Part shown: one piece after another, positions 1-64,000 of the stretch
Layout of the letters: each line of letters opens with the position of its first letter
Numbering within the stretch: position 1 is the first letter of the stretch
NCBI GenBank assembly: GCA_040755995.1
Contig: JBFMAF010000049.1
Span: 64,001-128,000, forward strand
DNA from: Acidobacteriota bacterium
Lineage (GTDB): Bacteria; Acidobacteriota; CAIWXX01
Length of the DNA stretch: 64,000 bases
Direction: 5' to 3'
Translations under genes and position numbers: made by a program
The notes under the pieces: model-generated
Databases searched by the model: none
Seen by the model: the letters and a program-made list of their open reading frames with translations, nothing else
What the model was told of the DNA's origin: nothing

Positions 1-2
1 AC

Positions 3-1391
3 TACGAGCGCGCGGTATGGGCGCACCGCGAGAAGTGGCGCGGGGACGACGGGCTGTGCGGAGCGCGATCGCCGGGAGAGCTCAGCCTGTGGAGGTCCTC
101 GCTGTCGGCCACAGCGGAGTTGCAAGCGTGGCTTCGAGACAGCGGCTGCTCCTACGAGCACCTGTCGGCTGCGTTTGTCCTCAGCCCTCCCGCACAGCGC
201 CTGTTCGTCGCCGCGGCCCGGGCCGGTGCCAGCGCGAGCGAGATGCGCCTGATCTCCACGGCGATGCGGGAGCTGCAGAACAGCGGACGACTGGATCTGT
301 CGCGTCTCGAGCTCGAACTGAGCTCTGGTCTGAAGGCTCTCCGCAACTGCCTCGACGCCGAGTCGAGCAGGATTGACTCACCAGAGACCCCCGGCAGCCC
401 GGCCGACGACACGGCAGCGCAGGGGGCAGTTCCGGACCGCGACCGGCGTTCGACGGCATGGCCTCGCTGTGTGCTTGTCGAGCGCGCTGCAGTGGACCGG
501 ATGTCGGCCGCCGCCATTCCGTTTGGCGCGCGCGAGTTCGACTCGAGGACATGCTTGCCGGCGACACCGATTGCGGCGCAGAAGCGCGAACTGGTGCTGG
601 CGGTGCAGAAGGGGCCGTTCGTGCGAGCACTACAGCGGGACTACTACCGGGGACGAGATGTGGGGCTGCTGGAGCTCGGCGAGGGTTGTCCGATGGACTG
701 CGTATACTGTTACTTGCAGACGTATCTGCGGTCGCAGCGCCCGGTGGCGTTCGTGAACTTCGCCGATTGTACCCCGGCGATCATGGGAGCTCCGCACGAT
801 CTCCTGTGCACCGGGATGCTCTCGGACAGCCTCGTTCTGGACCGATTTCTCCGATTCATCGAGTTTCTGGAGGACTTGCCGGCGGGTCGCGGGCCGTCGG
901 TGGAAGCGCGCACGAAGTCGCCGGATGTGGGCCACCTGCAGCCCGCGCGCGCGCGTCGTGTGATTCTGAGCTGGTCGCTGTCGCCCGAGGAGATCGTCGC
1001 TCAGTATGAGTTCGGTGCGGCGTCGCTGACGCAGCGTCTCGATGCCGCGCGGCACGCGTGGGGCCTCGGCTATCGGATCGCCTTCCACCTCGATCCGGTT
1101 CTCCTGGTCGACGGTTGGGCTCGATTGTACGCCGGCGTGATCGAGAGGCTCCTGGGGCTGTCGTTCCGCCCGGAGTACGTCACGATCGGATCGCTCAAGC
1201 TGGAGCCGAAGTTGCGCACAGCGATCGGGAGAAGATTCCCGCGCCGCACGGGGTTCCTCCGCGCCCTGGAGCTCTGTGCAGACGGAAAGTACCGCTACGC
1301 CGGCCCCATGCGTGAGGCCATGTACGCGGCGCTCCGCCGCCCGCTCGCGGCGGCCGGTATCCCGATCCTGCTGTCGATGGAGCCCTGCTAG
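3..1391 (+). CDS. Spore photoproduct lyase-like radical SAM protein with long N-terminal extension (5' partial)
   Basis: CPMDCVYCYLQ motif, RTKS, SWSLSP, AFHLDPV, DGKYRY; the frame has no stop from base 3, so the gene probably starts upstream of the window. Confidence 0.75.
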   Translation, partial: YERAVWAHREKWRGDDGLCGARSPGELSLWRSSLSATAELQAWLRDSGCSYEHLSAAFVLSPPAQRLFVAAARAGASASEMRLISTAMRELQNSGRLDLSRLELELSSGLKALRNCLDAESSRIDSPETPGSPADDTAAQGAVPDRDRRSTAWPRCVLVERAAVDRMSAAAIPFGAREFDSRTCLPATPIAAQKRELVLAVQKGPFVRALQRDYYRGRDVGLLELGEGCPMDCVYCYLQTYLRSQRPVAFVNFADCTPAIMGAPHDLLCTGMLSDSLVLDRFLRFIEFLEDLPAGRGPSVEARTKSPDVGHLQPARARRVILSWSLSPEEIVAQYEFGAASLTQRLDAARHAWGLGYRIAFHLDPVLLVDGWARLYAGVIERLLGLSFRPEYVTIGSLKLEPKLRTAIGRRFPRRTGFLRALELCADGKYRYAGPMREAMYAALRRPLAAAGIPILLSMEPC

Positions 1392-2551
1392 AAACCTGAT
1401 GCCGCGGCGAAGTCTTTCAGCAGCGTCCGGGCGATGACCAGGCGCTGGATCTCGGATGTGCCCTCGCCGATGGTCATGAGTTTACTATCCCTGTAGTAAC
1501 GCTCCACCGGGTATTCCTTGATGTACCCGTAACCTCCATGGATCTGAACCGCGTCGTTGGAGACGCGCACGGCGGTCTCGCCGGCGAAGAGCTTGGCCAT
1601 GGCCGACTGGCGCGTGGTGCTCCTGCCCGTGTCCTTCCAGGCTGCGGCCCGCATGATCAGCATCCTCGCGGCCTCGACACGCGCGTGCATGTCGGCCAGC
1701 ATGAACTGGATCGCCTGCAGATTGGCGATGGGCGCGCCGAACTGCTCGCGCGTCTTCGCATAGGCCAGGGCGGCTTCGTAGGCCGCGCGGGCGATGCCGA
1801 GCCCGAGGGCGGCGATGCTGATGCGGCCGCCGTCGAGCACCTCGAGGCAATCGCGGAAGCCCTGGCCTTCCTCGCCCACCAGGTTCTCCAGCGGCACGCG
1901 GCAGTTGTCGAAGACGAGCTCGCTGGTGTCCGACGCGCGGTGTCCCAGCTTGTTCTCCTTCTTGCCGGCGTGGAAACCCGGAGTGCCTTTCTCGACGACG
2001 AAGGCCGAGATGCCCCTGTGCCCCCGGCCGGGGGTCGTCACGGCGACGAACACGGCGATCTCTCCGACCGAGCCGTGCGTGATGAATGTCTTGCTGCCGT
2101 TGATGACCCACTCGCCACCATCGCGCACGGCCGTGGTGCGCGTGCCGCCCGCGTCGGACCCCGCGGAGCTCTCGGTGAGGCCCCAAGCGCCGAGCTTTCT
2201 GCCGCTCGCGAGGTCCGGCAGGTATCGCCGCTTCTGCTCATCCGAGCCGAACAGGCACAGGTGGTTCGTGCAGAGCGAATTGTGGGCCGCCACGGTGATC
2301 CCCATCGACGCATCGCCTGCCGAGATTTCTTCGACGATCGTCGCGTAGTCAACGTAGCTCAGGTTCGCTCCGCCGTACTCCTCGGGAACGAGGACGCCGA
2401 GGAACCCGAGGTCGCCCATCTTGCGCACCGTCTCCCACGGGAACTCCTGCTTCTCATCCCACGCCGCCGCCTTCGGTCTTATCTCCTTCTCGACAAACTC
2501 GCGCGCGACGTTGCGCAGGCTCTTGGTCTCTTCAGACAGGCTAAAGTCCAC
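1388..2551 (-). CDS. Acyl-CoA dehydrogenase
   Basis: WGLTESSAGSD, NGSKTFIT, QIHGGYGY, IGEGTSEIQ motifs; GGAGG RBS. Confidence 0.95.
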   Translation of the reverse strand: MDFSLSEETKSLRNVAREFVEKEIRPKAAAWDEKQEFPWETVRKMGDLGFLGVLVPEEYGGANLSYVDYATIVEEISAGDASMGITVAAHNSLCTNHLCLFGSDEQKRRYLPDLASGRKLGAWGLTESSAGSDAGGTRTTAVRDGGEWVINGSKTFITHGSVGEIAVFVAVTTPGRGHRGISAFVVEKGTPGFHAGKKENKLGHRASDTSELVFDNCRVPLENLVGEEGQGFRDCLEVLDGGRISIAALGLGIARAAYEAALAYAKTREQFGAPIANLQAIQFMLADMHARVEAARMLIMRAAAWKDTGRSTTRQSAMAKLFAGETAVRVSNDAVQIHGGYGYIKEYPVERYYRDSKLMTIGEGTSEIQRLVIARTLLKDFAAASGF

Positions 2552-2823
2552 GGGGCCTCCTTCGATTGCTGCTCGATACGGAATGCGGTGCGACGAATCG
2601 AAGCGCGGGGACCGGCAAGCCAGCGATAATCGCTCGAATGAATCCTCGAATCCCGAGATGAACTCTCAGCATCTGCGCCCCTTTCGTCGCCATAATTACG
2701 ACGACGGAATAAGAGACGCATTCTATTTCGCGTCCCGCAGACCGTCAAGGATGGCGGCCATGCCACCATCCCCGCTTGAGAAGTCCTGACGCGAAGCGCC
2801 GTGCGACAGCGGCCGGGCGCTGC

Positions 2824-3237
2824 CTACTTCACTTTCGTCACGGGCTGGTCTGGATGGGCCGGGTTCGGCATGAGGCGGCCCGAGGTGCAATCGACCAGAA
2901 GGTCCAGCTTCTCCAGGACGGTCTGACCGATGAGGACCTCGTCACCGAGGACGAGGGCCTCTTCGATGGTGTCGCGGCCGCCGATATCTACGACGATCGG
3001 CTCGGTGACATCGACGGGTTCTTTCCGGCCGTCAGCGTACTCAGCGACGCGGCGTCCGCGCGAGGCCAGGCCCAGGCTCGCCATGACCTGCGGCGGGATA
3101 ACGAGGCGAACGGATCCGGTATCAATCAACGCATCCGCGACGATATGACGCACCTTCTCATCAGGTATCTCACGGACCCGAGCTCGAGCCTCGTCAAGAG
3201 CATTGACGAGCCGGACCTTGACACGCACTTCCCCCAT
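2824..3237 (-). CDS. Clan AA (retropepsin-like) aspartic protease, AF_0612 type
   Basis: MGEV start after GGAGG, ALIDTGS catalytic motif, LIGQTVLEKLDL. Confidence 0.8.
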   Translation of the reverse strand: MGEVRVKVRLVNALDEARARVREIPDEKVRHIVADALIDTGSVRLVIPPQVMASLGLASRGRRVAEYADGRKEPVDVTEPIVVDIGGRDTIEEALVLGDEVLIGQTVLEKLDLLVDCTSGRLMPNPAHPDQPVTKVK

Positions 3238-3350
3238 CTGATGCCCCGCCTCCAGTTTGAGTTCTGGTCCGATGCCGCAAGCGAGATCTTGCGGAACCGT
3301 TCCGGCTGCCTGTTCCATGAAACCCTCTATGACCGGTGCTTCTCGAGTTC

Positions 3351-3380
3351 AATATAGCGGCTTCCGTCTGCTGCGGTCAA
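3351..3380 (-). promoter_or_regulatory. Putative sigma70 promoter for the aspartic protease gene
   Basis: TTGACC-N18-TATATT on the minus strand. Confidence 0.45.
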
Positions 3381-3548
3381 GGACGCCATCGGACTGGCCG
3401 ACTGGATGGTCTTTCCCCGCTAGTCCGACTCACTCGAACGCGCGTGGGCGCAGCTCGCGGCAAGTCCGGGCACGCCGGCCAACCCGCACGCGGTTGACGC
3501 AACGGCGTGGGCTATCGGATGATGATGGTGGAGCCGAGGAGGTCCACA

Positions 3549-4373
3549 ATGAGCGCGTTCGATGGCAGAGTCGCGTTGATTACGGGTGCGTCATCAGGGA
3601 TCGGAGCAGCGTTGGCACGAGAGCTCGCCCGTCAGGGAGCCTCGCTGGCGCTGTTGGCACGGCGAACCGACCGCTTGGAGTCGCTGGCGGAGGAGATCCG
3701 GGGCATGGGACGCAGGGCGATCTCCGTCACGTGCGACGTGAGCCGCGACGACGATATCAATCGCGCCGTTGGACTCGTGCTCGCCGATCTCGGCCAGATC
3801 GACGTCGCAGTGGCCAACGCAGGGTTCGGGGTGGTCGGGCGTATCGAACGTCTCGCGGTAGAGGACTTCAAGCGGCAGTTCGAGGTGAACGTGTTCGGTG
3901 TGCTGCGAACCTTGTGGGCAACGCTCCCTGAGCTCAAGCGGCGGCAAGGTACGTTCGTCATGGTCGGCAGCGTGGCCGGCTACCTGCCGGGGCCGCGCAC
4001 GTCAGCCTACGCATCCAGCAAGGCCGCAGTGCACAGCCTGTCCGCGTCGCTCTGCGCCGAGCTCGCCTCGGACGGTGTTGCCGTCGTGCTGATTTCGCCA
4101 GGGTACGTGACGAGTGAGATCCGGCAGGTCGACAACCTGGGCCGGTTTCATGCCGAGGCCCCTGACCCTGTCCCCAGGTGGCTCGCAATGCACGCCGATG
4201 TCGCCGCTAAGAAGATAGCCCGCGGAATCGCGCGCAAGCGCCGCGAGGTCGTGGTCACGCTGCACGGCAAGCTGGCCGTGTTTCTGGCCAGGCACGCATT
4301 CTGGCTCCTGGCTGCCCTCTCTCGTAGCCGTCGCCGGCCGCGGCACGAACCCGGCCGCGCCGACGAGGCGTGA
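3549..4373 (+). CDS. Short-chain dehydrogenase/reductase
   Basis: TGASSGIG, ANAG, YASSK; GAGGAGG RBS before ATG 3549. Confidence 0.92.
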   Translation: MSAFDGRVALITGASSGIGAALARELARQGASLALLARRTDRLESLAEEIRGMGRRAISVTCDVSRDDDINRAVGLVLADLGQIDVAVANAGFGVVGRIERLAVEDFKRQFEVNVFGVLRTLWATLPELKRRQGTFVMVGSVAGYLPGPRTSAYASSKAAVHSLSASLCAELASDGVAVVLISPGYVTSEIRQVDNLGRFHAEAPDPVPRWLAMHADVAAKKIARGIARKRREVVVTLHGKLAVFLARHAFWLLAALSRSRRRPRHEPGRADEA

Positions 4374-4383
4374 CGGCGCGGTC

Positions 4384-6312
4384 TCAGACGCGAGGGGAGT
4401 CGCCGACACTATCACCGCGCCCGTTTTCCCCGGTGCCGGCTCGCACTGATGTTCTGATCGGAGCCGGAGCCGGCAGCTGCCGCATTGGCCACATCCGGTC
4501 ACGGGCAATCGGGGTCAAACCGCCGGGCTGCAGTTGTAGCGAGCTTGGGTCAGGAAGAAGCCGTTCCTCCTTCTTGCCATCCGGCCGGAGACTCAGCGTC
4601 TCGGCGAGCGCTGCCTGGTAGTCCTCTTCGGTGATGGCGTCGACAGAGCGCAGCTTGGCGAGGACTGCGGTCACCAGCCACTCGAACGAAGGGGACAGCA
4701 CCCCGCCGGCGAACGAATGCTGGTACTTGATGGGTCCTGGGATGAGTGCGACGAGGAAGGCCATCTCTTTCGGGCTGAGCTCGGAGGGCTCCTTCCCGAA
4801 GTAGTGGCGCGAAGCAGGACGCAGGCCGTAGATGCCCGGTCCCCATTCGATGACGTTGAGATAGATCTCGAGGATGCGCTGCTTGCTGAGTGTGGTCTCC
4901 ATCAGCAGCGTCAGAGCCAGCTCCTGCAGCTTCCGGCTGATGCTCTTCTCGCGCGAGAGAAACAGGTTCTTGGCCAGTTGCTGCGAGATCGTCGAGGCGC
5001 CGCGGGCGCTTGTGCCGCGCTGCCAGTTGGTCGCGAGAGCGACCGGAATCTCGTTCAGGTCGAACCCCCTGTGCCCGTAGAAGTCGGAGTCTTCCGATAG
5101 CAGCAGCGCACGGAGGAACAACGGTGGAACATCCGACAAGGGGATGAAGTCCGGCGATTCGGGTGAAACGTTGATCCTGTGCCGCTTGCCGTCCGCCGCC
5201 AGCGCCTGGTGGACGAACGGGCCGCGCAGACGTTCGATTGCAGGCAGCCGACGGCTGGGTGGGATGAACATCAGATGGTGCGACACCGAAAAGGAACTCG
5301 GGTCCTGCATCCGGCCCGCAACGTGAGCATCGAGCGACGCGACCCCTAATTCATCCGCACCAGCCGGGAGATCGAGGCCGGCCGTCGCCAGCAGCTCCGC
5401 CAGATCCACATGCCCTACATCGAATGCCAGATCGACCTCGGGATCTTCAAGGCCCCCACGCAACCGTCCTTTGCAGGAGACCGCGGTCTTTCCAACGATC
5501 ATGCGCAACCGCTGAACGGACAGCGTGCCGTGGCTCCGGCTCAAGCCAGCGGCGAGACTGATCTCGATATTCGTCGGGGTGCCCGCGCCGCGACGGTTCT
5601 CGTGGTCGCCTCCGTCCGGGCGCGCCGCGGCGGCGGGCGCATCGTCGAGCGGGAGGAGGGCCAGCTGAGCTCCGCGTGTGCTTGCGTGGAGACTCACCCC
5701 AACCTCACCGCTCAGATCGGTCCCGGCCGCGTGTGCCTCGCAGGCGACACGGCCTGGATGAATGAGGAGCTTGTCGTCCAACTGAATCTGGACAAGCCTC
5801 GAAAGGTCCACGTCACGCAGGCGCAGGTCGAGCGTCCTGCGGCCAGCGTCCTCCTGCCACTCTATCCAAACCTGCTCGCCGCCCGAATCCGAACGCCTCA
5901 TGCTGATCTCGCCATTGTTGCGAACCAATTCCCACGACGACGGCTGAAGCTCGATCCGGAGACCTCCTGGAAGCACGACCTGCGAGGGCCCGAGAGCGAC
6001 CTGCCATGCCGGACCGCCCAGCCCCCATGCCCACGGACGCATGCCGAAGCGGACTTCGCTGACCTCGAGTCGCACTCTGTGAGCCAAGTTCGCGACTACG
6101 ATCCCCTCCAGTGCGAGCAGCGGGTAGAATCCGGCGCTTACTGACGCAATCTGCGCCCCGAAGCCGCGTCGCAATGCCGCTGCGACAATGCGCTCCTCCA
6201 CAGCACGTTCGACGCACCTCTTGACTCCGGCAAACACCGCTGTGCCGGCCGTGGCGACACCGATCAGCGTCAGGAACCAGATCGTTTCCCGCCTAAGCCT
6301 CACCCGGTGCAT
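4384..6312 (-). CDS. Peptidoglycan transglycosylase (GT51, MtgA-like) with long N-terminal region
   Basis: SEDSDFYGHRG, GASTISQQLAKNLFL, RKLQE, EIYLN; N-terminal TM; no transpeptidase domain. Confidence 0.88.
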   Translation of the reverse strand: MHRVRLRRETIWFLTLIGVATAGTAVFAGVKRCVERAVEERIVAAALRRGFGAQIASVSAGFYPLLALEGIVVANLAHRVRLEVSEVRFGMRPWAWGLGGPAWQVALGPSQVVLPGGLRIELQPSSWELVRNNGEISMRRSDSGGEQVWIEWQEDAGRRTLDLRLRDVDLSRLVQIQLDDKLLIHPGRVACEAHAAGTDLSGEVGVSLHASTRGAQLALLPLDDAPAAAARPDGGDHENRRGAGTPTNIEISLAAGLSRSHGTLSVQRLRMIVGKTAVSCKGRLRGGLEDPEVDLAFDVGHVDLAELLATAGLDLPAGADELGVASLDAHVAGRMQDPSSFSVSHHLMFIPPSRRLPAIERLRGPFVHQALAADGKRHRINVSPESPDFIPLSDVPPLFLRALLLSEDSDFYGHRGFDLNEIPVALATNWQRGTSARGASTISQQLAKNLFLSREKSISRKLQELALTLLMETTLSKQRILEIYLNVIEWGPGIYGLRPASRHYFGKEPSELSPKEMAFLVALIPGPIKYQHSFAGGVLSPSFEWLVTAVLAKLRSVDAITEEDYQAALAETLSLRPDGKKEERLLPDPSSLQLQPGGLTPIARDRMWPMRQLPAPAPIRTSVRAGTGENGRGDSVGDSPRV

Positions 6313-6322
6313 GGTGCGGAAA

Positions 6323-7510
6323 TCAATAGTCGACTATTTCATAGTAGTATGGCGACTCGCCTATGTTGCCCCAGGCGTTCATGGTCGAGACATAGTCTTC
6401 CTTCAAGGCATTCATGACGGTGTTGTACTGGCTATCGCTCATCTCACCAGAGCTGCGGTAGGCGAGTGCCGCGGGTGGCGCCACGCCCGAGTAGTTCTGC
6501 GCCGGAGGGGCCTGCGCCGTGCGGGCGAACATCTGCTGCACCATCTGCTGCCGTTGTGCCAGCGCTGCCGTTTCCCAAGCGTGCCGGAAGTAGTTCCATA
6601 GAATCGACATGCTGCAGCAGAACTGCTTCTCCTGAAGGCTCATTTTCGGAAACCGAGCGGCGATCGACTCGATCGCCGATCGAGCCGATGCTTCGGTCCA
6701 TTGAATCAGCTGGCCGGAGCTTGCCTGCTGGATGAACGAGAGATAGGCGAGCAGCGCCTCGGCGTCCTCGCGCGTGAAGACCAGGTTGTTTGTATCATCC
6801 GACGCCAGCACATGCACGTGGTCGAAGAGCACGCGGAGGAAGATCGGTCTTTGCGTCGCGGGCATCGCTCGATCTGCCTTGTAGAACTCCACAACGAGCG
6901 CTTGCCGCAGAAGGCCGACCTGAAGTGGGTCGGTCACCTGGCGCAGAACCTGGATCGACTGGCCCAGCTTCTGCATCTCGCCGAGGAACCCGGCTGGGTT
7001 TTGCTGGAAATCCGAGACCGCCTGCTGAGTGAGGGCGTTCCTTTCCTGCTCGTTGAGCTGGGCATTGATGATGAATTGGAGTAGATGAATGCCAGTCTCC
7101 ACCGCCGTGGTGGTGAGAGTGAGGCCGCCCGCCGTGCAAAGCACGCCGCCTCCTGCCTGCTGCCGCTCCGGCAGCCGCAATCGCTGCCAGTAGATCATGG
7201 CTCCGTTGGCATCGGTGAAGATCATCTGATCTCCGCCCAGATTGACGAGGTAGGATGTGAGCATCCCCGAGGCGGCATCCTGGAAAGTGATGAGGCTTCC
7301 CTGCACTGCGTATCGGCCGCTCCACTGCCCGAAGAGGTATGTGCCGTCGGGGTTCAAGGTCATCTCGATCGAGAGCTGTGCCGCGCGCCAACTCCCAGTC
7401 AACGATTCCGCGCGCGCGGTCACCCCAGTCAGCAAAGCGCACACGAGCGCGCCCGCGACAACCGTCTGAAGGCGCGCCCTGCAACGGCCTCTATTGATCT
7501 CGCCGCTCAT
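6323..7510 (-). CDS. Exported hypothetical protein
   Basis: GGAGGAG RBS, signal peptide ending ARA-E, beta-rich N-domain then helical domain. Confidence 0.7.
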   Translation of the reverse strand: MSGEINRGRCRARLQTVVAGALVCALLTGVTARAESLTGSWRAAQLSIEMTLNPDGTYLFGQWSGRYAVQGSLITFQDAASGMLTSYLVNLGGDQMIFTDANGAMIYWQRLRLPERQQAGGGVLCTAGGLTLTTTAVETGIHLLQFIINAQLNEQERNALTQQAVSDFQQNPAGFLGEMQKLGQSIQVLRQVTDPLQVGLLRQALVVEFYKADRAMPATQRPIFLRVLFDHVHVLASDDTNNLVFTREDAEALLAYLSFIQQASSGQLIQWTEASARSAIESIAARFPKMSLQEKQFCCSMSILWNYFRHAWETAALAQRQQMVQQMFARTAQAPPAQNYSGVAPPAALAYRSSGEMSDSQYNTVMNALKEDYVSTMNAWGNIGESPYYYEIVDY

Positions 7511-7750
7511 CTGTCTCCTCCTCCAACAACTGTGCGTCGTAGCGTTCCGCATCGAGCCGCCCACGCCTCATGTCGAACCCCGTCAGTCGGGGAGATGGAC
7601 GGCGTTGAATCCACTTCGACTCCATCCTAGCCGTTCCCTCGCAACAGATCAACGGGATCTGCGCGCAGGGGAGCAGGGGTAGGGGTGCATTGCGACGCCC
7701 GCGCATTCGTGGTATTCCTTAGTCTGGACCCTCATTAGGGGAGGCGATCC

Positions 7751-7977
7751 GTGAGAGCTAAGTTGGTTCATACCGAAGTTAGCGAAGAAGGTGTCATTCA
7801 CATTGTGGATCCTGTGGTCCCTCCTGGTGAAGTGGATGTCTGGTGCTATTCGGGGAGATCGAATCCGCAATCGGGAGCGTGGAGCAACCTGCGGGCCCGC
7901 TCCCACTGGGCGGGTACCGGGTAGGTTGCCTGACACCGCACCAGCTGAGACGTGAAGCCATGTACGACGAAGGCTGA
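7751..7977 (+). pseudogene. Frameshifted putative antitoxin gene
   Basis: GGAGG + GTG; MRAKLVHTEVSEEG...GEVDV then a frame change near 7841 to VLFGE...LRREAMYDEG-stop; TGA overlaps the next ATG. Confidence 0.5.
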
Positions 7978-8051
7978 TGCCACAGAGGGTATTTCTCGAC
8001 ACAAACATCCTCGTCTATTCCAGGGAGTGGCAAAGTCTCTTGACCTCCTGA
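7977..8051 (+). pseudogene. Truncated PIN/VapC toxin N-terminus
   Basis: MPQRVFLDTNILVYS then a stop after 24 codons. Confidence 0.65.
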
Positions 8052-8194
8052 GACGTCCGGGAGCTCCGCCTCGCGCTGGCGTCGAGCCCGCGCAGCCACT
8101 ATTGTGGGCCTCATTTGCGAGAGGCCTGAGTCGCGCTACCTGCATGCGCAGGGATTGAGACTGCGTAGCCGCATTTACACCTGTTTACCCGTCG

Positions 8195-8222
8195 TTGACA
8201 ATCGCGGAGAGACTGGTAGACT
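8195..8222 (+). promoter_or_regulatory. Putative sigma70 promoter of the AmmeMemoRadiSam operon
   Basis: TTGACA-N16-TAGACT with TG extension. Confidence 0.5.
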
Positions 8223-8249
8223 CGGTAGTGATCCTTAGGATCACTCCCC

Positions 8250-9488
8250 ATGGCTACACGACGGGATTTCCTGAAATCATCCATCAGCCTCGTGCCAGTC
8301 CTGGGAGGCGCTGGGTATCTGCTGTCGCGGTACGGGCTTGTGCCGCTCCTCGGCAGCCCCGATCGCGCCGCGCATGCGGCGACAAGTCTTCAGGAGCTCA
8401 TCAAGGCCGCGCCGAAGGCTCGCTACTGGACGACGCCTGCGCTCGCGGGCCGCAATTGCGCCGCCTGCCACTCCGCCTCCGACGACGTCCAGGGCCGCAA
8501 GCACACGCATGCGCCCACACTCATCAAGTGCCTGCTCTGCGCACAGGGGTGCGCGCTCACCGACGGCGAGCGCGGCAAGTGCCGCGCGCGAATCAACGCC
8601 GGCGGCGAGATGCGCACGCTTGTCTACGGGCGCCCGATCACCGTTCACATCGATCCGATCGAGAAGAAGCCGCTGTATCATTTCCTGCCGGGCTCGGCCG
8701 CCTTCTCTCTGGCCACCTCCGGCTGCCCGCTCCGCTGCAAGTTCTGCCAGAACTGGGAGATCTCCCAGTGCATGCCCGAGGACTACGAGAGCCCGTACGT
8801 CGCGCCGGCTCAGGTCGCCACGGCCGCGTCCTCGAACAAGGCCCCGGTGATCGCTTTCACGTACAACGAACCCACGGTTTTCACCGAATACCTGACTGAC
8901 ATCGCGAGGGAGGCGAAGAAGCAGAAGGTCAGGTGCGTGCTCATCAGCTGCGGCTTCATGACCGAAGCGCCGCTTACCGAGATGTGCTCCGTCCTGGACG
9001 CGATCAAGATCGACCTGAAGGGGTTCAGCGAGAGCTTCTATCGGGAGGTGTCGAGCGCCGAGCTGAAGCCGGTGCTGAGAAGCATCAAGCAGGTGCACGC
9101 GAGCGGCGTGCACCTCGAGATCGTCAACCTCGTGGTACCGACCCTGAACGATTCGGAGAAGGCGCTGCGGGACCTTGCGGCGTGGGTCGTCGGCGAGCTC
9201 GGCCCGGACGTTCCCGTCCACTTCACTCGTTTCCATCCCGACTACCAACTCCTGAACCTGCCTCCGACTCCGGTCGCGACGCTGGAACACGCGCGATCGA
9301 TCGCCCTGGAGAAGGGCATGCACTATCCTTACGTCGGCAATGTCCCGGACCACGCGGGGAACAACACTTACTGCCCCGGGTGCAAGGAACTGATCATCGA
9401 GAGAAACGGCTTCTTCATCAGTCAGATGAACATGAAAGACGGGGCCTGCGCCTTCTGCCGTCACAAGATTGCGGGTGTGTGGCTCTGA
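8250..9488 (+). CDS. amrS: AmmeMemoRadiSam system radical SAM enzyme with Tat signal
   Basis: DPIEKKPLYHF, GCPLRCKFCQNWEISQ, TYNEP, HFTRFHP, NTYCPGC; N-terminal TRRDFLK. Confidence 0.92.
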   Translation: MATRRDFLKSSISLVPVLGGAGYLLSRYGLVPLLGSPDRAAHAATSLQELIKAAPKARYWTTPALAGRNCAACHSASDDVQGRKHTHAPTLIKCLLCAQGCALTDGERGKCRARINAGGEMRTLVYGRPITVHIDPIEKKPLYHFLPGSAAFSLATSGCPLRCKFCQNWEISQCMPEDYESPYVAPAQVATAASSNKAPVIAFTYNEPTVFTEYLTDIAREAKKQKVRCVLISCGFMTEAPLTEMCSVLDAIKIDLKGFSESFYREVSSAELKPVLRSIKQVHASGVHLEIVNLVVPTLNDSEKALRDLAAWVVGELGPDVPVHFTRFHPDYQLLNLPPTPVATLEHARSIALEKGMHYPYVGNVPDHAGNNTYCPGCKELIIERNGFFISQMNMKDGACAFCRHKIAGVWL

Positions 9489-9518
9489 GGGTTCCGACAC
9501 GATCATGGATGAGGTTCG

Positions 9519-11057
9519 ATGAGGAGATCAAACTGGATTCCTATCATGTGGCTAGTTGCGAGTTCCTTCGGAAGCTGCAGCGCGCAGTCCACCGGCAAAG
9601 GTCCGCAGGCTGAGGTGCGCGAGCCCGCGGTAGCGGGGCAGTTCTACCCTGGGTCTGCGGCCGCGCTGAAGCTGGCGATGCAGTCGTACGTCTCTGACGC
9701 GGTCGCCCCGCGCACAGGGCGCCCGATCGCGCTGGTCTCGCCGCACGCCGGCTACATCTACTCCGGGCAGATCGCGGCCGACGCTTTCAAGCAGTGCGAG
9801 GGACAGCGGTACAGTACAGTCGTCATTCTGGGGACGAACCACACGACCCCCGACATGCGTAAGGTGGCGGTCTACCCTGGCGCCGGCTTTCGCACGCCGC
9901 TCGGCGTCGCTACGGTCGACAGCTCGCTTGTGGATGCACTGTTGAAGGAGAGCCCCGACTGCGCGCTGGAGGCCGGGCCTCACGCGCGCGAGCACTCGGT
10001 GGAGGTGCAGATCCCGTTCATCCAGGCCGTGCTCCCGGATGCCAAGATCGTCCCGCTGGTCGTGGGCACGCAGGACCTTGGGATCCTTACGCGCTTCGGC
10101 AAGGTCCTGGGCAAGGTGTTGAGCGGACGCGAGGCGCTCGTCGTCGCGAGCTCGGATCTCTCTCACTACCCGGCCTACGACGATGCGGTTCGGGCCGACA
10201 AGCGGACGCTGGAGGCTGTGGCCGCGATGGATCCGGAAGGCTTCGTGTCCGCGACCGACGCCCTGATGCGCAGCAACATCGCGGGCCTCGGCACGTGCGC
10301 GTGCGGGAGCGCGCCGATCATCGTGGCGATGTCGGCGGCGAAGGCGCTCGGAGCCACGCGCGGCATCGTCGTGAGCTACGCGAACTCCGGCGACGTCGCG
10401 ATCGGGGATTCCTCCAGGGTCGTCGGATACGGCGCAGTCGTCTTCACCACGGGTGCCGGCGGGGCCGACACCAGCGTCTTGAACCGCCCGCCCTCCACCT
10501 CGTCGAACGCGCAGTTCAGCCACGAGGACAAGCTGGCGATGCTCGCATTCGCGCGCAAGAGCATCCAGCGGTTTGTCGAGAGCGACACCGTGCCTCTCGC
10601 CCGCAACGTCGACGCGAGGCTTCTGCAGCCGCGCGGTTGCTTCGTGACACTGAAGAAGCACGGCGAGCTTCGCGGGTGCATCGGCCACATGACCGCCGAC
10701 ACGCCGCTCTACAAGCTCGTCGGCACCATGGCGCTCCACGCGGCGTTCAACGACTCGCGTTTCGAGCAGCTGCGGGCGGCGGAGCTCGCCGAGATCGAAA
10801 TCGAGATCTCCGTGCTCACGCTGCCGAAGCCGGTTGCGAGCGCGCGGGACATCGTAGTCGGGCGAGACGGTGTGATCCTGACCAAGGGGAGCCGCACGGC
10901 GGTCTTCCTGCCGCAGGTTGCGACCGAGCAAGGGTGGGACCGCGACGAGATGCTCGATCACCTGTGCGTGAAGGCGGGGTTGTCCCCCGGCGAATGGAAG
11001 CAGGGCGCCGCATTCCAGACGTTCCAGGCCGAGGTCTTCGGCGAGAGCGATCATTAG
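9519..11057 (+). CDS. amrB: AmmeMemoRadiSam protein B (Memo) / protein A (AMMECR1) fusion with signal peptide
   Basis: REPAVAGQFYP, PHAGYIYSG, EHSVEVQ, SSDLSHY; then CFVTL, LRGCIG, EISVLT, FLPQVA. Confidence 0.92.
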   Translation: MRRSNWIPIMWLVASSFGSCSAQSTGKGPQAEVREPAVAGQFYPGSAAALKLAMQSYVSDAVAPRTGRPIALVSPHAGYIYSGQIAADAFKQCEGQRYSTVVILGTNHTTPDMRKVAVYPGAGFRTPLGVATVDSSLVDALLKESPDCALEAGPHAREHSVEVQIPFIQAVLPDAKIVPLVVGTQDLGILTRFGKVLGKVLSGREALVVASSDLSHYPAYDDAVRADKRTLEAVAAMDPEGFVSATDALMRSNIAGLGTCACGSAPIIVAMSAAKALGATRGIVVSYANSGDVAIGDSSRVVGYGAVVFTTGAGGADTSVLNRPPSTSSNAQFSHEDKLAMLAFARKSIQRFVESDTVPLARNVDARLLQPRGCFVTLKKHGELRGCIGHMTADTPLYKLVGTMALHAAFNDSRFEQLRAAELAEIEIEISVLTLPKPVASARDIVVGRDGVILTKGSRTAVFLPQVATEQGWDRDEMLDHLCVKAGLSPGEWKQGAAFQTFQAEVFGESDH

Positions 11058-11131
11058 TGAGGCGTGGCCTCGGACCTGTTAGCTGGGCAAAGATCATCGA
11101 TTTCACCCGACGAGCTCTTGGAGTCAGACGT

Positions 11132-11329
11132 ATGAAGGATCTTATCGTTGAGGAAGTCCGCAAGTACCGGATGGAACACACCCGGAAGTTCGACGGCTGT
11201 TTGAAGGCTATCTGCGAAGACCTGCGGGCCGTTCAGAAGACGTACGGCGTCAAGGTGGTTCGCCTTCCCGCGAGAAGGATGGAGCCTGCCCCGCAGACCG
11301 GCCGGCGGCGGACAAACCCCGCCGCCTGA
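11132..11329 (+). CDS. Small hypothetical protein of the type usually found after PIN-domain genes
   Basis: MKDLIVEEVRKYRMEHTRKFDG...ICEDLR; preceded by an overlapping PIN-tail-like ISPDELLE remnant. Confidence 0.55.
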   Translation: MKDLIVEEVRKYRMEHTRKFDGCLKAICEDLRAVQKTYGVKVVRLPARRMEPAPQTGRRRTNPAA

Positions 11330-11426
11330 TCGTCGGCAGCTCTCAGGCGGCTTTAGGAGAGGGCGCGGCGCGCCGGCTGCATCGACAACATGCACTCACA
11401 CCGTAGGCGCTGAGGCGGGCGGCGAC

Positions 11427-13580
11427 ATGCTGCTGCTGATCGCCATCGGGCTGCTCGCGATCTTGACGCAGGTGGTGCTCATGCGCGAGCTGAGCGCTGC
11501 GTTCTACGGCATCGAGCTGATCTACCTGCTCGCCCTCGGCGCTTGGCTGCTCTGGAACGCCGGTGGGGCTCTCGTCAGCCGCCGAACGCGGGCCCCTTCA
11601 CTCCGGAAAATCGGCGGGCTTCTCGTGCTGCTGGCGATCACCATCCCGCTGGATGTTGCCTTCATCCGCGCAGCGCGACATCTCTTCGGCGGTGTCGCGG
11701 GTGCGTATCTGCCGTTTCCAAGCCAGATCATCGCCATGTGCCTGGCCATGCTGCCCGTGAGCCTGCTCCTGGGACTCCTCTTCCAGTGGGCCGCAAAGCT
11801 CCAGACCGCCCGCGGGCGGACCCTCGCCGTGGCGTACGCGGTGGAGAGCGCCGGAGGAGTCCTCGGCGGGCTGCTGTCAACGATGTTCCTCCTCTGGGGT
11901 GTGCAGAACTTCCTGATCGGGATGCTCTGTGCGACGCTGTCGCTGTGCTACGGCGCGAGCTACCTGGCAGGAGGGAACGCCACGAGGCAGTGGTTTGCCG
12001 CGACAGCGGCGGGGCTGCTCACGCTGCCGCTCCTCTGGAGAGTGAGCGACCTCGATCGCGCCATGACGCGCTGGAACCATCCTGATCTTCTGGATAGCCG
12101 GGACTCCCCGTACGGGCGCATCACAGTGGACAGCACCTTCGGCCAGATGACCGTCTTCGACAATGACGCGCTCTCGTTCGAGAGCGAGGGGACCGACGCG
12201 GAGGTGTTTGCGCACCTCGTCGCGTTGCAGCATCCTGATCCAAAGCGAATATTGACGCTCGGAGGCGGAGTAGAGGGCGTTGTGCACGAGCTATTGAAAC
12301 ACCGTCCGGAGCGAATCGACTACGTCGAGCTCAACGCGGTCACAATCGACCTCGTTCTGCCCAACCTCCCTGAGACGCTACGCAAGTCGGTCGTTGCGCC
12401 TTGCGTGCGCACCATTCTCGGGGATCCTCGAACCTTTCTCCGCGATTCGGAATCCTACGACGTGATCGTTTCGGCAATGGCCCAGCCGACCTCCGGTCAG
12501 GCCAACCGGTTCTACACTGTCGAGTTTTTCCGGCAAGCCGCGGCCCGCCTGCGCCCAGTCGGTGTGCTGGGCTTGCGGCTGCGATCGGCGGAGAATTTCT
12601 GGACGCCGCAGCTGGCGCGGCAGCAGGCGAGCATCGTGCGGGCGATCAGGGCCGCGTTCGCCGATGTCGTCGTGCTGCCGGGGACCTCGAACGTGGTGGT
12701 GGCGTCACAGACCAAGTTGCCTCGGGATCCGCGAGTGCTCGCCGACCGCCTGTCGGCGCGCGGAATCATGGCGCGCCTGATCAGTCCAGCCTATGTCGGC
12801 TATCTCTACCAGAATGATCGGTTCATGGAGATCGCCCGAGTCGTGGACGCCCAGACGGTCCCAGCCAACACCGACAGCCGCCCGATCTGCTACCAGTACA
12901 CGCTCATGATCTGGCTCTCGAAGTTCTTCCCGAGATTGAGTCGCGTGGATCTGTTCGAGATCGTCGATCGCGACAGGTGGGCGTTGCGCCTGCGGTGGCT
13001 TCTTCCGTGCGCGCTGGCGTTGGTTTTCCTACTGAGCCGCCTGCGGCCGGCGATCCGGCGTGCGCTGCTCGTCGCCGCAGCCGGCTTCGCCGGGATGGTG
13101 CTCGAGAGCGTCTTGCTCCTCCACTACCAGCTCAAGAGCGGGGTCGTCTATCAGAACATCGGCGTGCTGCTCATGAGCTTCATGGCCGGGCTCGCGCTGG
13201 GTGCGCTCCTCATGGATCGTTTGGCGAGACGTGGACGGCGGCAGATTCGAAGGTCCCACGGACTCGTGCTGGTGCTCGCATCCGTCGCGACCGCCTCGGC
13301 CGTATGGTGGGGCGTTGGGCGAGGGGTGGGTGGAGGCCTCGCGGGGACAGTCGCGGTCCTCATGGTGACCGGCCTCCTGGTCGCAGCCGTATTCGGATAC
13401 GCGAGCCTCTACCAGGTCGAAGATCAGACCGGAAGCGTCTCGCCGCTCTACGCTGCCGACCTGATCGGCGGTGCGCTGGGATCGGCCGTCGGGAGCCTGA
13501 TGCTCATTCCACTTCTCGGCCTCCCGCTCACCGCCGCGTGTATGGCAGTACTATCGGCCCTGGCGATGCTGTCCCTGTGA
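11427..13580 (+). CDS. Polytopic membrane protein with central spermidine synthase-like SAM-dependent transferase domain
   Basis: Two TM blocks with YAVESAGG / YAADLIGG motifs, DSPYGRI, ILTLGGG, VELN, GDPR, RFYTVEFF. Confidence 0.85.
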   Translation: MLLLIAIGLLAILTQVVLMRELSAAFYGIELIYLLALGAWLLWNAGGALVSRRTRAPSLRKIGGLLVLLAITIPLDVAFIRAARHLFGGVAGAYLPFPSQIIAMCLAMLPVSLLLGLLFQWAAKLQTARGRTLAVAYAVESAGGVLGGLLSTMFLLWGVQNFLIGMLCATLSLCYGASYLAGGNATRQWFAATAAGLLTLPLLWRVSDLDRAMTRWNHPDLLDSRDSPYGRITVDSTFGQMTVFDNDALSFESEGTDAEVFAHLVALQHPDPKRILTLGGGVEGVVHELLKHRPERIDYVELNAVTIDLVLPNLPETLRKSVVAPCVRTILGDPRTFLRDSESYDVIVSAMAQPTSGQANRFYTVEFFRQAAARLRPVGVLGLRLRSAENFWTPQLARQQASIVRAIRAAFADVVVLPGTSNVVVASQTKLPRDPRVLADRLSARGIMARLISPAYVGYLYQNDRFMEIARVVDAQTVPANTDSRPICYQYTLMIWLSKFFPRLSRVDLFEIVDRDRWALRLRWLLPCALALVFLLSRLRPAIRRALLVAAAGFAGMVLESVLLLHYQLKSGVVYQNIGVLLMSFMAGLALGALLMDRLARRGRRQIRRSHGLVLVLASVATASAVWWGVGRGVGGGLAGTVAVLMVTGLLVAAVFGYASLYQVEDQTGSVSPLYAADLIGGALGSAVGSLMLIPLLGLPLTAACMAVLSALAMLSL

Positions 13581-13585
13581 TCTCC

Positions 13586-13614
13586 GACAACTGACAACTG
13601 CCAACTGTCAACTG
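13586..13614. repeat. Degenerate 7-bp tandem repeat (CAACTGN)
   Basis: gacaactgacaactgccaactgtcaactg between convergent genes. Confidence 0.7.
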
Positions 13615-14390
13615 TTCTTACGCACTTTCGGCTGGTTCCTCTCGTAGACGATACGCAGTCCATCGAGCGTCAGGTCCGGGTCGACCTTCTCGATGAGGGG
13701 TGTTTCGGGGGAGAGGACGGTGGCGAGGCCGCCGGTGGCTACCACGGTCCGCGTCTCGTGGTCCTTCTTCATGCGTTCCAGGATGCCCTCGACCAGTCCG
13801 ATGTATCCGTAGAAAAGCCCGCTCTGCATGCTGGTCACGGTGGACTTGCCGATGATGCTGTCCGGCTTGCGGATCTCGACGCGCGGCAGCCTTGCTGCGC
13901 GCTGGAACAGGGCCTCCGCCGAAATCATGATTCCGGGGGCGATAGCCCCTCCGAGGTACTCACCGCGCACGGAGATCGCGTCGAATGTGGTGGCCGTCCC
14001 GAAGTCGACCACGATCGATGGGCCTCCGTATTTCTCGAACGCCGCTACGGCGTTGACGATCCGGTCGGCACCCACTTCCTGAGGGTTGTCGTAGAGGATC
14101 GGCATGCCCGTCTTGATGCCGGGCTCGACCATGAACGCATCGATCTCGAAGTACCGGCGCGCGACGCGTTCGAGGATCGGCGTGAGCGGAGGCACAACGC
14201 AGGAGACCGCGAAGCCGGCCAGCTTGCGCCGATCGATCTCGCTCAGGCTCAGCAGGTTTCTGATCGCGAGTCCATACTCGTCGACCGTGCGCTCGCGCTG
14301 AGTCGATATCCGCCAGTGCGCCATGAGGCGCTTCCCCGCGAAGACGCCCACCACCGTGTGCGTGTTGCCCACATCCAGTGCAAGTAGCAT
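13608..14390 (-). CDS. coaX: Type III pantothenate kinase
   Basis: LALDVGNTHT, VGADR, VDFGTATT, GGAIAPG, VATGG. Confidence 0.95.
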   Translation of the reverse strand: MLLALDVGNTHTVVGVFAGKRLMAHWRISTQRERTVDEYGLAIRNLLSLSEIDRRKLAGFAVSCVVPPLTPILERVARRYFEIDAFMVEPGIKTGMPILYDNPQEVGADRIVNAVAAFEKYGGPSIVVDFGTATTFDAISVRGEYLGGAIAPGIMISAEALFQRAARLPRVEIRKPDSIIGKSTVTSMQSGLFYGYIGLVEGILERMKKDHETRTVVATGGLATVLSPETPLIEKVDPDLTLDGLRIVYERNQPKVRKNS

Positions 14391-14419
14391 TTCGCCTCCA
14401 CCTCCGCTTCGACGGTTTG

Positions 14420-15229
14420 TTAACGCGTGCCCCTCAGGGACGTGATCTGCTCGCCGTACAGTCGCTCCTGCGATCCGTCGCGGCATTCGATGAGGAGCGC
14501 TCCGTCCGGTTCGATCTGGACTACGGTGGCCTGTTCAGCGGCCTTGTCCGGCCGGGACACCAGAATCGGGTCGCCGGGGTGCTGGGCACAGCGCCGGCGG
14601 TACTCTGCGAGCACTCGGTCGGTCCTGCCTTCGCGCAGCAGATCGTAGTTGAGCTCGATTGAGTTGAGAAGCTCCGCAAGGAGCTCCTCCCGCGCGACAC
14701 CCGCTCCGACCCCGATCGCCGTATCCGCGAGATCCGCCGGCCACCCTGCCTCGGGGTCCGCGACATTGACTCCGATCCCGGCCACGACACCGAGGAGCCG
14801 GCCTTCCTGGACCTGCGACTCGACGAGTATGCCCGCGACCTTGCGGTCCTCCAGCATGATGTCGTTCGGCCACTTCAAGGAAGGGGTGAGACCCGCAGCC
14901 GCCTCGATTCCCTGGGCAACCGAAAGCCCGATCGAAAGCGGCAGGATCGACCACGGCTGGAATGTGGGCCGCAGCAGGAGCGACAAGTAGAGGCCGGTGC
15001 CGGGCGGGGAGTACCACCGGTCTCCCTTGCGCCCGCGCCCGCTCGACTGCCTGTCGGCCACCAGCACGAACCCCTCCTCCTCGCCCTCCTCCGCCTTCCG
15101 CAGAACCGCCAGCTGAGTAGAGACGATCTCGCGTACCATTTCAATTTTTCTACCAATGTAGTAAGTCCTCAGCCGTTCTGCGAAAAGCGTCAGGTCGAGG
15201 AAGATATCTTCCAGGGGCATGTCCACCAT
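14420..15229 (-). CDS. birA: Biotin-[acetyl-CoA carboxylase] ligase without HTH
   Basis: QSSGRGR, LKWPND, KVAGILVE, GIGVNV; start 15229 or 15220. Confidence 0.9.
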   Translation of the reverse strand: MVDMPLEDIFLDLTLFAERLRTYYIGRKIEMVREIVSTQLAVLRKAEEGEEEGFVLVADRQSSGRGRKGDRWYSPPGTGLYLSLLLRPTFQPWSILPLSIGLSVAQGIEAAAGLTPSLKWPNDIMLEDRKVAGILVESQVQEGRLLGVVAGIGVNVADPEAGWPADLADTAIGVGAGVAREELLAELLNSIELNYDLLREGRTDRVLAEYRRRCAQHPGDPILVSRPDKAAEQATVVQIEPDGALLIECRDGSQERLYGEQITSLRGTR

Positions 15230-15273
15230 CGCTTCAACCACGAGGCCGTGCGGCGCGCGCCGATCCGCCGGCT

Positions 15274-16116
15274 CTATACGACGAGTGCCATCTCGAAGCT
15301 GATGTCGGCGGCGGGGGCGGAGTGGGTGAGGGCGCCGACCGAAATCCTGTTCACGCCCGTGAGGGCGTAGTCGCGCACGTTCTCCAGGGTGACGCCGCCG
15401 CTCGCTTCGAGTGTGGCTCGCCCGGCGTTTATGCGGACGGCCTCGCGCACCTGGTCGACCGTCATGTTGTCCAGCAGTATGAGCTCGGCCCCCTCTGCCA
15501 GCCCCTCCTGGAGCTCGCCCAGTGTTGCCACTTCGATCTCGATCGGCATGGGCTGGGGTGTCGAGCGCCGGGTTCGAGTGATCGCCTCCCGGATGCCGCC
15601 CGCGATGCGGATGTGGTTGTCCTTGATGAGGATGCCGTCGAAGAGCCCGAACCGGTGATTGCGCCCGCCGCCCATGCGCACCGCGTACTTGTCGATCGGC
15701 CGCAACGTCGGCACGGTCTTGCGGGTGTCTGTGACCTGCGCGGCGGTACCGCGCACAGCCGCCACGAACATGCTCGTGGTGGTGGCGATGCCGCAGAGGT
15801 GCTGCAGGAAGTTGAGCGCTACGCGCTCGCCCGTGAGCAGCGCCGCGGCGCGGCCTTCGATCTCGCACAGTACGTCGCCTCGCGACACCGTCTGACCGTC
15901 GGACTTGGCGGAGTGCACCTGGAGCTGCGGGTCGAGCCGCTTGAAGATGCGGAGGAAGATGTCGAGACCGGCGAGCACGAAGTCGGACTTGGCACATGCC
16001 TGGCCCCGCGCGCGCTCGTCGCCCTGCAGCACGAGCTGTGTAGTCAGGTCCCCGTGTCCGATGTCCTCCTTGAGGGCGGCATCGATCAGGTTGTCGAGGT
16101 ACTGGGAGTGGGTCAC
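15274..16116 (-). CDS. nadC: Quinolinate phosphoribosyltransferase
   Basis: EDIGHGDLTT, DTRKT, HRFGL, LIKDNH, EASGG; GTG overlaps the valS stop. Confidence 0.95.
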   Translation of the reverse strand: MTHSQYLDNLIDAALKEDIGHGDLTTQLVLQGDERARGQACAKSDFVLAGLDIFLRIFKRLDPQLQVHSAKSDGQTVSRGDVLCEIEGRAAALLTGERVALNFLQHLCGIATTTSMFVAAVRGTAAQVTDTRKTVPTLRPIDKYAVRMGGGRNHRFGLFDGILIKDNHIRIAGGIREAITRTRRSTPQPMPIEIEVATLGELQEGLAEGAELILLDNMTVDQVREAVRINAGRATLEASGGVTLENVRDYALTGVNRISVGALTHSAPAADISFEMALVV

Positions 16117-18728
16117 GTGATCCTCCGCAGGATGGCTTCCAGTTTCTCTTTGCGCGCGACCAGGTCCCGGTGGCGCTGCTGCGCCTCCTGAACGACTTTC
16201 TCCGGGGCCTTCGAGAGGAAATCTTGATTGTCCAGCTTCCTGTTCAAGAGGGCGATCTCGTCCTCTGCCTTCGCCAGTTCCCGCTCGACGCGGGTCCGCT
16301 CGGCCTCCAGGTCGCCGGCGTCCACGATCGGGATCGATATTTCGGTCGTTCCGGCCACACCCCGGAGCGAGGCTTTGTCTTCGGGCAAATGCTCCAGGAT
16401 CGACAGCGCCTTGGCGCGACACAGTGTTGCGATGTAGCTCTGCATGGACTGCCAGAAGACGCGCTCCTGGAGCAGCGGCGAGCCCAGGACGAGGTCGATC
16501 TTCCGCGCGGGATCGATGCTGTTCTCCGAGCGCAGGTTTCGGACGGCGGTGATCAGCGCCTGGAGCGACTCCATTTTCCGGATCACATCCAGGTCGACCT
16601 CCGATTCCTGCGCCGCCGGGTACCGGCTCAGCATGAGCGCCGGCTCGGAGTGGGGGAGCTTCTGGTAGAGCTCTTCGGTGATGAACGGCATGAACGGGTG
16701 GAGCAGGCGGAGGACGTTGCGGAGCGACCGGAGCAGCACGACGGCGGACACGTTCGCTTCCTTTGCGATGAGCTGCGGCTTCACGAGCTCGATGTACCAG
16801 TCGCAGAACTCGTGCCAGAGGAAATGATAAAGAGTCTCGGCGGCCTCGTGGAACCGGTATCCGGCAAGGGCGGTGTTGACGGAGATCGCGACCTGGTTGG
16901 TCCGTGAGGTGATCCATCGGTCGGCAAATGTCAGCTCTCCCGTGATGCCTTCGTCGAGATTCTCGGGAAGGTTGATCATCACGAAGCGCGCGGCGTTCCA
17001 GAGCTTGTTGGCAAAGGCGCGGTAGCCCTTCAGCCTGCCGGGATGCAGAGGGATGTCGGTGCCCGCGACCGCCTGTATGGCCAGCGTGAAACGCATGGCA
17101 TCCGCTCCATACTCCGCCATGAGACGCTCGGGCTCGATCGCGTTGCCCTTGCTCTTGCTCATCTTCTGCCCCTCGGCGTCTCGAATGAGCCCGGTCAAGA
17201 ACACCTCGCGGAACGGGACTTCATTGGTGAACTTGAGCCCCATCATTATCATCCGGGCCACCCAGAAGAAGATGATGTCGTAGGCGGTGATGAGCAGGTC
17301 GGTGGGGTAGTAGCGGGTGAGGTCGGGCGTCTGCGCCGGCCACCCCAGCGTGCTGAACGGCCACAGTGCCGAGCTGAACCAGGTGTCGAGCACGTCCTCG
17401 TCCTGCTGCAGCCGCGAGCCGCCGCACGTGCACCGGCCCGGGTCGGCCACCTCGCACAGCACGTTGCCGCAGTCCTCGCAGTACCAGACCGGAATCCGGT
17501 GCCCCCACCAGAGCTGGCGCGATATGCACCAGTCGCGGATGTTGTCGAGCCACTCGAAGTAGGTCTTGGCCCAATTCTCGGGAACGAGGCGAACCCGTCC
17601 GTCGCGAACGGCTGCGATCGCGGGCTCGGCGAGGGGCTTCATCTTGACGAACCACTGCTTCGAAAGCGTCGGCTCGACCGTCGTGTCGCATCGCTGGCAA
17701 TGGCCGACCATGTGCTGGTGGTCTTCGATCTTGACCAGCAGCTTCTCCTTCTTCAGCCGCTGGACGATCTCCTTGCGGGCCTGGAAGCGATCCTTGCCGG
17801 CGTACTCGCCGGCGTTTTCGTTCATCTTGCCCGTTCCGTCCATGACGACAGGGGCGGGCAGCGAGTGCCGCCTGCCGACTTCGAAGTCGTTGGGATCGTG
17901 TGCCGGTGTGACTTTCACTACACCTGTTCCGAACTCACGGTCCACGAAATCGTCCTCGACGATCGGTATTTCGCGGCCCATGATCGGGAGCACCACGAGC
18001 GCGTCCTTCAGCGGCGCTGCACGCTCGTCGTCCGGATGCATCGCGACAGCAGTGTCGCCGAGCATCGTCTCGGGGCGTGTCGTGGCCACGACCACATAGT
18101 CGCGGCTGCCCTTGACCGGGTACTTGATGTAATAGAGCTTCCCTGCGGTATCCTTCGGGATGACTTCCAGATCCGAGAGCGCCGTCTGACAGCGCGGGCA
18201 CCAGTTGACGATGTACTCGCCGCGGTAGATGAGCCCTTCTCTGTACAAGCTCACGAACACCGTGCGCACCGCGTGCGAGAGGGCTGGGTCCATGGTGAAA
18301 CGTTCGCGGCTCCAGTCGCAGCTCGATCCGAGGCTGCGCAGCTGTCGGGTGATGCGCCCGCCGTACTCCTCGCGCCACTTCCACACCCGCTCGAGGAAAC
18401 GCGCCCGCCCGAGCTCCTTGCGCGAAGTCTTCTCCTGGTGGAGCTGCCGCTCGACCACCATTTGAGTCGCGATTCCCGCATGGTCGGTGCCGGGCAGCCA
18501 CAGGGCGGCGTAGCCGTTCATTCGCTTCCAACGCGTGACGATGTCGTGAAGAGTGTACTGGAGGGCGTGGCCCATGTGGAGCGAGCCGGTGATGTTGGGC
18601 GGGGGAATCGAAATGGAGAACCGTGGGCCGGTGTCGCTTGCCGGTGCGAACCAGCCGCCGCTCTCCCAGAATTCATAAATGCGTTTTTCGAAATCCTGAG
18701 GTTCGTATGACTTGGCAAGCCTATCCAA
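16113..18728 (-). CDS. valS: Valine-tRNA ligase
   Basis: PPPNITGSLHMGH, KMSKS, DWCISRQLWWGH, C-terminal coiled coil. Confidence 0.97.
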   Translation of the reverse strand: MDRLAKSYEPQDFEKRIYEFWESGGWFAPASDTGPRFSISIPPPNITGSLHMGHALQYTLHDIVTRWKRMNGYAALWLPGTDHAGIATQMVVERQLHQEKTSRKELGRARFLERVWKWREEYGGRITRQLRSLGSSCDWSRERFTMDPALSHAVRTVFVSLYREGLIYRGEYIVNWCPRCQTALSDLEVIPKDTAGKLYYIKYPVKGSRDYVVVATTRPETMLGDTAVAMHPDDERAAPLKDALVVLPIMGREIPIVEDDFVDREFGTGVVKVTPAHDPNDFEVGRRHSLPAPVVMDGTGKMNENAGEYAGKDRFQARKEIVQRLKKEKLLVKIEDHQHMVGHCQRCDTTVEPTLSKQWFVKMKPLAEPAIAAVRDGRVRLVPENWAKTYFEWLDNIRDWCISRQLWWGHRIPVWYCEDCGNVLCEVADPGRCTCGGSRLQQDEDVLDTWFSSALWPFSTLGWPAQTPDLTRYYPTDLLITAYDIIFFWVARMIMMGLKFTNEVPFREVFLTGLIRDAEGQKMSKSKGNAIEPERLMAEYGADAMRFTLAIQAVAGTDIPLHPGRLKGYRAFANKLWNAARFVMINLPENLDEGITGELTFADRWITSRTNQVAISVNTALAGYRFHEAAETLYHFLWHEFCDWYIELVKPQLIAKEANVSAVVLLRSLRNVLRLLHPFMPFITEELYQKLPHSEPALMLSRYPAAQESEVDLDVIRKMESLQALITAVRNLRSENSIDPARKIDLVLGSPLLQERVFWQSMQSYIATLCRAKALSILEHLPEDKASLRGVAGTTEISIPIVDAGDLEAERTRVERELAKAEDEIALLNRKLDNQDFLSKAPEKVVQEAQQRHRDLVARKEKLEAILRRIT

Positions 18729-18993
18729 TTGCTGACTCCTCGACGCCAGCTAGCTGGCGGTCTGATCCGTAATGACTGTGCAGCGTCGGGCTGGGGACAA
18801 GCGCAGGATCGGCCGGCGGCATCCGCTGCCAGTGAGCAGACGGAGGAAGCGTTTGACCCCTCATCTGGAAGATGCCACGCAAGTGGTCGCGCACGGGACA
18901 GCTGGGATGCAACCCACCGCTAGCGAGGCTGCGCCTCAGACCCACGGGGCATGTCACGGTTGGAGCGGCGCAGCCTCGCGTCGAGAGTCGAGA

Positions 18994-19058
18994 GTCGAAG
19001 GTCGAAAGTAAAAACCGTGGGAATTGACGGCCAATGACGCACCGCTCCAAGAATTTGA
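18994..19058 (+). repeat. ~65-bp dispersed repeat, copy 1
   Basis: Aligns by eye to the reverse complement of 43444-43509; identical 18-bp core AAAACCGTGGGAATTGAC. Confidence 0.75.
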
Positions 19059-19112
19059 CTCAATCGCAACAACTTCTTCGCCTCAAGCCGCCCGACGCGC
19101 CCAGTGCAGCGG

Positions 19113-21512
19113 CTACATCCCCTTTTCCAGTCTCTCTATCTCTTTCTTGACCAGTATCTCGGCCAGGTCCGGCACTACCTCCCACGCGATCTCTTCGATC
19201 ACCTTCTCCGAGAGCATAGCCACTACGCGCCTCGCGATCGCGTCGATCATCTCGGGGGGTAACGCATCGAGCCTGATCGGGAGAGGCTCCAGCTTCGAGA
19301 TGTCAGGCACGGTTGCCATGCGAGCCCGGCGAATCCCCTCTTCTGCGGGCGGAGCGGCAGCGAGCACGGGTACCTCCTCCGCCTCTGCTCGGGGCAACTC
19401 CGGAGCGGGCGCGGGTGGCGCCGGTGCCTCCTCCCACTCCTCCACCGCGACCGGTGGTGGTTCCTCAATCGGTTCGGCTGCAGCCGCGGCCGGCTCCGGC
19501 TCGGCGAGGTACTCCGGCGCCTCCTCCTCGATCCTCGGCGCCTCGAATGCCACAGCAGGCTCCGGCTCTGTCTTCGCCGGCACCTCTTCGACCTTCTCCT
19601 CAGCAGGAATCTCGAACTCGGTAAAGCCGAGGGCCTGCTCTGCCTTCTGCTCTTCGACGAGCTCGATGCCGGGGATCGCAACAGGCGCGGGCGGTGCTGC
19701 AGCAACCCTGATCGGCACCTCTTGTACGACTTCGGTCTCGATCGGCACCACCGGTTCGGCCAGCACCTCTGAGACCACCTCCGGCTCGATCGGCAGAATC
19801 TCCGGCTCCACCTCCGCCGGCGGCTCTTCCGCAGTCACTGCAACTTCAGGCGCAACTTCCACCGACGGCAGGGGCTCCTCGAGCCCCGGCGGAGCGAATC
19901 CCGCCACCTCGACAGCAGGAACGCTGGGCTCCAAGACGAGCCCAGGTACCTCCTCGACTTCGGGCTCGATCGCGATCTCTGCGACAGGCTCCGGCTCCTT
20001 GGCCAGGCCAAGCGGCTCGACGGCGGCCTCTTCCTCGAAGGCGAACTCCTGCTCGTATTCGCGTTTGACAAACGGCCCCATGCTCACTTCCAGTCCGGGC
20101 GCTGGGGCCGACTCGGCCATCGCCTCCGGCACCAACTCGATCAACGGCGGGGGCGTTGCCAGCCTCGACGGGATCTCTTCGACCTCGGGTTCCGGCGGCA
20201 CGGCCTCCCCGAGGACCGGCACGGCCTCTTCTACCGCCGGCACAGGCTCGGCCACCTCCTCCGCTTCGAACCCCGGGAACTGCGGTTCGCCAGCGGCCTC
20301 AGTTTCAAACGGCTCGGCCGGAACAGCCTCGAGACCAGGTGCAGCGAGCGGTTCCGCAGCCAGCGGCGCTTCGGCGGTGACCTCGGGCATGGACTCGATC
20401 AACAGCGGCGCCGCCTCAGCCTCCGCCTCCACTTGCAACAAGGGCGGTGGCGCCTCTTCGATGATTTCGAGACGCGGCTCTTCTGCCACGACCTCGGCAG
20501 GCGCTGCGGCGGATGGTGCCTCGGGCATGAGATCGACGAACAGCGGAGTCGTGTCGGCCGAGGGCTCTGCTGCGACCTCCTCCAGCGGCAGCGGCTCGGC
20601 CTCTTCTACGCCAGTCGGAACGGCTGCCTCCAGCACTTCGATCGGCTGTGCCTCGGGCGCCACCTCTTCGATCAACGGGATCTCGGCGAGCGGCGCCGGC
20701 TTCTCCTCGGCCACCGGTGTCGGCTGTACGCGCCACAGCGGTATAGTGCGGTCGAATACCGATTCAGGCGCCGGTGCGACGGGCCGCTCAGGCTCCATGA
20801 CAGGCGATACAGGCGGCTCGGGTGGCGGCGGGGGTGGCGGGGCAGGGGCCTTCGCAACTCCGAGCGACTGACGTTCCCAATCCCGCAGGTCGTCGGCGAG
20901 ATCCGCGAAGCTGGCCTCTGGCGGCATCTCCGGAGGCGGGATGGGCTCGGGGGGTGGAGCAGGCGGAGCTGTGAACTCCTCGAAGGCAACTGCTTCAGCG
21001 CGCGGTTCCCTGATCGGCGTGAACGCCACGGTCATATCCGGGGACAAGCTCGGAGGCGCAGCCGCAGGCCTCGCCGGCTCCACCACCTCCGGCGCCGGTT
21101 TCGGGATGGCGGGCTCGGGTCTTGCAGGGGCCGGCGCAGGCTTCTTGCTTTCCATCAGCTCGCGCACCCGCGTGACGAGGCTGCGCGAGTCGAAGGGTTT
21201 GGCGAGGAATCCGTCACTGCCGACGCGGAGCGCGCGCTCCTTGTCGAAGGGCTCGAACGAGCCTGCCATCAGCAGCACAGGTATGGCGCTGAGCGACGGT
21301 TCCGCCTTCACGAACTCACAGACTTCGTACCCGTCCTTGCCGGGCATGATCACGTCGAGCATGATGATATCAGGCCGGATCTCACGGATCTTCTGCAATG
21401 CGAGATCGCCATTCTGGACGGTCACGACCTGCGTGTCGGTATCAGCAAAGGTAAGCTCCACCACCTTCCGTATCGTGTGACTGTCATCGGCCACAAGTAT
21501 CCGTTGACCCAT
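19113..21512 (-). CDS. RomR-like response regulator: receiver + long acidic Pro/Glu/Ala linker + C-terminal helix
   Basis: ILVADDS, MLDVIMP, FLAKPF receiver; C-terminal VIEEIAWEVVPDLAEILVKKEIERL; directly upstream of valS. Confidence 0.85.
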   Translation of the reverse strand: MGQRILVADDSHTIRKVVELTFADTDTQVVTVQNGDLALQKIREIRPDIIMLDVIMPGKDGYEVCEFVKAEPSLSAIPVLLMAGSFEPFDKERALRVGSDGFLAKPFDSRSLVTRVRELMESKKPAPAPARPEPAIPKPAPEVVEPARPAAAPPSLSPDMTVAFTPIREPRAEAVAFEEFTAPPAPPPEPIPPPEMPPEASFADLADDLRDWERQSLGVAKAPAPPPPPPPEPPVSPVMEPERPVAPAPESVFDRTIPLWRVQPTPVAEEKPAPLAEIPLIEEVAPEAQPIEVLEAAVPTGVEEAEPLPLEEVAAEPSADTTPLFVDLMPEAPSAAAPAEVVAEEPRLEIIEEAPPPLLQVEAEAEAAPLLIESMPEVTAEAPLAAEPLAAPGLEAVPAEPFETEAAGEPQFPGFEAEEVAEPVPAVEEAVPVLGEAVPPEPEVEEIPSRLATPPPLIELVPEAMAESAPAPGLEVSMGPFVKREYEQEFAFEEEAAVEPLGLAKEPEPVAEIAIEPEVEEVPGLVLEPSVPAVEVAGFAPPGLEEPLPSVEVAPEVAVTAEEPPAEVEPEILPIEPEVVSEVLAEPVVPIETEVVQEVPIRVAAAPPAPVAIPGIELVEEQKAEQALGFTEFEIPAEEKVEEVPAKTEPEPAVAFEAPRIEEEAPEYLAEPEPAAAAAEPIEEPPPVAVEEWEEAPAPPAPAPELPRAEAEEVPVLAAAPPAEEGIRRARMATVPDISKLEPLPIRLDALPPEMIDAIARRVVAMLSEKVIEEIAWEVVPDLAEILVKKEIERLEKGM

Positions 21513-21554
21513 CTCGCAACCTCCTTGAGTTCCCTGGAGCTCTTTTTCCGCCTC

Positions 21555-21584
21555 AAATTAACACCTATACTCTACTATTGTCAA
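21555..21584 (-). promoter_or_regulatory. Putative sigma70 promoter for romR-like gene
   Basis: TTGACA-N18-TAATTT with TG extension in an AT-rich gap. Confidence 0.5.
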
Positions 21585-21679
21585 GAATTTGGGCCGGTTC
21601 GAGATCGTGCGGCAGCTCCTCTGAGCCAGGGGCGAACGATGCCGGGAAGCCGGAGGCCGGCGCGCGCAGGAGGTTCCGG

Positions 21680-24600
21680 CTATTTCAGCGCCGCGTTTGC
21701 TTTTCCGGCGATCAGCAGAAAGCCTTTTGCCTTGGCATCCTTCTCGAGCGCCTGGAGGAGCTTGCGGCCGGCCGCCCGGTCTCCGTGGGTGATCTGGATC
21801 TCGCCCAGAGCCAGGCGACACCAGAGTTGCGACGGCACGGTCCCCACTTTGTCGGCCTTTGCGAGAGCGCGGTCGAGGTCTTCGAGCGCTTCCTTTGTCT
21901 TTCCCTCTGTCGCCCGCAAGCGCGCCTCGACCGTCGTCGTGTCGACATCCGAGATGACTTCGTCACTGTGTTCCGCCGTCCGGGCGCTCCTGACCGCCGC
22001 GTCCGCGGCCGCCAGCTTCCCTTGTGCGAGCAATGCTTCGGCCAGGGCCGTGTCTGCGGGCGCCTCCCATTCCGACAGGTTCTCCTTGCACATCGCCGCT
22101 ATCGTCTCCCGCGCAAGAGCTTCAGCATCGAGCGGGCGCCCTTCTTCCAAGAGCAGCCGCGATATGGCCGCCCGGGTCTCCGCGATTTTCAGATTCTGGC
22201 CATTCTCCATCCTTATCTTCAACGCCTCTTCATACCTCTTTCGGGCGTTCACGAGGTCGCCTTGTTCCAACAGTACGCGGCCAAGGTCGTGAAGTGCATT
22301 CGGTACGTATCGTGCGAAGCCGAAGTCCCTCATCAGAGTGATGCTCTCTTCGAATCGCTTTCGGGCGCCCACCAGATCCCCCTGGAGGTAGAGCATCCCG
22401 GCGAGGTTGTGCATCATGGCACCCGCAAACCCCTTCTCGCCGTTGTCCGTCGCGATTGCCATGGCTTCCTCATAGAGTTTCTTGGCAGTCAGCAGGTCGC
22501 CCTCTTGCTGGGACGCGACGGCCAGGTTATGCATCGCCATGCTCTCGCTACTTCTGTCCCCAATCTCGCGATAGGCAGCCAGCGCTTCCTGGTACCTCTT
22601 CTTCGCACGGCCGATATCGCCGTGGTAGTCCAGATCTATGTTGGCCAGATCGTTCAGAACGGTGGCGACCTGGCTCTTGTTGGCAGTCTCCCGCGCCACT
22701 GTGAGGGACTCACCCAGGAGTCTCTCGGCGGCGGGTATGTCGCCGCGGCCGCTCGCGATGGACGCAAGGTTGCGAAGCACGTTCCCCTCACCGCTGCGAT
22801 CGCCGATCTCACGATATACGGCAAGCGCCTCTCCGTAAGCCGAAGCTGCACCTGCCAGGTCACCACGCTCCAGCAACGTGGCGCCCATGTGGCTCGTCGC
22901 GCGCGCAACACCGCCCCGATCACCCGCTGCCGAGAATGCCTCCCGGGCTGCTCTGAACGCTTCCATGGCCTTCGGCACGTCTCCCAATGCCTTCAGCGCC
23001 CATCCCTCTTCGAGCCGGGCGGATGCGACAAGCAACGTGGCACCCTGTCTGCTGCCATTGGCGACAGCCCTGGCGGACGCGTCCCGCTGCCTCCTGAAGT
23101 CGGATATTTCCCTCGCGGTGCGCGCCTCCTGCAAGTCGATGCGCGGGTCGTCGGAGGCGGGAGGCGGCAGAGTGTGCAACGACGTGACCGTCTGCAGCGC
23201 ATCCTTGCCTTTGCCGGCCGAGGTCTGGGCGCCCGCGAGCAGCAGCCCGTATTCCAGGTTATCCGGGAAGAAGGTCCAGAGCGTGCGGTAGATTTCCACT
23301 CCCTTCTCCCACTCGCGATTCGCTGTCCGGTACTGGCCCTCGACCAGCAGGCGCTCCTCGCGCGGCAGTGCCGCTGAAAGATCCATGGCAAGCTTCGACT
23401 CCTGCTTCGCCTTTTCGTCGTAGCCCAGCCGCGTCCAGGCCTGTGCCAGGGCCGAGTGTGCGAGGCAGTAGTTCGGGTCGGCCTTGACCGCCCTTTCGAG
23501 CGGGGCACGCGCGCTGAGCGCATCGAACGACCGCAACTTAGAGACCCCTTCGGCGTAGAGTCGAGTGACCTCCGAGCTGGCCGGCAAGGTCGCGTGCAGC
23601 GAATCGACCTGAGCGGCCGTGAGCTGGCCGGCACCCAGCTTGGATCGGAGCTGTGTACCCACCTGCGACACGAGATCGAAAAGGCCGGCTTCGTTGCCGG
23701 TCAGCGGAATCGCGGCGACTGTGTCGCCGGAGGACGCGTCCTGAAGGATGATGTCCAGGCGAAGCAGCCCGCCGGACTTCTCGCCCAGAGCCGCGTATGA
23801 TCCCGAGATCACGAAGTCTGCTGCAAGGTTGCTGCGAATCCTGGCGATGGTCTCCCTTGCGAAGGAGTCGATCTCGCGGATGGAGAGGTCCACCTTCATG
23901 CGGGCGACGTTCTCACCCGGTATGGTGCGTAGCTTCTCGCTCGCGGCCAGCTCGGTGCCGAGCATGTCCGAAAGCGCCGTCGACAACCATGCAGCGTTCT
24001 GATTGCCTGTCAGGTTCTTGAATCCGAGAATGGCCACGGCTGGACGCGGCTTGACGATAGTCTGGGATTGAGGCGCTGCCGGCGCCGGAAGGCGCTCATG
24101 AGGAGGAATCAGGATGATGATGATGACGATGAGCGCGGCGATTGCGACTCCGGCCAGCGTCAGGTCGCGCAGCCTGCGCTTCTGCCTGGGGCTTGACGCC
24201 AGCTGTTCGCCGGCGAGCGCCTGAGCCACGTCCATCGCCCCGGCGAAGCGATCCGACGGAGCCCGCTCCAGGCATCGAAGGATTATCTCCTCCCACCTGC
24301 GATCCAGGTCAGGGACGTGTGCGCGCGGCGAGCGCGGCGGCTCTTTCAATCGCTTCACGGCCAGCGAGAGCGCCGTGTCGCCCTCGAAGGGCAGCGCGCC
24401 TGTGAGCATCTCGTAGATGACGATCCCGAGTGCGTAGATGTCGACGGACTCGGTGATCGCACCGCCCTCGACCTGCTCCGGTGCCATGTACGCCGGCGTC
24501 CCGATGATCTCACCGGTGCCGGTGATCGCGGCGCCGGTGCGGTCTGCCATGACGCTGCTGCGAGCCAGGCCGAAGTCGGTCACCACAACGCGAACCTCGG

Positions 24601-25246
24601 CCGAGCCCTCCTTGATCGGCACGATGGCCACATTGCCCGGCTTGAAATCCCGATGCGTGATCCCTGCCTCGTGCGCCGCCTCCAGCGCCGCGCACATCTG
24701 GCGGATCAGCGGCAGCGCCTCGGCGGTCGTCATCCTGCCCGCGCGGCGGATCCGATTCTCGAGAGTCTCGCCGGCCAGCAGCCCCATGGTCATGAACGTG
24801 ATGCCCGTCTTCCCGCGAGGATCTGCGTGATGCCCGATGTCGAATATCCGGCAGACGTTCGGATGCGTGACCCGGCGCGCGAGATCGACCTCGCGCTTGA
24901 ACCGATCGATCGCACCGGGACGCTCGGCGATCTCCGCGCGTACCGCCTTGAGAGCGACCCGCACGCCCAACTCCTTGTCTTGCGCCTCGTAGACCTCGCC
25001 CATGCCCCCCAGCCCGATCAGTCGAATGATTGTGTACCGATTCGCCACGAGATCGCCCGGGGAGAAGGTCGTCGAGGACGGGCTGCGGCCGTGGATCGGC
25101 GCAGGCGGCGTAATGGGTCCGTTCTCAGCTGAGGGCAGAGTCTCCCTCAGCTCGGGGCGTTGGTCTGAAGCGGGCCCGCCGGCGCCTTGGCGCGCGGTTG
25201 CTCTCTCGCTCTCCTGCCAGCGCATGTCGTCCCGATGCTCCGTCAC
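21680..25246 (-). CDS. Membrane Ser/Thr protein kinase with TolB-N-like domain and TPR repeats
   Basis: GLGGMGEVY, HRDFKPGN, TDFG, GTPAYMAPE, TM, TPR-like repeats. Confidence 0.92.
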   Translation of the reverse strand: MTEHRDDMRWQESERATARQGAGGPASDQRPELRETLPSAENGPITPPAPIHGRSPSSTTFSPGDLVANRYTIIRLIGLGGMGEVYEAQDKELGVRVALKAVRAEIAERPGAIDRFKREVDLARRVTHPNVCRIFDIGHHADPRGKTGITFMTMGLLAGETLENRIRRAGRMTTAEALPLIRQMCAALEAAHEAGITHRDFKPGNVAIVPIKEGSAEVRVVVTDFGLARSSVMADRTGAAITGTGEIIGTPAYMAPEQVEGGAITESVDIYALGIVIYEMLTGALPFEGDTALSLAVKRLKEPPRSPRAHVPDLDRRWEEIILRCLERAPSDRFAGAMDVAQALAGEQLASSPRQKRRLRDLTLAGVAIAALIVIIIILIPPHERLPAPAAPQSQTIVKPRPAVAILGFKNLTGNQNAAWLSTALSDMLGTELAASEKLRTIPGENVARMKVDLSIREIDSFARETIARIRSNLAADFVISGSYAALGEKSGGLLRLDIILQDASSGDTVAAIPLTGNEAGLFDLVSQVGTQLRSKLGAGQLTAAQVDSLHATLPASSEVTRLYAEGVSKLRSFDALSARAPLERAVKADPNYCLAHSALAQAWTRLGYDEKAKQESKLAMDLSAALPREERLLVEGQYRTANREWEKGVEIYRTLWTFFPDNLEYGLLLAGAQTSAGKGKDALQTVTSLHTLPPPASDDPRIDLQEARTAREISDFRRQRDASARAVANGSRQGATLLVASARLEEGWALKALGDVPKAMEAFRAAREAFSAAGDRGGVARATSHMGATLLERGDLAGAASAYGEALAVYREIGDRSGEGNVLRNLASIASGRGDIPAAERLLGESLTVARETANKSQVATVLNDLANIDLDYHGDIGRAKKRYQEALAAYREIGDRSSESMAMHNLAVASQQEGDLLTAKKLYEEAMAIATDNGEKGFAGAMMHNLAGMLYLQGDLVGARKRFEESITLMRDFGFARYVPNALHDLGRVLLEQGDLVNARKRYEEALKIRMENGQNLKIAETRAAISRLLLEEGRPLDAEALARETIAAMCKENLSEWEAPADTALAEALLAQGKLAAADAAVRSARTAEHSDEVISDVDTTTVEARLRATEGKTKEALEDLDRALAKADKVGTVPSQLWCRLALGEIQITHGDRAAGRKLLQALEKDAKAKGFLLIAGKANAALK

Positions 25247-25264
25247 GCCAGGTCCTCCACGCGT

Positions 25265-26158
25265 TCAATCATCGTCGAAGAGGCCCGTCTGCCGCGCCAC
25301 ATCGGGGCGCAGCCCCATCGCCTCCGGGCTGAAGTCGAGCTGCTCGAATATGCGCGAGAGCTTCGCGCCGTCCTGCGGTCGCAGTTCGAGCGCCGCGAGA
25401 TCCAGGCTCAAGGGAACCTCGTCATGGATGACGGCGAGCGATCGGCTCAGGAACGCCTGCTCTCGCTGGTTCTTCAGTTTCTCCCGCAGGCGCGGATTCT
25501 CAACCGAATCGAGGTTCTCGTAGAGGGCGTCGAGCGAGGAGAACCGGGAGACGAGCCTCTTCGCGATCTTCTCTCCAACCCCATCGACTCCGGGGATGTT
25601 GTCGGAACTGTCGCCCATGAGCGCAAGCAGGTCGGCGGTGCGAGACGGATGGATTCCGAGGAGGCGTTCGGCGGAGGCTGCACCGATCCGCTCTTTCCCC
25701 TTCCTCGGATTCAAGACGTACACTCCCTCGCGCAGAAGCTGGTAGAAGTCCTTGTCCTGAGTCACGATCACTACCTCGATCGCAGCGGTCGCCGCCATGC
25801 GGGTCAGCGTAGCGATGACGTCGTCGGCTTCGTACCCAGGAGACTCGACGAGAGCGATCGAGAAGCCCCGGACGATTTCCTTCACCACCGGGATCTGGCT
25901 GATCATGTCAGGGGGTGCCGGTTTGCGCGTCGCCTTGTAGCCCGCATAGGCCTCGTGGCGGAACGTCGGCTCGGGAAGGTCGAAGACGACCGCGGCGTGC
26001 GTGGGCTTCTGCGTTTCCAGAAGCTGCCGCAGAGACCTGGTGAAGCCGAACGCCGCGCCGGTCGGCTCGCCTTTCTTGTTGCGGAATTCCCTGAACGCAT
26101 AGTAAGCCCTGTAGAGCTCGGCGGTGCCGTCCAGCAACAGCAGCGTCTTAGCGCTCAC
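25265..26158 (-). CDS. Stand-alone 5'-3' exonuclease / flap endonuclease
   Basis: LLDG, YKATR, YEADD, DKD, GDSSDNIPGV; no polymerase domain. Confidence 0.9.
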   Translation of the reverse strand: MSAKTLLLLDGTAELYRAYYAFREFRNKKGEPTGAAFGFTRSLRQLLETQKPTHAAVVFDLPEPTFRHEAYAGYKATRKPAPPDMISQIPVVKEIVRGFSIALVESPGYEADDVIATLTRMAATAAIEVVIVTQDKDFYQLLREGVYVLNPRKGKERIGAASAERLLGIHPSRTADLLALMGDSSDNIPGVDGVGEKIAKRLVSRFSSLDALYENLDSVENPRLREKLKNQREQAFLSRSLAVIHDEVPLSLDLAALELRPQDGAKLSRIFEQLDFSPEAMGLRPDVARQTGLFDDD

Positions 26159-26240
26159 ACCCGCTCCATCAGGTCCCCACCAGGATCAGGTTCGTACAGC
26201 ATCACTGATCGACTCGAGTCGCATCAGCGAGCCAATACTA

Positions 26241-26289
26241 TACAGCGCGTGATAAGTCCGCAACAGATTCAACAAGTCGACGCGCTGTA
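26241..26289. mobile_element. MITE-like short element, copy 1
   Basis: Perfect 10-bp terminal IR TACAGCGCGT; near-identical in inverted orientation to 54779-54825. Confidence 0.6.
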
Positions 26290-26335
26290 CGGTGCGATGC
26301 GACGGCCGCGACAATCGAGCGCCGGTCACACGCTC

Positions 26336-27958
26336 TCACCGAGCGACGGCGGGCCCTTGTCTCTCGGCCAGAGCGAACGACTCCATCCAGATGTCGCCCT
26401 CGGTGCCGAGCGGGACGCACTGGCGGTCCAGAACGAAGAAGATGCCCGTGACCCGGTGGGGATCGAAGGCGGTGCCCGCAGCCTCGGGTGTCGGGCTCAG
26501 GCGGTCGAGATCGACAACGCGGGTGTCCGAGATGGAGGAGGCCTTCAACGAGGTTCGATAGATCTTCGTCCCCACGTGCGCCTGGAACCAGAGGCGGTAG
26601 GTTCGGTCGGAGCGCAGTCGAACCAGGAAACGATCGCCTGGTTCGAGCGGCGGAGGCGTTCGCCAACATAGCGCCACGACGGGCCACGACTGGGCACTCG
26701 CGCCGCTCCCGAGCCGGAAATGCAGACGCGATCCATCGTACTCGCAAGCACTTGACGAGTCCCGCTCCACGTTGAACCGTGACGTTTCGAACGCGACGCC
26801 AGCCGGCGGTGGAGCCGCTGCTGGCCGCGGCGGCCGTTGTTGAGCATACTTCGAACCTACGAAGATCGGATTCGACAGAATCCAAGGGATCTCAGGGTCG
26901 AATGGATGGCTCCCCAGCGGACGACGGACTTCCACACGATAGGCACCCGGATCCGCGGCCTGGTATCTCAGCTGCGTAATGCCCGCGGCCACCACGGCTC
27001 CGTTCCGCCGAATCCGAAGCATCGAGCCCTCATCGGCCGACGCTTCCAGCTCCACCGGTGGATCCGGGACCACATCCCCCATTCCATACCGTCCTGTGCC
27101 TGACTGGGCGTCGAACCTGAAGCCCGCGCCCGATGCGAGCCCGTCGATGGAAACGTAGAACCGCCCGTGTCGCAGTGCATCCATGATCGCGTCCTTGTCC
27201 CCCGAAACGTCCGGCCGCATCCTGAGCACCAGCGTCCTGAAAAGCGGCAGGTAGTCAGGAAAGCGAAGGCTCCTCTTTCGACCGACCCGCAGATTCGCGT
27301 GCGCATCCAGTCCGGCGAATAGATAGAAGACGCGATCGGCCGCCTCGCGGTCGAACGCCTCGAGCGCCTGCCGTGGATAGTGCATGAGCCGCAGATGGAA
27401 GTAGGCGGGATTGAGCCAGTAGGACGGCAGAGTCACCGCCAGCTTCCACCAACCCACCTCTCGCCATTCGCTGTCACCGTTCAGAACCTCCATCCCGGTG
27501 GACAACGGGAACGGCCACTGCCTCCAGGGGATGCGATCGTTGAACGGGTGCGAGAGCACCACGAATCCCCCGAGCGACTCGACGTCAGCCGCGGCTTCCG
27601 CCGGATCCGGCGGGAAATTGTACGTCGGGTTCCCGTAAGCCAACGCCAGCAGATGCCCTGCATCCGTGGACAGCTCACTGCCGATTATGAGCACGGGCTT
27701 TGCAGGGGGCTTCCTCGTGGGTCTTGAAGGATTCCCGTGATCCGTCACCACCACAAAGTCCAGACCGGCCTCCGCGGCCTTCCTGGCGATCTCGTCGAAG
27801 TCACCACCCCCGTCGGACTCGACGGAGTGAACGTGCATGACGCCGGCCTGCCCGTCCCCCGGTCTCACATCCGGCGTGTACCGCAGGATTCGCGCAAGAG
27901 GGATCGAAAGCAGGATCACAAGGCCTGCCGCTGCGGCGAGCCAGCGCTTCCTAAACAC
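26336..27958 (-). CDS. PHP-domain (CehA/McbA-like) metallohydrolase, membrane-anchored or exported
   Basis: HVHSVESDG, TDH, GSE, SHP, DAH; hydrophobic N-terminus. Confidence 0.82.
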   Translation of the reverse strand: MFRKRWLAAAAGLVILLSIPLARILRYTPDVRPGDGQAGVMHVHSVESDGGGDFDEIARKAAEAGLDFVVVTDHGNPSRPTRKPPAKPVLIIGSELSTDAGHLLALAYGNPTYNFPPDPAEAAADVESLGGFVVLSHPFNDRIPWRQWPFPLSTGMEVLNGDSEWREVGWWKLAVTLPSYWLNPAYFHLRLMHYPRQALEAFDREAADRVFYLFAGLDAHANLRVGRKRSLRFPDYLPLFRTLVLRMRPDVSGDKDAIMDALRHGRFYVSIDGLASGAGFRFDAQSGTGRYGMGDVVPDPPVELEASADEGSMLRIRRNGAVVAAGITQLRYQAADPGAYRVEVRRPLGSHPFDPEIPWILSNPIFVGSKYAQQRPPRPAAAPPPAGVAFETSRFNVERDSSSACEYDGSRLHFRLGSGASAQSWPVVALCWRTPPPLEPGDRFLVRLRSDRTYRLWFQAHVGTKIYRTSLKASSISDTRVVDLDRLSPTPEAAGTAFDPHRVTGIFFVLDRQCVPLGTEGDIWMESFALAERQGPAVAR

Positions 27959-27999
27959 AGGTGTCTCCGCCGTGATGTCGCTCTGCGATCAACCCGGGC

Positions 28000-28713
28000 T
28001 CAGGCCTTCCCGCCCTTTTCGACGGCGGCTTTCAGCCAGGCCGTCGCCCGCCCGGCGCCTTCGAGTATCGCACGAGCCGCGAAGCAACGCCCGACATGCG
28101 CGATGTCGATCTCGGGAATAGTCGATATCCGCCGCAGGGCCGCTCGCGTGAGCCCTCGGCCCGCAGAGACGTGCTGCCCGAGTTTGCGCGCGAGGCGCGC
28201 GCAATCGTGCAGGGCGGTGAAATCCGATTCCTTCCCCGTCTCGGAGAACCGGTATGTGTTCAATTCCACGGCCGCGACGTCCAGCTTGTGACAGTGCTTC
28301 ACCTGGTCGACCGACGGGTTGATGAACACCACTACCTGGATACCGGCCTCTCGCAGCATCGCCTGCGCGCGCTTGACCTGCGTCTGGTTGAGTATGACGT
28401 CTATGCCGTCCTCCAGCGCGATGTCCTCGCGGCGCTCCGGCAACAGCACCACCGTCGACGGCTTCAAGGAAACCGCGAAACTGACGACATCGGTGGAGGT
28501 CGAGATCTTCAACCAGAACGGCACCTTGACGACGTCGCGCAGCAGGTGGCAATCGCGCTCCGTCAGCGAGCCGCGATCGAGCTTCAGGTTGACGCCGATC
28601 GCGTCGGCCCCAGCACGGGTTGCGATCAACGCAACCTCGATGGGGTCCGGATCGAATCGGCCTGCGATGCCTCTCAACGCGGCGATGCAGGTCAGGTCAA
28701 TGCCGAGATCCAC
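28000..28713 (-). CDS. pdxJ: Pyridoxine 5'-phosphate synthase-like protein, active-site motifs degenerate
   Basis: PDP, AGADAI, LPERRE, AGRGL match the PdxJ scaffold; follows glmM. Confidence 0.75.
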   Translation of the reverse strand: MDLGIDLTCIAALRGIAGRFDPDPIEVALIATRAGADAIGVNLKLDRGSLTERDCHLLRDVVKVPFWLKISTSTDVVSFAVSLKPSTVVLLPERREDIALEDGIDVILNQTQVKRAQAMLREAGIQVVVFINPSVDQVKHCHKLDVAAVELNTYRFSETGKESDFTALHDCARLARKLGQHVSAGRGLTRAALRRISTIPEIDIAHVGRCFAARAILEGAGRATAWLKAAVEKGGKA

Positions 28714-28806
28714 GTGTCACCTCCCGCTCGCTAATCGATTCTCTGCCGAATCCGCCACCATAACGATTGCGATCACGATTCCCCACGCACGGTTCGTTCT
28801 GCTGGA

Positions 28807-30129
28807 TCATGGGCCTACACCCACTTCTCGCCGGATCTCCGCCGCGAGTGCCTGCGCCATGCCCTCAATCTCCGCCTGGTCCTCGCCCTCGATCATGACC
28901 CGCGCGAGCATCTCCGTGCCCGAATACCGCAGCACCAGGCGTCCCCGGTTTCGCAGCCGCCGCTCGACCTCTTGCATGTACGCCCTCACAGCCGGAAGCT
29001 TACCGAAATCACGCTTCTCGCGAACCGGCACGTTCAGGAGCACCTGCGGGAACTTCTTCATGGGGGCGCACAGGCCGGAGAGGGGCAGATCCGTCGCGGA
29101 GAGCAGCGAAGCTACTACGATTGTAGTAAGGAGTCCGTCTCCGGCCGGCTGCAGGTCCAGGCGGATCGTGTGCCCCGACTGCTCGCCGCCGAGCACCGAC
29201 CCGCGGCGGTCCATCTCGGCCAGCACGTAGCGATCGCCGACCGGAGTCTTGGCCAGGCCGATGCCGCGGTCGGAAAGGGCCGCGTCGAGGCCCATGTTCG
29301 CCATGACGGTGGTGACGACAAGGTTGCCCCGCAGCAGCCCGGCGCGGTGGAGGTGGTCGGCGACCAGGAAGAGCGTGTAGTCGCCGTCGCGCACGACGCC
29401 GGTCTCGTCGACGAAGATCGCGCGGTCGCCGTCGCCGTCGAGCGCGGCGCCGAGGTCTGCGCCGGTTTCGGCGACGCGCTGCTGGAGTGCGCCGGGGTGC
29501 AACGAGCCGCAATCGCGATTGATGTTCCTTCCGTCCGGGGCATCGTGAACGAAGCTCGCACCCAGGCCGTCGAAGAGGCGGTGCGCAGCCTCAGAAGAGG
29601 CTCCGTTCGCGCAATCCACCACGATTCGGATCGGACGGGCAATCGAGAGGTGGGTTTGCAGGCCGGCGACATAGTCGTCGAGGAACCTCGAATCCGCCTT
29701 CGGTCGCGGATGGGATATCGAGCCTGGTGAACCGCCGCTGCGCGCGGCGCCCAGACGCTCCTCGATCGCCGACTCCACCTCGTCCGGGAGCTTCCGGCCG
29801 TCCGGACCGAAGATCTTTATCCCGTTGTCATCGAAGGGATTGTGGGAGGCGGAGACAGACACGGCGGCGTCGAAGCCGTATTTCTGAGCCAGCGTTGACG
29901 CCGCCGGCGTCGGCAGCGTGCCGCCGGGTACTGCCTCTCCTCCGCCTCTCTCTATCCCGGCGGCGAGCGCCGTGTAGATGGCACAGGAGCTCTCCCGCGT
30001 GTCCCAGCAGATGAGAATGCGCCGGCGCGGCGCCGCGAGAAGCTCGCCCAACGCGTTGAGCGTCTCATCGTCCAGCGGATATACCCCCGCTTTGCCTCGA
30101 ATCCCGTCCGTTCCGAAAAGCCTCTCCAT
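28807..30129 (-). CDS. glmM: Phosphoglucosamine mutase
   Basis: FGTDGIRG, SASHNP, DGDGDR, GGEQSGH, RYSGTE. Confidence 0.95.
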   Translation of the reverse strand: MERLFGTDGIRGKAGVYPLDDETLNALGELLAAPRRRILICWDTRESSCAIYTALAAGIERGGGEAVPGGTLPTPAASTLAQKYGFDAAVSVSASHNPFDDNGIKIFGPDGRKLPDEVESAIEERLGAARSGGSPGSISHPRPKADSRFLDDYVAGLQTHLSIARPIRIVVDCANGASSEAAHRLFDGLGASFVHDAPDGRNINRDCGSLHPGALQQRVAETGADLGAALDGDGDRAIFVDETGVVRDGDYTLFLVADHLHRAGLLRGNLVVTTVMANMGLDAALSDRGIGLAKTPVGDRYVLAEMDRRGSVLGGEQSGHTIRLDLQPAGDGLLTTIVVASLLSATDLPLSGLCAPMKKFPQVLLNVPVREKRDFGKLPAVRAYMQEVERRLRNRGRLVLRYSGTEMLARVMIEGEDQAEIEGMAQALAAEIRREVGVGP

Positions 30130-30201
30130 CCGTTGTCCTGCATCTGTTCTCGGATCCTGCTGTGTCGCCGGGCGTCAGGCCTGGGATCCGAAATAGAGCT
30201 C

Positions 30202-31128
30202 CTATCTTATCGTGACCCTCACCTTTTCCGGTTCCACGCTCAGCACCTTGATAGTATCATCGTCGATGGAGTCGAAAACGATCCTGGGGGCGACCGTGTG
30301 CGGTCCTGGGGAGAGACCGGCGACATCGACCAGGGCGCGCACCCGCTTCGGATCGAGGGCGCGAACCCTGGAACGGGGCCCCTGAACGCGCGCCACCACG
30401 TGGGCCGGGAATATCGCCGCCGGCGCCGGCGGAAACGCCTCCACGACGACACCCTCCAACACCCGCGCCTCCTGCTTCTCCACGACCGCTATGTCGATGC
30501 GGACCGTTGCATCGCCAACCAGCTGGCAGGACGGATCTCCTACCCTCACGGGCACGCTCTGGCTCAGCGAAGTCACTATGCCGTTGACCGACACCGCCTC
30601 GGTCGCAACGGCGCTCAGTCTCCTCACGCGTGATCGCGGGCCCCGCACAAGCACCTTGTCCGGCGACGTGCCGATCGAAACGATCTCGAATCCGTCTGCG
30701 ACTCGACCCTCGACCCTGGGCGTCACAGGCGCGAGCTTGCTGTCGCTTTCTTCGATGTCGAGATCGAAGCCGGCGGGATTAATCTTGACTACCTGGCAGC
30801 CGAATGGGAGATTGAAGTTGTCAGAGCTGAACTGGACTGCGCGCCTGCCCGGGCGGGCCGTGCGGAGGTCGATCCGCGCGGTGAGGCCCGTTTCGTTGAC
30901 GCGCCGCATCAGCGCAGAGGACGCGCGCACGCGCACCTCCACCTGGCTCGGCGGGTCGCTTGCGATCTCGAGAGTCGCCGGCATGTTGACAAACTCCACC
31001 GGCGCCCGGACAACCGCCTCGGAGGTCTCCTCGCGGGCGATGATGAACCAGAGGATCGCGGCAAGAACCAGTGAGAGCAGCTTCAGCCCTATGTTGCGCG
31101 TCGGATGAAGTGCCACTGTCCAGCTCAC
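30202..31128 (-). CDS. cdaR: CdaR/YbbR-domain protein
   Basis: NIGLKLLSLVLAAILW anchor, repeated V.VRG beta units, between cdaA and glmM. Confidence 0.85.
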   Translation of the reverse strand: MSWTVALHPTRNIGLKLLSLVLAAILWFIIAREETSEAVVRAPVEFVNMPATLEIASDPPSQVEVRVRASSALMRRVNETGLTARIDLRTARPGRRAVQFSSDNFNLPFGCQVVKINPAGFDLDIEESDSKLAPVTPRVEGRVADGFEIVSIGTSPDKVLVRGPRSRVRRLSAVATEAVSVNGIVTSLSQSVPVRVGDPSCQLVGDATVRIDIAVVEKQEARVLEGVVVEAFPPAPAAIFPAHVVARVQGPRSRVRALDPKRVRALVDVAGLSPGPHTVAPRIVFDSIDDDTIKVLSVEPEKVRVTIR

Positions 31129-31904
31129 TTGAGGCGGTCAAGGAGCTGCGCCTTGAGCTCATTTCCGCCGAGATGTCTCGCGATCTCCCCACTGCGCACC
31201 AGCGAGATGCTCCCGGTCTCCTCCGACACCACCACGACCACCGCGTCGGTCTCCTCGCTCAGACCGATTGCGGCCCGGTGGCGCGTACCGAGCTGCTTGC
31301 TCAGATGAGGATCGAGCGTGAGCGGGAGGAAACAGCCTGCCGCCGCTATCCTGTCTCCCTGGACGATTACCGCGCCGTCATGCAGTGGGGAGGACGGGTT
31401 GAAGATCGACAACAGCAGATCGTAACCCAGGTTGGCGTTGAGCACAACGCCGCCTTCGATGTAGTTCTTGAGGCCGACCTCGCGCTCCACCGCGATGATC
31501 GCACCCATCCTCTGGCTCGCCAGCGTCGTGCACGCCTGCAGTATCTCCTCCACCACGACCTCCGTCTTGGCGCGCGCGGGAGCCGGGAAGAACGGGTTTC
31601 GCCCGAAGCTTGCAAGGGCCTTCTTGATCTCCGCCTGAAACAGCACGATCACGATTATCACGATGTACGTGAAGAAGCTCCGGAGGAGCCAGTGAACGGT
31701 GGTCAGGCGGAGGAGCTGAGAGAGGTAGTAGCAGCCGACCATGACCGCGATTCCAAGGACCATTTGATAGGCGCGCGTGCCGCGAATGAGAACGAGCAGG
31801 TTGTAGATGATGACGGCGATTATCAAGATGTCGAGCACGGCCGAGGCCGAGAGCCGGGTTTCGCGGAGGAGGTCCATGGATTGCTGGAACAGTTGATCGA
31901 TCAT
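31125..31904 (-). CDS. cdaA: Diadenylate cyclase
   Basis: 3 TM helices, PLHDGA and GTRHRAA motifs. Confidence 0.95.
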   Translation of the reverse strand: MIDQLFQQSMDLLRETRLSASAVLDILIIAVIIYNLLVLIRGTRAYQMVLGIAVMVGCYYLSQLLRLTTVHWLLRSFFTYIVIIVIVLFQAEIKKALASFGRNPFFPAPARAKTEVVVEEILQACTTLASQRMGAIIAVEREVGLKNYIEGGVVLNANLGYDLLLSIFNPSSPLHDGAVIVQGDRIAAAGCFLPLTLDPHLSKQLGTRHRAAIGLSEETDAVVVVVSEETGSISLVRSGEIARHLGGNELKAQLLDRLK

Positions 31905-32758
31905 CGCGGCACGGTCTCCCCGGCGATTTCGAGCTCTCGCCAGACCGCGACGGCGCGCCGTGTGGCGGCCACGTCGTGCACGCGCAGGATGCTCGCCCCG
32001 CGCGAGGCCGCAAACAGCGCCGACGCGATGGAGCCTTCTATTCGAGCCTCCGCCACAGCCTGACCGGTGATCGCGCCGATGAACGATTTCCGGCTCGTCC
32101 CGACCGCGATGGGCCGCCCCAGTGACAGCAGCGACCCCAGGTTATGCAGGAGCCGCACGTTATCCGCGAAACCTTTCCCGAAGCCGATCCCGGGGTCTAT
32201 GACCAGGCTCGTCGTTTCGCTTCCCGCGGCGACGGCCGCCGCGATGCGAGCCCGCAGGAACTCGGTGACCTCGGCCACCACGTCGCCGTAATGCGGGTTG
32301 AGCTGCATGGTCTTAGGACTGCCCTGCATGTGCATCAAGACCAGGCCGGCCCCAGTCGAAGCTGCCAGCGGAAGCATCGCAGGTTCGCCCAACCCCGCCG
32401 TGACGTCGTTTACGATGGACGCTCCACTCCGGATTGCTTGCTGCGCCACGACCGCCCTGGACGTATCGATCGAGAGAGGGATTTTCAGCCGCCCGGCAAG
32501 CTTGTCTATCACCGGAAGCACGCGAGAGAGCTCTTCTTCCGCGCTCACGTGATCGCTCCCCGGACGCGTGCTCTCGCCGCCGATGTCGACGACGTCCGCC
32601 CCCTCCTCCTCCATCTGCAGCGCGCGCTCGACTGCGGCCTCCGCTTCCAGATACCGGCCCCCGTCTGAGAAGGAATCGGGGGTGACGTTGAGGACGCCCA
32701 TGATGCGCGGGCCTCCTGCGCCCAGGTCCCACGCGCCGCCTCGGAACAGGAAGTGCAT
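31901..32758 (-). CDS. folP: Dihydropteroate synthase
   Basis: NVTPDSFSDGG, GGESTRPG, DPGIGFGK, SRKS, RVHDV. Confidence 0.96.
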   Translation of the reverse strand: MHFLFRGGAWDLGAGGPRIMGVLNVTPDSFSDGGRYLEAEAAVERALQMEEEGADVVDIGGESTRPGSDHVSAEEELSRVLPVIDKLAGRLKIPLSIDTSRAVVAQQAIRSGASIVNDVTAGLGEPAMLPLAASTGAGLVLMHMQGSPKTMQLNPHYGDVVAEVTEFLRARIAAAVAAGSETTSLVIDPGIGFGKGFADNVRLLHNLGSLLSLGRPIAVGTSRKSFIGAITGQAVAEARIEGSIASALFAASRGASILRVHDVAATRRAVAVWRELEIAGETVPR

Positions 32759-33013
32759 CAGGCGCCTGCCAGGAGAAGGCGGCGCCGCCCTCGGCCCGCG
32801 TCTTCGCAGTTTTCGCTCATCGTATGCCCTGGTCGCGGCCGGACCGCTTCAGAGTAGCGATGGAGGCTGCGGCCGGCAAAGACGCGCGCGACCGGAGCGC
32901 CGCGGCAGCGGCGGGTCCAAGGAGACGCAGATGCATCGTCTCGCGACGGACGGCTCCGCCGCGCCGCTGTGCATCTGTCTCACGTTCAGTATGATCCGAC
33001 TCCTTCGCCGCGC

Positions 33014-34909
<1,896 letters not shown>

Positions 34910-34922
34910 GTGAATGGACCTC

Positions 34923-35444
34923 CTAGTCGTTTTCCCTCTCGGCTATGAACGGAAGGTTCCGGTAGCGGCCGTCCCGCTCGAGGCCATATCCGACCAGAAA
35001 CCCATCTGGCGCCTCGAATCCAACGTAGTCGCACTTGAACTCGACCTTCCGTTTCTGGGCCTTGTCGAGAAGGAAACAACTCTTTATAGAAGCCGGTCCC
35101 TGCAGTTCAAGTTGTCTGAGCAGGTAATCCTGCGTGATCGCCGTGTCGACGACCGTGCCCACGAGGAGCACGTGGCGGCCCTCGAGCTTCGTTTCGCTCA
35201 GGAAGTGGATTTCGGTCAGATTATGGCTCTCGCCCAGGCCGGATTCCGAAAACACCCGCACGAAGTAGCAGTCCACCGGAACCTCGATCTCACGCATCAA
35301 GTCTGCCAGGAAAACAAACGAGCTGCTCAGAATTCCAAGAGCCGTGAGTTCCTTGTCCGCATAGTCCAGGCTGATAGCCCTGCCGAGCTCCTTCACCCTC
35401 GCCGCGATCTGCTCACGACTGTATATGACCTTGAAATTGGCCAA
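34923..35444 (-). CDS. hpt: Hypoxanthine phosphoribosyltransferase-like protein, degenerate PRPP motif
   Basis: ISLDY, VFLADL, LLDK, FLVGYGL, YRNLP; directly upstream of ftsH. Confidence 0.8.
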
Positions 35445-35689
35445 CTAACTCACACCTCCACCGGCGCTTCTCAATCGAATTATCCGCTACATGGAGAGTG
35501 AATTCAATAGCGATTTTCGCGCGACAGCGCGAAAGCTTGCGGGATTCGCACGGTTCGGCGCGACAGAACGGCGGGCCAGCAGCGCTCGCTGCGCTGGAGC
35601 AGGCTGAGCTTGCAACTGGATGTGGCGAGCAGGGGCGAGTTGCGGTCCGGTGCCAGACGAACACGGAGCCGTCGGACACCACTGGGTGT

Positions 35690-36715
35690 TTAGTACGTGC
35701 GCTCGTAGATGCGCCTGAGCTCTTCAGGAGACTGCACAGCCTCGATTGCGGCGTGCACAGTCTCCAGTACGGCCGAATCGGTGATCTTGCTGATCTCCGG
35801 GAAAAGCCGCAAGCCGTCCATGCCGAAACGCAGTTTCAACGCCAGCTCGATTCCGCGTAGCAAACCCTGGCGTACTCCGCGGGCAATGCCTTGTTCCAGG
35901 CCCTGCTCCAAGCCCTGCTCCAGGCCCTGTTCCCGGCCCTGCCTCCGGCCCTGCTCGACCCACTCTTGTGCCAATGTCGACATGATCTCACCTCCTTTGT
36001 CCTTGAACGCCTCTGTAAGGGCGGCTCGTACACTGTCCGCGTCAACCTGCCCCGCCGTTGTAACGAAATACCGCAACACAACTTCGATGTACTCGATGCC
36101 GGTCCTGCTCTCCGCGAGCCCACTCATGATCCGCAAGAGCTCAGCAAGGCGATCGGCATAGTCGTCGCGAAACACATGCTTCATCATCAACAAGGCGACG
36201 CGCAGCATCATGTCCACTCGGACCTTCTCGGGATCGAAATCCGCCAGGTCGCATAGCCAGTATGTGTACTCAGGGATGAACTGCGCCATCTCGCGTGGCG
36301 GGTCGATGATCGCCCGGAAACCGGCGGGCACGGTCCATCGTGCCCTGCCATGGTAAAGAACCACGGGCACTATCGGGCTCAGCCCCTCACCTTGCTTCAG
36401 GGAGTACTCCCATATCCTCACCATGTAGCGGAGCAGTTGGAAGGCGACCATGGCCTCCGGCTGGCTCTTGTGCTCCAGCAACACATACACGTACGCAGGC
36501 CGAGCGTTTGTGAGCCTGACCTTGTAGAGGATATCGGAGAAGTGCTCCCTGAGCGCCTGGTCGACGAATGAGTCCTTGACCAGCTCCATCGAGTCCACGT
36601 CGACCAGGGCGGCCACCCCCGCGGGCAGGAATTCTCGCAGGAAGTCGGACGCGGTCTCGCGGCGTGAGAATACCTCCTTGAAGAAGTGATCGTGCGGATT
36701 CTGCAGATCGGCCAT
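35690..36715 (-). CDS. Rpn family recombination-promoting nuclease / YhgA-like protein
   Basis: NPHDHFFK, SDILY, LLEHKS, QLLRYM, PVVLYHG, EQG repeats. Confidence 0.92.
   Translation of the reverse strand: MADLQNPHDHFFKEVFSRRETASDFLREFLPAGVAALVDVDSMELVKDSFVDQALREHFSDILYKVRLTNARPAYVYVLLEHKSQPEAMVAFQLLRYMVRIWEYSLKQGEGLSPIVPVVLYHGRARWTVPAGFRAIIDPPREMAQFIPEYTYWLCDLADFDPEKVRVDMMLRVALLMMKHVFRDDYADRLAELLRIMSGLAESRTGIEYIEVVLRYFVTTAGQVDADSVRAALTEAFKDKGGEIMSTLAQEWVEQGRRQGREQGLEQGLEQGLEQGIARGVRQGLLRGIELALKLRFGMDGLRLFPEISKITDSAVLETVHAAIEAVQSPEELRRIYERTY
35889..35960. repeat. Six imperfect 12-bp repeats encoding EQGL/EQGR in Rpn
   Basis: ccctgctccagg-type units. Confidence 0.85.
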
Positions 36716-36751
36716 GCTCTTCGTATCCTCGATGGGCGCAATCTCATTCTA

Positions 36752-36812
36752 TACAGCGCTTCATGGGTCTGCAACGGGGTTGCCAGGTCTTCGTAGCATA
36801 TGACGCCCTGCA
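36752..36812. mobile_element. MITE-like short element, copy 2
   Basis: Ends TACAGCGCTTCAT / ATGACGCCCTGCA; left half resembles 26241-26270. Confidence 0.55.
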
Positions 36813-36962
36813 TAGATCGTGACTGGAGGGGAGGGCCCCGTGCCTCATCAACCTCCTTGAGGGTGACAACTGGCCTCGAGTTGCAGCCTGGCCTCGGGGT
36901 TTCGCGCACACGCCACGAGCATCGCGCCGCTCGGAGCCGTCCCAGCGATACGCCGGTCGGAC

Positions 36963-38390
36963 CTAGGCTCCGCCACGCTGAAGACCGGGCAAGATCCGCC
37001 TGATCTCTGCAATCCTCGTGGTGCGCTCGGTGACCTTGAAGTCCTCACCGACGGGGAGACCTGCCACCCAGCAGATCCTGTCCCCGATTAGAACGACCGG
37101 AAGCCGGTCCCTCTCGTGTTCCGGCACCTTCTTGTTGATCAGCATCGTCTTGACACGTCGCGGCTCGGCCGCTCCGATCGGCCTGTAGCTATCGCCCGGC
37201 CGTCGATTCCGGACGGTCAACGTCTCACCGGCCTTGTCCAGGTCCAAGTAGCAGGCGATGCGATCGTCGAAGCGAACCTCAGCTGGAAACTGGCGTGCGT
37301 CGATCACGCCCGCCTCGATCCTCTCGCCTGTCGGGGCGATATCGAGCGCGCCCGGCACGGACAGGAGGTCACAGAAGTCCCCGACGCGTGGGCGCGCTTT
37401 CTGGATCTCGATGACCTGTCTCCTGCGGTGCACTCGAATCCGCCCCGGGAGCATGGACCGAAACCTGGACGGGCTCGAATCACTCGTGCACCAGTCGATG
37501 AGTTCAGCGACGCGTTCCGCCCCGACCGGTGAGCCCAGCGCGGCCGCAGCAAGACGGATCGCGCGGGCCAGAATCGCCGGTGAGAGTTCCTTGAAGAGTT
37601 GCCGGTCGAGTGTCACGGAGAGAGGCGAGGAGTCGAGAAGGCATCGCTGCAACGCTTTGGTCGCCTGCTGCTGAAGGAAGACTTCCTCTTGCAGCAACAC
37701 ATGCACTGCCGAGCGGGCTCGCCGTATCCCCGCCGGAAAGAGGCGGTCGATCAACGGCATCAGCTCGGCGCGGACGCGGTTCCTCGTGCGGCTCATGTCC
37801 AGGTTGGACGAGTCCATGACAAACGCGAGGGATCGCTGCTCCAGAAACCGCAGCACCTCACGCTTGCGCACGTCGATCAGCGGCCGAATCAAGTTGCCGC
37901 GAACGGGAGCGATCGAGGTCAAACCCGTGCGCCCGCTTCCACGGAAGAGCTTCATGAGCAGCGTCTCGACGAGATCGTCGGCGGTGTGTCCGAGCGCCAC
38001 CCGATCAGCTCCGGCGGCCTGCGCCGTCTCCCGCAGGAACGCCAGCCGCATGCGCCTCGCACAATCTTCGGTGTTCAGTTTCAATCGCCGAGCCTCTGCC
38101 GCTACATCACCTTCACCGGGGTAGTAGGAAGGGCCAAGCGAACTGCTGAGCTCCCGAACGAACTCCGCATCTCGATCCGCTTCGCTGCCCCGCAGCCGGT
38201 GGTTGAAGTGCGCCACGGCCACATCGACGCCCAGGCCGATGAGCAGATGCAGGAGCGCCACGGAGTCCGGGCCTCCGGAACACGCTACGAGCACCTTCGA
38301 GCCCGGAGGGATCATGTGGTGCCGCGCGATAGTGGCGCGGACCGTGTCTGAAATGCTCGGGATCTTCTTGCGTCGCGCCGGGTCAGACAT
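36963..38390 (-). CDS. tilS: tRNA(Ile)-lysidine synthetase
   Basis: SGGPDS, HFNH.LR, ARRMR, GHTADD, RPL, RNRVR, C-terminal domain. Confidence 0.95.
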   Translation of the reverse strand: MSDPARRKKIPSISDTVRATIARHHMIPPGSKVLVACSGGPDSVALLHLLIGLGVDVAVAHFNHRLRGSEADRDAEFVRELSSSLGPSYYPGEGDVAAEARRLKLNTEDCARRMRLAFLRETAQAAGADRVALGHTADDLVETLLMKLFRGSGRTGLTSIAPVRGNLIRPLIDVRKREVLRFLEQRSLAFVMDSSNLDMSRTRNRVRAELMPLIDRLFPAGIRRARSAVHVLLQEEVFLQQQATKALQRCLLDSSPLSVTLDRQLFKELSPAILARAIRLAAAALGSPVGAERVAELIDWCTSDSSPSRFRSMLPGRIRVHRRRQVIEIQKARPRVGDFCDLLSVPGALDIAPTGERIEAGVIDARQFPAEVRFDDRIACYLDLDKAGETLTVRNRRPGDSYRPIGAAEPRRVKTMLINKKVPEHERDRLPVVLIGDRICWVAGLPVGEDFKVTERTTRIAEIRRILPGLQRGGA

Positions 38391-38395
38391 GAGAT

Positions 38396-38472
38396 TGGTA
38401 GCGGTGCAGGGACTTGAACCCCGGACGCCGCGGATATGAGCCGCGTGCTCTAACCAACTGAGCTACACCGCC
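38396..38472 (-). tRNA. tRNA with CAU anticodon, probably elongator tRNA-Met
   Basis: 77-nt cloverleaf GGCGGTG...TAGCTCAG...CTCATAT...GGTTCAAGTCC...CACCGCTACCA with encoded CCA. Confidence 0.95.
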
Positions 38473-38486
38473 GTGTCGCACCACGA

Positions 38487-38515
38487 ATGGTAGTGCAACG
38501 CCCGAGGAGTGTCAA
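38487..38515 (-). promoter_or_regulatory. Putative sigma70 promoter for tRNA-tilS
   Basis: TTGACA-N17-TACCAT 14 bp upstream of the tRNA. Confidence 0.65.
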
Positions 38516-38606
38516 GGATTCGCGGAGTCAAGGAGTCAAGTCACCTCGGCGGTCCATGATCCAGCGCCAGCCGGCGGGGCCGCGGTGTCAGGCCGTGAGC
38601 TGCGCA

Positions 38607-40917
38607 TCAGCTTACCTCCTCCATTCGCCTGGCCTCGTCGAGCAGCGGAGCGTACTCGTGCCGGAGGAGCACGCTGTTCTGGAGGGTGCGATCGAGCTTT
38701 TCTGCGGCCCGTTTGGCGCTCTCGATTCGTTTCCCTGTATTGCGCTCAGCCCGCGCTCGGATGAGCTCGAGGGTTCCACTCAGTGCGAGTGCCTCCCACG
38801 GCCGCCGGTTGGACGAAATCGCCTTGTCCGCAGCCGCAATGCCATCGCGTATGTCGCGCTCAGGCGAGACCCCCTTACCTAGATCATATTCCGCATTCCA
38901 GCGGTACACCTCCGCGACCGACGCGTACGTGCCGCGATCGTTCGCGTTTAATTCGAGCGCCTTGTGCAGATACCCGAGTGCCGCCTTGAAATATCGATCC
39001 GCCGGCCTTCCTCGCTTAATGGCCCACCGGCCTGCGACCGTCTCCAGGTGGCCGCCCTCTCTATGAAGTGCATAGTAGTCTTTCTGTGTGGTCAAGGCAC
39101 TCTGAAGCGTTCGTCTGCCCTCCTCCAGGAATTCCGAAGGATTCCGGTCATGAACCAGCTCGTTCCTCGATATGTGTGCATATGTGGCGACCAAGGACAT
39201 GAACGCGGTGCGGTGTATCTGACTGCCTTGAGTGGTTGATTGCAGCTCAGTGAGTACTTGCCTCAGAACCGGAGCGGGATCCCCTCCTTGAAGGGTATCT
39301 GCGAAGGCCATCAGGGCCACAACGTTCCAGAGGGCAGGCCTGACATGCCAAAACTCTGGTTTCATCTTCAACGCGGCAGCGTAGGCAGCACGCGCCTCCT
39401 CAAGCGCCGGACGGGGATCCTGTCCATGCTCCCACTGGTATCCCGCCAGAACATTCTTGCACAAGCCGAGCACGTAAAAGTAGTTCGGCCAGTTTGGGTC
39501 TTTGTCGATGGCCCTCTGGATCCATGAAGCCGATTCCTTAAGGAGGCCAGAAGGGTCCTCACCCAGATTGCCCTTGTACTCAGCGTATACCCTAAGTCCA
39601 TTGCCGTAACGGAAGAGCAATGCCGGGTCATCCGGTTCAAGGTCGAGAGCTTTCTGATGTGCGGTGACCGCACGCCCGTATGATTGATCCGCATCTCGAC
39701 CATGATTCCTTTCGTTGGTACCAAGGAGGGTGAGAGCCACGCCCTGGTTCGAGTAGCCCCTGGCATCATCAGGATTGCGCTTGATCGCCTCCTCGGCCAG
39801 CTCGCACGCCTCCATGCAGAAAGCCTCCGCGTCTTGTCGAGCCTCAACGAGACGTTGCCCCCATCGCCACAGTATTTCCGATTTCATGATGAACGGGTCC
39901 GCGCTTTCCGGATTCGACGTGATTGACTTGTCGCATGCAGCCAGTGCGCTCTGCCCTTCGAGCGAGGATCGGCTCGCCGCTCAGGAAGCGGCCAAGATCT
40001 TCGGCCAGAGACTTCGCCGATGCGTAGCGCTTCTCCGGGTCCTTCTCGATGCACTTCATCGCGATTGTGTCGAGGTCCAGAGGGATGCGCGTGTCGATGC
40101 TCCGGAGCGAACGCGGCTCCTTCCCCAATAGCGCGCTGATGACCTCGAAAGGCGTGCCTTCGAAAACGAGCTTTCCGGAAAGCACCTCGTAGAGGGTTGC
40201 GCCGAGGCTGTATACATCGGTCCGGACATCCACATCGCCGATTCTGCCTGATGCCTGCTCCGGCGACATGTATTCCGGCGTGCCCATCAGCACGCGGGTG
40301 CTGGTCAGCCCGGGTGCCTCCATGTCCCGGACCAATCCGAAGTCCAGTACATACGGTTTCCATGAACCATCTTCGAGACGCTCCACCATGATGTTGCCCG
40401 GCTTGATATCGCGATGGATGAGGCCGAGTCTGTGCGCGGCATGAACCGCCTCGGCCGCCCGCTTCACCGCGAGGACTTTCTCGGCGAGCCCCATCCGCGA
40501 GGCCGCAACACCCAGCGTGTCTCCGGCGATGTACTGCATGGCGATGTAGCGACGGCCGTCGGCCTCGCCGACCTCGTGCACCTTGCATATGCACTCGTGC
40601 TCGATCCGCGCCTGCGCCCGCGCCTCGTTCATCAGCCGCACGGCCATCTGCGGATCCTCGGCCCGCAGCAACTTCAGCGCAACGATGCGATCCAGGTCCG
40701 GATCGCGCGCCTTGTAGACCACGGCCATCCCGCCGCGGCCCACGAGGTCGACGATCTCGAAGCGCCCTATGCGCGCTCCCGCCGGCAGGACCTCGACACC
40801 AGGCAAAGCGATGCCGATGTCGGCCTGCGGCGAAGCAACGGGGTGATCTGCCGTTTCTGGCAGACGCGTGGCGGCACTCTCATCCTCCCATTCCCCACGA
40901 ATCGGCTTGTCTTCCAC
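38607..40917 (-). pseudogene. Split Ser/Thr kinase-TPR gene (kinase 39844-40917, TPR part 38607-~39960)
   Basis: Intact kinase motifs end at GEPILAR; TPR-like sequence resumes in another frame with no TM segment between. Confidence 0.65.
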
Positions 40918-41121
40918 GCCGCAAGATCTCTATGACGGACTATGCCACAGGGACCCGGCTGAGACAAGTTCAGGAATGGCCTCGTCAAGCCATGGAGCGC
41001 ACACGTGCCTGAGGAGTGCGCTGTTCCTGAGCGCGAGCCGGATCTTCTCTCCAGCGCGGCTGGCACACATGCCTGGTAGAATCGGCGTTGATTCCGCCGT
41101 TTTTTGGTATAAAATGGCGGT

Positions 41122-41544
41122 GTGTATGCCAGATTAGTACGCTATCCGCCGAACAGGAGCTTCTTTCTGTTCGGGCCGAGGTCGACGGGGAAATCGACGT
41201 GGGTGCAGTCGGAGTTCCCCGCAGCTCTGTATATCGATCTGCTCAAGGCCTCGATGTACAACAGGCTCGCGGCCGAGCCCGAACGCCTGGACAAACTCAT
41301 CCCGGTCGGATTCGGTGACTCGGTTGTCATTGATGAGGTGCAGAGAATACCCGAGCTGTTGAACGAGGTGCACCGCCTGATCGAGAGACGCAAGGCGAAG
41401 TTCGTTCTCACTGGATCGAGCGCCCGGAAGCTCAGGCGCGGCGGAGTGAACCTTCTGGGTGGGCGGGCAACGACACTTCGGATGTTCCCGCTGACTGCTG
41501 CGGAATTGGGCAGTGATTTCAATGACAACTTGTCCGAGGCATGA
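41122..41544 (+). pseudogene. Truncated AAA+ ATPase (AAA_14 / DUF4143 type)
   Basis: GPRSTGKST, VIDEVQR, LTGSSARKL, LLGGRA; ends at 140 aa. Confidence 0.75.
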
Positions 41545-41566
41545 CTAGAATCTCGATGTAGCTCAC

Positions 41567-42943
41567 ATGAAGAAATACATCATCATTGGGATCATCGTCA
41601 GCTCCCCGGTTCTGCTGGCAGGCGGCTTCTTTGTGCACAGGTACATGGGCTACATGCGCTACGGATCGCTCATCAAGAAGGGTGAGCGATTGCTGAGCGC
41701 CGGCCAGAGCTTCCCGGCGCTCGCTGCGTACACCGAGGCAGTGAAGCTCCAGCCGAACCGCCCTCTGGCATATCTGGAGCGGAGCAGGGCGCACATCGCC
41801 AGATCCGAGCGCGCCGACGCAATCAGAGATCTCAAGAAGGCGATCGATCTCAAGCCTGACAACCCGGGCCCGTACATCGTGCTGGGCGATCTGTATCTGC
41901 AGACCGACGACTACTTCAAGGCGGCTGGAGAATACGAGCGGGCCATAGGGCTCGGCGTCGTTCGCGCGCCGTTGTACTACAAATATGGCTATGCGATGTT
42001 CCGGGCCTCCGAGTTCGACACGGCCATCCAGGGTCTCAAGAAGGCGCTGGAAGAGAGCCCCGACATGGGTCTGGCTTCCGCGCTCATGGGCACGATCTAT
42101 CTCGGGCGCGGAGAGCTCGAGCCGGCCGAGACGGCCCTGCGAAACTCGATTGGCCAGCTGCCGGAGAAGGATCGGCCGTACACTGAGCTCGGGCTCTGCC
42201 TGTATGAACGCGGCAAGTACCAGGACGCGATGGGATTCTTCAAGAAGGCCCTGGAGACACAGGGCAAGAAGACCAGCCTCTACGTGATGTCTGCGCGCTG
42301 CCTGGCAATGACCGGAGATCGAGAAGGCGCCATCCGCCAACTCGAGTCTGCAATCGCGCAGGATTCGAAGCAGAGCGCCGGGTACGTTGAGTTGGCCCGC
42401 CTCTGGATTCGCGCAGCCGACGAGCAGACTGACGCGTTCGCCACAGAGAAGGCTGTCACTGCGATCGAACAGGCGCTCGCCATCTCACCGAACAGCAGCG
42501 AACTGCACTTCATGCTGGGGCGCGTCTACGAAATCCGGAAGGACTACGCTCGCGCGATGGAATCGTACAATCGCGCTACGCGCCTCTGGCCGACAGTCCC
42601 CGAATCTTACGAGCAGATGGCGGCCGTCAGCATCCAGCAAAGGAACCGGCCGCAGGCGGAGCGGTTTCTGCAGAAGGCCGCGGTGCTCAAGGCCAAGAGC
42701 CCGGGTGTGTTCAGCTTCTACGGGCGGTTTCTCATGACGGATCGCCGGTACGACGAAGCCGCGGACAGGTTCAGGACGGCGATAACACTGAACCCGAACA
42801 ACACGGGGTACTATCTCTCCCTCGCCGAGGCGCAGCGCCTGGCCGGACGCAGGACCGACGCACGAGAGACGCTGCAGCGGGCGCTTGCCGTCGAGCCCAA
42901 CAACGCCGAAATTCAGGCGGCCTTGAGGCGCATCGGCGCATAG
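41567..42943 (+). CDS. Membrane-anchored TPR protein
   Basis: N-terminal hydrophobic anchor, ~10 TPR-like repeats (A...P.N pattern). Confidence 0.88.
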   Translation: MKKYIIIGIIVSSPVLLAGGFFVHRYMGYMRYGSLIKKGERLLSAGQSFPALAAYTEAVKLQPNRPLAYLERSRAHIARSERADAIRDLKKAIDLKPDNPGPYIVLGDLYLQTDDYFKAAGEYERAIGLGVVRAPLYYKYGYAMFRASEFDTAIQGLKKALEESPDMGLASALMGTIYLGRGELEPAETALRNSIGQLPEKDRPYTELGLCLYERGKYQDAMGFFKKALETQGKKTSLYVMSARCLAMTGDREGAIRQLESAIAQDSKQSAGYVELARLWIRAADEQTDAFATEKAVTAIEQALAISPNSSELHFMLGRVYEIRKDYARAMESYNRATRLWPTVPESYEQMAAVSIQQRNRPQAERFLQKAAVLKAKSPGVFSFYGRFLMTDRRYDEAADRFRTAITLNPNNTGYYLSLAEAQRLAGRRTDARETLQRALAVEPNNAEIQAALRRIGA

Positions 42944-42985
42944 GGGCACGGCCCGCCGCCTCCCAGGGCACGGCATGCCATGCCC

Positions 42986-43447
42986 CTATTTCTTCTTCCT
43001 CTTCCACATCCTGATTTCGTTGCCGCGCCGGTTGAATTCAATCCTGTCCATGTAGTGACTGATCAGGAAGATGCCGCGACCGTGAGTCCGCAGCAGGTTC
43101 TCCGGCACCGTCGGATCAGGTACGAAAGACGTTCTGAACCCAGTCCCCTGGTCCCGAATACGGATTTCCAGCAAGTCATCGCCGTGGAGGTAGCAGCGAA
43201 CTTTGACTCGCCTGTCGGGCACATTCGAGTTGCCGTGTATGACCGCGTTGGCCAGGGCTTCGTCCAGAGCGACACGCAGATCCTTGACCGCCTCCTCCTT
43301 GAACCCGACCGTCTCCGCCTCTTGCAGGATGTCCCCGGTGATACGATGGATCGCCTGGAGCTGGCTCTGGATCTCGCCCTTGCACAGGAGCTTTCTTCTA
43401 CGACCAGAAGGTCTGAGGCGAGATAGTAGCTGCTGCGGCTTAATCAT
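42986..43447 (-). CDS. RsbW-like anti-sigma factor / Ser kinase (HATPase_c_2)
   Basis: ALDEALANAVIHGN, DQGTGF, GRGIFLI; start uncertain. Confidence 0.85.
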   Translation of the reverse strand: MIKPQQLLSRLRPSGRRRKLLCKGEIQSQLQAIHRITGDILQEAETVGFKEEAVKDLRVALDEALANAVIHGNSNVPDRRVKVRCYLHGDDLLEIRIRDQGTGFRTSFVPDPTVPENLLRTHGRGIFLISHYMDRIEFNRRGNEIRMWKRKKK

Positions 43448-43509
43448 GTTCTTCCGAGCAGCGCGTCATCGCCGGTCAATTCCCACGGTTTTCGCTCTCG
43501 CCCTCCGAC
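43444..43509 (-). repeat. ~65-bp dispersed repeat, copy 2
   Basis: Inverted match to 18994-19058. Confidence 0.75.
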
Positions 43510-43597
43510 AGGTCCGAGGCCCAGCCTCGGTTGACATTGTAGCTCATTGCCCGGCCAAGTTCTAATACGAAATCCGGCTGAGCGAGCGTAGTTTTCC

Positions 43598-43627
43598 TTG
43601 ACACTGCTGGAAAGCCACGACTATAAT
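43598..43627 (+). promoter_or_regulatory. Consensus sigma70 promoter of the OmpA-family gene
   Basis: TTGACA-N18-TATAAT, then AAGGAGG RBS. Confidence 0.8.
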
Positions 43628-43671
43628 CTTGCTAACATGCGATCGATTCAAACCATGCGAAGGAGGTACGC

Positions 43672-45003
43672 GTGAGAACCTATTCGGCTATCCTCTTGGC
43701 ATTGCTGCTGGTGTCTGGCCCGCTGTTCGCTGGTCAAGCCTCACAGGCCTCCACGAATAGTGGCGAGACGGGAATCTTCAACATCTTTACCGCAGACACT
43801 CTGAACAAAGGGAAGTGGTCGTTTGGCGTCTTTGGTGAGAACCTCGACCGCGAGGACAAGAACCTCGACGTCAACAACTACTCCTTTGCGTTTGCCTACG
43901 GTGTCTCGGATCGAGTTGAGCTGGCCGGCTCGTGGAACTTCCTCACCCGCAGCAAGTTCAACCAGATCGACCAGGACGTCGTCAACAACGATGCTCCCAT
44001 CGCCATCAACTCGTGGAACCAGGGGGTCGGTGACTTCCAGGTCGGCGGGAAGGTGAACCTGATGAGCGAGGACGAGGGGAGCCCGGTCGGTCTCGCCGTG
44101 CGGGCCTTCTTGAAGTTCCCCACCGCGGATGACCGGAAGTCGCTAGGCACCGGGGCCGCGAGCGGTGGAGGCGATTTCGTTCTCAGCAAGACGCTGGGTA
44201 CCTGCAGCGTCCTGGCCTTCAACGCCGGTGTGGTCATCAACGGCGATAACGAGGACATCGTCATACTGAATGCTGCGCGCGTCGGTGCCGGAGTTGATCT
44301 CCACGTGGCCGGCGGTCTGCATGCGATCGCTGAGCTGCGGGCGATGCCTTTGCTGGGCAACGGCGATGAGGACAGAAGCACGCCCGTCGACTTGAGCGCC
44401 GGCCTCGAGTATGAATTGAGCAACGGTATGTCCTTCGGCGCGATGTACCGCAACAACGTCGCCTGGGACGCCTACTCGAACGCAACGAAGCAGGGCGCGG
44501 TCGGGTTCATCCGCTTCGGTACGCCGTCCGAGTGTGTTGCCCCACCGCCGCCGCCTCCTCCACCGCCGGCGCCGGAGCCAACTCCTCCACCGCCGCCACC
44601 ACCGCCCGAGCCGCCGAAGCCGCCGGAGGTGACCCCGGTCCAACCGAAGCTGCCGCCGGCAGATATCGTGCTCACGGACGTCCACTTCAAGTTCGACCGG
44701 TACGACCTGACCGACGAGGCCAAGGGCATCATCGAGGCCGCCGCGAAGTTCCTGCAGGAGTACCCGGACGTCAATTGCCAGATCGAAGGACACTGCTGCA
44801 GCATCGGCACCGAAGAGTACAACATGGCACTCGGGCAGCGCCGTGCGGACGCCGTGAGGAGCTACCTCATCAGCGCGTTCAACGTCGATGCAAACCGCCT
44901 GACGACGATCAGCTACGGCGAATCCAAGCCGATGTACGACAACTCCAAGGAAATCACCCGCAAGCTGAACCGCCGGGCGCACTTCAACATCCTGATCCAG
45001 TAA
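43672..45003 (+). CDS. OmpA-family outer membrane protein
   Basis: Signal peptide, beta-rich domain, poly-Pro linker, VHFKFD...IEGH...YNMALGQRRA...NRRA. Confidence 0.9.
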   Translation: MRTYSAILLALLLVSGPLFAGQASQASTNSGETGIFNIFTADTLNKGKWSFGVFGENLDREDKNLDVNNYSFAFAYGVSDRVELAGSWNFLTRSKFNQIDQDVVNNDAPIAINSWNQGVGDFQVGGKVNLMSEDEGSPVGLAVRAFLKFPTADDRKSLGTGAASGGGDFVLSKTLGTCSVLAFNAGVVINGDNEDIVILNAARVGAGVDLHVAGGLHAIAELRAMPLLGNGDEDRSTPVDLSAGLEYELSNGMSFGAMYRNNVAWDAYSNATKQGAVGFIRFGTPSECVAPPPPPPPPPAPEPTPPPPPPPPEPPKPPEVTPVQPKLPPADIVLTDVHFKFDRYDLTDEAKGIIEAAAKFLQEYPDVNCQIEGHCCSIGTEEYNMALGQRRADAVRSYLISAFNVDANRLTTISYGESKPMYDNSKEITRKLNRRAHFNILIQ

Positions 45004-45019
45004 GACTCGTATCCCACTC

Positions 45020-45048
45020 GGCCTCGCCCCCGCCACGGGGGCGAGGCC
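45020..45048. terminator. Perfect 12-bp GC hairpin after the OmpA-family gene
   Basis: GGCCTCGCCCCC-GCCAC-GGGGGCGAGGCC; no U tract. Confidence 0.55.
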
Positions 45049-45190
45049 ACGTGGCTATCCCGCCTCACATCCGGGCTCGGTTCGCGCGGAGGCAGTCACC
45101 GGAGTCGTGTGGCTTCCGGTCTCCGCGTGGTCTGCGACGGGCGACAACTCCCCTTCGCCAGGAACGCGGATTCAAGCTGGGGTGTGTTAG

Positions 45191-45730
45191 CTACCGGGGT
45201 GGCGGTGGCGCGAACGGCGAGCGTGTCACCGGGCCTGCCATCAGGATCTTCAGGAAGGCCTGGCGAAAGACAGGATCCATCTTCTGGAAGATCGGGTTCC
45301 TGGACAGGATCCGCTGTCGCAGGTCCGGCCGCATCCGCCGCAGTGACTCGAGTCTTATCGCCGCCCGCTGCTGAATCTCGGGGGGCAACTTCAGGAAACG
45401 CCATACAATCGCCCTGGCCGCTCTGCGCTCGGGCTCCGGCATGCTCCTGAATGTCTGCCACCGGCTCTGCACAAACCATTTCTGCTGTGTGCCCAGCTTC
45501 TGAAAGGCCTCGAATCGAGCCCGGATCGCCTGCTGCTGAGCCGCAGGGAGCGCCTTGAAGCGCTGGTACCTGGCGATCAGCTCCTTCCGCTGCTCCGAGG
45601 AAAGCTCCATCCACCGGCTCATCAGCTGCTGGCGCTGCTGATCCGGCAGGCTCATGGCCGAGGATGACCGCCCTGCGGCGACGCAGATCGCCAGAAGCAG
45701 GCAGGCCACATCACGCACTCGAATCCTCAT
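45191..45730 (-). CDS. Exported DUF3106-like helical protein
   Basis: Signal peptide; repeated W..L..EQ / F..LP.. units. Confidence 0.65.
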   Translation of the reverse strand: MRIRVRDVACLLLAICVAAGRSSSAMSLPDQQRQQLMSRWMELSSEQRKELIARYQRFKALPAAQQQAIRARFEAFQKLGTQQKWFVQSRWQTFRSMPEPERRAARAIVWRFLKLPPEIQQRAAIRLESLRRMRPDLRQRILSRNPIFQKMDPVFRQAFLKILMAGPVTRSPFAPPPPR

Positions 45731-46326
45731 GACTCGGTCTCCACCGGCAGCACTACGTTCTCCGCAGCACCGTTGGTTTCAGCCTGCTCGATCATCTCGC
45801 TGTATTGGAGGTAGAGCGCGAAGTCGAGATTCTCGAGGATCTCCTCATCGACCGCCTCTGGTGTCGCAGTGGGGGCCGAAGGGACCGGCGGAGCGGCCAC
45901 TTCCACCGCGGCCTCCGGCGGCGCGACAGGGACCTGTACCGGTTGATGCGTCGCTTGTGGCGGAGTCCGCCGCAGCCGCACAGACGGAGCCTCCGGAGCG
46001 CGACGAACCGCCAGCCAGCTGAACAGCACGACCATCAGAGTCGCGACGGGAACGGTCAGGCGAACCCAATGCGGCAGGCCGAACCACGACCACCGCCGCT
46101 TCCTGCGCTCCACCTCGCTCCAGAACCGAGCGCGAAAAGCCGGCGAGAGACGCGCGTCGGCGTGCGCATCCGCCGCCAGGCGCCGAAGCTGCCCGCGTAC
46201 ACGCTCGAGCTCGTGACCGCACGCGGCACACGACTCAATGTGCGCCGCCATCTGCGCTCTACCGGTCTCATCCCCGAGCGCATACTCCTCCAGCCGCGCC
46301 CGCACCCTCTCACACTGGCTCTTCAT
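45727..46326 (-). CDS. Zinc-finger (HxxxCxxC) transmembrane anti-sigma factor
   Basis: C...RL..Y, AHIESCAAC, TM segment. Confidence 0.75.
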   Translation of the reverse strand: MKSQCERVRARLEEYALGDETGRAQMAAHIESCAACGHELERVRGQLRRLAADAHADARLSPAFRARFWSEVERRKRRWSWFGLPHWVRLTVPVATLMVVLFSWLAVRRAPEAPSVRLRRTPPQATHQPVQVPVAPPEAAVEVAAPPVPSAPTATPEAVDEEILENLDFALYLQYSEMIEQAETNGAAENVVLPVETES

Positions 46327-46329
46327 ACT

Positions 46330-46570
46330 CCCCTCATCCCCTTAGAACCCGCTCCGGGCAATACAGTTTATCAGATGTGGCGCGGATCGGGCCAGCACAC
46401 TGGAACGGATTCAGCGATGGCCTCCAAGGGATGGATCGTAGTAGGGGAGACGGTAGTCGAGCAGACCACCCTCGCCTGCCTGGCGGCCGGTGTACAGGAA
46501 GCTGTTTGGGATAGTCGCGGAAGGCGTTTGTGTCTCGCCCCAGGCGTCGTAAGAGCAGCCGCTCGCCACC
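46330..46570 (-). pseudogene. Possible eroded ECF sigma factor remnant
   Basis: Fragments ERLLLRRLGRDTNAF, RQARVV, LPYYD, PLEAIAES in shifting frames, in the position expected for the sigma gene. Confidence 0.4.
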
Positions 46571-46599
46571 CGAAAGGCGATATAGCAGAGTTGTCAATG

Positions 46600-46974
46600 C
46601 TACGTCACGCCGAACTTCGCCTTCATCGCCCGCCGCCGAGAGACTGTATGCCTCTCCATGTCTATCATGAGACGGAAATCCTGAAGCACATGCGTACCGA
46701 CAATCGGCTCACAGTCCGGTGGGCCGATAACGATGTTACCTGCAACTGTTTCACTGCCAAAGCTGAACAGGCAGAAGCCATACGGCAATTCTCGGACACT
46801 GCCGTCAGCCAGCTCTAGTTCGATCTTGCCGGCTGGCTGGATCCCCAGCTCGCCGGCTACCGCCTCAGGAATCCACGCCCGTGTCGCCCCTGTGTCTACA
46901 AGAAAAGATATCTCTCGCTGTCGTTCCAGGTTGGCAATATTGGCGACCGTCAGTTCAAGGTATATGTCCCCCAT
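46600..46974 (-). CDS. Clan AA aspartic protease, AF_0612 type (second paralogue)
   Basis: FLVDTGAT, ELADGS, PIVGTHVLQ. Confidence 0.82.
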   Translation of the reverse strand: MGDIYLELTVANIANLERQREISFLVDTGATRAWIPEAVAGELGIQPAGKIELELADGSVRELPYGFCLFSFGSETVAGNIVIGPPDCEPIVGTHVLQDFRLMIDMERHTVSRRRAMKAKFGVT

Positions 46975-47001
46975 ACTCCACCTCGCTAGTCTTGTAACAT
47001 G

Positions 47002-47010
47002 ATTATAGCA
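47002..47010 (-). promoter_or_regulatory. Extended -10 element
   Basis: TGCTATAAT just upstream of the protease gene. Confidence 0.5.
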
Positions 47011-47083
47011 CGCGAGCGGGTGCGCGCATGGCGGTCTCGAATGCCCACCCCCGCCGCAGCCCTGGGGGCGGGGATGGGCGCTA

Positions 47084-47109
47084 TACAGCGCGAGCAGCGT
47101 CGCGCTGCA
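47084..47109. repeat. Minimal IR copy of the TACAGCGC element
   Basis: TACAGCGCGA-GCAGCG-TCGCGCTGCA. Confidence 0.45.
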
Positions 47110-47115
47110 TGAAAC

Positions 47116-48093
47116 CTACTGCGCGAGGAGCTTCTTGAATTCTTCCACGAGCTTCGGGACGACTTCGAAGAGGTCGCCTACGATCCCGTAGTCCGCAAGC
47201 TTGAAAATCGGCGCCTCGGGATCTTTGTTGACTGCCACGATACACTTGCTGGAGCTCATGCCGGCCAGATGCTGGATGGCACCCGAGATTCCGCAGGCGA
47301 TGTAGAGCTGTGGGGAGACGACCTTGCCGGTCTGGCCCACCTGGTGGCTGTGATCGATCCAGCCGGAGTCGACTGCCGCGCGGCTCGCGCCGAGCGCTGC
47401 GTTGGGAATCACGGCAACGAGTTTGCGAAGAACATCGAAGTTCTCGTGGCCCTTCATGCCACGGCCGCCGGAAATTACGACCTGCGCTTCGGCCACGTCC
47501 AGCTCCCCCGCCGCTCCTCGCAGCACCTCGACCACCCTCGATGTGGCCTTGGTCGCGTCCAGGGAAACGTCAAGCGGTGTCAGGGCGCAAGAGAGTCCGG
47601 CAGCCGGCGCATCAGCGGGGAACACGTTTGGTCTCAAGGTGAAAAGATGCGGTGCCTCCCCCTGGAACGACACGGTCGCCAGCGCCTTGCCTGAGTACAC
47701 GGGGCGCACCAGCTTGAGGCCTCCGTCCCACTTCATCTCGATACAGTCCATTGCGGCCGTGCGCCCGAGCCTCGCCGAGAGCCTTCCGAAGAGCTCGCGT
47801 CCAAGGACGGTGGCTGATCCGCCGATGAAATCGGGCTTCACCTTGTCGGCTGCGGCCGCGACAGCGGCGGCATGGAGATCGCTGGAGAACCCCGCCGTCG
47901 ACGGGGCGTTCACGGTGTAGACGGCCGACACGCCGTACTGTGCCAGCGAGGACGCGTCGTCGCATTGTCCTATCACCACGGCTGCGGCGGTGGAGTCGCC
48001 GGCGACGCGGCGAGCCGCGCAAAGCGCCTCGATCGAGCTCTTGCGTGCCTTGGAGTCTTTCGTCTCGATATAGATGAGGAATGTCTTGCCCAT
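47116..48093 (-). CDS. etfA: Electron transfer flavoprotein alpha subunit
   Basis: [27 protein letters not shown]. Confidence 0.95.
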
Positions 48094-48102
48094 GTCGTCC
48101 TC

Positions 48103-48882
48103 CTAGATGATCTTCGCTTCGTTGCGCAACAGGCTGACCAGCTGCTGAGCGGTGTCCTCGGCGGTTCCCTGCAGTACCTTGCCTGCCTTGCGCGGCGGCG
48201 GCAGCACGTAGGAGTCGTGCGTGAGGGTGGAAGCGCCGATGGAGTCGGCCGTGACGCCGAGGCTCTGCGCGTTCCACACGTCGATGGGCTTTTTCTTGGC
48301 GGCCATTATGCCTTTCAGGTTGGCTATGCGTGGATCGTTGAGTCCCTTCTGCGCCGAGACGATCGCCGGCAGGCCGCATTCGACCCACTCCGATCCCCCG
48401 TCGACCTCGCGCAGGCACCGGACCTTGTCAGCTTCTACCGAGAGCTTCGTGACGATATTGGCCAGCGGCAAGCCGAGCAGCTCAGCGACCATCGATTGCA
48501 CGAGTCCCTGGTCCACTCCCACTCCCTGTTTGCCGAACAGCACCAGGTCATGCGGGATCTTCCTGATGGCCTCGGCAAGGACTCGTGCGACAGCCAATGC
48601 GTCCAGATTGTCGAACAGCGGGTCCTTCAGGTGCACGGCCGCGTCCACGCCAAGCGCGAAGGCGGAACGCAGCATGGTGGTGCATCGCTCGGGGCCCAGC
48701 GTGAGCGCGGTGATCTTGCCGCTCTTGGCCTCACGAATGCGGAGAGCCTCCTCCAGCGCGAACTCGTCGTAGGGGCTCATGATCCATTCGATCTGCTCCT
48801 CCGAGACAGTCTTGCCGTCGGGCGCGATCTTGATCCGCGCATCGGTGGCGAAGACCTGCTTCAAGCACACGATGATGTTCAT
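48103..48882 (-). CDS. etfB: Electron transfer flavoprotein beta subunit
   Basis: VCLKQV, PYDEFALEEAL, GKQ, NDPR, AKKK. Confidence 0.95.
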   Translation of the reverse strand: MNIIVCLKQVFATDARIKIAPDGKTVSEEQIEWIMSPYDEFALEEALRIREAKSGKITALTLGPERCTTMLRSAFALGVDAAVHLKDPLFDNLDALAVARVLAEAIRKIPHDLVLFGKQGVGVDQGLVQSMVAELLGLPLANIVTKLSVEADKVRCLREVDGGSEWVECGLPAIVSAQKGLNDPRIANLKGIMAAKKKPIDVWNAQSLGVTADSIGASTLTHDSYVLPPPRKAGKVLQGTAEDTAQQLVSLLRNEAKII

Positions 48883-48993
48883 TAGTCCTCCAAATGATGA
48901 CTGGTATTGGGATATCGGAAATGGAATTCCGGTCGTGCTCCTGACATGCGGACCTCAAGATCCAGAATCAGCAGTCCCAAGTCCGGGATTCGT

Positions 48994-50238
48994 CTATCCT
49001 TCGTACTTCTTGAACAACAGGCTGGCATTTGTGCCGCCGAAACCGAATGAGTTGCTCAGCGCATACTGCACCGGCATCTTGCGCGCCTCGTTGGGCACGT
49101 AGTCCAGGTCGCAGTCGGGATCGGGGTGGTGGAGGTTGATGGTGGGGGGAACAACGGAGTCTCGGATCGCCAGCACGGAGAAGCCGGCCTCGATGCCTCC
49201 GGCGGCGCCGAGCAGATGCCCGGTCATGGACTTTGTGGAGCTGATCGCAATCTTGTATGCGTGCTCTCTGAACACCCTCTTGATCGCCATTGTCTCGGTC
49301 CGATCGTTGTGAGGTGTGGAGGTCCCATGGGCGTTGATGTAGTCGATCTCTGACAGCTGGACGTTGGCGTCTTCGAGCGTCTTCAGCATGACGCGCACTG
49401 CCCCGTCGCCGTCTTCAGAGGGCGCCGTGATGTGGTAGGCGTCGCCGGTCATTCCATAGCCGACCAGCTCGGCGTAAATCGTCGCATCGCGGCGAAGGGC
49501 GTGGCCGAGCTCCTCCAGAATCACGATGCCGGCTCCCTCGCCCATCACGAACCCGTCCCGTTCCGAGTCGAATGGGCACGACGCCCGCTCCGGCTGGTCG
49601 TTTCGAGTGGACATGGCTTTCATGGAGCAGAAGCCTCCAATGCCCAGGGGCGTGATGACCGACTCGGTGCCCCCGGCGATCATCACGTCCGCGTCGTCGC
49701 GCTGGATGATCTTGAAGCTGTCTCCGATGGCGTGGGAGCCCGTGGAGCAGGCGGTGGCCGGAGCCGAGTTCGGTCCCTTGGCGCCGTAGCGGATGGAGAT
49801 CTGGCCGGAGGCGAGATTCACGATCAGCGCGGGGATGAAGAACGGCGAGATCTTGCGCGGCCCTCCCTCGAGCAGATTCTTGTGCGTGCTCTCGATGATC
49901 GGAAGACCGCCGATACCCGAGCCGACGATGACACCCGCCCGCGGAGCCTCCTCCGGCCCGATCGTCAGCCTCGAGTCCTCCATCGCAAACTGGGCCGCTG
50001 CCAGCGCGTAGTGGATGAAGATGTCCATCTTCTTGATCTCGCGCTTTTCGATGTAATTCGCCGGATCGAACCCACGCACCTCACCCGCGATGCGGGTCGG
50101 ATACTGACTGACGTCAAAGCGAGTGATCGGGCCGATGCCGTTCTTGCCGGCCACCAGCGCTTCCCAGTTCTCGCGCGTGCCGATCCCCAGGGGCGATATC
50201 AGCCCGACACCGGTGACTACAACTCTCCGCTTCTCCAT
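48994..50238 (-). CDS. fabF: Beta-ketoacyl-ACP synthase II
   Basis: [28 protein letters not shown]. Confidence 0.96.
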
Positions 50239-50289
50239 CGCGCCTCCATGCTCCGTCCTGAACAGCCTCCGCGGCCGCGCCGCCCGGGC

Positions 50290-50529
50290 CTACGTGTGCG
50301 ACTGGATGTACTCGACGGCCTGGCCCACCGTCGTGATCTTCTCTGCGTCCGAATCCGGGATTTCGATCTTGAACGCATCCTCGAATGCCATGACCAGTTC
50401 GACCACATCCAGCGAGTCGGCTCCGAGGTCCTCGGCGAAGGAACTCTCCCGGGTCACTTCGTCCTCATGAACCCCTAGCTTCTCCAAGATGATTGTCTTG
50501 ACTCGTTCTTCGACGTTCTGTGCGACCAT
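50290..50529 (-). CDS. acpP: Acyl carrier protein
   Basis: [14 protein letters not shown]. Confidence 0.96.
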
Positions 50530-50573
50530 GTTGTTCTCCGATCCTCCTGTAAGGTTGGATTAGACTCGAATCT

Positions 50574-51557
50574 TCACCACTTCAGAAGCACGGCGCCCCA
50601 CGTGACGCCGGCTCCGAAGGCGGTTAGAAGCACATTCATCCCCGGCTTCAGCCTGCCTTGCGTGTAGAGCTCGTCGAGCGCTATCGGTATCGAGGCGGAA
50701 GATGTGTTCCCGATGCGATCGATGTTCTCGTAGACCTTTTCCGGCGGCACTCCGAGCCGCTCCCTGACCGCCTCATTGATCCGCGTGTTGGCCTGGTGCG
50801 GCACCAGGAGGTCGACCTGGTCGACCGACATCCCCGCCTCCTTGATCACCCTCGCGCTCACGTCGAACATGTTCCGCACGGCGACCTTGAAGAGCTCGTT
50901 TCCGCGCATCTTGATGTAATGCAGCCGGTCGTCGATTGACGCGTGAGTGGCCGGGTACCGGGTGCCGCCGCCCGGAATGAAAAGAAACTCGGCGAGCGTC
51001 CCGTCACTACGGATCTCCGTCGCGAAGATCCCGGAGTCGTCGTTGGACGGCGAAACCACAGCCGCGCCTGCTCCGTCTCCGAAGATCACGCAGGTCGCGC
51101 GATCCGTATAGTCGACGTAGCGGCTCAGCACCTCGACGCCGATCACCAAAATATTCTCGTACTTGGCGGTCTTGATGAACTGATCGGCGATCGTAAGGCC
51201 GTAGAGGAATCCCGAACATGCCGCAGCCATGTCATACGCGACGGCCTTGTTTGCACCCAGCTGCGCCTGCACCAGGCAGGCGGTAGACGGCAGCGGCTGG
51301 TCGGGCGATATGGTGGCACAAACGATCATGTCCAGATCCGACCCGGTCAGGCCGGCGCGATCCAGAGCGACCTTCGACGCGCGGGACGCGATCACCGAAG
51401 TGTGCTCGTCGGGCCCCGAGATGTGACGTTCCCGAATGCCGGTGCGCGTGCGAATCCATTCGTCGGAGGTATCGACCATCTTCTCGAGTTCTGCGTTGGT
51501 CAGGACCTTCGGCGGCACGCAGGAGCCGATCGAGCGGATGTGGGCGCGTCGGGTCAT
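50574..51557 (-). CDS. fabH: Beta-ketoacyl-ACP synthase III
   Basis: AACSGF, FGDGAGA, PHQAN, GNTSSAS. Confidence 0.96.
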   Translation of the reverse strand: MTRRAHIRSIGSCVPPKVLTNAELEKMVDTSDEWIRTRTGIRERHISGPDEHTSVIASRASKVALDRAGLTGSDLDMIVCATISPDQPLPSTACLVQAQLGANKAVAYDMAAACSGFLYGLTIADQFIKTAKYENILVIGVEVLSRYVDYTDRATCVIFGDGAGAAVVSPSNDDSGIFATEIRSDGTLAEFLFIPGGGTRYPATHASIDDRLHYIKMRGNELFKVAVRNMFDVSARVIKEAGMSVDQVDLLVPHQANTRINEAVRERLGVPPEKVYENIDRIGNTSSASIPIALDELYTQGRLKPGMNVLLTAFGAGVTWGAVLLKW

Positions 51558-52573
51558 CGAGTGTCGTCCTTCCTGAATGTGCGTTCGATATCCGTGTGAA
51601 TTCGCTCGGCGATGCGCATCTGGACGAACTCCCCCGCTATACGGACGGCGTTTCTTATGGCCTTGGCGGGAGAACGCCCGTGGCAGATGATGCATACGCC
51701 CTTGATTCCGAGCAGCGGAGCGCCGCCGTATTCGGAGTAGTCGACACGCTTCTTGAAGCGGGTGAACGCAGGGCGGGAGAGCAGATACCCGAGCTTGGCG
51801 AGCGAGCTCTTCTCGATCTCACGACGCAGCAGCGAGCCGACGGCTTCGATCAGACTCTCGCTCACCTTCAGCACCACGTTGCCCGTGAAACCATCGCACA
51901 CTATGACGTCCATGTTGCCGTTGTAGACGTCGCGCCCTTCCGCGTTGCCTATGAAGTTCAGATCGGCGTCCTTGAGAACCTTGAAGACCTCTTTGGTGAG
52001 CTCGTTCCCCTTGCTCTCCTCCTCGCCGACGCTCATGAGCCCGACCCGCGGGCTCTTCACTCCGAGGATCTCGCGGGCATAGATGCTCCCCATGATCGCG
52101 AACTGCTCCAGATGCCTCGGCTTGCAGTTCACGTTCGCGCCGACGTCGATGAGGACGGCGTGCCCGCTGAGGGTGGGAACGATGGTGGCGAGCGCCGGGC
52201 GATCGACGCCTTCGATCGAGCCGGCGACGGTCTTGACGGTCGCCATGACTGCGCCGGTGTTTCCGGCGCTCACGAATCCGTCAACCCTGCCTTCCTTCAG
52301 GAGCGTCGCGCCGACGCGAATCGACGATCCGCGCTTCTTGCGCAGCGCAGTCAACACGTCCTCGTCCATGGCGACGACCTCAGGGGCATGGACGACCTCG
52401 ACCGAGAGGCCGTCGGTGCCGACGCGCTGCAGGTGCTTGCGCACTTCGTCTTCGATGCCGACCAGTGTTATCGCCACACCCAGCTCGCGGGCGGCGGCGA
52501 CGGCACCTTCTACCGGATTGGCGGGGGCATGGTCGCCCCCCATCGCGTCGACACAGATCCGCGGCTGGCTCAA
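51554..52573 (-). CDS. plsX: Phosphate acyltransferase
   Basis: DAMGGD, SAGNTGA, DVGAN, DGFTGN, HGRS. Confidence 0.96.
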   Translation of the reverse strand: MSQPRICVDAMGGDHAPANPVEGAVAAARELGVAITLVGIEDEVRKHLQRVGTDGLSVEVVHAPEVVAMDEDVLTALRKKRGSSIRVGATLLKEGRVDGFVSAGNTGAVMATVKTVAGSIEGVDRPALATIVPTLSGHAVLIDVGANVNCKPRHLEQFAIMGSIYAREILGVKSPRVGLMSVGEEESKGNELTKEVFKVLKDADLNFIGNAEGRDVYNGNMDVIVCDGFTGNVVLKVSESLIEAVGSLLRREIEKSSLAKLGYLLSRPAFTRFKKRVDYSEYGGAPLLGIKGVCIICHGRSPAKAIRNAVRIAGEFVQMRIAERIHTDIERTFRKDDTR

Positions 52574-52576
52574 AGG

Positions 52577-52759
52577 CTAGACCTGCTCCACCGGCATCAC
52601 CGCCTTGCCCTTGTAATGACCGCAGTGCGGGCAGGCACGGTGGGGAAGAATCTTCTGATGGCACTGCGAGCACTCGGCGAGCGACTGATGCTTGAGTGCA
52701 TCGTGCGCTCTGCGCCGGTCTCGACGTGCTTTCGAATGGCGTCGCTTCGGGTTTGGCAT
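52577..52759 (-). CDS. rpmF: 50S ribosomal protein L32 (Zn-binding type)
   Basis: MPNPKRRHSK...CSQC...HRACPHCGHY. Confidence 0.95.
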   Translation of the reverse strand: MPNPKRRHSKARRDRRRAHDALKHQSLAECSQCHQKILPHRACPHCGHYKGKAVMPVEQV

Positions 52760-52845
52760 GTTATCTCCTGTTGATCCCGTATATCATCGAACACAGTGTA
52801 TCAATGCGTCTCCGCTGGTCGTCTCCGGCGTCCCGCGAGCTGCCC

Positions 52846-53313
52846 TCAAGCGCACCTGCACGCGAACCTGTTCCGGTCCACGCCACAGGTGGGGCAGATA
52901 CCGCGACAGTCGGGACTGCAGAGAGGGCGCATCGGCAGCGAAAGGTTGATCTGCTCAGTAATAAGGTCCTCGAGCACCAGTTTCTCCTGGGCGTAGAACG
53001 ACGTATCCATGTCCTCGGCCGTCAGCTCGATTTCGACGAACCGGCCGAAGCGGGGGCGGGGGAGGAGTTTCAGGTGAACGTCCTTGGAGGCGTCCAGCAG
53101 GAAGTTCTCGAGGCATCGACTGCATGGGACCCACATGGTCGCGCTGATTCGGCCGTCGACGGCAAAATGGTCCCTCTGGCGGGCGAGCACTGCGTCCACC
53201 CTCGGAGGCGACGCGAAGGAGATGCCTCCCTCCACGAGCACCGCCGGGTCGATCTCGACCTCCGTCGCGATCTCATACGGCTCCTTCTCGGCCCACTCGA
53301 ACAGCACGTCCAT
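52846..53313 (-). CDS. yceD: YceD/DUF177 family protein
   Basis: CSRCL, LPMRPLCSPDCRGICPTCG; upstream of rpmF. Confidence 0.9.
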   Translation of the reverse strand: MDVLFEWAEKEPYEIATEVEIDPAVLVEGGISFASPPRVDAVLARQRDHFAVDGRISATMWVPCSRCLENFLLDASKDVHLKLLPRPRFGRFVEIELTAEDMDTSFYAQEKLVLEDLITEQINLSLPMRPLCSPDCRGICPTCGVDRNRFACRCA

Positions 53314-53333
53314 GGTTCTCCCCAAAGCTCCAG

Positions 53334-53362
53334 AAGCTACCATAGGCGCCGATAGCGGTCAA
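53334..53362 (-). promoter_or_regulatory. Putative promoter of the yceD-rpmF-plsX operon
   Basis: TTGACC-N17-TAGCTT. Confidence 0.45.
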
Positions 53363-53429
53363 GGTTCGGCAGCAGGCGTTTCTCCGATTCCCCCCTTTCA
53401 CCACAGGACATTCCAATCCGCCCACCGCC

Positions 53430-54176
53430 TCACATATAGAGGCCGCCGGAGACGTTCAGGACGTTGCCGGTGATATAGGATGCGTAGTCGCTGGCCAGAA
53501 ACGCGGCGGCGTGGGCGATGTCCTCGGCCTCGCCCAGCCGCCTCAACGCGATCGCCTCCTTCAGCTTCTCGATCTGATCGCCCTGCAGTTTCTCCGTCAT
53601 GGCGGTCCGGATGAATCCCGGAGCGATTGCGTTGACAGTGACATTGCGCGAGCCCAGCTCTCGAGCAAGCGATTTCACAAAGCCTATGATCGCGGCCTTG
53701 CTGGCCGCGTAGTTGGTCTGCCCGGGATTGCCCATCATTCCCACGACCGAGGATATGGCGATGATCCGCCCGTATCGCTCCTTCATCATCCCCTTAATCA
53801 GCTCCTTGGTCAGGTAGTAGACAGGGTGGAGATTCACCTTGAGCACCAGGTCCCATTCGATGTCCGACATGCGCATCAGGAGGTTGTCCTTGGTGATGCC
53901 GGCGTTGTGGATCAGGATCTGGCACGGGCCGCTCTGCTCGATGCTCTTGGCGACGGCCGCGAGTGTCTCATCACGATTGGTCAGGTCTACCGCCAGGCTC
54001 TCGACGGCTGCCCCTTTCTCACGAAGAGCAGCCACCGTCTGCCGCAGCGCCTCCTCTTCCTTGTCCAGAAGCAGCAGCTTGCAGTTGGCGCCGGCCAGGT
54101 CGCCGGCAATGGCAGCCCCGATGCCCCTGGCCCCGCCCGTGATCAGCGCACGCTTTCCGGTGAAATCGAGTCTCAT
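53430..54176 (-). CDS. fabG: 3-oxoacyl-ACP reductase
   Basis: TGGARGIG, NAGITKDNL, GNPGQTNYAASK, APGFI; AAGGAG RBS. Confidence 0.93.
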   Translation of the reverse strand: MRLDFTGKRALITGGARGIGAAIAGDLAGANCKLLLLDKEEEALRQTVAALREKGAAVESLAVDLTNRDETLAAVAKSIEQSGPCQILIHNAGITKDNLLMRMSDIEWDLVLKVNLHPVYYLTKELIKGMMKERYGRIIAISSVVGMMGNPGQTNYAASKAAIIGFVKSLARELGSRNVTVNAIAPGFIRTAMTEKLQGDQIEKLKEAIALRRLGEAEDIAHAAAFLASDYASYITGNVLNVSGGLYM

Positions 54177-54310
54177 CGTCTCCTCCTTAGGGTTCTCAGC
54201 TTCCGAGCCTGCGATTCTCACACAGATCGCACGCAGACACAATGAAGGCCTCATTGCTCATGCCGTTAGGGACTACGCATCCAAGAGATGCGGCGGTGCT
54301 TTCAGGAGGC

Positions 54311-54357
54311 GAAACGGCGAAACGGAGAATCGGAGAGAGGGAGAAAGGGGAAGCGGT
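54311..54357. repeat. Degenerate 8-bp tandem repeat (GANNCGGN)
   Basis: gaaacggc gaaacgga gaatcgga gagaggga gaaagggg. Confidence 0.6.
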
Positions 54358-54438
54358 GAGGGGGTCGCGGTGGGTCTCCGTGTCACCGCGTCCGCAGCCG
54401 TGAGCAGGCGCTGTTGCTGGCAACCACAGAGTCGCTAG

Positions 54439-54486
54439 AAAAAGTGAACCGCCAGAGGTCACCGCGCGTTCGACCCCTGGCGGTTC
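54439..54486 (-). terminator. Intrinsic terminator
   Basis: GAACCGCCAG.GGTC / GACC.CTGGCGGTTC stem followed by ACTTTTT on the minus strand. Confidence 0.8.
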
Positions 54487-54710
54487 GGCCAACCCGTTGC
54501 TTTGATGGTGTCTGCGCTCTATCTGTGCCCGACGGCCTCATTTCCGAGTGCCCGCGGTTATCGCTACAGCGGCGCCTGCCCATCAGTCCGATTGATGTCG
54601 GACTCTGTCACAACCCGTTCCCTCGCAGCTCCTAGGCACTGCTCCGGAACGTCTTTCAAGCGGCCAGATTCGCTTTTGCTCTCTAGCTACTCTCCTTTGG
54701 TTAGGCCTCT
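54439..54710 (-). ncRNA. Candidate structured non-coding RNA or attenuator leader, family unassigned
   Basis: Bounded by promoter and terminator; closing stem and at least 6 nested helices; no credible ORF. Confidence 0.65.
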
Positions 54711-54716
54711 GCGTAG

Positions 54717-54745
54717 AATATAGACAGCGCATCGGCACTTGTCAA
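54717..54745 (-). promoter_or_regulatory. sigma70 promoter of the candidate ncRNA
   Basis: TTGACA-N17-TATATT. Confidence 0.75.
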
Positions 54746-54761
54746 GGTCGTTCTGTGAAAA

Positions 54762-54822
54762 TACAGCGCCTCACACATCGCGTCGACTTGTTGAAACTGT
54801 TGCGGACTCATGACGCCCTGTA
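54762..54822. mobile_element. MITE-like short element, copy 3
   Basis: Ends TACAGCGCCTCA / TGACGCCCTGTA; 61 bp, same length as the 36752 copy. Confidence 0.6.
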
Positions 54823-54834
54823 TAGACTCGTGAA

Positions 54835-55641
54835 ATGCGGCGCGCGGTCGAACACGCGGAAACAGCCCGGCCAGGCCGGGCGCTCCTGGGCAAGGCATGC
54901 CTGGTCACCGGCGCAGGCCGTGACCTGAGCGCTGCCATCGCTGACGGGCTGGCCCGTGAGGGGGCGCTCCTGGGAATTCACTACAACCGTAGTAAAGCCG
55001 GCGCCATGCGCCTCCAGCGGCAGATCATCCGGCGAGGCGGCATCGCTCACGTGGTGCAAGCAGACCTTCGCGACGAGACCGCCGTCCGGCGCATGGTTCG
55101 GCAGGCGCACCGCCTGCTCGGAAGGATCGACATTCTCGTGAACAGCGCCGGCCTGTTCTATCGATCCGACCTGTTCGATACTCCGATGCGCTCGCTGGAC
55201 CTGCTCTTCGACCTGAATCTGAAGGCGGCGCTGATTTGCGCGCGCGAGTGTGCCGCGGTCATGACGAGACAGGGGAGCGGCTGCATAGTCAACATCTCGT
55301 CGCTCGGCGCCTTCGAGGCGTGGCCGGGCTACCTGGGCTACTGCGCTTCGAAGGCGGCCCTTGTCTCCGCGACGCGAACGATGGCACTCCAGCTCGCTCC
55401 TGCCATCACCGTCAATTCAGTCGCACCGGGGTTCATCGATCTCCCGTCGGAGCTGAGCCTCGCTGCCAGGCGTCGCATTATCGCCAAGATCCCGGCCGCA
55501 CGCCTCGGGAGCTATGACGACGTCGTGGGGGCCGTGCTGTACCTGTGCCGGTCCCCGTACGTCACCGGACAGGTGCTGCTCGTTGACGGCGGCGCGTCGA
55601 TCAGGCACCAGGCGCCAGGAATAAGCGACCGGTACCGGTAA
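54835..55641 (+). CDS. SDR oxidoreductase, pteridine reductase/FolM-like
   Basis: VTGAGRDL, IHYNRS, VNSAG, YCASKAAL, YVTGQVL.VDGG. Confidence 0.85.
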   Translation: MRRAVEHAETARPGRALLGKACLVTGAGRDLSAAIADGLAREGALLGIHYNRSKAGAMRLQRQIIRRGGIAHVVQADLRDETAVRRMVRQAHRLLGRIDILVNSAGLFYRSDLFDTPMRSLDLLFDLNLKAALICARECAAVMTRQGSGCIVNISSLGAFEAWPGYLGYCASKAALVSATRTMALQLAPAITVNSVAPGFIDLPSELSLAARRRIIAKIPAARLGSYDDVVGAVLYLCRSPYVTGQVLLVDGGASIRHQAPGISDRYR

Positions 55642-55676
55642 CAGTCTCCGTCTCGCCGGCCGGCGCCTCCACGCGG

Positions 55677-57350
55677 CTACTTGATGATCGTCACCGAGCT
55701 CTCCGGCGACAGGTCAGAAAGGTTTTGAACGCTGTCGTAGCATCGGAGGCGGAAGTAGTATGTCGTGTCGTACTGGAGGTCGGTGACCCAGTAGGCGGTC
55801 TTGTTCCCGAGATCGACGGTGCGATCATAGACGTTGGGTCTGGTCCCGTACTGGAGTATGTAGCCGGCACGATCGGATTCGGCGTTGGGCGGCCACGTCA
55901 GCTTCGCCTTCTTCTTGGTTCCGACCTGCTCGCTCGAGAGACTCTCGGGCGCCCTGGGAGCCAGTGTCTTTATGAGCCCCCACCACTTCTGGCCCATCAG
56001 TTGAAATCCGCGGGCGTTAGGGTGGACCTTGTCCGTCATCAAGGTGTATGCGTAGTTCGGATCCGCGATGAATGCGTTGTAGATGTCCACGTAGCCGAGG
56101 CGATCGTCGATGATCAGCTTGCGGATCAGCTCGTTGGTCGCGCGCGTGTGATATCCGGTAGGATCGAAGTCGTCGTCGCGGCCGCGAGGCAGGAGTGTCG
56201 AGAGTAGAGCCGTCGTCCCTGCTCCAACGCACTTCTGGGTCATCGCGCGCAGGTTGTCGCGCGTGGTTGCGGGCGTAATGGCGGAATGCCTCGTCACGTC
56301 ATTCGTCCCTTCCATCAGCAAGACGTACGCCGGGCGAATCGAGCTCAGCACGCCAGGCAGTCGCGCCAGCCCCTCCGCGGTGATCTCGCCGCCGAACCCC
56401 TCGTTGAAGACCTGCGTCGGGCCGTACCCCTGCGAAAGCAGATCGATGAGAGTGGGGTAGTAACCCACGCGAGTGCTCTGGCTGTGGTCTTCAGGAGTGT
56501 TTCCCTCGGTGATCGAATCGCCGAATCCGCAGAAGCTGTTCACAGCGGCGGCGGCCGCCGGTCGAGTCCGGGGCGGCTCCGCAACTGGCTCGACGATCGT
56601 TCCATCGGCCAGCAGGGGCGTTTCCATCGCGCGCCTGCCTGTGCCGTCGTTGTGAACCCAGCAAAGCAGCCGGCCGCCGGACTCATCCTGCCGGATGCTC
56701 GGGAGGATGTCGGCCGCGCCGGAGTCATGCGTGACCGCCCTCTCGGGCGCGAAGCGCGGAGGCGATCCGGCAAGCCCCGTCACGGCGTAGATCTCGTAGT
56801 CCTCTCCGTCATAGCCGGAGTAGGCAACTAGAATCCGGCCTTCCGAGACCGAGATGGCCGGCATCGTGCGAGGCTCGTTGATACCGGCCGGTGAGAGCAG
56901 AACGGGGCGGCTCCAGGCGCCGGCTTCTCTACATATGTAGTAAACACGCTCGTGGCCGTCCTCGACCGCCGTGATCGCCATGTGCAGGGCCCCTCCCGAT
57001 TCGGTCGCGCTCAAGCCGCCGATCGAGTCGAATGCCGCGACGTCGTGGAAGGCGGGCCGGGCGCTCACGTCGGATATGTCCGCCTCCTCGATCGCCTCGC
57101 CGCCGGCGCGGCGGATCTTGAAGAGGGCGGTCGAGCCCGCGAGCACGACGTAGTCCGCTCCCGGGCGATCCCAGAGCGCCCTGAGGCCGTTGGGGGTCTG
57201 CCTCAACAGGGAGACTCCTCGTTCGGTCTCGGCCAGCACATAGGCGCCGCCGCGCAAAGGGATCGCGTTTTGGATCTCGGACCGCTCGTCATTCGGCGCG
57301 GCGCCGAGCAGCGCCGGAGCCAGCCACAGACAGAGGGACCACCTGAGCAT
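55677..57350 (-). CDS. Exported SGNH/GDSL hydrolase with C-terminal FN3-like domain
   Basis: FGDSITEG, EGTND, DKVHPN; W..N.E.D..GY...YG and YYFRL in FN3. Confidence 0.85.
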   Translation of the reverse strand: MLRWSLCLWLAPALLGAAPNDERSEIQNAIPLRGGAYVLAETERGVSLLRQTPNGLRALWDRPGADYVVLAGSTALFKIRRAGGEAIEEADISDVSARPAFHDVAAFDSIGGLSATESGGALHMAITAVEDGHERVYYICREAGAWSRPVLLSPAGINEPRTMPAISVSEGRILVAYSGYDGEDYEIYAVTGLAGSPPRFAPERAVTHDSGAADILPSIRQDESGGRLLCWVHNDGTGRRAMETPLLADGTIVEPVAEPPRTRPAAAAAVNSFCGFGDSITEGNTPEDHSQSTRVGYYPTLIDLLSQGYGPTQVFNEGFGGEITAEGLARLPGVLSSIRPAYVLLMEGTNDVTRHSAITPATTRDNLRAMTQKCVGAGTTALLSTLLPRGRDDDFDPTGYHTRATNELIRKLIIDDRLGYVDIYNAFIADPNYAYTLMTDKVHPNARGFQLMGQKWWGLIKTLAPRAPESLSSEQVGTKKKAKLTWPPNAESDRAGYILQYGTRPNVYDRTVDLGNKTAYWVTDLQYDTTYYFRLRCYDSVQNLSDLSPESSVTIIK

Positions 57351-57367
57351 GTTCTCGATATCTCCTT

Positions 57368-58212
<845 letters not shown>

Positions 58213-58216
<4 letters not shown>

Positions 58217-60030
58217 TGCCGTTTCTCCAGTGTGACGTTGACGGTCATCTGTTGTTCCCCGCGCAGGACTACCACCTCGACCACCTGCCCGGGCTTGTGG
58301 GCCTTGAGTGTGTATGAAAAATCGTAAAGATTCCTGATCTCCTGGCCGGCGAATCTGATGAGAATGTCGCCCGCCTTGAGGCCGGCCTTGGCGGCCGGCG
58401 ATCCATCCTTCACGTCGGCGAACTTGACGCCGCGCACCTCCTCGCCGAAGTCCGGAATGGAACCGAAGTATGCTCCGTATCCACCTCCGCCCGAGCGTCC
58501 CGTCGGCGGTGCAGACTCTGCCACGCGCACGAAAGCGGGTCGCTCCGGCAGCGTCGAAATACCGTCGATGATCTGGTAGACCATCTTGACGACCTTCTCG
58601 GAACCCGGCCCGTCTATCTTGTCCCAGGTGTCGGACGGCTTGTGATAGTCCGCGTGCAGCCCGGAGAAGAAGAACAGCACCGGGACTCCGTGACTGACGA
58701 AGGAAGTCTGATCGGATGCGCTGTAGCCGGAGGCTGATGTAACGGCCTCCATGGCCGTCGTCTTGCAGGCAGATTGCACCAGACCGTCGAAAGCCGGCGA
58801 TGTTCCGACTCCGGTGACGTAAATCTTGTTCGACTTGGGCCGCCCGACCATGTCCATGTTGATCATGGCGGCGATTTCTGCGAGGGGCACCGGCGGGTTC
58901 TTGACCAGGTAGGCGGAGCCCAGAAGGCCGATCTCCTCTCCCGCGAATGCGGCGAACAGCAGCGACCTGCGCGGCGACTGGTTCGCGAAGGCCTGCGCGA
59001 GCTCCAGGAGGCCCGCCACTCCGGAAGCGTTGTCGTCGGCGCCGTGGTGCGGCTGGCCGATGAACCGGGGCGCAAGCGAGTTCTTCTCACCGAGCCCCAG
59101 GTGATCGTAGTGCGCGCCCACGACGATCCACTCATCGATCCGGCCCGGGACCTCGGCGGCCACGTTGCGTACCGGCTTCCGCGTCTTGCTCGCGGTGAGG
59201 TCGATCGACGCGCTCATCTGCGGAAGGGAGAAGCTCTGAGGCTTCAGGTCACGGTCGATTGCGGCGTGTATCGCCGAAAAATCTTTGCCGGCGGCTGCGA
59301 GCAGGGACTTGATCACCGGCAGATGAACGGCGACCACCGGCAGTCCCCAGTCTTCGGCGATGCCGCCTTCTTTGAACGGCGGAAGCGCCTCGCGCTCATC
59401 CTCGGCGTGAGAAGGATCCGCCACGACGATGACTCCTTTGGCGCCGTGCATGCGGGCATTGAGCGCCTTGCTGGTGAGGGTCGACTGGAGGGCCAGCGGA
59501 TCCTCGCCTGCTTCCACCTTCTCCTTCTCGCGCGGGGCGTGCGTCATCACGACGACGATCTTGTCCTTGACGTCCACATCCTTGAAATCATCATAAGGGG
59601 GGTTTTCGGTGGCAATCCCATATCCGACGAATACCAGGTCGGCCGAAACCTGGTTGGTCTCTCCGAGCCCGAGCGGGAGGAAATCAGAAAAGAGCTTCAG
59701 GCGCTCTTGCTGATCTCCGCGTCGCAGGACGACACTGCTCTCGGGCGCGAAATCAGTGCGGACCGTGATGTCGAACGCCTGGAAGTAGCTGGTGTTGCCG
59801 AATGCGGGCCGGAGTCCGTAGCTCTTGAACTGCTGAGCTATGTAGTCGGCCGCCAGGTCGAGCTCCGGTGAGCCGTTGCCGCGGCCGCGCATGTCGTCAG
59901 CCGCGAGCTTGCGGATGTGCGCCACCAGCTCGTCCGAGTGGACGGACTGCTGCCCGTTCTGTTCGGCGGCCGAGAGGCCGGCAGCGAGCGCGGCCGCGCC
60001 GAGCAGGAGGGTCGTGATCCCTTGCCTCAT
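58213..60030 (-). CDS. M28 family peptidase with PA and PDZ domains
   Basis: Signal peptide, GAHYDH, GADDNASG, GEE.GL.GS, NMDMVG, DYHKPSD, SPAAKAGL. Confidence 0.92.
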
Positions 60031-60173
60031 GAAGGGCCTTTCGACCCCGACCGCGTGGAGTGCGGAACGGCCATGGGGATCAGTGCGGCCACCGGCTACG
60101 GGCAGTCACTCGCTGCTCCTCAATTCTCACTTTCGCGTTGCACCGCCGATGGCACAGCAAGCGAACTATGCGC

Positions 60174-60764
60174 CTAGTTCTTCTTCGGCTCGGGCGCGGG
60201 CGGCGGCGTGGGCTGCTCCGGCCTGGCCTCATTCTTCTGCTTGTCCTTCGCCTCCGGAGCCGGCTGCTCAGTTGTGGCCGTCTCGTCCTTCTTGCCTTCC
60301 TTGGCCGCCGGCGCCTTCTCTGGCTTCGGCGTCTCTTCCTTCAAGAACCGCTTTCCTGCCTCTGCCCAGAACACCGTCGCCTGCTCCTTGCTCAGGTTCT
60401 TGGAGAAATCCAGGTAGAACTGAACCGCCGCGGACACCTCCGTCAGTTCAGCCGCCATGATCTCCTTCACCTTTGCATCGATTGCGGCCGCATCGGTCTT
60501 CTCGGCCTTCATCAGCTCCACGAGCTCTTTCTGCTTGGTAGCCGTCTGGGCTATGAGGTCCTTGACCTTGCCCTGATAGACGTCCTTCAATGACCTGTAC
60601 TTGTTCACCTGCTCGTCAGTCAGTTTCAGCGTGTCCTTCATCTGCCTGAGGTCTTCGAGAGGGACGATCTTGGTGAACTCGACAGCGGGCTTCGCAGCGA
60701 TACAAGTGGCGACAAACGCCACGATCAACACCATGCCCAGTACTGTGCCTCTTGTGTTGCCCAT
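60174..60764 (-). CDS. Spy/CpxP-like periplasmic protein
   Basis: Signal peptide, LKLTDEQ and LSKEQ (LTxxQ-like) motifs, charged tail. Confidence 0.7.
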   Translation of the reverse strand: MGNTRGTVLGMVLIVAFVATCIAAKPAVEFTKIVPLEDLRQMKDTLKLTDEQVNKYRSLKDVYQGKVKDLIAQTATKQKELVELMKAEKTDAAAIDAKVKEIMAAELTEVSAAVQFYLDFSKNLSKEQATVFWAEAGKRFLKEETPKPEKAPAAKEGKKDETATTEQPAPEAKDKQKNEARPEQPTPPPAPEPKKN

Positions 60765-60921
60765 CTTATCCATTCCTCCATTATCAAATCGCACGTGCCG
60801 GAATCTACCACAAAGCCATCGAGTGGGCAATTTGCCGAGGCGGCTTTCGACGCCCGAGAGGCGCGCGGCTGGGTAGAGATGAGCGCAGGGCTCGTGACCG
60901 TGCAACGGCCACCTGATGCGC

Positions 60922-62001
60922 CTACGCGATCGTCACCTCGCGGCAAAGGTAGACGTCCTGGATGGCGTTCAGGATCGCGACCCCGTCTCTGAGCGGGCGC
61001 TGGAACGCCTTCCGGCCCGAGATCAGCCCCATACCTCCGGCCCGCTTGTTGATCACGGCGGTCCGCACGGCCTCGGCCAGGTCGCTCTCGCCTGCCGCGG
61101 CTCCTCCCGAGTTGATTAGGCCCGCCCTGCCTGCGTAGCAGTTCAGCACCTGGTATCGAGTCATGTCGATTGGATGATCACCACTCAGATCGGTGTAGAC
61201 TTTCTTGTGAGTCTTGCCGAAATTCAACGCGGTGTATCCGCCGTCGCACTCCGGGAGCTTCTGCTTTATGATGTCGGCTTTGAGGGTGACGCCGAGGTGG
61301 TTGGCCTGTCCGGTCAGGTCTGCCGCGACATGGTAGTCGGCCTGGGCGGTCTTGAATGCCGGGTTCCGCATGTAGCACCACAACACGGTGATCATGCCGA
61401 GCGAGTGTGCGGCCTCGAAGGCTTCAGCAGTTTCCTGGATCTGACGCGTAGACTCAGCGGAACCGAAGTATATCGTGGCGCCCAACCCGATCGCTCCCAG
61501 GTTCCACGCCTCGCGCGCCCTTCCGAAGAAAATCTGGTCGTAGCGATTGGGGTAGGAGAGGAACTCGTTGTGGTTCGCCTTCACGATAAACGGGATTCTG
61601 TGGGCGAATTTCCTGGAGCACATCGCCAGAACGCCAAATGTGGAGGCCACCGCATTGCACCCCCCTTCGATCGCGAGGCCCACGATTCCCTCCGGGTCGA
61701 AGCAGACCGGGTTGGGAGCGAAGGAAGCGCCCGCCGAGTGCTCGATGCCCTGGTCCACCGGGAGGATCGACACATAACCTGTGCCGGAAAGACGCCCGTG
61801 GTCCAGGAGGGCCTGCAGGTTGCGCAGCACCTGCGGAGATCGATCCGTCTGTACGAACACGCGGTCGACGAAGTCCGGGCCCGGCAGGCAGAGACTCTCC
61901 TTCGCCACCTTCGGCGTGTGATCGAGGAGCGTCCCGGCATCCTTGCCCACGAGTTCTCTGATCCGGTCAATTCCGAGGGCCCCGCTTGCAGGCATTGTCA
62001 T
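60922..62001 (-). CDS. fbaB: Class I fructose-bisphosphate aldolase
   Basis: [37 protein letters not shown]. Confidence 0.95.
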
Positions 62002-62131
62002 CCTCCTGTTAGTGTAGTTTGTTCCCAGGGTGTCTCGCTTCTCCAGGATAATCCAATATAATCACGTGGATGCCGGCAGTCAAATGCCCGGTCCGGACGC
62101 GTGGGCAAATCGCCCGCGACAGGAGCGATCG

Positions 62132-62833
62132 TTGAAGCTGTTGTTGTTCGACATCGACGGGACATTGTTGGGAAGCCGCACGGGCATCGGCCGCCACGCT
62201 CTGGAAATGGCATTCCGCAAGGTGATCGGCAGGACGGTCGAGATCCCGCTGGCCCGATGCGCAGGCAGGCCGGATCCGTATATCGTGGACAAGACATTCG
62301 AGGCGGAGTCGCTGCCGGTGGATCCGCGCACCAGAGCAGATGTTCTCAGAGAGTATATCAAGATACTCGAACGCGACTACTCCATAGAGAACGGAGCCTT
62401 CGCCTACCCGGGTGTCGAGCGGCTCCTGGAGGAGCTCGGCCGCCGTGCCGATACGGTGACGGGTCTGTTAACCGGCAACGTCCGCGAAGGCGCCAGGATC
62501 AAGCTCAGCGTATTCGACCTCTGGAAGTACTTCGCAGTCGGGGCATTCGGATCGGACAGCGATGACAGGGCGGCCCTTCCCCCGATCGCGATTAAGCGCG
62601 CTCAGGACAGCACCGGGCACCGCTACGCGCCTCGCGACGTGTATGTCATCGGCGACACGATCCACGATGTGCGCGCCGGCCAGGCGCACAGTCTCGTCAC
62701 AATCGCCGTGGGCACGCATCAGGAGTGGGTCGACGAGATGATAGCCGCTCGTCCCGATCACTTCCTCAGCAGTCTCGCGGATTTCGACGGCTTCATCGCG
62801 GCCATCGACGGAGAGCGACAGCCGGCGGTGTAG
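62132..62833 (+). CDS. HAD family hydrolase
   Basis: AGGAG + TTG, LFDIDGTL, LTGN, IGDTIHD. Confidence 0.9.
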   Translation: MKLLLFDIDGTLLGSRTGIGRHALEMAFRKVIGRTVEIPLARCAGRPDPYIVDKTFEAESLPVDPRTRADVLREYIKILERDYSIENGAFAYPGVERLLEELGRRADTVTGLLTGNVREGARIKLSVFDLWKYFAVGAFGSDSDDRAALPPIAIKRAQDSTGHRYAPRDVYVIGDTIHDVRAGQAHSLVTIAVGTHQEWVDEMIAARPDHFLSSLADFDGFIAAIDGERQPAV

Positions 62834-62874
62834 CCCCGCTTCGGAGCAGGGGACACAAGTTCCAATTCGAGTGC

Positions 62875-62938
62875 GACGCGGAGACGCGGTGACCCGGCGA
62901 CGCGGTGAGAGGGCGACACGGAGAGGCGGCGACGCGGT
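62875..62938. repeat. Eight degenerate 8-bp tandem units (GACGCGGN)
   Basis: gacgcgga gacgcggt gacccggc gacgcggt gagagggc gacacgga gaggcggc gacgcggt. Confidence 0.8.
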
Positions 62939-63039
62939 GAAGAGGTGCAGCGCCCAAGGCCTGAGGCCATCCCGGCGAGCAGCATGTCACACACACCGTG
63001 CCGACAGGGTCAATCGGTTGCGGACTTGTGACGCGCCGT

Positions 63040-64000
63040 TTAGCGCCTGCCGCGCGCCTCAATCGCCTCCTGCAACGCCTGGCTCAAGTCCTCGATCTTG
63101 TACGGCTTGGCCACGACACCGCAGAATCCATGCTCGCGGAACTCCGCCATCACCGGGTCGTTGGAGTATCCGCTGGACACGATCGCGCGAACCCCAGGGT
63201 CGATCTGCCGAAGCATGGCGAGGGCTTCCTTGCCTCCGATGCCGCCCGGGACGGTAAGGTCGAGGATTACTGCATCGAACAGCTTGCCTTCCCGCACGGA
63301 TTGTTGATAGCGGTCTACCGCCTCTCGGCCGCTGGCGGCGAGCGCGATCTCGTAGCCGAGATACTCCAGCATCTCGCCGGCCGTCTCTCGAATGATCTCC
63401 TCGTCGTCCATTATCAGAATCCTGCCCTTGCCGCGCTGCAGGCGGTCCTTCTCCGATCCGGCCGGTTCCAGCATCTTCTCGGATGCCGGCAGATAGACGT
63501 AAACGGTGGTGCCGGCGCCAACCCTGGATTGGACCCTGATGTATCCATCGTGCCGGCGAACGATCGAGTAGGCGGTGGTCAGTCCCAGGCCGCTCCCTTT
63601 CTGCTTCGTTGTGAAGTACGGATCGAACACCTTCTCCAGGTATTCCTCCGGGATCCCGATCCCGCGGTCCTGGATCGAAACCATGATGTACCGGCCTGCC
63701 GGCAACGGCACCTGCGTGTTGTCGCGCAGGACCACGTTCTCCGCCTTTACCGCGATGACACCGCCCTCGGGCATTGCCTGGTCCGCGTTGATGACGAGGT
63801 TGTTGATCACCTGGCTTATCTGTCCCGGGTCGATCTCTACGGGCCACAGATCTTCCGAGACGGCGTAGTCGCAGCGCACGTTGGAACCGCTGAGCGCGAA
63901 GGAGACCGTTTCACGCAGAAGCTCGCGCATCGATGCGATCTGCTTGATCGGCGCGCCGCCCCGGGAGAACGTGAGCAGTTGTTGGGTGAGGTCCTTCGCG
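63040..64000 (-). CDS. Hybrid sensor histidine kinase/response regulator (5' partial)
   Basis: NLVINA, DRGIGI, FTTK, GSGLGL, receiver ILIMDDE...LDL...KPY. Confidence 0.92.
   Translation of the reverse strand, partial: AKDLTQQLLTFSRGGAPIKQIASMRELLRETVSFALSGSNVRCDYAVSEDLWPVEIDPGQISQVINNLVINADQAMPEGGVIAVKAENVVLRDNTQVPLPAGRYIMVSIQDRGIGIPEEYLEKVFDPYFTTKQKGSGLGLTTAYSIVRRHDGYIRVQSRVGAGTTVYVYLPASEKMLEPAGSEKDRLQRGKGRILIMDDEEIIRETAGEMLEYLGYEIALAASGREAVDRYQQSVREGKLFDAVILDLTVPGGIGGKEALAMLRQIDPGVRAIVSSGYSNDPVMAEFREHGFCGVVAKPYKIEDLSQALQEAIEARGRR

Follow-up and report, generated by a model that had tools for sequence, protein, structure and literature searches.

A candidate extracytoplasmic AmmeMemoRadiSam system with an MFS-type membrane partner in an Acidobacteriota bacterium

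We know of no reaction for Memo, AMMECR1 or the radical SAM enzyme AmrS, though Memo and AMMECR1 are conserved from bacteria to humans. Radical SAM enzymes are assumed to work in the cytoplasm, since SAM and reductant are available there. Burroughs et al. 2019 (JBC) is said to be the chief account of Memo-AMMECR1 gene contexts, and MFS/spermidine synthase fusions were reportedly treated by Li et al. 2019 (Biochem J). For AmmeMemoRadiSam, RNA base modification has been proposed (PMC2034487).

The window, a 64,000-nucleotide stretch of DNA from an Acidobacteriota bacterium, carries three co-directional ORFs on the + strand at 8250-9488, 9519-11057 and 11427-13580, as the first-pass annotation had placed them, and an ORF check gave no upstream in-frame start for any of the three. 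With a probability of roughly 0.55, we read this locus as an extracytoplasmic version of AmmeMemoRadiSam, an envelope workstation for radical SAM chemistry in which a transporter would serve as SAM supplier.

8195..8222, + strand: sigma-70-type promoter-like site, TTGACA-16 nt-TAGACT, 10/12 consensus matches (consensus match only)
8250..9488, + strand: amrS, AmmeMemoRadiSam radical SAM enzyme of the Tat + CxxCH subclade, 412 aa (TIGR04337)
8250..8378, + strand: predicted Tat-type signal peptide spanning residues 1-43, with a putative cleavage site at the end of AHA (RR motif conservation)
8457..8510, + strand: inserted CxxCH (C70, C73, H74) with distal His87, putative haem c site (conservation)
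8724..8747, + strand: radical SAM CxxxCxxC motif (C159, C163, C166), invariant in 120/120
9519..11057, + strand: amrBA, Sec-signal Memo (~33-310) - AMMECR1 (~341-510) fusion, 512 aa (TIGR04336/TIGR04335)
11132..11329, + strand: 65-codon ORF within the 369 nt that separate amrBA from the third gene, no match in Pfam/NCBIfam
11427..13580, + strand: MFS-fold transporter of 14 TM helices whose outer side carries an inserted spermidine-synthase-fold domain (~205-515), 717 aa (AF2/fold match)
12039..12971, + strand: predicted outward-facing SAM-fold domain, candidate docking partner of AmrS (complex prediction)

Two sigma-70-type sites were found in 7600-14000, against 0.5 expected. A 19-nt palindrome at 8227-8245 was rejected as a conserved element, as 0/60 upstream regions carry it. 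The 65-codon ORF is lineage-specific and probably outside the system; in most relatives the third gene follows amrBA directly. The first-pass annotation was silent on this ORF and on the CxxCH insert (AmrS residues 70-74).

The three proteins and their export signals

AmrS scored 373.9 bits against TIGR04337 (cut-off 220), which places it in AmmeMemoRadiSam. Its AF2 model has a pLDDT of 86, and the nearest solved fold to its core is the PFL-activating enzyme 3cb8 (E 2.2e-15). Two further Cys clusters, C94/97/101/111 and C375/378/400/403, are invariant among 120 homologues, as is the radical SAM motif. Selenocysteine was considered for three AmrS paralogues with an in-frame TGA and was rejected, the TGAs being normal stop codons.

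Export signals were judged from motif, hydropathy and conservation. The AmrS N-terminus had been described as a twin-arginine motif (TRRDFLK) followed by a hydrophobic segment and an AHA site, a description that was borne out: an RR-x-F/L-type motif is found in 116 of the 120 best homologues, and the four others are shorter and apparently truncated at the N-terminus. Across the family the 13-residue hydropathy value averages 1.60 (lowest 0.65), and an A/V-x-A site, suggestive of cleavage, lies just ahead of the mature domain in 73 of the 116 RR-bearing homologues. TatC is present in 79/80 genomes tested, this one included. By motif, hydrophobic region, conservation and TatC, AmrS thus has the sequence characteristics of a Tat substrate. 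Among the 120 long AmrS matches, 14 carry a hydrophobic helix but no RR ahead of the enzyme domain and 2 further ones a Sec-type signal far upstream, which fits poorly with the idea of obligatory cluster pre-loading for Tat export.

The second protein matches TIGR04336 in its Memo domain (259.7 bits, cut-off 26) and TIGR04335 in its AMMECR1 domain (182.6 bits, cut-off 99). Invariant in 52 rows are the Memo residues H76, H108, E158, H159, D213, H216 and C262 and the AMMECR1 residues R385-G386-C387 and D412-x-R414-F415; RGCxG and DxRF have been described as AMMECR1 motifs (PMC2034487). The proposed signal peptide stood up, the N-terminus being hydrophobic in 74/74 close relatives (best 11-residue mean ~1.8 or more), with the window's own signal the family's weakest at 1.76; by the same measure, five Memo proteins beside signal-less AmrS range over 0.23-1.77. 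The lipobox proposed along with it did not hold as a conserved feature: a lipobox-like Cys occurs in only 18/74 relatives, so a conserved lipoprotein anchor was rejected and the FGSC of the window copy is probably optional or incidental.

The third protein was modelled with a pLDDT of 88 (AF2) as 7+7 helices. VIA-align matched it to the MFS protein VMAT2 (9kqa; Z 28.9, rmsd 3.1, 320 aligned), and most of its top 50 rows were MFS, in agreement with a 12-helix MFS fold; the inserted domain matched SpeE (1uir; Z 25.8, rmsd 3.1, 280 aligned). Foldseek listed spermidine synthases only, and Pfam MFS_1 gave no match in the window protein and a weak one (E 0.002) in a paralogue. In 52 rows, even loops average 1.9-4.2 K+R and odd loops 0.0-1.3; from this positive-inside alternation and the MFS topology, the inserted SAM-fold domain is computed to face outward. 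Conserved charged residues in the membrane helices are R20, E21, E30, R81, R84, E140, E560 and D678.

This protein carries PF01564, yet it falls below the cut-off of every aminopropyltransferase model (PRK03612, 74.5 of 472 bits; NF037959, 16.4 of 40 bits). Its SAM-fold domain retains GGGxEG, E301 (46/52 rows) and D333-P-R335 (D333 in 50/52), that is, a spermidine synthase fold with the adenosyl-binding motifs GxGxG, acidic ribose residue and D-x-R. The catalytic Asp of DxxD, the acidic residue of GGG[D/E]G, the Y-H pair and a Q are presumably the residues of SpeE that serve aminopropyl transfer and the amine pocket. In the alignment with T. thermophilus SpeE, G/A stands at 350, V/I at 282, and Y-H is replaced. 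Spermidine synthase activity was rejected on these replacements and on the family cut-offs. The label "membrane SAM-dependent transferase" given in the first-pass annotation is supported as regards a polytopic membrane protein with a spermidine-synthase-like domain, but not as regards transferase activity: the protein has a full MFS fold and has lost the aminopropyl-transfer residues. As far as sequence can tell, delivery or docking of SAM is a better match than transfer of an aminopropyl group, while methyl or aminocarboxypropyl transfer keeps some probability.

Co-occurrence, fusions and descent

Close relatives from many phyla supplied 80 genome loci, in which amrBA comes next after amrS in 72 of the 74 loci with room for it, and the MFS gene follows in 58/63. 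A second, phylum-wide sample of 140 loci consisted of 139 of the 150 matches listed plus one paralogue from the window's own genome; 23 further matches lay outside that list. The window itself, G023, one partial match and 8 high-scoring canonical matches were left out, and 7 of these 8 canonical AmrS have no signal. Signal classes were assigned automatically, with 4/140 loci (L206, L254, L164 and L216) reassigned by eye before counting. AmrS without a signal had a nearby MFS gene in 0/87 loci and a fused Memo-AMMECR1 in 0/87. The MFS gene was nearby in 15/41 loci with Tat-type AmrS lacking CxxCH and in 7/12 with CxxCH. For fused Memo-AMMECR1 the corresponding counts are 25/41 and 10/12.

Co-occurrence with the membrane protein had been set as a check, and it was supported by genome (G023 again omitted): members of the MFS subfamily (E 1e-50 or better) occur in 48/50 genomes with Tat-type AmrS versus 4/100 others, counts that are not independent, since in the tree every export-tagged AmrS falls to the same side of a single branch (SH-aLRT 89, not starred), so that the co-occurrence may reflect one origin. 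One of the four exceptions has a frameshifted Tat-type AmrS adjoining, and two have only truncated AmrS pieces. The AmrS with CxxCH form one clade (support 99). Furthermore, 3/120 long matches are fusions of MFS-SpdS, NapH-like helices and AmrS in which an internal RRxFL immediately precedes the AmrS domain, the layout shown for dual Sec/Tat proteins in PMC5449189.

Docking, SAM supply and electron entry

Complex prediction for AmrS and the SAM-fold domain gave a score of 0.89 in three runs versus 0.68 for the best of 3 controls (an unrelated control), a margin of 0.21 that narrowly passes the required 0.20, by 0.01; this mark is reached by 116/157 solved and 2/215 mismatched pairs, a calibration only rough for the alignments and ligands used. 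The runs share at least 91% of contacts, with a partner pLDDT of at least 86. The predicted interface lies on the open, active-site face of AmrS, where N390 of the partner is set against Y205 and N168, beside the cluster motif. The AmrS interface residues N336, P338, P341 and V342 are conserved across the two exported groups and vary among AmrS without a signal; on the MFS side, conservation of the interface is only partial across 18 distant partners (N390 in 9, Q240 in 8, R465 in 14). On these predictions we consider it rather likely that the SAM-fold domain docks on the active-site face of AmrS.

The same interface has been weighed for two other readings. In one, along the lines of the first-pass annotation, the location is also outside, and the SAM-fold domain is an active methyl- or aminocarboxypropyltransferase, fed by the MFS part, that channels a modified envelope substrate to AmrS. 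The N-terminal beta-domain takes part in the docking surface, as does the 388-394 loop, which aligns beside what we take to be the acceptor-pocket region of SpeE; the SAM-binding motifs are intact, 5/18 distant MFS partners have Asp at the catalytic-Asp position, and methyltransferases derived from the spermidine synthase fold exist, e.g., putrescine N-methyltransferase. However, this subclade retains none of the Q, Y-H, acidic-GGG and DxxD residues of SpeE, and neither an acceptor nor a decarboxylase gene accompanies the cassette within 8 kb in the 80 loci, which leaves this reading unlikely. Very improbable, in our judgement, is that the SAM-fold domain is the protein substrate of AmrS, which would act on loop 388-394 and thereby activate or mature the transporter in the manner of the PFL-activating enzyme: that enzyme is the nearest solved fold and N390 is predicted beside the cluster motif, but no glycine is conserved in the loop, only half of the 18 distant partners (9/18) retain N390, and canonical AmrS does without an MFS partner (0/87).

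A further reading leaves AmrS on the cytoplasmic face, or makes it a mere chaperone for exported cargo, with the signals as membrane anchors or vestiges and the CxxCH binding zinc or iron. SAM and low-potential reductant are cytoplasmic, RR-less anchored AmrS fusions occur, and a cleavage-type motif is present in only 73/116. Against this, the positive-inside rule and the MFS topology set the partner domain outside, the internal RR is retained in the MFS-SpdS-AmrS fusions and Memo-AMMECR1 has Sec-type signals in 74/74; we regard the cytoplasmic reading as having a slim chance, and it appears probable that AmrS, Memo-AMMECR1 and the SAM-fold domain are located outside the cytoplasm. Of the envelope modification pathway proposed in the first-pass annotation, the location is thus upheld by signals, topology, co-occurrence, fusions and predicted docking, and the transferase role of the membrane protein is not.

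For the extracytoplasmic reading, electron entry has a candidate in the CxxCH insert. C70, C73 and H74 are found in 120/120 AmrS homologues and H87 in 113/120, a His or Met lies between CxxCH and the next CxxC in 120/120, and the insert is missing from other AmrS groups. AmrS thus combines the sequence marks of a c-type cytochrome (CxxCH with distal ligand, export signal, maturation genes in the genome); the assembly genes, present in 58/58 genomes with CxxCH (one duplicate) and 37/37 without, do not discriminate. Searched in the Atlas, residues 44-120 matched no cytochrome family (best 0.86). A Tat signal is hard to reconcile with haem c attachment, which normally takes place on unfolded chains exported by Sec. 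A DUF362 neighbour occurs in 30/41 Tat loci without CxxCH versus 0/12 with it. As the CxxCH group forms a single clade, this exclusion counts as one event. No DUF362 cluster was present among the 80 CxxCH loci of close relatives. We slightly favour a c-type haem site as the likely point of electron entry, with a metal site as the alternative.

Taken together, AmrS would gain its [4Fe-4S] cluster in the cytoplasm and be exported folded via Tat, and Memo-AMMECR1 would leave via Sec. The 14-TM protein would be an MFS transporter whose two extra helices put the SAM-fold domain outside, where it may dock on the open, active-site face of AmrS. The MFS part could then export SAM and pass it to AmrS by way of the SAM-binding domain, perhaps taking methionine or 5'-deoxyadenosine back; for SAM supply to AmrS we see an even chance, and we know of no SAM exporter of this kind. 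CxxCH...His87 may bind a bis-His c-type haem that passes electrons to the cluster, a role that a DUF362 protein or a fused NapH/FMN-type membrane conduit might fill in sister lineages. More speculatively, the substrate from which AmrS takes hydrogen would lie in the envelope, with a membrane lipid, an isoprenoid or an envelope peptide as the likeliest kinds, and the Memo metal site and the AMMECR1 cysteine could then process it. ORF clustering within 8 kb in the 80 loci gave no real fourth conserved gene (substrate or electron donor) in more than 6 loci and no substrate gene travelling with the cassette. The complete picture, a self-contained periplasmic machine with a SAM-exporting MFS, a docked Tat-exported haem c AmrS and Memo-AMMECR1 finishing a lipid or peptide modification, is tentative and somewhat doubtful.

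Relation to described systems

We found no description of an exported AmmeMemoRadiSam or of an extracytoplasmic radical SAM enzyme among the papers listed, though Burroughs et al. 2019 may already mention the neighbourhood. If the reading is right, a widespread clade with the whole set outside and candidate solutions for SAM and electrons would widen the range of this chemistry; its SAM exporter and its radical SAM enzyme outside the cytoplasm would each be, as far as known, the first of their kind, and a haem c protein exported via Tat would be rare.

SpeE and its membrane forms (PRK03612, NF037959) also join the soluble fold to MFS-type helices; here, in contrast, the domain lies between two 7-helix halves, its catalytic residues are replaced, and the gene travels with AmrS rather than with SAM decarboxylase. 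The PFL-activating enzyme, a glycyl-radical activase, is the best structural match to the AmrS core, but AmrS reaches 57.7 bits against a cut-off of 231.75 and has extra N- and C-terminal Cys domains, and no glycyl-radical enzyme was found among its conserved neighbours (80 loci, 8 kb). With the dual Sec/Tat NapH-NapG polyferredoxin fusion, as presented in PMC5449189, the relatives' fusions share NapH-like helices, an internal RR, a helix and an Fe-S domain; here it is a radical SAM enzyme that is exported (the word "radical" does not occur in PMC5449189) and the window's genes are unfused. AmrS resembles c-type cytochromes in its invariant CxxCH with downstream His/Met, its export signal and the presence of maturation genes, and differs from them by a Tat rather than a Sec signal and by a motif in a short loop insert instead of a cytochrome fold.

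With described AmmeMemoRadiSam systems the locus shares three domains above cut-off and invariant radical SAM, Memo metal-site and AMMECR1 RGCxG and DxRF motifs; it differs in export signals on both proteins, the B-A fusion, an obligate MFS partner and the CxxCH insert. An outside location would argue against an RNA substrate for this variant, and for the broader question of what Memo, AMMECR1 and AmrS do it would point toward envelope substrates and away from RNA.

Operon and export signals

An ORF check and profile matches confirmed the three genes that the first-pass annotation had claimed, each where it had been placed.

Features of the operon.
8195-8222, + strand: promoter-like site upstream of amrS
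8250-9488, + strand: AmrS, the radical SAM enzyme (TIGR04337, 374 bits)
9519-11057, + strand: Memo-AMMECR1 fusion, amrBA (profile matches)
11427-13580, + strand: membrane protein of 717 residues that includes a spermidine-synthase-like domain (profile matches)

Downstream of the promoter-like site and ahead of amrS, an inverted repeat of two perfectly matching 9-bp arms, one nucleotide apart (8227-8245), covers the likely ribosome-binding site; its conservation was sought in 60 relatives and none was found. A 24-codon remnant upstream of the operon (7977-8051) has a start whose motif resembles that of a putative PIN-domain protein. The surroundings further hold a divergent 413-aa ORF with a signal-like start (6323-7564, minus strand; no Pfam or NCBIfam match) and a 65-codon ORF without family match between amrBA and the membrane gene (11132-11329).

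The twin-arginine (Tat) signal reported on AmrS is borne out by an RR-x-F/L-type motif in 116 of the 120 best homologues, the remaining four looking truncated. R4 and R5 are never substituted in this set, and the stretch from there to the mature domain varies freely. Memo-AMMECR1 had been assigned a signal with a possible lipobox. The signal stood, as the N-terminus is strongly hydrophobic in 74/74 close relatives, of which the window's own copy has the weakest stretch. A lipobox-like cysteine, by contrast, occurs in only 18/74, so that lipid anchoring does not appear to be a family trait. Thus, judged from the sequences, export is a family trait of the AmrS/Memo-AMMECR1 set, and an extracytoplasmic location of the system is well supported.

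Distribution of the gene set

The close relatives, examined at 80 genome loci, carry labels that include Syntrophales, Acidobacteriota, Ignavibacteria, KSB1, Latescibacterota and Calditrichota. At 75 of these loci amrBA is present, and at 65 the membrane gene, or 72/74 and 58/63 where enough contig lies downstream. No fourth conserved gene was found around these loci. A phylum-wide set of 150 genomes provided a less biased sample of 140 AmrS loci, four of which were relabelled by eye before neighbours within about 5 kb were counted. The membrane gene, fused Memo-AMMECR1 and DUF362 were all absent beside the 87 no-signal AmrS; the respective counts were 15, 25 and 30 for the 41 Tat-type loci without the CxxCH motif described below, and 7, 10 and 0 for the 12 Tat-type loci with it. 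The proposed co-occurrence of Tat-type AmrS with the membrane protein held at genome level: its subfamily occurs in 48/50 genomes with Tat-type AmrS versus 4 of the other 100. One of these four exceptions has a frameshifted Tat-type AmrS adjoining, and two have truncated AmrS pieces. A tree built on the core of the enzyme, with 68 rows, puts every one of the 40 export-tagged AmrS on one side of a single branch (support 89, not starred) and unites the rows with CxxCH in one clade (support 99), so the co-occurrence counts are not independent.

The window's own genome (7.7 Mb, 56 contigs) carries both TatC and cytochrome c assembly genes. Five AmrS genes scored above cut-off in a profile search, three with twin-arginine N-termini (in the window and on contigs C40 and C35) and two without. 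The C40 copy (L254, 121206-126239) belongs to a second exported set with a Tat-DUF362, a Tat-AmrS lacking CxxCH and a convergent gene of the membrane-protein type; no Memo-AMMECR1 lies nearby, and the set may share the window's exported fusion. On C35 (L255, 244519-246635), a third, divergent Tat-type AmrS follows a secreted helical protein with a stretch that we take to be LT-x-x-Q-like, and has no MFS or Memo neighbours. Two distant Memo-like ORFs (C35:18813 and C34:48578) apparently also have hydrophobic signal starts.

Elsewhere, at L142, L143, L146, L147, L149, L153 and L154, the DUF362 genes adjoining Tat-AmrS have no signal of their own, which makes piggy-back export with AmrS possible; other DUF362 carry a Tat signal. 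At L161, L167, L177, L179, L180 and L185, a lactate-racemase-family (LarA) gene of the same clan as DUF362 lies directly 3' of Tat-AmrS. In its accessible part, PMC11770544 does no more than assign DUF362 to the lactate racemase clan.

The membrane protein and its predicted complex with AmrS

The predicted model (pLDDT 88) comprises seven helices, a soluble domain and seven more helices, and matches the MFS transporters VMAT2 (Z 28.9, rmsd 3.1, 320 aligned) and SotB (Z 25.0). K+R counts per loop alternate across 52 rows (even 1.9-4.2, odd 0.0-1.3), which, together with the MFS orientation, puts the soluble domain of the model outside. The earlier label of a polytopic spermidine synthase-like protein is right as to the fold (spermidine synthase SpeE, Z 25.8) and the adenosyl-binding motifs, which are kept. 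The aminopropyl-transfer residues, however, are absent: going by residue roles that we presume for SpeE, G/A stands at the catalytic Asp position, the acidic position within GGG[D/E]G is taken by V/I, and the Y-H pair is gone. The protein is therefore not a spermidine synthase.

Mature AmrS was predicted together with the outer domain (residues 205-515) from paired alignments in three runs. The complex scored 0.89 in all three versus 0.68 for the best control, a narrow pass of a mark that is reached by 116/157 solved and 2/215 mismatched pairs, figures that apply only approximately to the present setup. The runs share at least 91% of contacts, with partner pLDDT of at least 86. On the AmrS side the predicted interface surrounds the cluster motif (130-136, 167-171, Y205, 329-344), and on the partner's side it takes in the family-specific Q240, N390 and N463-R465. 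Exported AmrS keep N336, P338, P341 and V342, positions that vary in no-signal AmrS; N336 occurs in 40/41 and 22/24 of two exported groups versus 8/87 no-signal. To our knowledge, as far as fold searches tell, no complex of this kind has been solved.

Electron supply, alternative readings and known systems

Directly after the signal, AmrS carries an inserted loop with C70-x-x-C73-H74 in 120/120 homologues, which the first-pass annotation had missed; other AmrS groups lack it. His87 is present in 113/120, and a His or Met lies between CxxCH and the next cysteine pair in 120/120. A c-type haem site shows this combination of CxxCH and a distal ligand, and haem c may be the electron source in this subclade, whereas sister lineages would use DUF362 or NapH/FMN modules instead. 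Haem c is normally attached to unfolded, Sec-exported chains, a real difficulty for a haem on Tat-type AmrS. We count as another that cytochrome c maturation genes are present in CxxCH carriers and non-carriers alike.

In three of 120 long AmrS hits, a single chain runs from MFS-SpdS through NapH-like helices bearing CxxxCP motifs to AmrS, with an internal RRxFL and helix immediately before the enzyme. According to the accessible part of PMC5449189, internal motifs of this type send the final domain through the Tat route. In twelve others a membrane module of FMN-binding/NapH-like type precedes AmrS, and two more have a short hydrophobic leader, one being a triple AmrS-Memo-AMMECR1 fusion; 0/14 of these carry an RR motif. 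By their architecture, the fusions support an outside location of AmrS and a link to electron supply. The RR-less forms do not fit with a cluster that has to be in place prior to export. Among individual homologues, P0244-P0259 have hydrophobic leaders or membrane modules and no twin-arginine motif, two of them with a long secreted N-terminal region, and P0241-P0243 (801-884 aa) contain PF14528 and PF14890, presumably intein and homing-endonuclease families.

Our preferred reading, to which we give a probability of about 0.55, is an exported AmrS set in which the MFS transporter would export SAM and hand it to docked AmrS, haem c would deliver electrons, and an envelope lipid, isoprenoid or peptide would be processed with Memo and AMMECR1. 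Part identity, conserved signals and co-occurrence are read from sequence; fold, outward topology and docking are computed. An outer domain active as methyl or aminocarboxypropyl transferase seems unlikely with the SpeE residues replaced, but Asp at the catalytic position in 5/18 distant partners leaves room for activity in the wider family. More doubtful still is a reading in which the signals serve as anchors and the reaction takes place in the cytoplasm: the RR-less forms would suit it, but the internal RRxFL of the fusions points outside. That the docked outer domain is itself the protein substrate of AmrS would be quite surprising.

The location of the system is well supported. As far as their accessible parts go, PMC2034487 proposes RNA base modification for AmmeMemoRadiSam and does not contain 'signal peptide', PMC7159879 refers the reader to Burroughs et al. 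2019, and the 2026 Tat review PMC13673990 does not contain 'radical SAM'. The literature matches listed, a scope outside which Burroughs et al. 2019 falls, include no description of this exported form, which is real, conserved and, in the literature searched, apparently undescribed. By all tested features the window set belongs to the AmmeMemoRadiSam system, of which it is a distinct exported variant.

Follow-up and report, generated by a model that had tools for sequence, protein, structure and literature searches.

Is there a gene of its own on the minus strand between fabG and the divergent SDR gene of this Acidobacteriota genome, and what kind of product would it make? A sequence-only reading of the window (the whole stretch of DNA that was analysed, 64,000 nt in length, whose positions are used below) had proposed a structured RNA there, either free-standing or acting as a riboswitch. 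We compared G000, the genome holding the window (completeness 99.8%), with G001 and G002, the other two members of the family, each of a different genus. The host lineage is an isolated, uncultured branch of Acidobacteriota with three known genomes; over the C-terminal half of RpoB, family members share 84-86% identity, and the other sampled genomes reach at most 71%. G001 was assembled from a metagenome, and its contig with the RNA stops just past the SDR gene. From the results below, the region 54437..54711 (minus strand) is most probably a real free-standing ncRNA gene, and its product is very likely an uncatalogued structured ncRNA of about 270-300 nt, restricted to this lineage and forming a new family within a known kind. 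The coordinates of the features are collected in Table 1.

Table 1. Features of the RNA locus and its neighbours (window positions)
Feature	Position	Strand	Remark
-35 hexamer TTGACA	54740..54745	-	inside CCTTGACAAG; invariant in 3/3 genomes
-10 hexamer TATATT	54717..54722	-	17-nt spacer; invariant in 3/3 genomes
Predicted transcript	54437..54711	-	about 272-275 nt including terminator; start predicted from promoter spacing
Domain I, irregular 5' hairpin	54658..54707	-	5' strand is the invariant CAAAGGAGAG(U/G)AGCUAG
Invariant 5' block CAAAGGAGAG(U/G)AGCUAG	54683..54699	-	16/17 positions invariant
P3, variable hairpin	54616..54651	-	same place in all three; sequence fully turned over
P4 (54614-10/54500-496)	54496..54614	-	closes a three-way junction with P5 and P6
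P5, near-invariant 7-bp hairpin AGUCCGA/U(C/U)GGACU	54585..54604	-	variable 6-nt loop
P6 arm	54504..54584	-	directly abuts P5, no linker; starts with GAUG/CAUC (54584-81/54507-04)
3' strand of long-range helix with 5' end (54707-54699)	54487..54494	-	strong in G000 only
Intrinsic terminator	54437..54486	-	stem 54486-54446, 13 bp, plus U-rich tail
fabG	53430..54176	-	TIGR01830 above cut-off; adjoins the RNA in G000 only
SDR (short-chain dehydrogenase) gene, divergent	54835..55641	+	best NCBIfam PRK09134/PRK09135, below cut-offs

Transcription signals

The promoter seen in the earlier reading, TTGACA-N17-TATATT at 54745-54717 (minus), scores 11/12, and one such site was found against a mean of 0.2 in shuffled sequences. 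It is the sole promoter-like site within 1.8 kb, and its form is the one typical of strong promoters genome-wide in G000. The arrangement CCTTGACAAG-N-CTATATT is kept by the copy in each of the three genomes. The promoter is of a near-consensus sigma-70 type. At the other end, the claimed intrinsic terminator was confirmed as a hairpin of -29.2 kcal/mol with pairing probability 1.00, followed by the tail ACUUUUUCU; a simple terminator scan did not have it in its output. Terminators close all three homologues and form with probability 1.00, giving predicted lengths, terminator included, of about 300 nt in G001 and about 285 nt in G002. The RNA is very probably transcribed as a discrete species.

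Could the transcript be an mRNA? The sequence-only reading had noted that no RBS-led ORF is present, and this agrees with our results: the sole Shine-Dalgarno-like site has no start codon behind it, and no reading frame is conserved across the three homologues. A small-ORF mRNA or leader peptide was rejected, since all three lack a start codon at 3-11 nt past AAAGGAG. The invariant AUG of GAUG opens frames of unlike length, one of only 2 codons in G001.

Conservation in three genera

A BLAST search of 100 relatives gave homologues in both other genomes of the family, single copy in each, and G000 also has one copy. Full-length local alignment upheld these two and left two further BLAST matches as chance similarity in coding regions; pairs of homologues reach z scores of 7.8-25 against shuffles. 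When a covariance model was made from only the G001 and G002 copies, it recovered the held-out window copy at 54711-54499 (50.9 bits, E = 4e-14 in 64 kb), which is the only match of that model (E = 5e-12 genome-wide). The two syntenic homologues keep promoter, fold and terminator, which supports the proposal of a multi-junction ncRNA that is free-standing and has no Rfam family.

Is this similarity more than recent common descent would leave? As a baseline we took the four-fold sites in the codons of three orthologous genes nearby; 39/230 of these sites are invariant across the three genomes, as against 16/17 and 22/29 positions in two blocks of the RNA. The binomial p is about 1e-11 for each block; the conserved windows were chosen after the alignment was seen, and hence a correction for 250 windows was made, which gives about 1e-9. 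In the flank past the terminator there is no conserved run of three or more. The RNA was kept over three genera while silent codon sites turned over, and this indicates that it is under selection.

Secondary structure

The window copy folds with a z score of -5.1 with the terminator and -4.0 without it, and none of 200 shuffles was as stable in either case. Without the terminator the three genomes give -4.0, -4.1 and -4.3. In G000 and G002 folding favours the sense strand over the antisense strand. In G001 the two are equally good (z of -4.0 for the antisense and -3.9 for the sense strand), so the strand call rests on the promoter, the terminator and the folds of G000 and G002.

The secondary structure proposed earlier is half right and needs revision. 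Its eight pairings are all complementary (three with a bulge), but only five are in the minimum-energy fold, namely the 5'-3' closing helix, 54687-82/54668-63, 54651-46/54621-16, 54604-598/54591-85 and 54552-46/54539-34. Two others, 54661-56/54505-499 and 54615-10/54561-56, lie outside the best fold and clash with the conserved one, and forcing them costs 4.3 and 9.1 kcal/mol, respectively. The last, 54608-05/54569-66, is seen solely in the alternative forced by 54615-10/54561-56 and also clashes with the conserved fold. The invariant helix GAUG/CAUC (54584-81/54507-04) was absent from that list. The 5'-3' closing helix (54707-54699/54494-54487) stands for G000, where it is strong (-12.2 kcal/mol as a duplex), but in the homologues it is weak or absent (-3.8 and -3.5).

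When the three RNAs were folded independently, one common domain order was obtained. In Domain I, helix P2 is formed by GCU with a downstream (A/G)GC in 3/3 genomes, and each of the three can also form a local 4-bp closing helix (GGCC/GGCC, GAUC/GAUC and GCCC/GGGC); the long-range 5'-3' helix of G000 is 14 kcal/mol more stable than the local one, and the predicted fold of this domain differs between genomes. An A-rich linker in the P4 domain ends in an invariant AG (54606-05). P5 has a single G-C to G-U change in G002. Compensatory changes are found in P6b and P6c, which are followed by a variable P7 branch (54557-54527). The pairing of P3, P4 and P7 is kept despite full sequence turnover. No pseudoknot common to the three homologues was seen.

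For the core pairs, 56 of 59 cells pair (94.9%), compared with 21-36% in slid controls, a comparison that favours the structure because it was drawn from the same three sequences. The percent paired in the core is matched by 47 of 500 shuffles of the three sequences. Covariation amounts to 2 two-sided changes, reached in 258 of 500 shuffles, which for three sequences is not significant.

Comparison with known RNA families

Does the RNA belong to a family that is already known? The earlier reading had found no match to tRNA, tmRNA, RNase P, SRP, 6S, T-box or common riboswitches. Nor is there one to any family of Rfam 15 (4227 models), where only a tRNA scores above gathering in the window. This tRNA-Met(CAT) at 38396-38472 (minus) is also the only RNA that Rfam or ARAGORN gives there. 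G000 also carries a tRNA-Sec. At E up to 10, Rfam gives around the RNA only sub-threshold plus-strand matches touching the terminator end, and over the RNA in G001 and G002 it gives none.

Like 6S, SRP, RNase P and tmRNA, the RNA is single-copy and lineage-wide and has a strong promoter of the housekeeping type. Those four, however, are encoded by separate full-score genes elsewhere in G000: RNase P, 6S and SRP (276.6, 101.7 and 76.1 bits), and the true tmRNA on contig C41, with no tmRNA found by ARAGORN in the window. Their similarity to the RNA does not exceed z of 2.7, against 7.8-25 among the homologues. A frame resembling a tmRNA tag, A-K-A-N-L-A-A-stop (54679-54656, minus), is absent from G001 and G002 and was taken as chance.

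There are other short likenesses, to motifs of T-box, lysine, yybP-ykoY and THF riboswitches, the hammerhead, Y RNA and the tmRNA tag. With the four riboswitches the RNA shares a 3' terminator and, close to its 5' end, a purine-rich AG(U/G)A..GAA internal loop; it differs from them in having no Rfam score, a non-switching terminator and no consistent regulated gene. The T-box antiterminator has a bulge of the form UGGN-ACC before the terminator, and amino-acid-related genes lie downstream. Here the bulge is not conserved in the alignments and the gene context is unsuitable. Nor do the three copies have in common the ligand motifs that are specific to these riboswitch families. Bacterial Y RNAs go with a Ro60/Rsr gene in the genome, usually adjacent; Ro60 (PF05731) was found in 0/3 genomes, with the control matched in 2/14. 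P5 (54604-54585, minus) resembles the Ro60-binding stem of Y RNAs but lacks its bulge.

CsrB/RsmZ sponges have many loop GGA motifs and occur where CsrA is present. The present RNA has merely 5-6 GGA per copy, mostly outside conserved loops, and CsrA was found in G001 and G002 (L092, L093) and was absent from the search results for G000; a CsrB/RsmZ sponge was therefore rejected. With these decoys it does share an own promoter and terminator and GGA in a Shine-Dalgarno-like context (PMC8058203).

There is still the reading that the locus is a diverged member of a known family, a tiny-peptide mRNA, or conserved DNA such as operator sites without a functional RNA. The short likenesses to riboswitch, Y RNA and tmRNA-tag motifs speak for it, as does covariation that is not significant in three sequences. 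We consider it improbable, given that Rfam has no match at E up to 10 in the three genomes, that RNase P, 6S, SRP and tmRNA are encoded elsewhere in G000 and are dissimilar, that Ro60 and a conserved reading frame are both lacking, and that the pairing of P3, P4 and P7 survives full sequence turnover. What was found is what a free-standing structured ncRNA should have: its own promoter and terminator, a structure shared by the homologues, no ORF, and independence of its neighbours.

Genomic context

Does the RNA act on the gene downstream? In G000 this gene is fabG, whose start was measured at 263 nt past the terminator, in line with the roughly 260 bp given before. In G002 it is yceD, and in G001 a convergent hypothetical gene (the G001 genes past the RNA, this one and the trp operon, were named by eye from their translations). 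The homologues accordingly do not precede the same gene class, and the neighbour common to all three genomes is the divergent SDR gene. The downstream gene is different in each genome and convergent in one, which indicates that the RNA acts in trans.

The sequence-only reading had allowed for an attenuating riboswitch for fabG, and this part is not supported. As a cis regulator of fabG and the yceD-rpmF-plsX-fabH operon, the RNA does lie upstream of the operon on the same strand in 2/3 genomes. Also, the stretch separating the terminator from fabG in G000 gave no promoter-like site, so read-through may serve fabG, and in all three homologues the first 6-9 bases (54711-54703) are able to pair with the terminator's 3' strand (54458-54452) if the terminator is forbidden. 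However, the intact RNA of G001 faces the convergent gene, and the operon of that genome is on a separate contig without the RNA. In all three genomes yceD has a promoter-like site of its own before the operon, TTGA(C/A)N-17/18-TAN(C)TT (window 53362, minus; loci L009 and L089). In equilibrium folding, terminator-free folds are less stable by 18.5, 12.7 and 10.4 kcal/mol in the three RNAs; no antiterminator strong enough to compete was seen, the terminator having a probability of 1.00 and the alternatives being 10-18 kcal/mol weaker. The pairing of the 5' end with the terminator 3' strand is too weak to compete at equilibrium and could form only once the hairpin is complete. The varied contexts, the separate promoter-like site of yceD and the fold costs together make cis regulation very improbable.

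Some further observations were made around the locus. In G000 only, fabG lies between the RNA and yceD, with a 263-nt leader (54438-54177, minus) that has no consensus promoter and includes a long pyrimidine-rich tract at about 54360-54305 (minus). The trp operon of G001 starts about 1.3 kb past the RNA (L010 42-143 minus; L056 11212-11800), and a Trp_leader match there is sub-threshold at 19.1 bits vs 41. The proline dehydrogenase ORF has 191 aa in G002 (L057 12878-13453 minus) vs 282 aa in the window and may be frameshifted or truncated. Near SDR homologues of two outgroup genomes (L066 at about 3124, plus; L074) there are promoters with an inverted repeat behind them that resembles CIRCE; they are unrelated to the RNA. 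The neighbours of the RNA are SDRs, YceD, a GDSL-fn3 protein, proline dehydrogenase and a peptidase, all ordinary metabolic genes. Omega RNA, tracrRNA, retron and bridge RNA were rejected, as these neighbours lack a nuclease, a reverse transcriptase and a recombinase.

Phylogenetic range

How far does the RNA extend beyond the family? Covariance-model searches of 397 out of 398 sampled outgroup genomes of the phylum gave no homologue (model R1 on 147 genomes and on the nearest 39, model R2 on 284, the sets overlapping). R1 had 0 matches at E up to 0.05 in the 147; in the 39 nearest by RpoB it had 6 weak matches (best E 0.04), all in long open frames and without the 5' block. The 3 partial matches of R2, at 16-20 bits, are coding or RBS sequence. 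G025, G048 and G151 are unpublished sampled genomes and were counted in the negative tallies only. The 27 next-best SDR homologue loci gave no model match. Within G000, a weak second match (C53) and a look-alike promoter on C40 were both dismissed as coding sequence.

Pattern searches gave the same picture. The hairpin with up to 3 mismatches has 7 extra matches in 400 genomes of the phylum, all in long open frames with the remainder of the RNA absent. The exact hairpin occurs in 8 stretches of GTDB genome contigs, 2 of them true (L050, L055) and 6 chance. In metagenome contigs the two-block pattern found 7 stretches, all chance. Four patterns found 1, 0, 9 and at least 120 stretches in viral contigs, and no homologue was among them, with 80 of the last set scored. 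BLAST against phage and plasmid collections gave no match.

No description of the RNA was found in searches of the open-licence main texts of PubMed Central and bioRxiv; supplementary motif catalogues could hold it. A full-text search with both invariant blocks returned two unrelated zebrafish papers only, and the main text of PMC11109978 does not mention Acidobacteria. It should be noted that the models were made from 2-3 sequences and that the patterns are exact or nearly so; relatives that have diverged strongly may therefore have escaped. That the RNA is so narrowly distributed speaks against a deep, general role.

Possible function

What, then, might the RNA do? A lead is given by AAAGGAG (54698-54692, minus) in the invariant 5' block, which complements the 3' end of 16S rRNA. 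In G002 this end reads CACCUCCUUUCU, so that AAAGGAG makes a 7-base match to the anti-Shine-Dalgarno; the 16S 3' end was not found in the assemblies of G000 or G001. Behind AAAGGAG in G000, ATG is commonest at spacings 7 and 6 (56 and 40 of 752 sites). Each of the three RNAs has UAG (window 54685-54683, minus) at spacing 6 and no start codon at 3-11. The predicted folds leave AAAGGA open in G000 and mostly so in G001; in G002 part of it is predicted to pair. The GCU beside UAG is paired in all three RNAs, and its U is part of UAG.

The computed signals and fold, the common domain order, the purifying selection on two blocks, the independence of the downstream gene and the lack of a coding frame are plain results. 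Built upon them, the best explanation as a whole is a single-copy, trans-acting structured ncRNA, with a partner that reads the P5/P6 core and the 5' purine strand; in our judgement its chance of being right is about even. The single-copy gene would be transcribed from its sigma-70 promoter into an RNA that ends at a non-switching terminator and acts in trans. P5 and P6 may stack coaxially at the three-way junction. Their invariant core, together with the purine-rich 5' strand, would then form a surface for a protein or ribonucleoprotein partner. The RNA may work as a scaffold or decoy, of the kind of 6S, CsrB and OLE and not of the same family, and P3, P4 and P7 would be spacers in which shape alone matters. 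The P5 and P6a stems are invariant in sequence, which suggests recognition by a partner and not pairing alone. Being a Shine-Dalgarno that lacks a start codon, the 5' block makes the translation-initiation machinery the best candidate for the partner. No partner protein was identified, and the adjoining genes are ordinary metabolic ones.

One alternative reads the same 5' block as the purine seed of a base-pairing sRNA, which would pair with CU-rich mRNA leaders, for example opening anti-SD hairpins, the body serving to stabilise it. A strong promoter, a terminator and, close to the 5' end, an invariant single-stranded block make up the typical anatomy of sRNAs. However, the search for mRNA targets of the 5' block in G000 gave nothing outstanding (the best non-self duplexes of -26 to -20 kcal/mol form a smooth tail), and a seed leaves the 22 invariant paired bases of P5/P6 unexplained; this role has an outside chance. 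Another alternative is a ribosome decoy. AAAGGAG would pair with the 16S anti-Shine-Dalgarno and present UAG at the position of the start codon; the untranslated RNA would thereby occupy 30S subunits (or bS21/bS1), its folded 3' domain serving as an anchor or as a release switch. The 7-base match to the 16S of G002, the UAG at spacing 6 in 3/3 RNAs without a start codon at 3-11, and the predicted opening of AAAGGA in G000 and mostly in G001 are consistent with it. On the other side, AGGA is predicted paired in G002, the U of UAG lies in the paired GCU in all three, the 16S 3' end was found in neither G000 nor G001, and such a purine run can be conserved for tertiary contacts. The decoy is unlikely on balance. 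It is likewise unlikely that we deal with a new class of ncRNA which poses as a translation start and captures or parks small subunits (or bS21/bS1), as a ribosome-side counterpart of 6S RNA that one deep lineage of Acidobacteriota has kept throughout.

A quite unlikely reading is an aptamer or ribozyme that acts in trans, with no downstream gene to control and with a pocket where P4, P5 and P6 meet. Invariant bases do cluster at the three-way junction and in purine-rich internal loops, but most of the invariant bases are in stems and not in junction strands, and no ribozyme or riboswitch of Rfam scores. CUGAUG(A/G) is similar to the hammerhead core. That core consists of CUGAUGA, GAAA and NUH in a three-stem topology. 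The hammerhead was nevertheless rejected: the segment reads CUGAUGG in G000 and is paired in P5/P6, the GAC of its 5' side lying in P5.

Coming back to a structured ncRNA with a partner, how does it compare with systems of that kind? The raiA-motif, OLE, ROOL and GOLLD RNAs are structured ncRNAs from stand-alone bacterial genes, and little is known of their function (PMC12286853). The present RNA is like them a stand-alone, multi-helix gene product with a conserved core and variable arms, near in size to raiA (205 nt in the same source) and smaller than OLE, ROOL and GOLLD. Unlike them, it occurs in one family only and has no dedicated partner gene adjoining, and it has no Rfam score to any of the four. 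According to PMC12054373, OLE binds the ribosomal protein bS21 through a Shine-Dalgarno/anti-Shine-Dalgarno mimic in its P6, both strands being held as an internal duplex. A Shine-Dalgarno-like element in an ncRNA, with no reading frame behind it, is shared with OLE (PMC12054373). In our RNA, however, the Shine-Dalgarno strand is invariant and there is no conserved anti-Shine-Dalgarno strand; the strand facing it varies and is largely unpaired in 2/3, unlike that of OLE.

Significance

The finding adds an RNA family that is not yet catalogued and whose conserved core is defined, from a deep, uncultured branch of Acidobacteriota. Its weight is limited by the narrow range of three genomes. The RNA is small enough for synthesis, probing and cryo-EM without culture of the host, and its invariant Shine-Dalgarno without a start is a sharp, testable lead, namely binding of the 30S subunit or of bS21/bS1.
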